A stretch of DNA of 36,867 nucleotides from a virus. Taxonomy: Duplodnaviria; Caudoviricetes. Positions 1 through 36,867 of this stretch are shown here, one piece after another; position 1 is the first letter of the stretch; each line of letters opens with the position of its first letter. The position numbers and the translations under genes were made by a program. The notes under the pieces are model-generated. The model did not search any database. It saw nothing but the letters and a program-made list of their open reading frames with translations, and was not told the origin of the DNA. The stretch is from positions 1 to 36,867 of IMG/VR virus record IMGVR_UViG_3300037195_001174, one strand, 5' to 3'.

Positions 1-2
1 CG

Positions 3-79
3 GTCGACAACTGACCCGCATAGGGGGTGCCACTTTTCACACCGCGTGGCCCTAGCAGGTCGCGTGCGCGGGTGGCACT
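3..79. repeat. Terminal direct repeat, copy 1 (77 bp)
   Basis: gtcgacaactgacccgc...gggtggcact at 3-79 is identical to 36791-36867. Only the first two bases (cg) differ from the upstream context of copy 2 (tc). Confidence 0.95.
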
Positions 80-168
80 GTAGCGGGTAGGGCGCCCGGG
101 GGCTGGGCGATGTTCACGGCATTACCCGGCCCCCGGGTCGTCCTATTGACCGAGAGGGTACCGCAAAA

Positions 169-255
169 ATGACCGAACTAGCGCTAGCGGTCGTGATTCT
201 CGGCGCGTGGCTGTGGCTCAAGCGAGAGCGACAAAAACCGCCCCCCGGTAGGTAA
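169..255 (+). CDS. Small membrane peptide (28 aa, MTELALAVVILGAWLWLKRERQKPPPGR)
   Basis: Read by hand, below the ORF-track cutoff. GAGAGGG lies upstream. One hydrophobic helix followed by a basic tail. Confidence 0.5.
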   Translation: MTELALAVVILGAWLWLKRERQKPPPGR

Positions 256-293
256 GCAATCGGGGTGGAATCGTGCGACAGTGCCCAACAGGG

Positions 294-428
294 GTGACCG
301 TGGCACACTTCCGGGAATTCGCGCGTGGGGCTCTGATACTGATCGTGGTGCGGCTATGCTGGTCCCTGATCGATCCTATTCCAGCGCTGGAGAAGCGGGT
401 TGACGCCCTCGAGCAGATTTGCCGCTAG
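294..428 (+). CDS. Small membrane protein with short coiled-coil tail (44 aa)
   Basis: Read by hand: GTG start, MTVAHFREFARGALILIVVRLCWSLIDPIPALEKRVDALEQICR. Converges on the leftward early block. Confidence 0.45.
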   Translation: MTVAHFREFARGALILIVVRLCWSLIDPIPALEKRVDALEQICR

Positions 429-454
429 TCTGGACGCACTCTTACGTGGTCTTG

Positions 455-1264
455 TCATTGACCTAATCGAAGATCTTTCAGGTGCTCACGTAGGCGTTTA
501 ATACTGCGAGGGTCGGCATCTGCCGCGCCTTCCATACCAGCGGCATAGGTGTCCAGTAGGTCAAGAATCTCCGCCCTGCCGGCTGCGCGTGCGACGTGTA
601 TGTGCACACCAGCGGCCAGGGGGAGGCTCCAGCGTGCCCGACCCACGGCAGTTGCGTTGCCTGTGACGCACGCGCTATCCCCTGCCGGTGCCTTACGCCC
701 GCCCGGTCCGATGATCGCCGGGTCGCCTACCGTGCGGATGTGGGCGAGCGGCTCGGGTGGGGACTGCCGCGCTGCGAGCGTGTTTGGCCCGGGTACCATC
801 CACCCGAAAGTCATGTCGCACACATCGCAGTGCCGGTATGGGCTGTCCCCCACTGGCTGCCCCTCGCCACCGCAGTCGACGCACACCGGGGATTCCCCGC
901 GCCGTCTACGGTCCTGGTTTCGGTCCGTGGACATGTCGCACGTCTCGCAGTCTGGTAGCCCGATCCCGGAGTGGTCGCACTCAGCGTCCCCCGGGTCATC
1001 TGCGAGATGTTTTAGAATGCCTGCGAAGTCTTCTAAAACATCTCGCGCTGTCTCCCGGACACCCGGGCTGGGTTCGTGGATCCCACCACATAGTGCCATC
1101 ATCGTGATCGTGTCAGTAACAGCGGCGCGCAAACCCAGCAGAGCGCCTTCGCGAACAGGGGCGCTAGGATCCTCCAGCGTCTGGATCAACATCGGTATCG
1201 ACGAGGGTCCGTGATTCCGACCCGCCCACTCACACAGATGTGCGGCGTGTATGCGGGCGGTCAT
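455..1264 (-). CDS. Hypothetical protein with HEAT-like repeats and Cys-rich Zn-finger motifs
   Basis: LIQTLEDPSAPVREGALLGL and EPSPGVRETARDVL resemble HEAT_2 repeats. CxxC motifs CETC, CVDC and CDVC are present. Start overlaps the upstream stop. Confidence 0.65.
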   Translation of the reverse strand: MTARIHAAHLCEWAGRNHGPSSIPMLIQTLEDPSAPVREGALLGLRAAVTDTITMMALCGGIHEPSPGVRETARDVLEDFAGILKHLADDPGDAECDHSGIGLPDCETCDMSTDRNQDRRRRGESPVCVDCGGEGQPVGDSPYRHCDVCDMTFGWMVPGPNTLAARQSPPEPLAHIRTVGDPAIIGPGGRKAPAGDSACVTGNATAVGRARWSLPLAAGVHIHVARAAGRAEILDLLDTYAAGMEGAADADPRSIKRLREHLKDLRLGQ

Positions 1265-1902
1265 CAGAACCGGGCGTCCAGCGGCATGAACGGGATGGCC
1301 GAGTCGTCGAATCCGCCCGGCCCCGGGTCGTCCCCGTCATATGCGGGCATCGGGTCATCCGGCCCAGTCCACTCCGGGGCGCTGCGGATGGTCTCCTGCA
1401 GCCGCGGGGAGAACGCGCGGAACGCTTCCGAGTCTCCGTCCTCGATCTCGTAGTACACCACGGGATTGACCGCGGGCGGCACTTCCAGGCCCTTGACCAT
1501 GGATGTCACCGCGGACACGTTCGCGTACTTGCCATCCTCTGTGTGGATGACCGAGAGCATACACGCCTTGCCCGCGACGTTCTTCAGGTCGAAGCCCGCG
1601 AGCTCGTCCGCGGTGAACGCGCGACCGCGCCACGACTCCAGGACCTTCCGCAGCGATGCCTTCTCGTGCAGAGACATCGTGTAGCGCGTGGTCACGAGGA
1701 ATGGCAGTTGCTCACCGTTGTATTCGTGCAACTCGCTCGGTAGCTCCCACGCGACCATGACCTTGTGCTTCGGGTCCGGGTACATCTGCGACCCGGGCTG
1801 CGTGCCTAAATCGATTACTTTGACACAGCGCCCGATGTGCGTGCCCTCAGGTGCCGGTGTGAAGTCGCCGCCGCTCCCGCCTTCTGTAGCCATTAGTCCC
1901 AT
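1264..1902 (-). CDS. Phage SSB-like / replication-recombination protein
   Basis: FTPAPEGTHIGRCVKVIDLGTQ...SLHEKASLRKVLESWRGRAF...GKACMLSVIH pattern and acidic C-tail ending DDSAIPF. Start trimmed to ATG 1902 after an AGAGGG RBS. Confidence 0.75.
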   Translation of the reverse strand: MGLMATEGGSGGDFTPAPEGTHIGRCVKVIDLGTQPGSQMYPDPKHKVMVAWELPSELHEYNGEQLPFLVTTRYTMSLHEKASLRKVLESWRGRAFTADELAGFDLKNVAGKACMLSVIHTEDGKYANVSAVTSMVKGLEVPPAVNPVVYYEIEDGDSEAFRAFSPRLQETIRSAPEWTGPDDPMPAYDGDDPGPGGFDDSAIPFMPLDARF

Positions 1903-1915
1903 TGTCGTCCCTCTT

Positions 1916-2425
1916 TCATTTCCATTGGAGGCGATCGTCGCCTCGTTCGCGGGTTGCCCCAGGTACATCCACGTCCGCGTCAATCGCGGTCGCAATAGCT
2001 TTCTTGTCGATGCTCTCCACGACCACGCTGCGCCGGTATGTTTCCGGGATGGCCGCTTCATCCACGATCACAGTCCGCAGCGGTTGCTTGCGCAGGCTCG
2101 CAGTCGCGGTCCCCGTGGTCACCTTGCGCACGCCCATGATGAGCAGCAAGTCGTGCGCGCGGTCGGTCAGTCGCGAGCCGTCGCGGTCGAACGCGGCTGC
2201 CCGTTCGAGCTGCCGCTTCGCTTCTGCGCGGGCTGTTGCTGCCCATCCGGCGCGCTCAGCGACCAGGAAGCCGATGGCGCCCACCTTGTCCTCCATCTCG
2301 TCCGTGAGCTCGGCGAACAGTCGCTCGTCCAGTTCGCCGTTCTCGTCGTAGCAGCCCAGCATCTGGGCCGCGATAATGTGCGCTGGTCGCCGCACACGCT
2401 TCGGTGTATTGTCGTCGGTGCCCAT
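1916..2425 (-). CDS. Siphovirus Gp157-family protein
   Basis: Coiled-coil N-half, then SLRKQPLRTVIVDEAAIPETY...IDKKAIATAI...VPGA...LQWK, the typical Gp157 C-terminal pattern. Confidence 0.85.
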   Translation of the reverse strand: MGTDDNTPKRVRRPAHIIAAQMLGCYDENGELDERLFAELTDEMEDKVGAIGFLVAERAGWAATARAEAKRQLERAAAFDRDGSRLTDRAHDLLLIMGVRKVTTGTATASLRKQPLRTVIVDEAAIPETYRRSVVVESIDKKAIATAIDADVDVPGATRERGDDRLQWK

Positions 2426-2489
2426 TGTCTTCTTCCTCTGGGTCGTGACCCGGGCCGTTTGTCAGAGCGGCGCCGGGTCGTTTAGCTTA

Positions 2490-2597
2490 TCACATCGTGG
2501 GGTCCATCGGGTCCCATTCGGGGTCGCAGCCGCACAAATGCTCGGGGCTGTCGCAGTCCTCGCACCATCCCTCGATCTCGGGCTCTTCCTCATTCAT
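2490..2597 (-). CDS. Small acidic Cys-rich peptide (35 aa)
   Basis: MNEEEPEIEGWCEDCDSPEHLCGCDPEW...; start overlaps the upstream stop. Confidence 0.45.
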   Translation of the reverse strand: MNEEEPEIEGWCEDCDSPEHLCGCDPEWDPMDPTM

Positions 2598-2904
2598 CGC
2601 TATCACCCGCACGCCCCGCGATGCCCCGGACCAGCGGCACCTGCTGCCGGTGGACAGCCGCGACACCCGCGGCGATGCGCGCGACCGCGGGGTCCTCGTG
2701 ATCGACCATAGCCGCGAGCTGTTCGAGCGCGTCGATCGCGATGAGCATCGCGTCCGCAGCGCTGTCCGCTGCCTGTTGTAGGCCCGAAGGCCCGCCCCCT
2801 CCCCTGCCTGGGGGAGCGGACACGGCCGAGGGGGCAGCCGCATCGCGGGGAGGGGGCGAAATCTGTACGTCGCGCCGGGTGCGTGGAAGTCTGTAGACCA
2901 TCAT
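2590..2904 (-). CDS. Hypothetical protein
   Basis: ATGA coupling with the upstream gene, GGAGG RBS, helical C-half. Confidence 0.6.
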   Translation of the reverse strand: MMVYRLPRTRRDVQISPPPRDAAAPSAVSAPPGRGGGGPSGLQQAADSAADAMLIAIDALEQLAAMVDHEDPAVARIAAGVAAVHRQQVPLVRGIAGRAGDSDE

Positions 2905-3392
2905 CGCCCGACCTCCCAATCGGCGAGCGCGTTCCAGGTGAGGATAGCCTCGTTGACGTTCCTGCGCTCGACCGCGAACGCCAATCCGTGGGCCAGCGTG
3001 GGCCCCTGTGCCTCGCACGGGTGGCACGTGACCGACGCGGTGGGCCGATGGGTCGCGACCTCGGGCATCGCCCCACATCGCCAGCAGTGGCGCGGAACGG
3101 GCGGGCGCACGCTGCGCCGCTCCATGTAGACGGCCCGCGCGTTCCACATCTCCGCGGCTGCCCGGCGGGACGTCCCGGCAACGCGGGTGCATAGCGTCGT
3201 CTCGTCGGGCGCACCGAAATGGCAATCGCAGCCGACCTCCTGCGTGCCGCCTGCTCGCGGAATGGACGTGGGCTCGCAGCCGCACTGCCAGCACGGGCGC
3301 AGCTCCACAAATGCCTCGGTCGTGGCCGCGATGATATCCGCGTCCCGTCGCCACTGGTCGCGGTCAGCCGCGGGTATGATGCCAATGCTCAT
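2901..3392 (-). CDS. Tandem Lar-like (restriction alleviation-type) Zn-finger protein
   Basis: Two copies of the Lar pattern: LRPCWQCG...VGCDC...AAAEMWNAR and CWRCG...VTCHPCEAQGP...EAILTWNA. Confidence 0.7.
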   Translation of the reverse strand: MSIGIIPAADRDQWRRDADIIAATTEAFVELRPCWQCGCEPTSIPRAGGTQEVGCDCHFGAPDETTLCTRVAGTSRRAAAEMWNARAVYMERRSVRPPVPRHCWRCGAMPEVATHRPTASVTCHPCEAQGPTLAHGLAFAVERRNVNEAILTWNALADWEVGR

Positions 3393-3724
3393 GATGCCAC
3401 CGCCATGAGCTGCGCCACGCTCGGGTCCACGTCGGCAGCGGATGCGACGCAGCGGTATCCCGCGTCCCGTACGTAGGCCAGGATGGCCGCGTCCTCATCG
3501 GTGGCCTCATAGATGCCCATGACGTCCCCGTCCGCGCTGTGGATCGTGTAGCTGTAGGCAGGCACGAGCACCGTCTCGCCGGTCGCGTAGTCGCAGTGGA
3601 TGCTGCCATCCGCGTACAGGTCGGCGCGCTCCCCGTGGACCGCCTCACACATTGATTGGAAGTCCTCCACGCTGTCATAGAGTACGTCGGTGTTGCTGTA
3701 TCGATCGTTTGTGCACTTGAACAT
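3389..3724 (-). CDS. Acidic hypothetical protein, first leftward early gene
   Basis: ATG 3724 preceded by GGGGAGG. Coupled to the next gene. D/E/Y-rich. Confidence 0.7.
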   Translation of the reverse strand: MFKCTNDRYSNTDVLYDSVEDFQSMCEAVHGERADLYADGSIHCDYATGETVLVPAYSYTIHSADGDVMGIYEATDEDAAILAYVRDAGYRCVASAADVDPSVAQLMAVAS

Positions 3725-3762
3725 GATGCCTCCCCAGGCCGGGTTGTTGTTTCCGTGAGGAC

Positions 3763-3792
3763 AGTATGGGCACAGGCGAATCCCAGACGCAA
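3763..3792 (-). promoter_or_regulatory. Leftward sigma70-type promoter
   Basis: TTGCGT-N18-CATACT on the minus strand in the AT-richer divergent gap. Confidence 0.55.
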
Positions 3793-3817
3793 CACAAATG
3801 CACAAAAAAGATTGCCT

Positions 3818-3847
3818 TTGCATTCTGCGGTCAGATCGTGCTACGGG
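3818..3847 (+). promoter_or_regulatory. Rightward sigma70-type promoter (probably leaderless transcript)
   Basis: TTGCAT-N18-TACGGG with a TG extension, 7 nt before ATG 3855. Confidence 0.5.
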
Positions 3848-3854
3848 TACTCGC

Positions 3855-4043
3855 ATGGATCTGAAGAAATACGTACAGAAGGGCGGACGAGGCACGATTG
3901 CCGATCTCGTCCGTGAATCGGGCATCTCGCGGACGACGGTGGAGAAAGCCGTGGGCGGAATGGCTGTGAGCGCGGAGACCGCGAAGGCGATCAGCGCTGC
4001 GACGGGCGGGAAAGTCTCGGCTAGGAAGCTGGTGGGGGTGTGA
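3855..4043 (+). CDS. Cro-like HTH regulator
   Basis: 62 aa; TIADLVRESGISRTTVEKAVGG HTH and AKAISAATGGKVSARKL, typical of Cro/YdaS-like proteins. First gene of the rightward operon. Confidence 0.8.
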   Translation: MDLKKYVQKGGRGTIADLVRESGISRTTVEKAVGGMAVSAETAKAISAATGGKVSARKLVGV

Positions 4044-4723
4044 TGCCACATCTGCCTACCGCCACGGTCGCGCAGTTCCGCGGCTGGAATCCCTGTTGGC
4101 CCACTGAGGATATCGACGCGCTGCTCGAGCCGTACGTCGACGAGCCGTGGAACGCCCTCGATGTGCTCAAGCTGCGCAAACCGTCCAACAGGGACCTGTT
4201 GTGGGTGGTGCTGCGTCCCTCGATGCTGCCGGATGCGGTGCGCGAGGCGTTCGCGTTCTGGTGCGCGGACCGTGCGCGGCTGTCGGCGGCCGATGCGCTC
4301 GACGCGGCGGGCATTTCGAATCAGGCGCGGCTACTGCGGGAACTGCCCGCGGTGGTTGACGAGGCAACGGCAGGCGCCGCATCGGCCGCCGCCGGTAACG
4401 CCGCCGATAACGCTGCCGGGGCCGCCAGGGCCGCCGGGGCCGCCAGGGCCGCCTGGGACGCCGCCAGGGCCGCCGCCTGGGACGCCTGGGACGCCGCCGG
4501 GGCCGCCGCCGGGGCCGCCAGGGCCGCCGGGGCCGCCTGGGACGCCGCCAGGGCCGCCGCCTGGGACGCCGCCGGGGCCGCCGCCGGGGCCGCCGGGGCC
4601 GCCGGGGCCGCCTGGGACGCCTGGGACGCCGCCGGGGACGCCGCCAGGGACGCCGAGCAGAGAGCGCAAATCCGCGAATTGCGGCTGCTGCTGCGCAAGT
4701 ACGAGCGGGGGGGGGCGCTATGA
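4043..4723 (+). CDS. Phage protein with Ala-rich AA(W/R/G)(D/A)A repeat tract
   Basis: Globular N-terminus (DLLWVVLR...FAFWCADRA), Ala/Trp/Arg/Gly/Asp repeat, AEQRAQIRELR end. Coupled to genes on both sides. Confidence 0.8.
   Translation: MPHLPTATVAQFRGWNPCWPTEDIDALLEPYVDEPWNALDVLKLRKPSNRDLLWVVLRPSMLPDAVREAFAFWCADRARLSAADALDAAGISNQARLLRELPAVVDEATAGAASAAAGNAADNAAGAARAAGAARAAWDAARAAAWDAWDAAGAAAGAARAAGAAWDAARAAAWDAAGAAAGAAGAAGAAWDAWDAAGDAARDAEQRAQIRELRLLLRKYERGGAL
4414..4654 (+). repeat. Low-complexity coding repeat built from GCC, (G/A/T)GG and GAC codons
   Basis: Shuffled 9-15 bp units such as gccggggcc, gccagggcc and gcctgggac. Confidence 0.9.
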
Positions 4724-4959
4724 CCGCCATCGCCTTCCCCGCGGCTGTCAGTACGCGCGACGGCTCCGCGTCCACCCTCGCGCGCTTCAGCGACTGGCTC
4801 GAGGGCCGGGGCGGCTGCGAGCTGCGCATCCGGCGTGTAGCAGCGTACATTCCGGAGCCCATTCGGATGCCGCGACTGTTCACACCCGTGCATCAGCAGG
4901 GCAGCGCGTACGGCTCGCGGCGCGTGTTCGTGCGGCTGGGCGACAGGCGGAAGCGGTGA
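4720..4959 (+). CDS. Hypothetical protein
   Basis: ATGA/GTGA coupling at both ends. Confidence 0.6.
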   Translation: MTAIAFPAAVSTRDGSASTLARFSDWLEGRGGCELRIRRVAAYIPEPIRMPRLFTPVHQQGSAYGSRRVFVRLGDRRKR

Positions 4960-5144
4960 CCCGCCCCACGCTGATCGACGTGCGCGGGTGCTGGACGTGC
5001 CCCGCTTGTGATATCCGCGAGCGTGAATGTGCGCTCGCGGACGAGCGGTATATCCCGGAGGTTCTCCGGAACGCGGCGCCCGACTGGTGTCCGCTGCGCT
5101 CGGGGCCGGTCACGATTCGACTGCGGGAGGACGGCGATGAGTGA
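4956..5144 (+). CDS. Small Cys-rich protein
   Basis: GTG start; CWTCPAC...C...PDWCPL motif common in small phage proteins. Confidence 0.65.
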   Translation: MTRPTLIDVRGCWTCPACDIRERECALADERYIPEVLRNAAPDWCPLRSGPVTIRLREDGDE

Positions 5145-5382
5145 CCCGCGCATGAACTGGAGGCGATGGGACCACGGCGGCTACGGCGTGTGGATCCGCG
5201 GCATGCGCCTAGCGTGCTGGCGCGAGTCGCCCGTGGACGCCCCGCCGGACAAGCGCCGCTGGATGTGGGCGCTGCGGGACAGGGCCCGAGGGATGCGGCT
5301 GTGTGCGAGTGGGGAAGAGACGAGCCGCGGGCGCGCGATGGCAGCCGCGGAGATGATGGCCAGGTACAGGTGGACGCGGTGA
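5137..5382 (+). CDS. Hypothetical Trp/Arg-rich protein
   Basis: GGAGG RBS, ATG 5137, overlaps flanking genes. Confidence 0.6.
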   Translation: MSDPRMNWRRWDHGGYGVWIRGMRLACWRESPVDAPPDKRRWMWALRDRARGMRLCASGEETSRGRAMAAAEMMARYRWTR

Positions 5383-6005
5383 TTGCTGCCTTGTATGTGC
5401 AGCGAGGCGGTGTTTATTGGGATTTGCCGGATGTGGACGCGTGGCCCGAGTCGCGGGACGCGCGGAAGTACGCGGGACCACACGCGGTCGTAGCTCACCC
5501 GCCGTGCCAGCGGTGGGGTAGGTACTGGAGCGGGGGGCCGTCTGTTCGCGTGCGGCGTGAGCTCGGGGACGATGGCGGCTGTTTCCGGGCCGCCCTGGCC
5601 GCTGTGAGGCGATTCGGGGGCGTGCTCGAACATCCGGAGGCGTCTCACGCGTGGCGAGCGCACGGGCTGCTAACGCCGCCCAAGTGGGGGGGGTGGGTCA
5701 ATGCGGACCTTGAGGGCGGATGGACGACCTGCGTTGAACAAGGGCACTTTGGCCACCGGGCACGCAAAGCGACATGGCTCTATGCTCACGGGTGCGAGTT
5801 GCCTAGCCTGCCCAAGGGCCGATCGGAGGCCAGCATGCGGATGGACGAGGGATTCCATTCATCCGCGGACCGGCGAGCTGCTCGAGCCGCGGGACACCGC
5901 GCGCCGCCCCGGCTCCCCGATGCCGAGCGCGCAGCGACCCCCCTACCATTCCGCGATTTACTATTGTCGATGGCACGAAGCGTCGACCAGGAGATAGACC
6001 GATGA
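5379..6005 (+). CDS. Divergent C5-cytosine DNA methyltransferase-like protein
   Basis: VVAHPPCQ (motif IV-like), VLEHP (motif VI-like), QGHFGHRARKATWLY (motif VIII-like). No canonical FxGxG. Confidence 0.65.
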   Translation: MIAALYVQRGGVYWDLPDVDAWPESRDARKYAGPHAVVAHPPCQRWGRYWSGGPSVRVRRELGDDGGCFRAALAAVRRFGGVLEHPEASHAWRAHGLLTPPKWGGWVNADLEGGWTTCVEQGHFGHRARKATWLYAHGCELPSLPKGRSEASMRMDEGFHSSADRRAARAAGHRAPPRLPDAERAATPLPFRDLLLSMARSVDQEIDR

Positions 6006-6643
6006 CAGACAAGCTACGAGAAGCGATGCTAGCAACCGATCGATCGCGGGCGGAACTACAGACCGCGGTGGACCTGCTCAAAGAAGCGATGCTCGAGCGT
6101 GCGAACGTCGAGAACAGCGCGACACCCGCGCACCCTGCGCCCTGGCTCGACGTGGCCCGGGGTGAACTCGGCGTGAAGGAGGTCCGCGGCGACGAGCACA
6201 ACCCGCACATCCTCGAATACCTCGCGAGCACATCGATCGGGAAGTGGGGGGCGAGTCGCGACGAGACGCCATGGTGCTCCGCGTTCGTGAACTGGTGTAT
6301 GCAGGGCGGGAGCGGGCCGCGGATACTCCCGATTCTGCAGGGCTTCCACGAGGGCACAGGCTCCGCGATGGCCCGCAGCTGGCTCGGGTGGGGCATCGAG
6401 CTGGAGGAGCCGCGGCCGGGCTGCGTGGTGGTGCTCAAGCGCGGGAAGCCGCCGCAGGGGCATGTGGGGCTGTATGTGGGCGAGGACCCTCACAGCAGCG
6501 CGCACATCAGCGTGTTGGGCGGAAACCAGAGCGATAGTGTGTGCATCAAGCAGTACCCGAAGAACGACGTCCTGTCGTACAGGTGGCCGGACACCGGGAA
6601 GGTCGAACTTTTCCGCCAAACTCACCAAAGCCCAGGTGGTTGA
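6002..6643 (+). CDS. TIGR02594-family NlpC/P60-like peptidoglycan peptidase
   Basis: PWLDVARGELGVKE...HNPHI...DETPWCSAFVNWC...ARSWLGWG...GHVG...VLGGNQSDSV...YRWP. Confidence 0.9.
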   Translation: MTDKLREAMLATDRSRAELQTAVDLLKEAMLERANVENSATPAHPAPWLDVARGELGVKEVRGDEHNPHILEYLASTSIGKWGASRDETPWCSAFVNWCMQGGSGPRILPILQGFHEGTGSAMARSWLGWGIELEEPRPGCVVVLKRGKPPQGHVGLYVGEDPHSSAHISVLGGNQSDSVCIKQYPKNDVLSYRWPDTGKVELFRQTHQSPGG

Positions 6644-6809
6644 GATCATCGAAAAGCACGCTGCGGGCGGGGTGCTCCAGCGGGAATTAGCTGCGGAGTA
6701 CGGGGTGGACCAGTCAGCCATAAGCCTCATCGTGCGCGGCAAAAAATGGGCGCACATCCTCCTACTCCTGGCCCTGACCGGCTGCCTACCCACGGACGTC
6801 CGCGACTGA
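6597..6809 (+). pseudogene. Orphan HTH resembling the C-terminal DNA-binding tail of phage HNH endonucleases
   Basis: GRSNFSAKLTKAQVVEI...QRELAAEYGVDQSAISLIVRGKKWAH. No HNH core and no good start before the motif (first GTG at 6636). Confidence 0.55.
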
Positions 6810-6871
6810 CCGCGACCCCCCGCGCGGGGGGCGGGGGCGCATGCAATCAACAACCAACCAGGAGAGACCAA

Positions 6872-7114
6872 ATGAGACATACAGCACTGATGGCAATGGC
6901 ATTGATCGCGGCATGCGGCGGCGGCTCCGCCGAATCCTACCCACCCGACGCGAGCGCCCCGGACGGCGGCACAGAGCCCGACAACGGGCGCGGCAGCCCC
7001 GACACGGACGCGGGCGCCGATGGCGGGCAGCCCCCGGACGCCCCGGAATGGGTGCCGCATCTGTGCACGCCCGCGGAATGCCCGTCCGAGCACGCGGACC
7101 TCGACGCGGGGTAA
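6872..7114 (+). CDS. Small lipoprotein
   Basis: GGAGA RBS; MRHTALMAMALIAA-C lipobox; D/G/P-rich body with DAS/DGG/DAG motifs. Confidence 0.75.
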   Translation: MRHTALMAMALIAACGGGSAESYPPDASAPDGGTEPDNGRGSPDTDAGADGGQPPDAPEWVPHLCTPAECPSEHADLDAG

Positions 7115-7120
7115 CCGCGC

Positions 7121-7272
7121 GCCAGCACGGGCGCCGATATCACGCGGGGGCACTGCGGGAATCCGCAACTAGACAGCAAGGGGCTTCCTGGTGAGCCGGA
7201 AGGGGCTTCGAAGGGGCATCGGCACCTTTGTCAGTGCGCTCCCCGGGCGCTGTTGGTTTTTCGGTGTGCCCG
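7121..7272. ncRNA. Possible structured intergenic RNA/regulatory element
   Basis: Nested complementarities ccagca/tgttgg, gcgcc/ggcgc, cgggg/ccccg, gcactg/cagtgc. Three copies of AAGGGGC(T/A)TC. Confidence 0.35.
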
Positions 7273-7285
7273 ATTCCCAACAACG

Positions 7286-7315
7286 TTGACAAGGGAAAGG
7301 ACCATAGGCTACGGT
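7286..7315 (+). promoter_or_regulatory. Sigma70-type promoter of the replication operon (probably leaderless)
   Basis: TTGACA-N18-TACGGT, 6 nt before ATG 7322; no RBS. Confidence 0.65.
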
Positions 7316-7321
7316 CGCGAC

Positions 7322-7561
7322 ATGAGGGAAAAACGAGAGCACACCCCAGTCCCCCGGGAGGTCGCGCTGCACGTCGTTCGGGCGTGGCACTCCGGGGAGA
7401 TATCGCAATCCAAACTGGCCGAGGCCCACGGCCTGAGCTTGGGCTACGTCAACCGGCTCGTACACGGCGAGGTGCGCCCCGACGTGTACGCGCAGGTTGC
7501 GGACGAGCATCGGCGCGCAGCTGGCCCGCAGACGGAGGCCGCCGATGTATTGCAAGATTGA
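7322..7561 (+). CDS. HTH DNA-binding protein
   Basis: ISQSKLAEAHGLSLGYVNRLVHGE is an HTH pattern. Confidence 0.75.
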   Translation: MREKREHTPVPREVALHVVRAWHSGEISQSKLAEAHGLSLGYVNRLVHGEVRPDVYAQVADEHRRAAGPQTEAADVLQD

Positions 7562-7766
7562 AAGGCAGGACGAGACCGAGATTTATATCAGTGATCGCGG
7601 GCACATCTGCCTCTGCCAGAAAGACCCCATTGGGAACCCCGATAATGTGGTCACGTTCACCCCGTACGCGCTCGAAGCCATCATAGGCGACTTGCGCGCC
7701 GCCATCGGCGAGGCCGGGGAGATTCATACCCGGGTGACGCGCGAAGACCAGAATCCGGAGGAGTAG
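7545..7766 (+). CDS. Hypothetical protein
   Basis: GGAGG RBS, ATG 7545, ends 2 nt before the initiator gene. Confidence 0.65.
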   Translation: MYCKIERQDETEIYISDRGHICLCQKDPIGNPDNVVTFTPYALEAIIGDLRAAIGEAGEIHTRVTREDQNPEE

Positions 7767-7768
7767 CT

Positions 7769-8611
7769 ATGGACTGGCAGAACGAGAGCTACATCCGGCT
7801 GTATGTGCGGGACACCATGACTTGGCATCTGCTCGGGTGGAACGGCCAGGCGGTGCTGGCTCAGGTGCTCCGCAAGATGGACCTGTCAGGCGTGATGGAC
7901 ATCGGCGACAGGGAACCGTGGGAGGCCGTCGTCGCCCACTGTAGGGCCCCGGTGGATGCAGCCAAGGAAGGCATCGAGAAGTGTCTCGAGTTGGGGGTGT
8001 TCCAGCACAACACCGACGCGGGCCAACTAGTGGCCCCAAACTTCCGAGAAGCGCAGGAAGCGGTCAAGTCCGACAAGCTCCGACAGAAGGAATCACGAGC
8101 CCGGAGGCGACTGACTGCCATGTCACAAAACGTGATGGTTGAGGCACAATCCGTGATTGTAGAGTCCCGTTCTGTGACAAACGGTCACGACAGGCCCCAA
8201 TTACCCACAAACGGTCACGAACGGTCACCCAATGCGTTGCGTGACGGTGCGGTGCGTGACGATGCGGTGCGGTGCGTCGCGGGCGCGGGTGACCCCATTC
8301 TCAGTTTCGCCAAAGCCTGGCGGGAGCTGACCGGGCGCCACGAGTTCAAGGAGTACATGGCTATGGGTATGGTCGGCGGGACGGAACGGCAGGCGCTGGC
8401 CGACTTCCAGAAAGCCTGCGATGGGTCGGTTGCCGAGTTCCGCGCCCGGGTGTCGGCCCGGCTGGAGGGTGACCGGAACAATTTCAACCTTGAGCAGAGT
8501 CTGGTGCGGTGGTCGACCGACCTGATCAACGTGCCAGTCAAGGCGCCGAGTACCGAGAAATCATTCAGGGAGCGTTGGCTCGAAGAACGGGAGAATCCAG
8601 TTGACCATTGA
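7769..8611 (+). CDS. Putative replication initiator (lambda O-like organisation)
   Basis: N-terminal winged-helix-like region ending LVAPNFREAQ...DKLRQKESRARRR, repeat-encoded linker, directly upstream of DnaB. Confidence 0.75.
   Translation: MDWQNESYIRLYVRDTMTWHLLGWNGQAVLAQVLRKMDLSGVMDIGDREPWEAVVAHCRAPVDAAKEGIEKCLELGVFQHNTDAGQLVAPNFREAQEAVKSDKLRQKESRARRRLTAMSQNVMVEAQSVIVESRSVTNGHDRPQLPTNGHERSPNALRDGAVRDDAVRCVAGAGDPILSFAKAWRELTGRHEFKEYMAMGMVGGTERQALADFQKACDGSVAEFRARVSARLEGDRNNFNLEQSLVRWSTDLINVPVKAPSTEKSFRERWLEERENPVDH
8121..8278. repeat. Putative replication origin iterons inside the initiator gene
   Basis: Three 21-bp-period units G(T/G)C(A/C)C-N5-GTGA at 8122, 8143 and 8164; ACAAACGGTCACGA at 8177 and 8207; (GCGGT)n/GCGTGACG repeats at 8239-8277. 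Confidence 0.7.
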
Positions 8612-9875
8612 AACCGCAGCGCTTGAGCGCGACCTGGCTAGCTGCCTGCTGCTTGACGAGTCGATCCTCGGACGGCTGCGGTTCGACCCGGCCGAGCTAT
8701 CCGACCCGCCATCCCGGGACATCATCGAGGCCGCGCTGACTCTGCGCGAAATCGGGGAGCGGGTGGACCGGGTGAGCGTCAAGCTGTGGCTCGAAGACCA
8801 CGGCCGGAAGTACGTGGACCCGCGAGTGGACGACACCCTGTGGACGCCCAAGGCCAATCAGATGCTCCACGACCGGCTGCAGTTGCGCCGGGTGCGGATC
8901 GAGCTACAGCGCGCCCTGGTGTGCTGCGAGTCTGGGAGCGTCGACGCGACCCGGGAGCGGGTGGCAGCCATCGCTGTTGCACGTGAAAACATCGGGGACG
9001 ATTCATCCCGTCCGCTCGGGGCGCTGGCGCTCGCAGCCGCGGACGCTGCGCTGAACCCCGACGAGTCCACCCGGCTGCATCTGGGGCTCGGCGGGCTGCA
9101 GAACGCGCTCGGGGGCATGGGTGTGGGCGACATGTGCATCGTGGGAGCCGACACGGGCATCGGGAAAAGCTCGCTGGCGCTGTCGATGGCGATGGGCATG
9201 GAGCGGCGGCAGCGGGTGGGGATCATCTCCTGCGAGGACCCGGAGGGCATCTGGGGCGCCCGGGGGCTCGCCGCGATGACCGGGGTCAGCTCGCTGCGGA
9301 TGCTCACCGGCATGTCCGCGAAGAACAGCGACGATCAAGCCGCGCTGAACGCGTTCAAGGCTGCCCCGCAGAATCCCGCGGTGGACGTGGACTTCAAGGT
9401 CGGTAGACCGCTGTCCGACGTGCTCGCGGGCATGCGCAGGCGGGCAGCGGGTGGGGCCCGGTTGATCATCGTGGACTACCTGCAGGCCATCCTGTCCGAG
9501 ACGCCCAGCGCGCCGCGGAAAGACCAGATCCGCGAGATAGCCGCCCGCATCAAGGGCCAGGCGCAGACGCTCGGGGTAGGGCTCGTGGCACTGTCGCAGC
9601 TGTCGCGCCCGGAGAAGGGCAAGCCGAAGCGGGAGCCGAGCAAGTACGACCTGAAAGAATGCGGCGATTTGGAGAATATGGCCGAAATCATACTGTTGAT
9701 GTGGGCCGGGAACACGGACACGGAGATCAACCTGAAGGTCGAGAAGAGCAAGTGGGGCTGCAGACAGCGGCTCCATAATTTGCGCAGGAATGGCTCCGGG
9801 ACGCTGGTCGAGGTGGACCACAGCCACGACGAGCCGCCAGGATTTGAGAGCAGCCGAGGACGGGTGATGCAATGA
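8601..9875 (+). CDS. dnaB: DnaB-like replicative helicase
   Basis: Walker A GADTGIGKS, IIVDYLQ, LSQLSR, DLKECGDLENMAEIILL. Confidence 0.92.
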   Translation: MTIETAALERDLASCLLLDESILGRLRFDPAELSDPPSRDIIEAALTLREIGERVDRVSVKLWLEDHGRKYVDPRVDDTLWTPKANQMLHDRLQLRRVRIELQRALVCCESGSVDATRERVAAIAVARENIGDDSSRPLGALALAAADAALNPDESTRLHLGLGGLQNALGGMGVGDMCIVGADTGIGKSSLALSMAMGMERRQRVGIISCEDPEGIWGARGLAAMTGVSSLRMLTGMSAKNSDDQAALNAFKAAPQNPAVDVDFKVGRPLSDVLAGMRRRAAGGARLIIVDYLQAILSETPSAPRKDQIREIAARIKGQAQTLGVGLVALSQLSRPEKGKPKREPSKYDLKECGDLENMAEIILLMWAGNTDTEINLKVEKSKWGCRQRLHNLRRNGSGTLVEVDHSHDEPPGFESSRGRVMQ

Positions 9876-10417
9876 CGAAAACTGACGAGAAATTGCGAGA
9901 AGCCAGCCACCGCGCCCGCTCGGCGTCCGGGAGGCCAGCCGAATGGGCCGAGGCGTGGCGCGATCAGCAGAAGCGCATAGAGGCGCAGGCGTTCCGGGAC
10001 CAGCAAGCCCGTAAAGCGGCCCAGGAGCCCGCGCAGGGCCCGCCTGCGTTCAGCGGGTACGTCGCGCCGTCCGCGACCAAGGAACCCCCGCAAGGGGCCT
10101 TCAGGGCCCAGCAATCGGGCTTCTCGCGCGCGATGTCTGTGATGCAGGTGGCCGCGGCCGAGATAGACACGTGCCATGCTGCGCTTGACGCTGCGGCGAC
10201 CCCCCAGCGGGACACGCTTGCGGAGCGGGTGCAGTGGTTGTGCGATTCGCGGGACGGCGCAGGCGACGTACAGGTCACAGCCGCATGGTTCGATGGCGAT
10301 CATCCGAACTCGCTGCACCCAGTGGGCCTGATGATCGATCCACGTAGCCGCACCGTACACGTCCCCGTGGGGTGGTGGATACGCGAGGCCCGTGCGGGTA
10401 ATGGGGGCAAGTCATGA
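9872..10417 (+). CDS. Hypothetical protein (paralog A)
   Basis: ATGA coupling; N-terminal ~110 aa homologous to the next gene. Confidence 0.7.
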   Translation: MTKTDEKLREASHRARSASGRPAEWAEAWRDQQKRIEAQAFRDQQARKAAQEPAQGPPAFSGYVAPSATKEPPQGAFRAQQSGFSRAMSVMQVAAAEIDTCHAALDAAATPQRDTLAERVQWLCDSRDGAGDVQVTAAWFDGDHPNSLHPVGLMIDPRSRTVHVPVGWWIREARAGNGGKS

Positions 10418-10845
10418 GCAAAGACGAGAAATTGCGAGAAGCCAGCTACCGCGCCCGCTCCGCTTCCGGCCGCCCGGAGGAATGGGCGCAGGCGTTCCGG
10501 GACCAGCAAGCCCGTAAAGCGGCCCAGGAGCCCGCGCAGGGCCCGCGGGCGACTCCGGGCCACATGGGTCCATTCTCGGTCAAGGAACGCCCGCTGGAGG
10601 CCTCCATGGCTCAGCAATCGGGCATCCCGGCGACCATCGGGCGCGCTATGTCCGTGATGCAGGCAGCTGCGACCGAAATGGACGTGGCTCACGCGGCCCT
10701 CGACGCCCACGACGTGCCGACCGAGGACGACCGCGGGCAGCCGCTGTCGCTCGCGATGCGCATCCGGCGGGCGCTGGAGGAATTGGACGGCTATCGGAAC
10801 GCTGCGGATGAGCGGATGGTCACAGGCGGGTGGGCCGATGAGTAG
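10414..10845 (+). CDS. Hypothetical protein (paralog B)
   Basis: ATGA coupling; shares DEKLREAS.RARSASGRP, AQAFRDQQARKAAQEPAQGP and RAMSVMQ.AA.E.D..HAALDA with the previous gene. Confidence 0.7.
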   Translation: MSKDEKLREASYRARSASGRPEEWAQAFRDQQARKAAQEPAQGPRATPGHMGPFSVKERPLEASMAQQSGIPATIGRAMSVMQAAATEMDVAHAALDAHDVPTEDDRGQPLSLAMRIRRALEELDGYRNAADERMVTGGWADE

Positions 10846-11167
10846 CCACGCCCCGCTCGGGACGGTCCGCACCTACCGCCACGGGCGCAAGGGCCGCGTC
10901 ACACAGTGGATCAAGACGTCCACGGCCGAGCCTGGTCCGCTGTGGGAGTACATGCCCATCCGCGGGCCGGCGCTGACCATGATCGCTGACAGCGGGTGGC
11001 GACTCGGGACCGTGCTGCGCTCGGATCGGTGGCCACAATTGCGCAGGATTCGGCGCATCGATGGCGATCGGGTATACCTCGCGTGGGCGGACAGCCGCGG
11101 GCGGTTCCGCTCCGGGTATCGCCCGGTCCGGACGCTGCCGCTGGATTGCGAGGAGGTGGCGCGGTGA
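10838..11167 (+). CDS. Hypothetical Arg-rich protein
   Basis: Overlaps both neighbours in operon fashion. Confidence 0.55.
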   Translation: MSSHAPLGTVRTYRHGRKGRVTQWIKTSTAEPGPLWEYMPIRGPALTMIADSGWRLGTVLRSDRWPQLRRIRRIDGDRVYLAWADSRGRFRSGYRPVRTLPLDCEEVAR

Positions 11168-12426
11168 TCGATTTTGAGATCGTGAACGCGGATTGCCTCG
11201 AACATCTCGCGACCCTCGAGGCCGATAGCGTGGACGCCATCGTGAGCGATCCGCCATATGGGCTGTCGTTCATGGGCAAGGGGTGGGATCACTCGGTCCC
11301 CGGCCCGGAATACTTCGCGGCCCAACTGCGGGTTGCTAAGCCCGGGGCGCACCTAGTCGCGTTCGGCGGGACGCGGACCTACCACCGGCTAGCGTGCGCG
11401 ATCGAGGATGCCGGATGGGAGATGCGCGACTGTCTGATGTGGCTGTATGGCAGCGGGTTTCCCAAGTCGCACGATGTTAGCAAGGGGATCGACGCAGCCG
11501 CGGGCGCGGAGCGCGAGGTGGTCGGGCCGCCGACGCGCCATGCAGGGCAATCATATCAGTGGGCGGGAGACGTCCGGCACCCCGCGACCGATGCCGCGAA
11601 GCAGTGGGACGGGTGGGGGACCGCGCTCAAGCCCGCGTGGGAGCCAATCATCCTCGCACGCAAGCCGCTGGCCGGGACCGTCGCGGCTAACGTGCTGGAG
11701 CATGGGACCGGGGCGATCAACGTGGACGAGTGTCGGATTGGGACGGATGACGGAACTCGAAACCGCCCGCCCGCTAAGCCGTCCGCGACGACCTACGCGC
11801 AGGACGCGTGGACCGCGGACCCCAACAACCACGAACCCTTCGAGGCAGCCGGTAAGGGCCGGTGGCCCGCGAACGTCCTGCTAGATCCCGAAGCCGCCGC
11901 CGCGCTGGACAAGCAGAGCGGGGAGAGGCCGGCGGGCAACGTGCCAGCGGTGACGGGCGCGCGGGCTGTATACGGCGGGCTGTCCGGACACAAGAGCGAA
12001 CCCCGCAGCATGGGCGACTCCGGGGGCGCATCCCGATTCTTCTATTGCGCCAAAGCGTCCCGATCCGAACGCGAGGCCGGGCTTGAAAACTTTACGGCCG
12101 TGGCACCGACCGAGATCACCGGCCGCAAGCCGGGCAGCGCGGGACACCAAACCCCATACGCTGGCATGACGGGCGAAGCCCCCCGCCGCAACACCCATCC
12201 GACGGTCAAACCGATCGAGCTGATGCAGTGGCTATGCCGGCTCGTGACCCCGCCTGGCGGGCTGATACTCGATCCGTTCTGCGGTAGCGGGACCACAGGC
12301 TGCGCGGCCGTACGGGAGGATATGCGATTCCTGGGCATCGAACTTGACCCGGGGCACGCAGCGATTGCGCGGGCTCGAGTGGAGCACCATGCTCGCGAGC
12401 CAAGGCAGATGGAGCTATTCACATGA
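11164..12426 (+). CDS. DNA N6-adenine/N4-cytosine methyltransferase (beta class)
   Basis: DAIVSDPPYG, HPTVKPIELMQWLCRLVTPPGGLILDPFCGSGTTG, GIE; GTG start after GGAGG. Confidence 0.95.
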   Translation: MIDFEIVNADCLEHLATLEADSVDAIVSDPPYGLSFMGKGWDHSVPGPEYFAAQLRVAKPGAHLVAFGGTRTYHRLACAIEDAGWEMRDCLMWLYGSGFPKSHDVSKGIDAAAGAEREVVGPPTRHAGQSYQWAGDVRHPATDAAKQWDGWGTALKPAWEPIILARKPLAGTVAANVLEHGTGAINVDECRIGTDDGTRNRPPAKPSATTYAQDAWTADPNNHEPFEAAGKGRWPANVLLDPEAAAALDKQSGERPAGNVPAVTGARAVYGGLSGHKSEPRSMGDSGGASRFFYCAKASRSEREAGLENFTAVAPTEITGRKPGSAGHQTPYAGMTGEAPRRNTHPTVKPIELMQWLCRLVTPPGGLILDPFCGSGTTGCAAVREDMRFLGIELDPGHAAIARARVEHHAREPRQMELFT

Positions 12427-12650
12427 CCACGCCGAACTTGAGACTCATCCGCAGCCCGGAGCCGCACGAGGACCCCGCCCCGCCCGAAGATGTCACGCGG
12501 GTATTTCGCTGGCGGAACGCCTATTGCGGCGTGTGCGAGGAGTGGACCAGGCAGGCGATGGAGGTGCTGCCGACCGCGGTCGAAGGCATCCGGTCCGCGG
12601 GCTCGTTCTGGTTTTGTTGTCGCCACAAGTCGCAGCGCGGTCCCGAATGA
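12423..12650 (+). CDS. Small Zn-ribbon-like protein
   Basis: YCGVCEEW...WFCCRH; ATGA coupling. Confidence 0.55.
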   Translation: MTTPNLRLIRSPEPHEDPAPPEDVTRVFRWRNAYCGVCEEWTRQAMEVLPTAVEGIRSAGSFWFCCRHKSQRGPE

Positions 12651-12702
12651 TGTACGCTCGCCCCCGTCGCTCTGACTGCCCACACATTGGAGCGGCGAAC
12701 AC

Positions 12703-13377
12703 ATGACGAAATCGGACCAGCAAGCCTGCGCGCTCGTCGCGCTCGGTATCATGCTCGCGTTGATATACAGCGCGCTCGTGGCCACGCGTGCCGCAGCGTC
12801 CCCGCCTACCAACGCGCCGATGGTCCCGGGCCAATGGAATCGCAACACGCACCTGTGGCTCGCCCGCAGCCTGGTCGGGGAGGCCGGGTGGAAGAGCGTG
12901 GACGACCATGTGGCGATCATGAATATCCTGCGCCGTCGCTGGCAGCGGCTGGAGCAGCAGGTCCCGGGGACGCCGTTTGTGGTGATGGTCCGGCAGTACG
13001 CAGCGGGCATGTCCGCGAGCCGGACGCGATTCTCGCCGCGGACGACGTGGGTCCGTGCGCTGCCCTACACGATGCCCGCGACGGCCGCGTCTATGCAGGA
13101 CGAGCTGAACGAGCGCGGGTGGGCCGGCCTGGTGTACCGCATCCCGCCGCCGACCGGGTGGCCCGCCCATCTCGACTGGGCCGCGTACCTGCCGCGGTGG
13201 AACCGGGTGCTGGAGCGGTCGAACGCATGGGCGCAGGGTCGCTACGCCGACAAATGCCCGGAGGCCCTTCATTGGGGGGCACCTAGCGGCGTGGACATGG
13301 TGCGCGCGATGGAGGCCGGGTGGACCGCGGTCGATTGCGGGGACACGCTCAATCGCTTCTGGAGGTCGAAGCGATGA
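12703..13377 (+). CDS. Putative SleB/Hydrolase_2-like cell-wall hydrolase with N-terminal signal/anchor
   Basis: Hydrophobic N-terminus. WLARSLVGEAG...HVAIMNILRRR resembles the SleB catalytic-Glu motif (LA..I..EA....AV..V..NR). ALHW and NRFW near the C-end. Confidence 0.5.
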   Translation: MTKSDQQACALVALGIMLALIYSALVATRAAASPPTNAPMVPGQWNRNTHLWLARSLVGEAGWKSVDDHVAIMNILRRRWQRLEQQVPGTPFVVMVRQYAAGMSASRTRFSPRTTWVRALPYTMPATAASMQDELNERGWAGLVYRIPPPTGWPAHLDWAAYLPRWNRVLERSNAWAQGRYADKCPEALHWGAPSGVDMVRAMEAGWTAVDCGDTLNRFWRSKR

Positions 13378-13688
13378 GCGAATCCGCCCTACTCCGCGAG
13401 GTGATGAAGCGCGTGGGAGCGATGCCCGGCGCACACCCGATGCGGCGCAACTCGGGCAAACGGCGGTCCCGGTCGCCCAACGGGTGCGAGACGGGCACCC
13501 CGGATATCGAGGTGATGCTCCGGGACATGCGGGTGGTGTGGCTGGAGCTCAAGGTGGACAAGGGCAAGCCGAGTCCGGAGCAACTCGAATGGCATGCGAT
13601 GGCGCGCGCGATGGGCCATCGGGTGTACGTGTGCCGCAGCGTGCAGGAAGCGGTCGACGCCGTGCAGGAGGTGCAGGATGCGGACTGA
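13374..13688 (+). CDS. VRR-NUC domain nuclease (Holliday junction resolvase-like)
   Basis: SESALL...GTPDIEV...WLELKVDKGKPSPEQLEWH...GHRVYVCRSVQEA. Confidence 0.9.
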   Translation: MSESALLREVMKRVGAMPGAHPMRRNSGKRRSRSPNGCETGTPDIEVMLRDMRVVWLELKVDKGKPSPEQLEWHAMARAMGHRVYVCRSVQEAVDAVQEVQDAD

Positions 13689-14019
13689 GGCGCAGATCCA
13701 GGCAGCCCGGGCCAGCCGCCCCGCCCCGCGCGAGGTGCAGTGTCCCGAATACTTGGGCCCGGCCGGGGTGGTCGCCCACATGGCCGCCCTACGCACGCGG
13801 CTCGCTTTGGCCTATGCTCGGATCCAGGTGCTGGAATCCGAACTAAGGGCGAGCCATGGGCGAGAAGAAAACGCGAGAAATCAAGGGGCCGACGGTGACG
13901 TATCGGCCCGTGGTGATGCTGAGCAAGCCGGTGGCGCTCAAAAGCAAGCCGATGGCGTTGCTCGGGCAGCGGCGGAAGAAGAAGCGCAAGAAAGCGAACT
14001 GACCAAGGAGCCAAGATGA
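13678..14019 (+). CDS. Hypothetical coiled-coil protein
   Basis: Overlaps the VRR-NUC stop; LRTRLALAYARIQVLESEL. The C-half overlaps another plausible ORF. Confidence 0.5.
   Translation: MRTEAQIQAARASRPAPREVQCPEYLGPAGVVAHMAALRTRLALAYARIQVLESELRASHGREENARNQGADGDVSARGDAEQAGGAQKQADGVARAAAEEEAQESELTKEPR
13856..14002 (+). CDS. Small Lys-rich protein (48 aa)
   Basis: Read by hand: MGEKKTREIKGPTVTYRPVVMLSKPVALKSKPMALLGQRRKKKRKKAN. AAGGG upstream, GC-rich third positions, stop just before the GroES RBS. Confidence 0.5.
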   Translation: MGEKKTREIKGPTVTYRPVVMLSKPVALKSKPMALLGQRRKKKRKKAN

Positions 14020-14399
14020 CGAAAAAGAAGCGCCCGGCGAGCGAAATACCGGGGATCACGCAGCTCAACGGGCTGCAGTACTTCGTGACCGAGATGGCGC
14101 GACCGACCACGGTCACGAGCAAGGGCGGGATTGTCCTCGCTCAGACCGAGAAGTCCGCGGAGGAGTGGGCGAGGTACGGGCGCATCGTGGTGGACGGCGA
14201 CGGCGCCGTGCTCGCGGACGGGAAGCATCACGAGTGCAAGTACGCGGTGGGCGACCATGTGTTGCTGGATAGATACACGGCGCAGACTGTGGTTCGTGGG
14301 AAGCATGTTCGGCTGGTCCCGGAGCCGCACATCTTCGCGAAGGTCGACCCGGACGCGATGGAAGCGGACAACGCGGACGACTGGAGGCCGGGCTCGTGA
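14016..14399 (+). CDS. groES: GroES/Cpn10-like co-chaperonin
   Basis: TSKGGIVL mobile loop, GRIVVDGDG...DGK, VGDHVLLDRY, RLVPEPHIFAKV; AAGGAG RBS. Confidence 0.85.
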   Translation: MTKKKRPASEIPGITQLNGLQYFVTEMARPTTVTSKGGIVLAQTEKSAEEWARYGRIVVDGDGAVLADGKHHECKYAVGDHVLLDRYTAQTVVRGKHVRLVPEPHIFAKVDPDAMEADNADDWRPGS

Positions 14400-14632
14400 G
14401 TAAGTGCCCCGGATGCAAGAGCCTGAATCGGACGCTCAACCGCGAGCGCACGTTCACGAGCTGGATCGTGATGGCCCTCCTAAATCGCACTGAGGACCGC
14501 GAGATCAAGATCGAGGGCAAGGAGCTGAAGGCACTCCGCCCCGCGGAAGAGGAGCCGGTCATCACGCAGGACAGCAAGCGCGGGACCATCGAGCTCAAGA
14601 TGCGGTCGAAGCCGAAACTGGTGGGGCTGTGA
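14396..14632 (+). CDS. Hypothetical protein
   Basis: GTGA coupling; CPGC at the N-terminus. Confidence 0.65.
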   Translation: MSKCPGCKSLNRTLNRERTFTSWIVMALLNRTEDREIKIEGKELKALRPAEEEPVITQDSKRGTIELKMRSKPKLVGL

Positions 14633-15024
14633 CCGCGGAGACGTGCGGGTCGTGCCGCTACTACTCCGCGGGGCCACCGCGTGATGGCTACGAGGGCGAA
14701 TGGGGGTGGTGCTACCGCTACCCACCGCAGGCATCCCGCGAACCAGACCCGGTGCACTTCGACAGCCGCACACGGGCGCGGACAATCACGGTCAGCAACT
14801 ACCCGCCCCTGCCCGCGGACACCCGCGCCTGCGGCGAGTACGCGCCCATCCCCGGCCAGGAGCCATGCGGCTGCACTCACTACACGTGCAAAGCGGACAA
14901 CTGGGCCTGCAGCGAATGCGGGAAACCGTATGTCCCGCCAGAAGCTGCGGGGAGTCGCGATAACCCGCACGGAGTCGCGATTGTCCCGCTGGACAGCGAC
15001 CAAACCCCAGAAGAGGAGGGCTAG
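14629..15024 (+). CDS. Cys-rich hypothetical protein
   Basis: TCGSCRYY...GWCYRYPP...P.L.AD..ACGEY, a common small phage Zn-binding pattern, plus CSECG. Confidence 0.7.
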   Translation: MTAETCGSCRYYSAGPPRDGYEGEWGWCYRYPPQASREPDPVHFDSRTRARTITVSNYPPLPADTRACGEYAPIPGQEPCGCTHYTCKADNWACSECGKPYVPPEAAGSRDNPHGVAIVPLDSDQTPEEEG

Positions 15025-15131
15025 CGTGCGGATTGTACGCTTCGCGTGCCTTTCCTCGGCTGCGCCTCGTCAAGGTACCGAGCGCAACCGTTTCGTCAAT
15101 AGGGCTGATACATCTAGTGGGAGATTGTCCC

Positions 15132-15251
15132 ATGGGTAAGTCTGACGCCATCCATTGCGCGCGCTGCGATGCTCCCCCGGGGACCACTTCCGGCTGCGCG
15201 GCCCGCGATCGACAGCGCCAACGCGCGCGACGGGTTAACAGGGCAATCTGA
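15132..15251 (+). CDS. Possible small Cys-containing peptide (39 aa)
   Basis: GGGAG upstream of ATG 15132; ends 2 nt before TerS. Confidence 0.35.
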   Translation: MGKSDAIHCARCDAPPGTTSGCAARDRQRQRARRVNRAI

Positions 15252-15253
15252 CG

Positions 15254-15694
15254 ATGAAACTCACCCTCACGGACAGCATTCAGGAGACCATGGTGCGATT
15301 GGCGGGCAAGGGAATGCCCATTAATCGTATGTGCTGGTACTGCGGGGTGGGCGAGCGGGCGTACTACAACTGGCTTCGCAAGGGCGACATGGGCCAGGAG
15401 CCCTACGCCGCATTCGCCGCAGCCATCCGCAAGGCGCAGGGGGAGCGGGCGGACAGGCTCACCGGGCTGGTTGAGACCCACGCAAAGGACGACCCGGCGA
15501 CCGCTCGGTGGCTGTTGTCGCGGATGTCCCCGGCGCAGTTCGGGGACCAGGGCGCGGAAGAGGACCACACAGACGCGGCCTACGCGGGCAACACCGAGGC
15601 GGAGGTGGTCGAGATGTTCGCCAATGACCCGAAGATTCAGGAGCGCGTGCTCGAGGTGCTGCGCGCCAAGCGGTTGGAGAGCGGCGATGAGTGA
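15254..15694 (+). CDS. Terminase small subunit-like protein
   Basis: KLT...G......C...GVGERAYYNWLRKG HTH, FAAAIRKAQ, ARWLLSRMSPAQFG; opens the late region. Confidence 0.75.
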   Translation: MKLTLTDSIQETMVRLAGKGMPINRMCWYCGVGERAYYNWLRKGDMGQEPYAAFAAAIRKAQGERADRLTGLVETHAKDDPATARWLLSRMSPAQFGDQGAEEDHTDAAYAGNTEAEVVEMFANDPKIQERVLEVLRAKRLESGDE

Positions 15695-16016
15695 GTTCCG
15701 CGAGCCGCTGTCCGTGCGCACGCCCGGCGGGACGGTCGAGGTCGACACCGCGACACCCGCGGAGCTGCATATGGCATGCATGACGCTCGGGGTGCCCCCG
15801 TCCCATTCGGCCGAGTCGATGCGGCAGGGCCTGCGCCGCAAGCTCGAGCAGGTGAAGCTCGCACGCGCCCGCGAACGGCTGGTGGAGCTCGCACGCGCCC
15901 GCGAACGGCTGGAGAGCGCGAATGAGGTATTGCAGCTGCAGCTACTCGCAGCCCGGCACAGGGCGAGCCAGCCCCTGTGGTTCCATTTCTTTGACTGGCT
16001 CACGGGTAGACGATGA
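15687..16016 (+). CDS. Hypothetical coiled-coil protein with LARARERL duplication
   Basis: Coupled at both ends; 27-bp exact repeat at 15856-15882 and 15886-15912. Confidence 0.65.
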   Translation: MSEFREPLSVRTPGGTVEVDTATPAELHMACMTLGVPPSHSAESMRQGLRRKLEQVKLARARERLVELARARERLESANEVLQLQLLAARHRASQPLWFHFFDWLTGRR

Positions 16017-16486
16017 GTGACCTCGAGACCACCGCGCTACGCGACCTGCCCGAATCCGCCTACAATTTCGTGTGTAGCTCGTGGGTCCACTCGTGGCGCC
16101 GGCGGGTGGGACGCAACATCGACCAGGACATCTATCACCGCAGCTTCCCGAAGGTCGCGAACCACATCGCATCCCACGAGCTTGTCCGCGTGCTGCATTT
16201 CCCGGGAAATACGGACTTCTATCTCGGATGGATTGCGACCAGCGGCCCCGAGCGCCTCCACTACGTCTATATTAGGCAGAACTTCCGTCGACAGGGTAAT
16301 GCGAATACCCTAATAGCCGCCCACACGTCCAAGGATGCGACCTACAGCCTGCAGCCTGTCACCGAATGGCAGCGCCTATGGCTCGGGCGCAGGATGAAAC
16401 ATGACCCCTACCAGATTGCAGCCACATTGATCGGAGCCCACGATGAGCAAGCGACAGAAGACGACGACGACCCCCGTCCCCGATGA
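16013..16486 (+). CDS. GNAT-like acetyltransferase
   Basis: YLGWI...LHYVYIRQNFRRQGNANTLI matches GNAT motif A (acetyl-CoA binding RxxGxA). Confidence 0.7.
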   Translation: MSDLETTALRDLPESAYNFVCSSWVHSWRRRVGRNIDQDIYHRSFPKVANHIASHELVRVLHFPGNTDFYLGWIATSGPERLHYVYIRQNFRRQGNANTLIAAHTSKDATYSLQPVTEWQRLWLGRRMKHDPYQIAATLIGAHDEQATEDDDDPRPR

Positions 16487-16919
16487 CCTCGACAGCCTCG
16501 ACCCGTCCGCGACGGTGGGCGACCTGGCAGCCCAGCGCGAGCAGCTCGCGGTCGAGCGCGCCAAGCTGCGTGCGGAGGAAGCGGAGAGCCTGCGGGCCGC
16601 ACAGGAGAGCCTCGCCGCGCTGCAGAAGGTACAGGCGGAGATGGAGAGCCGCGGGAAGGTGCTCGACCGCTTCCGGGCCGAGGACGGTCCAGAAGTGAAA
16701 GAGGTGCATTTCAAGGATGCGTTCTCGCTGCCGGGCTCGGGTGTCCGCGACACGAAGCGCCTGGTCCTGGCCAACGTGTCGGCATCGAAGCGCCCGCGGG
16801 TGGTCGATATGCCCTCGGAGCGGAAGGTGGTCCTGCTCGCCCCCGCGCCCGGTGCGGACGTACATGTGGTCCTATACGAGGGGGTGACTCGCCTTGTGTA
16901 CGGCCCGATGGGTGGGTAA
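16443..16919 (+). CDS. Hypothetical protein (coiled coil plus small beta domain)
   Basis: GGAG RBS; heptad-like N-half; beta-rich C-half. Confidence 0.7.
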   Translation: MSKRQKTTTTPVPDDLDSLDPSATVGDLAAQREQLAVERAKLRAEEAESLRAAQESLAALQKVQAEMESRGKVLDRFRAEDGPEVKEVHFKDAFSLPGSGVRDTKRLVLANVSASKRPRVVDMPSERKVVLLAPAPGADVHVVLYEGVTRLVYGPMGG

Positions 16920-16930
16920 GCTAACCCCTG

Positions 16931-17033
16931 CCGCAGTGTCCCGGGGCTTGGAGACCCGGGGGCCAGCCGTCCGGGAAACCGGCGGTGGTCGGCTCCTACG
17001 GGGGCAGGGGTTCGATTCCTCCACGCGGATCCA
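16931..17033 (+). ncRNA. tRNA-like structured RNA lacking an anticodon (five-way junction, 3' CCA)
   Basis: Five helices tile the intergenic gap, with D-like GG loop, GAAA and cUACGg tetraloops, GGGG-TTCGATT-CCTC T-arm and terminal ATCCA. Confidence 0.7.
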
Positions 17034-17053
17034 ATCATCCACGGAGAGCACCG

Positions 17054-17341
17054 ATGGCATTTAGCGCAGCAGACCTCGAAATTGCACAGGGCTACCTCGC
17101 CCAGATGATCCGCACGCGTGAGGATGAGGAGCGCCTAGCCGCGCTCGTCGCCAGCCTGCGCGGGACGACTGCAGGCGCAGCCACGCTCGACCGTGCTCCC
17201 ACGTGTGACGCAGGTCACAGTAAGCCCAAGAAAGCCGCGAAGAAGAAGGCTCGCAAGCGCAAGCCGCCCGCGGTGATCAACATGGGACCGCAGGCGGCGG
17301 ACACGCTGCCGCCCGATGCGCCCGAGGGGGCTCCGGTATGA
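17054..17341 (+). CDS. Hypothetical protein with basic KPKKAAKKKARKRK patch
   Basis: GGAGAG RBS, ATG 17054. Confidence 0.7.
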   Translation: MAFSAADLEIAQGYLAQMIRTREDEERLAALVASLRGTTAGAATLDRAPTCDAGHSKPKKAAKKKARKRKPPAVINMGPQAADTLPPDAPEGAPV

Positions 17342-17577
17342 GGTCCGCGGTAGTCGCATGCGTGCTGATCGCGGGCTGTTCGAGCCTGCCCCCGGTCGCC
17401 AAGTCCGCGATGGACCTGCTGCTGCCCGTGGCTGCAGACGCGCTCACGGACGCTGTGCGGGACGCCTACAGCGCGGAGCCAGACGAGTCGACGGCCGTCT
17501 GCTTCCCACTGCCGGCCGAGGCCGTGGGCGATGATGGCTACGTCTACGTCGTGTGCCGTGCGAAGGCTGTGGAGTGA
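17338..17577 (+). CDS. Small lipoprotein
   Basis: MRSAVVACVLIAG-C lipobox; two further Cys. Confidence 0.7.
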   Translation: MRSAVVACVLIAGCSSLPPVAKSAMDLLLPVAADALTDAVRDAYSAEPDESTAVCFPLPAEAVGDDGYVYVVCRAKAVE

Positions 17578-17744
17578 TCACACGCACACGCGGACAGCGG
17601 TCGGTCAGATGGCGGCGAGCGGTCAGGCGCAGGACCCCGTGGATCAACGCGGAGTACATCCCGCCGATGACGGTCGCGGCTCCCGGCATGTGGGGCAAGA
17701 CCCCGATCGAGCGCAGCACCCGCGAGGAAGCAGCGGCGGGCTGA
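17574..17744 (+). CDS. Small Arg-rich protein
   Basis: GTGA coupling; RSVRWRRAVRRR. Confidence 0.45.
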   Translation: MITRTRGQRSVRWRRAVRRRTPWINAEYIPPMTVAAPGMWGKTPIERSTREEAAAG

Positions 17745-17751
17745 TCGACGA

Positions 17752-18126
17752 GTGACCGTATCCCGCCGCAACTTCATCCGCTCCGCCGGCGCGCTCGTGG
17801 GGCTCGTCGCGGCTGCCCCGGTGGCGCGCGTGTTCGACATGGGCGCCAATGTGCGCAGCGCGAAGCGGCCGCAAGCTGTGTTCAATATGGCCGAGCTGTC
17901 CGCAGCCGTCCCGACCCCCACAGGCATCCCGGGGGGCGACCCGGCTGAATACGGCTTTGAGTGGACCAGAGACGACCAGGTGGACGCCGCAATATATGCG
18001 TGGAAGGCGCGGGAGAACCGGCTGGTCACCACGAACGTGGATCGCGACACCCGGACCATCACGATCGGCGCTATGCCCGCATCGTGGGAGCCGCAGTCCG
18101 AGACGCTCAAACTGCTAGACGCCTAG
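17752..18126 (+). CDS. Protein with twin-arginine (Tat)-like signal peptide
   Basis: MTVSRRNFIRSAGALVGLVAAAPVA fits S-R-R-x-F-L plus a hydrophobic h-region. Confidence 0.7.
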   Translation: MTVSRRNFIRSAGALVGLVAAAPVARVFDMGANVRSAKRPQAVFNMAELSAAVPTPTGIPGGDPAEYGFEWTRDDQVDAAIYAWKARENRLVTTNVDRDTRTITIGAMPASWEPQSETLKLLDA

Positions 18127-18127
18127 C

Positions 18128-19708
18128 ATGCAAGGGCCCGCGCAATACATCGCGAACGCCCGAGCACGCAAAGAGCAGGACAGGCGCGACCCGTACGAGC
18201 TCATGTTCCCAAAGCAGCGTGAAGCGTTCGCTGCCGAGGACCAGGAGTTCATAGCGGTCCACTGTGGTAGGCGCTCGGGTAAGACGCGCGGGTTCCTCCT
18301 ACGCGCGCTCAAGGTGATGCAGAAATACCCGGGCTGCCGGGTGCCGTACATCGCGTTAACTCGCAAGTCCGCTGAGGGCATCCTGTGGCGGCAGATTGCA
18401 GAAGTGAACGACGACCTCGGGCTGGGGCTCATCCCGCGCAAGGGCGCCCTCGTGTGGGAGGCTCCGAACGGGGCCGAGATATTCCTGGTCGGCGCCAACA
18501 AAACCGACGAGATCGAGAAGCTCCGCGGGCAGGCGTACCCGCTGATCGGCATCGATGAGGCCGCGTCGTTCCGCGCGACCCTGCTCGAGCTGCTGATCGA
18601 TGACGTGCTGGACATGGCCCTGATGGACTACAAGGGCTCCATCATCCTGGTAGGCACGCCCGGGGCCGCGTGCGTGGGCTACTTCCACGACGTGTGCACG
18701 GGCGCCAAGCCGGGCTGGTCGGTCCACCATTGGGACGCTACGGACAATCCGCACATGCCTCACGCGGCCGAGTGGATGGAGGCCAGGCGCATCAAACGCG
18801 GATGGGACACGGACAACCCCACCTATCTGCGGGAATACAGGGGCATCTGGGCTCGCGACACGGACGCGCTCGTCTACAAGTGGGACCAGTCGCGCAACGG
18901 CGAGCACGCGATGCCCGACGACTACGACCCCGCGAGCAAGGCGTGGAGCCACGTGATCGGCATCGACTATGGCTATGTCGACAGCTGCGCGTGGGTCGTC
19001 CTGGCCTTCCGCAGTTGGAAGGGGTCGGGGGGCGACCGGACCGTGTACGTGGTCGAGTCGTTCAAGCGCTCGACCTTGAGCCTCGAGGAGCACGCCGAGT
19101 TCCTGTCCGATATGGCCATCGAGGGTGTCGCGGTGGAAGCGGACCGCCCGGTGGGCGCCGGGTTGCTGCAGGACGAAGCCGGCTGGCTCACGCAGCGACT
19201 GTACCGCAAGTACGCACCTCAGCGCATAGTAGGCGACAGTGGGGGCCTCGGTAAGCCGTATGTCGAATTCGCCCGGCGGCGGCTCAAGATCCCGATCGTG
19301 GCCGCGGACAAGGCTGCGAAGTTGGCCCAAATCGAGTTTGTCAACGCCGCATTGCGCACTTCGGCGCTCCGTGTGATACTCACCAGCAACCGAGACCTGA
19401 TCGACGAAGCTGCGATCCTGCAGTGGAGCATGGAAAAGGTCGCGGTGACTGCGGGTGGTCAAGTCCGGCATGAGCTACGCCGGGCGATCGATGAGCGATT
19501 CGAGGACCATTTGTGTGACGCGCTGCAGTATGCCTATGGGGCTGCTACAGCGTATCGAAATGAGGCCCCAGCCAAAAAGCCTCCGCGTGATCTGAGCCGC
19601 GATGCGGTCGACGACACCCGAGACGCGCCACGTGAGCGGCGCAACGAGGCTGGATGGCTGGAGACACGGAGAGCGGGCAAGCAAGCCAACGACTGGTGGG
19701 ACCGCTAG
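18128..19708 (+). CDS. terL: Terminase large subunit
   Basis: FPKQ, Walker A GRRSGKT, Walker B IGIDEAA, GTP coupling motif, nuclease GIDYG and EDHLCDALQY. Confidence 0.93.
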   Translation: MQGPAQYIANARARKEQDRRDPYELMFPKQREAFAAEDQEFIAVHCGRRSGKTRGFLLRALKVMQKYPGCRVPYIALTRKSAEGILWRQIAEVNDDLGLGLIPRKGALVWEAPNGAEIFLVGANKTDEIEKLRGQAYPLIGIDEAASFRATLLELLIDDVLDMALMDYKGSIILVGTPGAACVGYFHDVCTGAKPGWSVHHWDATDNPHMPHAAEWMEARRIKRGWDTDNPTYLREYRGIWARDTDALVYKWDQSRNGEHAMPDDYDPASKAWSHVIGIDYGYVDSCAWVVLAFRSWKGSGGDRTVYVVESFKRSTLSLEEHAEFLSDMAIEGVAVEADRPVGAGLLQDEAGWLTQRLYRKYAPQRIVGDSGGLGKPYVEFARRRLKIPIVAADKAAKLAQIEFVNAALRTSALRVILTSNRDLIDEAAILQWSMEKVAVTAGGQVRHELRRAIDERFEDHLCDALQYAYGAATAYRNEAPAKKPPRDLSRDAVDDTRDAPRERRNEAGWLETRRAGKQANDWWDR

Positions 19709-19959
19709 CTCCCGATGACCTAGTCGCGCTCGCTAAGCAGATGCTCGCCATCGGCGCGACTCGCTTCGACGTGTCCGCCGGGTCGGTTGAGTTCGCCGCT
19801 TCCACCGTCGCGAGCCATCAGGCCAACGAGCACCGCGTCCGCCGCGAGGAAGCCGAGCGCGCTGCCCTTGCGGAGGTCGGGGACCTTGAGGACCAGCAGC
19901 GGATGGCGGCTGACCTCGCCGAGCACCGCAAGATGCGTGACGCATTCGGGAGCGCATGA
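19696..19959 (+). CDS. Small hypothetical protein between TerL and portal
   Basis: Fills the gap and is coupled to the portal start; own start uncertain. Confidence 0.55.
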   Translation: MGPLAPDDLVALAKQMLAIGATRFDVSAGSVEFAASTVASHQANEHRVRREEAERAALAEVGDLEDQQRMAADLAEHRKMRDAFGSA

Positions 19960-21869
19960 TGGCGATCAAGGGCAAAAAGAAGCTAGTCAACGCGATGTCC
20001 CGCGACAAGCGCCCGAAGACCGCAGCGGTCGACGGCGGCAAGTCGCAGGACTGGTGGGACTGCGCGGAGGGCGAGGCGCACGATGAGCTGTATCAGCTCG
20101 TGAGCCACATCGAGACGTACTACGAGAAGCGGCGACGGGTCGACAACCTCTGGTACATGGGCCTGTATGGCGACAAGCGGGCGAAATATAAAATAGCGGG
20201 GACCTGGGAAGGCCAGCATTTGAAATTCAATTTGTGCAAGGCGGTCTCGGACGCGGCGCAGGCGTCGATCGCTGGCATGCGACCCAAGCCCAAGTTCCTG
20301 ACCCAACGCGGTGACTGGGGCATGAAGCGGCGCGCGCAGGCTTCCGAGCTGATGGTCGAGGCCGAATACGAAGCCAACAACGTCTATGAGATGGCCGCGA
20401 GGGGCTTCCTCGATGCGTGCAAGACCGGGACGACCGGGTTCAAGATCTACAACGACGGCAGCCGGCCCAAGATCGAGCTGCTGCAGCCGGGCGCGCTCCT
20501 GGTCGACCCGATGGAAGCCAAGTACGGCAACCCCAAAGGCATATACGAGGTGGCCCTCGTGAGCCGCTACGAAGCGCTCGGACGGTGGGGCGACACCCCG
20601 GAGCGGCGCGCGGCCATCGAGGCTGCCCCGATCGAGGACGGGCGCACGTGGTTCCCGTGGCTGCCCATCGACACGAAGATCGAGCAGATCCTCGTGATGG
20701 AAGCGCACCGCGAATCCGACCCGGGCGCGTGGAACAACACGGAGAAGGGGCGGCACGTCGTGATCGTCCGCGGTGCGACCCTGCTCGATGAGGAGTGGGA
20801 CCGCCCGAATCCCTACTGCCTGTTTCGCTACGACACGGAGAGCGCGGAGTTCTGGGGCCGCGGGCTGGTCGAGAACCTCGCCGGGCTACAGGTCACGCTC
20901 AACCGGACGCTGCGGAAGGTGGAGGAATGCATTGAGCTAGCCGCCGGGCCGCGCGTGTGGGTCGAGGAGGGGTCGAACGTCAACCCGGAGCACTTCGACG
21001 ACATCCCGGGTGCCATCATGCACTACAGCGGGGTCGCTCCCACGATCGAGGTAACCAACACGGTGCCGCAGCAGCTGCTCGAGCACGTGGAGACGACCAT
21101 TCGTCGCGGCTTCGAGCAGGAGGGGCTGTCGATGCTTGGCGCGATGGGGCGCAAGCCGGCCGGGCTCAACAGTGGCGCGGCCCTCCGCGAGCACAATGAC
21201 ATTGAGAACAGTCGCTTTATCGTCAAGTCGCAGGCGTACGAGCGCTGGCTCGGGGTCACGCTGGCCGAGCGGCTGGTCGAGGAGAAGCGGTGGATCGCGG
21301 ACAACTGCGACGGGGACCCGCGGCCCATCAAGGCGAAGGTCACCCGCGGTCGCAACGTCACGCTGAAGACGCTTGATTGGTCAGACGCGCGGCTCGACCC
21401 GAGCGACTACGAGATCCAGGTGTTCCCTGCGTCCTCGCTGCCGACCACGCCCGCGGGGCGCATCGCGACGGTCGAGGCATGGATCGGGTCGGGGCTGCTG
21501 TCCCGCGAGCAGGGAATGCAGCTGCTCGACTTCCCGGATTTGCAAGACTTCACGAGCAAGGAGCTCGCCCTTCAAGAGCTGGTCCTCTATCACATCGAGG
21601 TGATGCTCGAAGACGGGGAGTTCTTCCCGCCTAGCGCGCTACAGGACCCCGGGCCGAGCATCGAACTAGCGAAGGCGTCCGTGCTGCGAGCCGAGACGGA
21701 CGGGGCTCCTGAGGACCACACGGACCTCGTGTACCAGTACATCGATGACCTGCGCGCCTATCAGGAGCAAGCGATGGCCGCAGCCCAACCACAACCCGCC
21801 GCCGGTGCACCCGTGCCCGGCGACATCAACACCGCGACGGCAAACCAGATGTCGATCGCGCAAGCCTAG
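19956..21869 (+). CDS. Portal protein (P22/podovirus-like)
   Basis: 637 aa after TerL; KFNLCKAVSD, FWGRGLVENL.GLQ..LN, PGAIMHY, SGAALRE motifs; Q/P/A-rich tail. Confidence 0.85.
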   Translation: MMAIKGKKKLVNAMSRDKRPKTAAVDGGKSQDWWDCAEGEAHDELYQLVSHIETYYEKRRRVDNLWYMGLYGDKRAKYKIAGTWEGQHLKFNLCKAVSDAAQASIAGMRPKPKFLTQRGDWGMKRRAQASELMVEAEYEANNVYEMAARGFLDACKTGTTGFKIYNDGSRPKIELLQPGALLVDPMEAKYGNPKGIYEVALVSRYEALGRWGDTPERRAAIEAAPIEDGRTWFPWLPIDTKIEQILVMEAHRESDPGAWNNTEKGRHVVIVRGATLLDEEWDRPNPYCLFRYDTESAEFWGRGLVENLAGLQVTLNRTLRKVEECIELAAGPRVWVEEGSNVNPEHFDDIPGAIMHYSGVAPTIEVTNTVPQQLLEHVETTIRRGFEQEGLSMLGAMGRKPAGLNSGAALREHNDIENSRFIVKSQAYERWLGVTLAERLVEEKRWIADNCDGDPRPIKAKVTRGRNVTLKTLDWSDARLDPSDYEIQVFPASSLPTTPAGRIATVEAWIGSGLLSREQGMQLLDFPDLQDFTSKELALQELVLYHIEVMLEDGEFFPPSALQDPGPSIELAKASVLRAETDGAPEDHTDLVYQYIDDLRAYQEQAMAAAQPQPAAGAPVPGDINTATANQMSIAQA

Positions 21870-21881
21870 AAGGTAGCCCAC

Positions 21882-22820
21882 ATGCCTCCAGAAGCAGAAG
21901 CCACGACCGAGTTAACCGCCGCTGAATCATCCGCCACAGCTCCGCCTGATGTCGAGGGCCCCACAGCGGCCCCGGAGCCGTCCGCGGCCGAGCAGTATGA
22001 GGGCAAGCTCGCGAACCTCACCGCACAGTCCCGCGGGCTGCAGGTCGAGGTGACGAAGCACATGAACGTCGCGAAGGCGGCGCAGACCGAGCTCGAAGAG
22101 CTGCGGGCGAGGGTCAAAGCGGACGAGGACGAGCTGCAGAGCGACACGCTCGCGTTTCTCAAGCGGAAGGGGCGCGGCTATGGCGACCTGACCAGCGAGC
22201 TGCTCAAGAGCGAGGAGGCCCCGCTCACGCCCGAGCAGGAGCAAATCAAGGAGCTGCTCGCGGACAAGGCAGCGCGCGACGAGCGGGACGCGAAGACCGC
22301 GGAGGAGGCGCAGGCCGCGGAGGTCGAGCGACTGCGCGAGGGCAACCTGAGCACCATCCGCGATTACTTCGCAGAGAAGGGCGTGGAGGAGCCCACGGGC
22401 GCCTACGCCTACTCATCAATCTTAGGCCAGGAGGAGACCTTTCTTTCCGAAGCGGCCCGGTTCGTAGAAGAGAACCACCAGAATCCATCGCCCGAGTGGC
22501 AGGAGCAGACGGCTCTTGAGATCGAGGCCGACGTGCGCAAGCGAACGCATGCCGAGTTGGGGAAGCTGCTCGAAGCTGACAAGAGCGGCTCCTTCCGTGA
22601 GTTCCTGAATGGGCTACTCGCATCAAGCAATCCAGACACGCCAGCCGACGGGCAAGCAACGACACGTCGCAAGGGTCAGGGCAATAATGCCAAGACTCTC
22701 ACCCAACGGAGCACGTCCAGCCCTGGTCCCCGCGAGCGCGAACGCCTCACGGAAGAGCAGCGGATGGAGCGGCTCCACAAGAGGCTCGACGATGAGGGGC
22801 TACTAATGCCACGGCAGTAG
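21882..22820 (+). CDS. Probable capsid scaffolding protein
   Basis: Acidic, helical, disordered ends; between portal and capsid. Confidence 0.7.
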   Translation: MPPEAEATTELTAAESSATAPPDVEGPTAAPEPSAAEQYEGKLANLTAQSRGLQVEVTKHMNVAKAAQTELEELRARVKADEDELQSDTLAFLKRKGRGYGDLTSELLKSEEAPLTPEQEQIKELLADKAARDERDAKTAEEAQAAEVERLREGNLSTIRDYFAEKGVEEPTGAYAYSSILGQEETFLSEAARFVEENHQNPSPEWQEQTALEIEADVRKRTHAELGKLLEADKSGSFREFLNGLLASSNPDTPADGQATTRRKGQGNNAKTLTQRSTSSPGPRERERLTEEQRMERLHKRLDDEGLLMPRQ

Positions 22821-22856
22821 GCGCCCCCGCGCTAAGCCTCGAAGGATGACGGCGAC

Positions 22857-24065
22857 ATGACAAATCTAGCACTCGCGGGCATCGCGCCCGTACTGGAGGA
22901 ATTGTATCCCTCCGCAGACATGACCGAGAACATCATGCGGGCGAACCCCGCGCTCGGTCTCATCAACAACAAGACCACCGGCGGTGGCTTGTACCGACGC
23001 GTGCAGCTGAAGTACACGCGCCCGCAGGGTCGGTCCGCGACCTTCGCGGATGCACTGGCTAACTCGGTCGGCTCGGCACGCGCCGGCTTCAACGTGACTT
23101 GGAAGAACAACTACCAGATCGCGGGCATCGACGGCGATGTCATCGACGACGCGCAGGGCAACCGCGTGATGCTGATCGAGCACGTCAAGGCGGAGATGGA
23201 CGGCGCGATCGAGAACATGCGCGACGACCTCGGTCAGAACGTGTTCCGCAACCACGGCGGCGCACGCGGTCAGGTGGGCTCGGGAACGTCCTCGCCCATC
23301 ACGCTGGCGGACATCGAGGAGATCGCACACTTCGAGGTGGGAATGGTCCTCACCGCGTCCACCGACGACGGCACGGGCTCCGGCACCGACCGCTCGGGCG
23401 AGGGCACGATCACGGACGTCAACCGCGACACCGGTGTCATCACCTACTCAGGCACCATCACCTCGATCGCCGCGGACGACTACCTGTTTGTCGACGGCGA
23501 CCAGGGCAACAAGATGTCGGGCTTCCTTGACTGGATCCCGACGACCGCACCGAGCGCAACGGCGTTCTACGGTGTGGACCGAACCTCCGATGTTGTTCGC
23601 CTTGCCGGTGTGCGCTACGTCGGTACCTCGGACAGCACGGCCGAGGCGCTGGTCGAGTTGACCACCCGCATCCGCCGCAACAAGGTCTCGACCGGTCCGG
23701 ATGTGATCTTCGTGTCCCCGCTCGTGTATGGAGCGCTCGACATCGCGCTCGAAAGCCGCAAGCGGATCGTCGAGGTCGAGGGCAAGGGCGCCGCGGCTGG
23801 CATCGGCTACGACGCGATCGAGCTCAACACCCCCGCTGGCGCCATGAAGATCGTCAGCGACCCGTCCTGTCAGGCTGGCCTGATGTGGGCGATCAATACC
23901 AATAGCTGGTGCTTCGAGACCGTGGGCGAGATGATTCGCGTCCTCGACGAAGACGGCAACCCCATCCTGCGACAGGCCGCCGCCGACGGCTACGACCTGC
24001 GCGTGAAGTGCCGCGGCAACTTCTGGTGCAACGAGCCCGGAAGCAACGGGCAGTCGACGCTGTAG
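22857..24065 (+). CDS. Major capsid protein
   Basis: 402 aa with very strong codon bias. HK97-like layout (NPALGLI, long backbone helix, DVIFVSP, KIVSDPSC, GNFWCNEPG) and an inserted beta domain. Confidence 0.85.
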   Translation: MTNLALAGIAPVLEELYPSADMTENIMRANPALGLINNKTTGGGLYRRVQLKYTRPQGRSATFADALANSVGSARAGFNVTWKNNYQIAGIDGDVIDDAQGNRVMLIEHVKAEMDGAIENMRDDLGQNVFRNHGGARGQVGSGTSSPITLADIEEIAHFEVGMVLTASTDDGTGSGTDRSGEGTITDVNRDTGVITYSGTITSIAADDYLFVDGDQGNKMSGFLDWIPTTAPSATAFYGVDRTSDVVRLAGVRYVGTSDSTAEALVELTTRIRRNKVSTGPDVIFVSPLVYGALDIALESRKRIVEVEGKGAAAGIGYDAIELNTPAGAMKIVSDPSCQAGLMWAINTNSWCFETVGEMIRVLDEDGNPILRQAAADGYDLRVKCRGNFWCNEPGSNGQSTL

Positions 24066-24077
24066 ACCCTCCAGGGA

Positions 24078-24107
24078 GCCCGGGGCTGGCACTAGCTGGC
24101 CTCGGGC
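24078..24107 (+). terminator. 13-bp hairpin after the capsid gene (terminator/stabiliser, no U-tract)
   Basis: gcccggggctggc-acta-gctggcctcgggc. Confidence 0.5.
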
Positions 24108-24133
24108 GACCGCTACCCGAACGGAACGCACCA

Positions 24134-24355
24134 ATGGCCGGAATCGAGATAATGCTAGGCAAGAGCAGCAAGGGCGACAAGCCCGCGACCGGCAGCGATG
24201 CGTCCGATGGCGACGACTACGGCGAGGCGCTGCACGAAGCTGCGGCGGGCTACCAGGCCGCGATGCGCTCGGGCGATAGCAAAGCCATCCTGAAGACGCG
24301 GCGGACGCTGCGGCGGCTTGAGCGCTTCTACGACGACGGTCACAAGGACAGCTGA
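24134..24355 (+). CDS. Small hypothetical protein
   Basis: ATG 24134; TGATG coupling to the next gene. Confidence 0.7.
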   Translation: MAGIEIMLGKSSKGDKPATGSDASDGDDYGEALHEAAAGYQAAMRSGDSKAILKTRRTLRRLERFYDDGHKDS

Positions 24356-25137
24356 TGCAGACGACGACCCTCGGAGAGCTGCGGACCTCGATTGCTGGCA
24401 GGGCGGACCTGCCGGTATTGAGCGCGACCACGTTCATCACGCAGGCCGAGATGGACCGGTGGATCAACCAGTCCGCCCGGCGGCTGATGAACATGCTCAT
24501 CGAGGCTCACGGGGAGGGGCATTTCGAGAAGACGCAGACGATCACGACGACTGCGAATCAGGACTACGAGGAGATCAGCGGAGACGCGGACGCTCCTCAC
24601 GGCAACGATATCTACCGGGTGCTTTACCTGCGCGTGACCCTCGACGGGACGCGGATCGACATGAAGCGCTCGAACGCGGAGGGTGTCGACCTCGAGGACC
24701 CGAGCAACAACTTCGCGTGGACACTCGCCTACCCGCCGCGGTGGCATTTCCGGGAGCATATGGACCAGCGGTTTGTGTGGTCGCGGACCCCGCTCGACGC
24801 GCACACGGTCACGATCCACTATGTGCCCTACTTCGTGTTTCACGACTTCAGCTCGGAGCCTGCAGCGCTCAACGTGATGTCCGATGCGGATGACCACCGG
24901 ATGCACTCGCACATGGGGTGGGACGAGTGGGTGGTCCTCGACTGCGCCATCAAGGCGATGAAGCGACAGGCGCTGCCGGCCGAGGAGTGGCAAGCGCTCA
25001 TGGTCGAGCAGCAGAGCATCCAAGAGGAGATCGAGGCAGCCGCGCAGACGCGCACGGACGACCCGAAGCACATCCGGCGCCGGTTCTTCCAGGAGGACCA
25101 GTATCGACGCGCGGGTTCGAGGTTCTGGGGCCTATGA
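24355..25137 (+). CDS. Head-tail adaptor (tail tubular A / P22 gp4-like position)
   Basis: TTLGELRTSI..RAD....TFITQAEMDRWINQS...WDEWVVLDCAIKA pattern; position after the capsid. Confidence 0.7.
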   Translation: MQTTTLGELRTSIAGRADLPVLSATTFITQAEMDRWINQSARRLMNMLIEAHGEGHFEKTQTITTTANQDYEEISGDADAPHGNDIYRVLYLRVTLDGTRIDMKRSNAEGVDLEDPSNNFAWTLAYPPRWHFREHMDQRFVWSRTPLDAHTVTIHYVPYFVFHDFSSEPAALNVMSDADDHRMHSHMGWDEWVVLDCAIKAMKRQALPAEEWQALMVEQQSIQEEIEAAAQTRTDDPKHIRRRFFQEDQYRRAGSRFWGL

Positions 25138-25466
25138 CCGACGTAATCCGACTGCAGCGCGAACGCCCGCGGGGCACCATGCCCGCGTGGATGGAGCGCG
25201 CGTGGGATGCGGTGTGGGACAACTTCCGCGCGCTCCAGCCGCTCGTGGGATACGAGGACATCACGTTCACGCCGGCAGCCGGGGCCAATGAGGTCGACCA
25301 CAAGCTGGGCGCGGTGCCTACGCGGTGGACCGTGATCCGCTCCGTGGATGTGACGGGCGCAATCTATGAGCAGAGCACAGTTGAGCCCACGGACATGTCG
25401 GTCGGTATCTACTGCGTGAGCGTAGGCACTGCGCCGTCGCTGACTATCCGGGTGTGGAGGGAGTAG
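25134..25466 (+). CDS. Small putative virion protein
   Basis: VDHKLGAVPTRW beta-rich motif; coupled to the adaptor. Confidence 0.65.
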   Translation: MTDVIRLQRERPRGTMPAWMERAWDAVWDNFRALQPLVGYEDITFTPAAGANEVDHKLGAVPTRWTVIRSVDVTGAIYEQSTVEPTDMSVGIYCVSVGTAPSLTIRVWRE

Positions 25467-25467
25467 C

Positions 25468-28400
25468 ATGGTCGCACGCAACACCATGCGCTTCCCCCTC
25501 GGAGCCGGCATCGACCGCAAGAGCGACTCGAAGCACGTTCCGGCGCCGAAGTGCGAGTTGCTGCAGAATGTGGAGCTGCGGTCGAATGGGAAGATCCGCA
25601 AGCGGCGAGCGCTCAAGACTGCAGCGGATGGCAGCGCGGGGGACGTGGCCACGTTGGTCGGGGGCAATCAGCGGCTACTGGTGAACGCGGACAGCACGTG
25701 CGGCGAGGTGATACGCGCTCAGGGCTCGACGTACGATGCCCCGAGCTTGATCTCGCCCGTCACGTCGGCGGGGATCGTGGTGTCGCGGAAGTCGAGGGAA
25801 TACAGATACGGCTCCTGCGCTGCGTTCGATGGCAAGCTCGGGGTAGTAACTCACGAGCCCGACCCGACCGGCGCGTTCAACGGCGCATCGGTGGCGATGG
25901 AGGTCGACCCCGACACGTTCGCATTGGATACGCCTGGCTACCCGGACGACCGGCCGATCACAAGCAGCCCTGACCAGACCAACGTCCGGGTTCGCGCGGT
26001 GGCAGACCACGGGTTTCTAGTGCTCTGGTGGAACGACGATGGCAACAAAATCCAGGCGCAACTGTACGTTGACGGCGCCTTTCAAGGGTCCGCCACGACG
26101 CTCGCATCCACTGCATCTGACATCTACGACGCGATCGTAGACTCGACCGGGGACGTGCTTTACCTCGTGTACGATGACGGCTCAAACCGTGCGTTTGAGT
26201 CGTTCGATATCACGGGCACGGGGTCGAGCATCACGATCACGACCACGGGCAATTCGAATGTGAACGGGGCCTCGCCTACTGCGGTGACCATTGCGCTGGA
26301 CGAGGCAAATTCCCGGGTCATCATGCCCGCGGTTATCGGCGGCGCAGCGGTTAGCGTCGCGATGGACCTCGATTACACCAACGGCGTCACAACCACTATG
26401 ACAACTGTGTCCGGCGCGGGGCGCATGACCGCGGTGCACCTGTCGGGCACGTCGCGGGTTGCGGTGTATCACAACGGCGCAGGCGGCGTGGTCCAACAGG
26501 ACGTGCCTACCGGTGTGAGTTCCACGCCGGGCACGGCAAAGTACATGTATGGGGTATCGCTAGCCCACGAGGTGGTCGAGCACTCGCTACACGGCAACAA
26601 CGTTGTTTTCGTGGGACTATTCCAGTCATCGACGTTTGAGTCTTACTCCGTGACCGTGATGGCTGTCCCGTTGGATGCGGACAACTACCCGGTCCCGATT
26701 GCGCAGTACCTATATGGGACTGCGGCTCAGCCCGCCACCACTGGTGCCAACACTATTTCGGCCGTCGCAGCGATCACGACAGACACGGGCACGCGATTCT
26801 TCTGGGCGGCGTCGGTGGCGACGGAACTGCGCTCGCAAGGCACGGGGCTGGATAGCAACCACAGCCTCGGGGTGCTGTCGTTCGACTTGTCGGCGGCGAC
26901 TGCTTACAACCACGCGCACGGGCATAGCGCGATGATGGTCGCCGGGGGCATTCCCGCGGCTATCGTGGGCAACCCCGTGATGGTTGCGGGCTTCCTTGCA
27001 TCGCCCGACGTGGAATCAGTGACCGCGGTAAACGGCGGCAACATCCCGGATGGCACCTACAACGTCGCCATCGTGTGGGAGCTGCTCGACCAACACGGGC
27101 GGATATGGCAGTCGCGCCCATCCACGACGGAGACGGTCACGACGTCGGGGACGGACAGCTCGATCGAGTTCGTTGTAAACACGCCTGTCGTTCCGAAGCA
27201 GACCGAGGAACTCGGGCCGACGGTCACGATGGCTATCTACCTGACCGACACGCTAGGCACGGGCGTGAAGTACCGGGGCTCCGAGTACAGCGGGAACGAT
27301 GTCGCAGACTTCCACGACAGCGCGACGATCACTGTCACGGAGACATCCTCGGCATTTACCGCGGACCTGACGACGCGTGAGGTCCTATACACGGACACGG
27401 GCGAGCTTGAGCACTATCCGCCGCCGCCATGCTCTACGATTGTGAAGCACAAGAACCGATTCGCCGCAGTGCACTCGGAGAGCGGGGACATCTGGTTTAG
27501 CTTCGAGTTCGTAGAGGGTCAGGGCATCTTCTGGAACCCGCAGCTTGTGGTCAAAGTGGACGACCCGAGCGACAAGCCGACCGCGCTGGTCAGCACCGAC
27601 TCCGCGCTGATGGTCCTGTCCAAGAATCGCATGGGCTACATCTACGGCGACGGGCCGAACAACCAAGGGCTCGGGCAGCCATTCTCGAACGTGCAATTCC
27701 TGCCGGACGCGGACGTGGGAGCCATCGGCCAGAAGGCGGTCTTGAAGCTCCCGATGGGCGCGCTCTTCTGCGACGGGGACAAGGGGTTCCATGTGGTCCC
27801 GTACGGTGGAGCACAGCCGCAGTACGTCGGTCGCGACCTCGACGGGGCGCCCACGGAGACGATCGTAGGGATGGCCCATCTGCCTGACCGCCACGAGGCG
27901 CGGGTGGTCTACTACGACGCGGAGGCCATCTCGGATACGGTCGATGCGTCTTGGCACACGTGGCACTATGACTCGGGCGACTGGTCTCACGGACTGGCGA
28001 CTGGCTACACGGCATCCAACCGCTACGCGCTCGCGGACGGCAATGAGTTCCTGATCGATGGCGCGGGCGAGAAGACCACCAACGGCTACGATGCGACGAG
28101 CACCTATGTTGTGATGCGCATTCGCACGGGGTGGATCGTGCTCGAAGAGGCGTCACGTGTGCAAGGGCAGTTCCGGCTGTGGAACATCTATTGCCTGTCC
28201 GAGTCGGTTGATGGCCATGACCTGAACGTGGATATCTACTACGACTACGACCTCACAGGCACTGCGACAAACCTTGACGTGGCAGCGCGCGCGCCTGGGG
28301 ACGACCGCTTGAGGGTATGGCCCGGCAGGCAGTTGATCGAGGCTTTCAAGCTGGACATCTTCGACGCGTCGGCGGGCGGCGGGTCGTCCACGGGCGAGGG

Positions 28401-28491
28401 CCCGGAGCTGTCTGACATCGAGATTCACTTCGGGGTGTACCCCGCCATCAAGCCCCGGGTTGCCCCGGGCGACGTCGCAGCAGGGAGCTAG
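25468..28491 (+). CDS. Tail nozzle / tubular protein B-like (P22 gp10-like position)
   Basis: 1007 aa beta-rich; GIDRKSD...LQNVEL...GKIRKR start; propeller-like C-half (HKNRF...IWFS, VGAIGQKAV). Confidence 0.7.
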   Translation: MVARNTMRFPLGAGIDRKSDSKHVPAPKCELLQNVELRSNGKIRKRRALKTAADGSAGDVATLVGGNQRLLVNADSTCGEVIRAQGSTYDAPSLISPVTSAGIVVSRKSREYRYGSCAAFDGKLGVVTHEPDPTGAFNGASVAMEVDPDTFALDTPGYPDDRPITSSPDQTNVRVRAVADHGFLVLWWNDDGNKIQAQLYVDGAFQGSATTLASTASDIYDAIVDSTGDVLYLVYDDGSNRAFESFDITGTGSSITITTTGNSNVNGASPTAVTIALDEANSRVIMPAVIGGAAVSVAMDLDYTNGVTTTMTTVSGAGRMTAVHLSGTSRVAVYHNGAGGVVQQDVPTGVSSTPGTAKYMYGVSLAHEVVEHSLHGNNVVFVGLFQSSTFESYSVTVMAVPLDADNYPVPIAQYLYGTAAQPATTGANTISAVAAITTDTGTRFFWAASVATELRSQGTGLDSNHSLGVLSFDLSAATAYNHAHGHSAMMVAGGIPAAIVGNPVMVAGFLASPDVESVTAVNGGNIPDGTYNVAIVWELLDQHGRIWQSRPSTTETVTTSGTDSSIEFVVNTPVVPKQTEELGPTVTMAIYLTDTLGTGVKYRGSEYSGNDVADFHDSATITVTETSSAFTADLTTREVLYTDTGELEHYPPPPCSTIVKHKNRFAAVHSESGDIWFSFEFVEGQGIFWNPQLVVKVDDPSDKPTALVSTDSALMVLSKNRMGYIYGDGPNNQGLGQPFSNVQFLPDADVGAIGQKAVLKLPMGALFCDGDKGFHVVPYGGAQPQYVGRDLDGAPTETIVGMAHLPDRHEARVVYYDAEAISDTVDASWHTWHYDSGDWSHGLATGYTASNRYALADGNEFLIDGAGEKTTNGYDATSTYVVMRIRTGWIVLEEASRVQGQFRLWNIYCLSESVDGHDLNVDIYYDYDLTGTATNLDVAARAPGDDRLRVWPGRQLIEAFKLDIFDASAGGGSSTGEGPELSDIEIHFGVYPAIKPRVAPGDVAAGS

Positions 28492-28494
28492 AGC

Positions 28495-29271
28495 ATGCCG
28501 AAATACAACCCACGAGATTACATCGACCCTGTGGAACAGACCCACGCAGCGGGCGGCGGGACTACGAGCATCGCTGCCACGCGCTTCGGGCAGGAGGGCC
28601 CGCGGATGGCTCCGCGCGTGGACACCGCTGGGATGGAGATTGCCAACCGGCAGGCGGGCCGGACGCGCGACCAGCAGATGGAAGCGGTCGACCTCACGCG
28701 GCAGGCGGCGCTCGGGCAGGCGCCATCGGCTGCGCAGATTCAACAGCAGCAGGGCATTGAGCAGGGCATGCGGCAGCAGCTCGCGCTTGCCAACAGCGCG
28801 CGCGGCGGGTCGGGTGCGACACTCGGGGCGCTGCGGAGCGCTCAGGACCAGACCGCTCAGATGGCCGCGGCGGGTGCGCAGCAGGGCGCAGCGCTCCGGG
28901 CGCAGGAGATGGCGGCGGCACGCGGGATGCTCGGGCAACAGTTGTCGGGCATCCAAGGCCAGGACCAGGCGCTCGGGGCGCAGGCGTTGCAGCTCGGAAT
29001 GTCGGACCAGCAGGCAGCCCTTGCGCAGACGGGCATGGATGACTCGCGAGCGCTCGGGATGGGCGGGCTAGCGCTGCAGGGCGCGGGGCAGGCGGATAAC
29101 CTGCTGCTCGGTCAGCAGGGGCTGGAGTTGCAGGGCCAGACGGCCACGGCTGATTTGGCGTTCGAGAAATACAAGAGTCAGCAGGAAGCCCGGCAGGCAT
29201 ACCTCGCGATGGCTCTAGGCGCCGCGACCGGTGGCCTAATGGGCGGCGCGTCGATCGGCAAGGGGAAGTAA
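28495..29271 (+). CDS. Putative DNA ejection/internal virion protein 1
   Basis: Q/A/G-rich with GQAPSAAQIQ; hydrophobic Gly-rich C-terminus. Confidence 0.65.
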   Translation: MPKYNPRDYIDPVEQTHAAGGGTTSIAATRFGQEGPRMAPRVDTAGMEIANRQAGRTRDQQMEAVDLTRQAALGQAPSAAQIQQQQGIEQGMRQQLALANSARGGSGATLGALRSAQDQTAQMAAAGAQQGAALRAQEMAAARGMLGQQLSGIQGQDQALGAQALQLGMSDQQAALAQTGMDDSRALGMGGLALQGAGQADNLLLGQQGLELQGQTATADLAFEKYKSQQEARQAYLAMALGAATGGLMGGASIGKGK

Positions 29272-29274
29272 GCC

Positions 29275-30855
29275 ATGGGCGACGAAATGACAGATTTGGA
29301 GCACGCGCAGGCGTTCGTCGCGCAGCGGCAGGCGCTGGACGCACAGCGGGCAGCGGCGCCGCAACGGTCGCACACGGTCACCCCGGCGGCTCCTGTGCCG
29401 CAGTCGGACGCGATGACACTCGCCAATCCGCTCGGCGCGCTCCCGCCTGTCGTCCCTGCCCCCGCGGGCAGCCCACAAGCGGACGCTCAGGCCATCGCGG
29501 CACGTCCGGACCTAATGGCACGGATAGGCGCAGCGGCCCCACAGGCGCCCGTGGGACGGCCAGGCACTGCTCCTAGCTTGCGCCGGGTGACGAACACGAC
29601 GACGACCACGAAGGGCATCGAGGGCGCGGATGAGATGCGGGAGCGGGGCGCGGAGATCTTGGAGGACCAGCAGCGGCTGGCGCAGGACGCGGCCATGCTG
29701 CAGATCGAGCAGGCGGATATTCGCAAGGATGCGCTCGTGAATGAGCAGATCGCGACCGACCGGGCTGCTGCGGAGGTCGCGGGCATCCGGGCTCAAGGCG
29801 CGGAGGAAGCAGCGGGCCACATGGCGCAGGCGCAGGAGTTGCGCGGGCAGGCAAAAGAGTTGCAGCAGCAGGGGCACGACTTCTGGGGCGAGAAGAACGC
29901 CGGGTTCAAGATTACCGCGCTGCTCGGGAGTATCTTCGGTGGGGCGCTGCAGGGGCTGCAGGGTGGCAAGAACCAATTTCTTGAGCACATCGACGGGTTG
30001 ATCGCTCGCGAGGACAAGGCGCATCAGGACAAGATCGACGGGCTGCGCGAGGACGCGGCGGGCGAGGTGACGTTCTACGACATCGCGCGCACGCGGACGG
30101 ATGACGCGGTGGCGCAGCGGATGATCGCCCACGGCATGATGCTCGACTCGGTCAAGCTCAAGATGCAATCGCAGATGGAGGGGCTCGGCGACTCGCAAGC
30201 CGCGCTCGATATGGGCGAGGCATACGCCGAGCTCGAGCAAGCGAGCCTGGCCAACGACGCGAAGTTTGCGGACCACACGCAGACGACCGCGGCGCAGAAG
30301 ATGGTGAAGGTCCCGGGGCGGGCGCCCACGGGCGACTACGCGACGGGGGCAGGGCTCGGGCCGGACGGGAAGCCGCTCAAGACCATCCCGGGGACGCGGA
30401 TTGACGATCATCAAGCGTACGCGGGGTTGAGCACCACGGACCGGTCGGAGGCGCGGAAGGTCAGCGGGTCTGCTAACGCGCTGTTCAACTCACTCGACGA
30501 GATGGCGAAGATCCGGCGCGAGTTCGGCACGGAGAGCGGCGACACATCCGCGCAGTCGCGCTACACGAACCTTGCCCAATCGGCAAAGGTGAGCTTGTCC
30601 CAGATGATGGACCAGGGGACCATCACAGCGGCGGACGCCGAACAAATGAAGGATCTGTGGGAGGAGGACTTGAAACCGCGCCTATCCGATGTGCAGCGCG
30701 TGGCAGGCGTCGATCCGACCCTCAACAAGCTAGAGGGCGCCATGGACAACGTAGAGCGCCAAGCCAACAACCGGCTGCGCGCATACGGGCTCAACCTCGA
30801 AGGCCTCAAATCCACGCAGACCCGGGTCGAAGGCTTGGAGTCGGGAGTCCGCTAG
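29275..30855 (+). CDS. Putative DNA ejection/internal virion protein 2
   Basis: Helical, with a central ALLGSIFGGALQGL segment; podoviral gene position. Confidence 0.65.
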   Translation: MGDEMTDLEHAQAFVAQRQALDAQRAAAPQRSHTVTPAAPVPQSDAMTLANPLGALPPVVPAPAGSPQADAQAIAARPDLMARIGAAAPQAPVGRPGTAPSLRRVTNTTTTTKGIEGADEMRERGAEILEDQQRLAQDAAMLQIEQADIRKDALVNEQIATDRAAAEVAGIRAQGAEEAAGHMAQAQELRGQAKELQQQGHDFWGEKNAGFKITALLGSIFGGALQGLQGGKNQFLEHIDGLIAREDKAHQDKIDGLREDAAGEVTFYDIARTRTDDAVAQRMIAHGMMLDSVKLKMQSQMEGLGDSQAALDMGEAYAELEQASLANDAKFADHTQTTAAQKMVKVPGRAPTGDYATGAGLGPDGKPLKTIPGTRIDDHQAYAGLSTTDRSEARKVSGSANALFNSLDEMAKIRREFGTESGDTSAQSRYTNLAQSAKVSLSQMMDQGTITAADAEQMKDLWEEDLKPRLSDVQRVAGVDPTLNKLEGAMDNVERQANNRLRAYGLNLEGLKSTQTRVEGLESGVR

Positions 30856-33849
30856 ATGGCTGACCCGTCCACAGAGGAGCGCGTCAACCTACGCGGGCCG
30901 GACGGCTCGTTTGCGAACGTGCCCATCAGCAAGGCGAAGGCCGCGCTCGACGCGGGCTATACGATTGCGTCCGAGGAGGATGTAGCAGCCGAGAAGGAGC
31001 GCCAGTTCCGGCAGACCGCCCCCGAGCAGGTCAAGACGGGCGCGGAGGGCCTCGTGCGCGGGGCTACGCTCGGATTCGGCGAGCCGCTGCTCACGGGCAT
31101 ATCGAGCCCGGAGGATGTGGCAGCGCGCAAGGCTGCGAATCCTGAGCTGGCACTCGGGACCGAGTTGGGTGGAGCTATCCTGCCGTTGCTTGCGACAGGT
31201 GGGACAGGAGCCGTGGCCACCGGGGTCAGGGCTGCGGGGGCCGCCCCCCGGGCCGTGGCTGCTGTGGGCGGCGCCGTGGAACGGGTGGCGGCCAGCGCGT
31301 TAGGGCGCTCGGTCGCAGCACGCACCGCGGGCACCGCTGCCGCGGGAGCATTCGAAGGCGCCGTGGTGGGCGCGGGACAGGCGGTATCCGAGGCTGCGCT
31401 CACGGACACGGAGCTAACCGGCGAGATGGTCGCGGCCGGGATGGGCCACGGCGCCCTGCTAGGCGGCGCTGCTGGCGGCGCTCTGGGCTTGGGAGTCGCA
31501 GGGGTAGGCAAGGCGCTCGGGGGCGCCAAAGCGGCTGTGGGGGGCGCTGCGGCCCGTGCGCGGGCTGTTCTGCCCGAGGGCGCGTTGGGCGGGAAGCCGG
31601 CTGCGGCTGTGGGCGATGCGGTCGAGGGTGGTGCGGCTGCTCGGGCGACCGGGGACGCGCTCGAAGGCACCCCGGCTGCGGCTGTGGGTGATGCGGCCGA
31701 GGGCGCGCTGGGCGGCAGTAAGCCCGGGATGACCATCGGGGAGGCTGCGGAGGCTGGCTTGAGCCCACAGGCGGCTCGCAAGACTGTCCCGGACGCTGCG
31801 GAGGCGGTCGAGGGCGGCACTGAGGACATGCTTCAGCAGTTCAATCGCCGATCGAAGGCCGCGGAGGCCGAGGATGAGATCCTTGAGGAGCACATTCACG
31901 GGATATCTGCGAATCTCAAGGAGCGCGCGGAGTTGTCGGATGCGCTCCACAATAAGCTGAACATGGGCGACAAGTACAAAGCCCAGGCCACTGCAATCAA
32001 GGAGGATGTGGCTTCGGGTGCGATGCAACGGACGTCGGTCGAAGTCGCGGAGCAGGCCGACGACATGATCAGCGGCGTGATGCGCGAGGTCGACGAAATC
32101 GCCGGCAAACGCAAGACCCGCGAGGGCATCGAGAAGTTGCAGAAGAAGATCAAGGAGCTGCGGGCCGATGGCGCGGCGATCAAGGGCACTAGCAAAAAGA
32201 GCGCGGCTGCCCGGAGCCGAAACCAGGCGAGGATCGACAAGCTGCAGCGGAAGATCGACGACACCCCGCAGCCGGACGAAGTGTTCCAGGGGCAGGCGTT
32301 CGAGAACCGGGAAGCTAATGCGGCACGGCGGCTCAAGTCGGAGTTCCTCGACGAGAAGGCGAAGATCATCCGCGACCTGCGCGATCGGGCTCGCAACGGC
32401 GAGGAGGTGCGCGGCGAGTTGATGCAGCATCTCGACCAGACGAAGCGAGCGGTCGGCCGCATCTCCAAGTCTTTGGGCGGCCGAGGCACTGCGGGCACGG
32501 GTGACGTGGTGTTCACGGCCGGCGGCATCATGCGGCGGAACTACGATGACATCGCGATGGCCCTTGAGAACCCGAGTGCGTTTGGGGCGCGTGCGGCCGA
32601 TATTCAGAGCGCGGACAATGCGGTGTGGACGAAATACTTCGACTCAGACGCGGGGTTCAATGAAACGCTGCTGATGAAGGGCGAGGGGCACGGCGGCAAG
32701 CGTGTCCAGACTGGGGACACTGCTGGTTGGACGCAAAGTGACCTCGGGGACGAAGGGAAGATAGACACGCTTATCCGCGGCGCCGGGCGTGCCAAGATGG
32801 CGGGTAAAGAGCGCATGATGCGCGAGGGTGCGGAGGCCGAAACCGCGCTCCTTGAGCAGCTAGCTAATAGCAGGTCGCTGACCATAGATAATGAGACGGT
32901 CGCGCAGGTCGCCCGGTTCCGTGAGCTGAACGACGAGCTTGTGGGGCGATTCGACAACGCTAAAGCGACGTCGCAGTCAGCCCGCGAGCACGCGGATTGG
33001 CTCAAGAAGTGGCAAGGCGTCCCCCTCGCGGAGACCGTCACGCGGACCGTCTCGACCCTCGCGGAAAAGGCGCGGATGCTCGCCGGCATGGAAGCGCAGG
33101 CCGCGACGGTCAGCAGCAAGATCGACAAAGCAGTCAAGGCAGCGGTCAGCAGCACGAAGGCAGCTGCGACCAAAGCGGGGCGCACGGCGAAGACCGTGGC
33201 GCGCGCGGGCGCTGCGAAGGCACCGCGGGCCGAGCGCTTCGACGACGCGGCCGAGCGCGTGACGCGACAGGCAGCAGCCCCAATGGTCATCGGCGAGCAG
33301 GTCGCGGCGCGTGTGGGGGACCACAAGGTCGCGTCCGCGGTGGTCGGCACGGTCGTCCGTGGGAATGCATTCCTGAAGAGCAAGATGCCCGCGCCGATGA
33401 TCCGCGATAGCGAGCGGCAGCCGCACATCAAGGGCCCGCAGCGCGTCTCCAATAGCGAGATGTCCAGGTGGTTGCGCTACGTGGAAGCGGTCGAGGACCC
33501 GATGAGCGTGGTCGCAGCGCTCGAAGCGGGCACGCTGCGGCGTGAGGGTGCGGAAGCGCTCCGGGTGGTCCACCCGCGGATGTATGCCGAGCTGAAGAGC
33601 CGGGTGAACGAGCAGGTCGCGGACGAATCGGAACGAATGTCGCGAAAGAAGCTGACTCAGCTGTCGATTCTGTTTGACGAGCCGTATCATTTCAGCATGG
33701 AGCCGGGATTCTTGCTATCAATGCAGCAGAATGCCGAGGCTGAACAGCAGGAAGCAGAGCAAGGGGGCGGTTTCGTAGCGCCTTCCGCGAGGAAACCGCC
33801 GGACACGTCGGGCGATCACATGACCGAGACACAAAGGATTAGCCAATGA
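30856..33849 (+). CDS. Putative large DNA ejection/internal virion protein 3
   Basis: 997 aa; EGLVRGATLGF and Gly/Ala-rich membrane-like helices, then a long helical region. Confidence 0.7.
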   Translation: MADPSTEERVNLRGPDGSFANVPISKAKAALDAGYTIASEEDVAAEKERQFRQTAPEQVKTGAEGLVRGATLGFGEPLLTGISSPEDVAARKAANPELALGTELGGAILPLLATGGTGAVATGVRAAGAAPRAVAAVGGAVERVAASALGRSVAARTAGTAAAGAFEGAVVGAGQAVSEAALTDTELTGEMVAAGMGHGALLGGAAGGALGLGVAGVGKALGGAKAAVGGAAARARAVLPEGALGGKPAAAVGDAVEGGAAARATGDALEGTPAAAVGDAAEGALGGSKPGMTIGEAAEAGLSPQAARKTVPDAAEAVEGGTEDMLQQFNRRSKAAEAEDEILEEHIHGISANLKERAELSDALHNKLNMGDKYKAQATAIKEDVASGAMQRTSVEVAEQADDMISGVMREVDEIAGKRKTREGIEKLQKKIKELRADGAAIKGTSKKSAAARSRNQARIDKLQRKIDDTPQPDEVFQGQAFENREANAARRLKSEFLDEKAKIIRDLRDRARNGEEVRGELMQHLDQTKRAVGRISKSLGGRGTAGTGDVVFTAGGIMRRNYDDIAMALENPSAFGARAADIQSADNAVWTKYFDSDAGFNETLLMKGEGHGGKRVQTGDTAGWTQSDLGDEGKIDTLIRGAGRAKMAGKERMMREGAEAETALLEQLANSRSLTIDNETVAQVARFRELNDELVGRFDNAKATSQSAREHADWLKKWQGVPLAETVTRTVSTLAEKARMLAGMEAQAATVSSKIDKAVKAAVSSTKAAATKAGRTAKTVARAGAAKAPRAERFDDAAERVTRQAAAPMVIGEQVAARVGDHKVASAVVGTVVRGNAFLKSKMPAPMIRDSERQPHIKGPQRVSNSEMSRWLRYVEAVEDPMSVVAALEAGTLRREGAEALRVVHPRMYAELKSRVNEQVADESERMSRKKLTQLSILFDEPYHFSMEPGFLLSMQQNAEAEQQEAEQGGGFVAPSARKPPDTSGDHMTETQRISQ

Positions 33850-34241
33850 CGATCACAGCAATGAAAAAGAAGGTCCTGGTAGGACTCGACGGCGTGGACA
33901 TGGATGACGACGCGGAGAGCGAGCCCGTTGACTGCGTGCAGACGCGGAACTTTCGGGCGCAGATCTCCTGGCCCGCAACCGGGACGCCTGTGGGAAACTT
34001 CCGCGTGCTCGGGTCCGAGAACGGCGAGGACTTCGAGGTGCAGACGCTTACGAGCGACATGCTCCCGCACTTGACCGCGTGCACGCTGGAGTCCGATGGG
34101 ACGGTGCTCACGACGGGCGCGGCTGGGAAGCTGATGATCAACATCCTCGACGCGTGGGGGGACATGAAGGTCGACTGGGTGCATTCGAGCGGGTCGTCCA
34201 CGGGCGTGATGTCCGCGGCGACCGGGAAGCGGGGCGAGTAA
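33846..34241 (+). CDS. Small beta-rich putative virion protein
   Basis: ISWPATGTPVGNFRVLGSENGEDF jelly-roll-like pattern. Confidence 0.6.
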   Translation: MTITAMKKKVLVGLDGVDMDDDAESEPVDCVQTRNFRAQISWPATGTPVGNFRVLGSENGEDFEVQTLTSDMLPHLTACTLESDGTVLTTGAAGKLMINILDAWGDMKVDWVHSSGSSTGVMSAATGKRGE

Positions 34242-34242
34242 C

Positions 34243-35010
34243 GTGCCACCGATTGCAGGCAGCCTAGCGGGTAGCCTCGCCGGTCGCGGGGGCGGGAGTC
34301 TTGCGGGTGGGGCGAACACCATCGCAGCGCTCGCAGGCGCATCGTTGCGGGCGCATTACCGCGGGGATGCATTCGAGGAGGGCGCGGGAGGTGCGCCGGA
34401 CGCGGAAACGGCGAACGATCTGCACAGCAGCGGACTATATGACGCAACGAACCTCACGCAGTCGCAGCAGCCACACAGCGGGGACGTGCTTGGCTTTCCG
34501 GCGCTTGAGTTTTCAAAAGCTGCCGCACGCGGGCTTACTGCATCGGGCGTAGCGATGAACGCCATCAACGATGACATGACCACGATGTGCGTGTTCAAGC
34601 GCAACTCGGCCATCGCCGGTACGGAGGTGGCTTTTCAAGCGGGCGTGTCCGGGTTCAACGACGGGATCAACATTTTTTTTGGGGTGTCCCAGGGTCTGCG
34701 GGTCCGATTCGGAACAGCTGCATCGCTTGAGACCATCGATACAGCATTTTCGGACACAGCCGCTTACCACGTCGTACGCGGCACCACCAATGCAGCGGGC
34801 GTTACATCGTCTCTCGACGGGGCGGCCACTCTGGACGCGGGCACGTTCAACGGCATCGCAGCGGCGTGCACGGACATCGATCTTGGTAGATCGGTTGCGG
34901 GGTCATCGCCCGGCGACGTCACGATCGCGGAGGCTGTTGTGATGGTCAATCCGACTGCCGCGCAGGTGTCCGGTGTAGAAGATTTTCTCATTGCGAAGTA
35001 CGGGGTATAA
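34243..35010 (+). CDS. LamG/ConA-like domain protein (tail/receptor-binding candidate)
   Basis: LRAHYRGD...DLHSSGLYDAT...QP...GFPALEF...GDVTIAEAVV...VEDFLIAKYGV architecture. Confidence 0.6.
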   Translation: MPPIAGSLAGSLAGRGGGSLAGGANTIAALAGASLRAHYRGDAFEEGAGGAPDAETANDLHSSGLYDATNLTQSQQPHSGDVLGFPALEFSKAAARGLTASGVAMNAINDDMTTMCVFKRNSAIAGTEVAFQAGVSGFNDGINIFFGVSQGLRVRFGTAASLETIDTAFSDTAAYHVVRGTTNAAGVTSSLDGAATLDAGTFNGIAAACTDIDLGRSVAGSSPGDVTIAEAVVMVNPTAAQVSGVEDFLIAKYGV

Positions 35011-35011
35011 A

Positions 35012-35695
35012 ATGGTCCGGGCGTGGTTAGTGTCGTTGATCCTGGCCGCCTGTCCGCAAGCGCAGGCGGAACCGTGCACACCACGGGATGTGCGTGTGAT
35101 GTTTCTCGGCGGCTCCATCACCGCGGGTTGCCACGATGGCGGCTCCGATAGCGCGTATCGATTGATGCTGCAGGAGACTATCCCGGAGTTCACGCCCGTA
35201 GGGTCGCTGACCACCAATTGCAGCGGGTCGTCCGCTGCGCACGAGGGTCACGGCGGGTGGACGATTGGACAAGTGGCCGATGTAGCAGCCGGGCTGATGG
35301 CAGATTACGAGCCCGATGTGGTGGTGTTGCTAATTGGGACCAACAACTACCGCGACGACGACGCCGACTTCCGCGCCGAGTATCAGGCGCTCGCGGACGC
35401 GCTCCAGGGCGACGTGTACGCGGTGACCCCGCCGCCCATCGGCTACGGCCGCACCCCAGAGACGAGCTACTGGACCGACGAGTGGGTGGACGGGCGTAAC
35501 GTGCTGCTGTCGTCGATGGGGGACGCGCTCCACGATGTGGTGGGTGTCTCGGTTGTGGACGTCCGCGGGCAGTTCGCTCGGGAGCACATGGTCCCGGATG
35601 CCGTCCACTTGAACGCCGCGGGGCATCGAATCATTGCGGATGCGCTGCTAGAACAGATCGACTTTTGTGAGGCCGACGATGACGACACCCCGTGA
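35012..35695 (+). CDS. SGNH/GDSL hydrolase with signal peptide
   Basis: FLGGSITAG, HEGHGGW, LLIGTNN, DAVHLNAAGH blocks. Confidence 0.9.
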   Translation: MVRAWLVSLILAACPQAQAEPCTPRDVRVMFLGGSITAGCHDGGSDSAYRLMLQETIPEFTPVGSLTTNCSGSSAAHEGHGGWTIGQVADVAAGLMADYEPDVVVLLIGTNNYRDDDADFRAEYQALADALQGDVYAVTPPPIGYGRTPETSYWTDEWVDGRNVLLSSMGDALHDVVGVSVVDVRGQFAREHMVPDAVHLNAAGHRIIADALLEQIDFCEADDDDTP

Positions 35696-35978
35696 AACCA
35701 GCACGCCCCCGGCGGCGAAAGAAATCACCGCGAAGGGCAACGCGATGGCAGTCGTCCTTGCGCAGCTCGCTGAGGCCATCGCCGCAGCCGGCGCGATATG
35801 GCTGCGAGCCCACGAGCACCTGAGCGAGCAGAATCTGATGATCGTGTTCGCCGCGGTCCTCGCGGGTCCTGCCATCAGCCATGTCCGCGGGAAGCAGAAG
35901 ATGCCCACGACCATCCTGATGGGCGGAGTGGGCGGCGCGATAGTCGCGGCTGCATCGAAGGCAAAAGCACTGCTGTAG
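35679..35978 (+). CDS. Membrane protein, holin candidate
   Basis: About 99 aa with 2-3 hydrophobic segments. Confidence 0.5.
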   Translation: MTTPRETSTPPAAKEITAKGNAMAVVLAQLAEAIAAAGAIWLRAHEHLSEQNLMIVFAAVLAGPAISHVRGKQKMPTTILMGGVGGAIVAAASKAKALL

Positions 35979-36037
35979 ACTCAACCCGCGGGCGGGAGTC
36001 GTGACCCCGTACGCCGTACGCTGATTGAAGGCTCACG

Positions 36038-36802
36038 ATGGCAATTTGGACAAGCAACGGGCGACTCACGCACCCCAATGGCAGCGACAACGGGCTTGCG
36101 ATGGTCGACAAGTTCGGGCGTAATGAGGACGTCGACTCAGCAGCGTCCGAGGACATATGGGACGCTGGTGGGACGTGGGTCGCGCCTACCGCGGCCCGGC
36201 TCCACGACATCGCGAGCACGGACGCAGCCGACACGTCTGCGGGCACCGGGATGCGCACGGTCACGATCGAGGGTCTGGACTCGTCGTGGGAGCCACAGTC
36301 CGAAACGATCACGCTCAACGGCACGAGCGACGTGAGCACAGTCAACACGTACGTGCGCATCTTCCGCATGTACGGGGCGACGTTTGGCAGCGGCGAGACA
36401 AACGCGGGCGACATCACAGCGACCGCGGACACGGACGCGACGGTCACGGCACAGATAACCGCCGAAGTCGGCCAGACGCTGATGGCCATCTACACAGTGC
36501 CCGCGGGAAAGACCGCGCATCTCACGCACGTTAACGGCGTGCTCAACAAGCCCAGCGGTGGGGCGAGCGCGAACATTGTCATCAGCCTGCACGCGCGGCG
36601 AGACGCGGACACGGCAACCGCTGGTTGGCGCATCCAATGGGTTGGCGGCGTGTCCGTGACCGGCTCAAGCTCAGTCCAGGAGCAACGCGAGCCCTACACG
36701 AGCTTCCCGGAGAAGACCGACCTCAAACTGCGCGCCGCGGATGGCACATCGAACAATTTGGACGTCTCCGGGCGTTTCGGGCTGCTGCTCGTCGACAACT
36801 GA
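36038..36802 (+). CDS. Conserved-looking phage structural protein (beta-rich)
   Basis: KFGRNEDVD...EDIWD...GTGMRTVTIEGLD...QTLMAIYTVPAGKTA...FPEKTDL; stop lies inside the terminal repeat. Confidence 0.7.
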   Translation: MAIWTSNGRLTHPNGSDNGLAMVDKFGRNEDVDSAASEDIWDAGGTWVAPTAARLHDIASTDAADTSAGTGMRTVTIEGLDSSWEPQSETITLNGTSDVSTVNTYVRIFRMYGATFGSGETNAGDITATADTDATVTAQITAEVGQTLMAIYTVPAGKTAHLTHVNGVLNKPSGGASANIVISLHARRDADTATAGWRIQWVGGVSVTGSSSVQEQREPYTSFPEKTDLKLRAADGTSNNLDVSGRFGLLLVDN

Positions 36803-36867
36803 CCCGCATAGGGGGTGCCACTTTTCACACCGCGTGGCCCTAGCAGGTCGCGTGCGCGGGTGGCACT
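36791..36867. repeat. Terminal direct repeat, copy 2 (77 bp)
   Basis: Identical to 3-79. Confidence 0.95.

Follow-up and report, generated by a model that had tools for sequence, protein, structure and literature searches.

According to passages of Mukai 2017 (PMC5389517), (8/4) tRNA-Ser and allo-tRNAs are known from bacteria and phages. The set described there includes 8/4 tRNAs that carry a single bulge, as well as allo-tRNA(UAU) species that are inactive in translation and may form five-stem junctions. Allo-tRNAs carrying G73 or U73 were considered probable acceptors of serine, and some of them inserted Ser in E. coli. In the present study, we analyzed a whole virus record of 36,867 nucleotides (the window), whose DNA was present in marine metagenome runs, and found a tRNA-like RNA gene of 104 nt with an encoded 3′ CCA on the + strand (16930..17033). 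This element departs from the known 8/4 tRNA body in that a sealed hairpin replaces the codon-reading loop.

The MFE fold of 16930-17033 was the five-way junction proposed in a preliminary description of this locus, and all of the helices, loops and coordinates given there were present in the sequence. One nucleotide had to be corrected: the 5′ end had been placed at 16931 and is probably G16930, since this gives 8-nt acceptor strands with G1 opposite A72. The acceptor 5′ strand (16930..16938, +) paired with 17022-17028, leaving a 1:72 mismatch between G16930 and A17029 and a bulged A16935, and the acceptor 3′ strand (17022..17033, +) ended in the discriminator U17030 and CCA at 17031-33. Between the two strands were a D-like arm (16940..16960, +) of 6 bp with GG (16950-51) in its 9-nt loop and a possible UGG triloop closure, an arm at the anticodon position (16961..16990, +), a variable arm (16992..17005, +) of 5 bp with a cUACGg loop, and a T arm (17006..17021, +) of 4 bp with A17006 unpaired, which was the commonest type among phage 8/4 tRNAs. 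The stem of the arm at the anticodon position (16961-65/16986-90) had the canonical length of 5 bp, and a 20-nt, 7-bp hairpin with a GAAA cap (16975-78) took the place of the 7-nt anticodon loop. The acceptor, D-like and variable-like helices had pair probabilities of 0.93-1.0 and the long arm of 0.97-1.0, apart from a single pair at 0.65; those of the T stem were 0.47-0.49. In addition, the 8/4 reading of the acceptor/T branch was better than the 7/5 reading by 2.4 kcal/mol. The folding energy was within chance (z -1.31; 17 of 200 shuffles folded equally well), and a junction of at least five ways was the MFE fold of 24 of the 1414 104-nt windows of this phage. A T-loop consensus followed by CCA exactly 11 nt on was rare by chance, with 0.003 expected per window in 1000 dinucleotide shuffles. 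None of the pairs in the D-like, long and variable arms was mismatched, and two of these arms carried GNRA/UNCG loops. These results indicated that the predicted five-helix structure, with its T loop and CCA, is real and well-formed.

The comparison with phage tRNAs placed the element beside the 8/4 family. Scanning for the T arm recovered many phage tRNAs with an 8/4 acceptor/T branch, and the 16-nt T-arm word of the element occurred exactly in 12 of 38 phage 8/4 tRNA-Ser genes. With a model of these 38 genes, the element was the top match in the window (21.7 bits, E 9e-4; next match 10.1 bits), a score short of member level and below the 26-46 bits of non-member 8/4 tRNAs. It was also the top window match of a second 8/4 model, that of an anticodon-first class (20.0 bits, E 2e-3), and the next-best window matches for the two models lay at 10-12 bits. 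A model of the element itself was run on 200 of the 219 pattern-derived loci, which included hundreds of canonical tRNAs and from which duplicates and identical copies were excluded. The sole matches at E <= 0.001 (26-28 bits) were L074, L251 and L138, all of them 8/4 tRNA-Ser with D stems of 6-8 bp. In the alignment, D arm fell on D arm and variable arm on variable arm (16992-17005 on the variable arm of L074), so that the arms follow the order acceptor, D, anticodon position, variable and T. Judged against passages of PMC5389517, the element shares with (8/4) tRNA-Ser and allo-tRNAs a 12-bp branch split 8/4 (8-nt acceptor strands with 7 pairs, the 1:72 mismatch and one bulge, and a 4-bp T stem), a long D stem (6 bp), a variable arm (5 bp), the T-arm word, and a discriminator of the G73/U73 kind, namely U73, which also occurred in 10 of the 38 phage 8/4 tRNA-Ser genes. 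In contrast, the (8/4) tRNA-Ser and allo-tRNAs in those passages all have an anticodon loop, the form expected for the class being 7 nt with a U-turn on a 5-6 bp stem, whereas the element has the sealed GAAA hairpin; it is 104 nt long, compared with 85-93 nt in the 38 phage genes; and its bulge lies in the acceptor 5′ strand, whereas that of the bulged 8/4 tRNAs lies at 51a. A word search of the supplement table of that study, as far as its text is accessible, returned none of the diagnostic words of the element. By these sequence comparisons, the element resembles 8/4 tRNA-Ser and is not a member of that class.

Refolding the long arm to expose a 7-nt loop cost 11.2 kcal/mol, so an anticodon loop cannot form in place, which bore out the earlier proposal of a non-decoding tRNA mimic. 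The element is very probably tRNA-derived and non-decoding. A decoding RNA would have to use either the 5′ hairpin loop (C-U-UGG-A-G) or the refolded long arm (C-C-GGG-A-A) as its anticodon loop and would then be a Pro-codon reader or mistranslator. Both loops are similar to phage tRNA loops (L183 and L088), and the anticodon-first 8/4 class shows that such an arrangement exists. However, the GGG refold carries the cost given above and leaves a 10-bp arm in place, the 5′ hairpin has just 6 bp under its loop and no enclosing helix, and the anticodon-first model fits the acceptor/T branch alone, with 20 bits compared with 28-39 bits for non-member 8/4 tRNAs. We give almost no credence to decoding. 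Assignment to the pseudoknotted anticodon-first class itself was rejected, as its model covers only the acceptor, the next four bases and the T arm.

Several other tRNA-like genes were met in the scans. The anticodon-first class consists of 8/4 phage tRNAs with a terminal CCA whose anticodon arm stands in first place within an enclosing 5-bp helix; this helix crosses a second, 3-bp helix, and the resulting pseudoknot replaces the D arm, while the GG has shifted to a position just before the T arm. Its members were L078:1442-1528(+), L097:1441-1528(+), L098:1501-1587(-), L100:1328-1416(-) and L119:1501-1589(-), together with L220, L227, L229, L238, L239, L255 and L257, and the anticodon was UCU in 10 of the 12, the others being GUA and probably CCA. 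Among the 12 distinct sequences, 19 of 25 pairs showed two-sided changes, which none of 500 shuffles equaled, and slid controls were far lower. ARAGORN found 0 genes among the members tested, Rfam gave at most weak tRNA-Sec matches for the eight tested, and a word search of the Mukai supplement, in its accessible part, did not return the class (PMC5389517). Five further 8/4 tRNAs (L118:1445-1528(+), L232, L245, L260 and L120:2668-2751(-)), mostly with a UAU-like anticodon loop, had one additional short stem that encloses the D arm and the anticodon arm, and they probably correspond to the allo-tRNA(UAU) with five stems in Mukai 2017. In addition, L183, L192, L216 and L218 were phage tRNA-Pro(UGG) that combine A37 with a long variable arm of class II type, and L057:1052-1560 and L059 were a jumbo-phage tRNA whose interrupting group I intron (72 bits) carries a long insertion.

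The acceptor end was compared with the serine-specific genes. The 38 phage 8/4 tRNA-Ser genes had G1-C72 in 35, G2-C71 in 38 and A3-U70 in 36, whereas the element had G1.A72, C2-G71 and C3-G70 plus the bulged A; these differences suggested that charging would be weak or absent. According to the identity table in part of PMC9976931, the element mixes a serine-type variable arm with a glycine-like U73 and C2-G71, and fits no identity set completely. One could still suppose a serine carrier acting off the ribosome, charged by SerRS through the variable arm and donating or sequestering serine, e.g., for the nearby GNAT-fold protein. The same source, in the part concerned, places serine identity mainly in the variable arm and not in the anticodon (PMC9976931), and both the serine acceptance ascribed to G73/U73 allo-tRNAs and the frequency of U73 in the phage set agree with this reading. 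Against this, all three serine-type acceptor pairs are missing, and the record holds no class II synthetase gene. The small phage GNAT-fold gene, two ORFs upstream (16013..16486, +), also persists in a syntenic relative (L004) that lacks the RNA, and it resembles common phage GNAT clusters. A serine carrier is accordingly very improbable.

Other described RNAs were considered. The preliminary description had stated that the element was not recognizable as tRNA, tRNA-Sec, tmRNA or Y RNA; this held in the ARAGORN and Rfam checks that it had called for, as ARAGORN predicted 0 genes in the window and Rfam gave 0 matches at the gathering score, with local matches at chance level based on the T arm. 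The chassis itself, however, is recognizable as the 8/4 tRNA-Ser/allo-tRNA body. A canonical 7/5 cloverleaf tRNA (RF00005) was rejected on the ARAGORN and Rfam results. The element shares with tRNA-Sec (RF01852) an 8-bp acceptor, a 6-bp D stem and a variable arm, but it has no UCA anticodon, its T stem has 4 bp, and its match of 13.9 bits (E 6.3; gathering score 47) involved only the T arm. The T stem of tRNA-Sec has 5 bp. The tRNA-like domain of tmRNA combines an acceptor/T arm and CCA with a helix that replaces the anticodon arm. The element has the acceptor/T arm and CCA too, but with a full D stem and a variable arm, and tmRNA was rejected on the basis of C3-G70 instead of G3.U70, a length of 104 nt, the lack of a tag reading frame and the ARAGORN result. 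YrlA and bacterial Y RNA are non-coding RNAs that mimic tRNA and occur also in phages, as described in part of Chen et al. 2014 (PMC4201824; RF02553). This candidate was rejected as well: the record, rated 100% complete and linear, has no Ro60/TROVE gene, RF02553 gave no match, and the element, in contrast to Y RNA, has an open acceptor end with CCA. The T4 species 1 and 2 RNAs (rnaC and rnaD), which are late and of unknown function according to a section of PMC9697503, offer a precedent for small stable phage RNAs annotated next to tRNA genes. The fold of rnaC has a T arm and long hairpins and lacks an anticodon loop, like the element; however, both T4 RNAs are AT-rich with other arms, rnaC has no encoded CCA, and the model of the element did not match the rnaC and rnaD genes at E <= 1. 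An intron reading was rejected because the arms contain only 1-nt bulges without a bulge-helix-bulge and the genes (DnaB, GroES, CHAP) indicate a bacterial host.

The genomic setting was then compared with that of the syntenic relative. The element had been described as lying between TerS (15254-15694) and TerL (18128-19708); it does fall within this interval, but the wording is loose, as three ORFs precede it and several small ORFs follow it. It sits in a 134-nt spacer of a co-directional operon, 10 nt after the stop of a 158-aa ORF (16443..16919, +) and 20 nt before the ATG of a 95-aa ORF (17054..17341, +), which has GGAG at 17043-46. In 16000-18200, neither a sigma-70 promoter-like site nor a terminator-like site on the + strand was found. 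In L004, TerS, the GNAT gene, the 158-aa, 95-aa, 79-aa and 124-aa ORFs and TerL follow in the same order with 52-85% identity, and the spacer is 27 nt long and lacks the RNA. Since the 95-aa orthologue of L004 begins at the same ATG, the RNA region is non-coding, and two coding readings (an overlapping minus-strand ORF and a GTG-extended ORF) were rejected, as neither is preserved there. In sequence terms, the element is an optional gene, absent from one syntenic relative. The earlier proposal of a packaging-associated RNA, put forward beside a decoy and a processing signal, is unlikely because L004 keeps orthologous TerS and TerL without the element. More broadly, the element might be a packaging-associated RNA, an attP remnant or a chance fold, a group of readings suggested by its position in the TerS-TerL interval and by a folding z of -1.3. 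The absence in L004 speaks against packaging, the record has no tyrosine integrase and the element has both acceptor strands, which speaks against attP, and the rarity in shuffles of tRNA motifs in register speaks against chance; together these readings are hardly credible.

A short contig of run X8, matching 16744-16923 of the window, was about 80% similar to the 158-aa gene, and the sequence past its stop reads like a 5′ acceptor strand followed by the D arm of an ordinary tRNA (30 letters, judged by eye). Taken with the empty spacer of L004, this suggested that the spacer is probably a tRNA slot with three states: empty, holding an ordinary-looking tRNA, and holding this RNA. Within the empty spacer (L004:2587-2613), a word with ACCA at its end might be what is left of the 3′ part of a deleted tRNA gene. 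Elsewhere in this 37-kb phage, the small ORF directly before TerL (17752-18126), partially conserved in L001 and L004, has a TAT-signal-like N-terminus (Pfam E 0.002, below the cut-off). The window also carries a GroES-like co-chaperonin gene (14016-14399) and a GDSL lipase-like gene (34991-35695), and 15402-15430 is a short repeat-like match to a tandem stretch at L002:2481-2568.

Homologues were sought in several collections. Contigs from three other runs span the element, and in two loci (L236 and L258) it was identical letter for letter; these copies and the bridging contigs indicated that it is not an assembly error. Between L258 and the window, 23 of 2981 sites differed, with 0 differences in the 134-nt spacer where about one was expected. 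None of the public runs listed for this DNA was an RNA run, which speaks neither for nor against expression. Collection of homologues from related phage contigs, which the preliminary description had proposed, yielded identical copies only, and no diverged homologue was found by pattern scans, blastn or the model search, of which the exact-match patterns miss RNAs with an altered T arm or loop. In viral contigs, the exact T-arm/acceptor pattern had 0 matches. The GAAA, UNCG and T-loop pattern had five, comprising two tRNA-Leu, two copies of a group I intron-split tRNA and one coding-like sequence. The pattern of 8/4 T arm and CCA had at least 121 loci in 18 of 64 parts, with the architecture of the element in 0 of the 114 distinct loci listed, and none of the 38 loci with GAAA and an 8/4 T arm had it. 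Metagenome contigs gave 41 loci, with two identical copies and 0 diverged ones, and genome contigs gave 14 loci, none of them a homologue. With blastn against 50,697 phage records, only T-arm fragments were returned and 0 hits covered 80%. Among 50 of 54 TerL-related virus records, six of the 50 being at least 90% complete, the model of the element matched once, to a canonical tRNA(CAU). Scans with neighboring proteins returned none for the GNAT protein and L004 only for the 158-aa ORF, and a word-based search of open-access literature returned no account of this RNA or of any GNRA-sealed 8/4 tRNA.

The main rival to the decoy that we prefer, set out below, is a rearranged tRNA relic: an 8/4 tRNA gene acquired in a tRNA slot that lost its activity when palindromic CCGG words underwent one or two local duplications and that now has no function. 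The absence of the element in L004, the restriction of its known copies to identical ones (L236 and L258), an acceptor off the family consensus at pairs 1-3 and carrying a bulge, a D-like and a long arm made of self-complementary words, and a leader helix that would block processing are all consistent with such a relic. However, three arms are free of mismatches, two of them with special tetraloops, and the T loop, D-loop GG and CCA are intact. A relic deserves serious weight, although we consider it somewhat less likely than the decoy.

The leader helix was analyzed as a separate feature. The leader together with the first 3 nt of the RNA (16923..16932, +) is a perfect 10-bp complement of 17003-17012. 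Pairing of these strands would remove the acceptor, variable and T helices and keep the D-like and long arms, and nearest-neighbour rules, which take no account of the tRNA elbow, made this fold the more stable one for 16920-17033 by 5.4 kcal/mol. The tRNA shape may therefore not form in the unprocessed transcript. A helix as long as that of the leader was found for 31 of 20000 10-mers drawn at random from the window and for 46 of 20000 shuffled versions of the leader, and a leader complement of at least 9 bp for 0 of 838 other tRNA genes in the collected loci, both being post hoc tests. The leader of the X8 contig, also before its tRNA-like start, is palindromic and may likewise be able to pair with a strand of the variable loop and T stem. 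The leader helix may be a processing gate, an insertion scar or the cause of the death of the gene. As a gate, it would suit a cis-acting punctuation or switch, in which host RNase P or 3′ trimming would separate the 158-aa gene from the 95-aa gene in the late message, and would do so only after a ribosome has terminated upstream. The placement of the element in the co-directional operon, close to a stop and a start, fits this reading, as does the rarity of the leader complement. The leader is presumably also within reach of a ribosome terminating at 16917-19. Nevertheless, L004 has the same gene pair without the element, the top half alone would suffice as a processing signal and leaves three extra arms superfluous, the predicted accessibility of GGAG showed no clean switch between the folds, and the leader was tested only after the helix had been noticed. 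We consider punctuation, including its gated form, decidedly unlikely.

The sequence, the predicted fold, the 8/4 chassis, the absent anticodon loop and the empty spacer in one relative are directly supported. Our best reading, held tentatively and at somewhat less than an even chance, is that the element is a host-processed, non-decoding, poorly charged tRNA decoy. In this decoy model, the element would be transcribed as part of the late operon, and the leader helix would be melted before cleavage, possibly by the ribosome terminating 10 nt upstream. Host RNase P would cut U16929/G16930, and 3′ nucleases would shorten the RNA to its encoded CCA, in the manner of ordinary phage tRNA genes; we assume that U at -1, G at +1 and the 12-bp top half suit RNase P. 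The product would retain the elbow formed by the D-loop GG and the T loop, along with the variable arm and the 12-bp top half. As the lower arm is about 7 bp overlong and sealed, codon pairing would be impossible and no anticodon loop would be offered for cutting, and charging would be weak or absent. Such a tRNA-shaped, non-decoding and poorly charged RNA may occupy the readers of tRNA shape, titrating host proteins that sense it, most plausibly tRNA-attacking defence effectors. In a translation-gated version, which we regard as improbable, the 10-bp leader/T-stem lock would be melted by the ribosome terminating at the upstream stop; the tRNA fold would form only after melting, and RNase P would free an uncuttable, anticodon-less mimic that soaks up tRNA-attacking defence enzymes late in infection.

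The fold and pair probabilities, the T loop/CCA register and the 8/4 model matches argue for the decoy, as does a slot that can hold tRNA genes, judging from the 30 letters of the X8 contig. The mismatch-free arms with GNRA/UNCG loops would be unlike slow decay and would also count for it. On the other side stand the relative without the element, the unexceptional folding energy, the more stable leader-paired precursor, and the lack of diverged homologues in the scans and hence of covariation support for selection. Parts of PMC10264068 and PMC12445682 describe defences that cut tRNA and phage tRNAs that escape them; they do not show a decoy RNA. According to the latter source in part, phage tRNAs rescue by replacing decoding (PMC12445682), which is impossible for the element, so we infer the decoy step.

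It is established that phage tRNAs can offset tRNA-cutting defences by standing in for the cut tRNA, and a tRNA-shaped RNA that is unable to decode would act otherwise, as a decoy or a cutting signal. This instance alone is a weak test case, being optional and confined to a single lineage. The element is short and synthesisable and is suited to RNase P cleavage, charging and protection tests. An RNA of this kind would show that tRNA callers overlook a layer of phage RNA genes.
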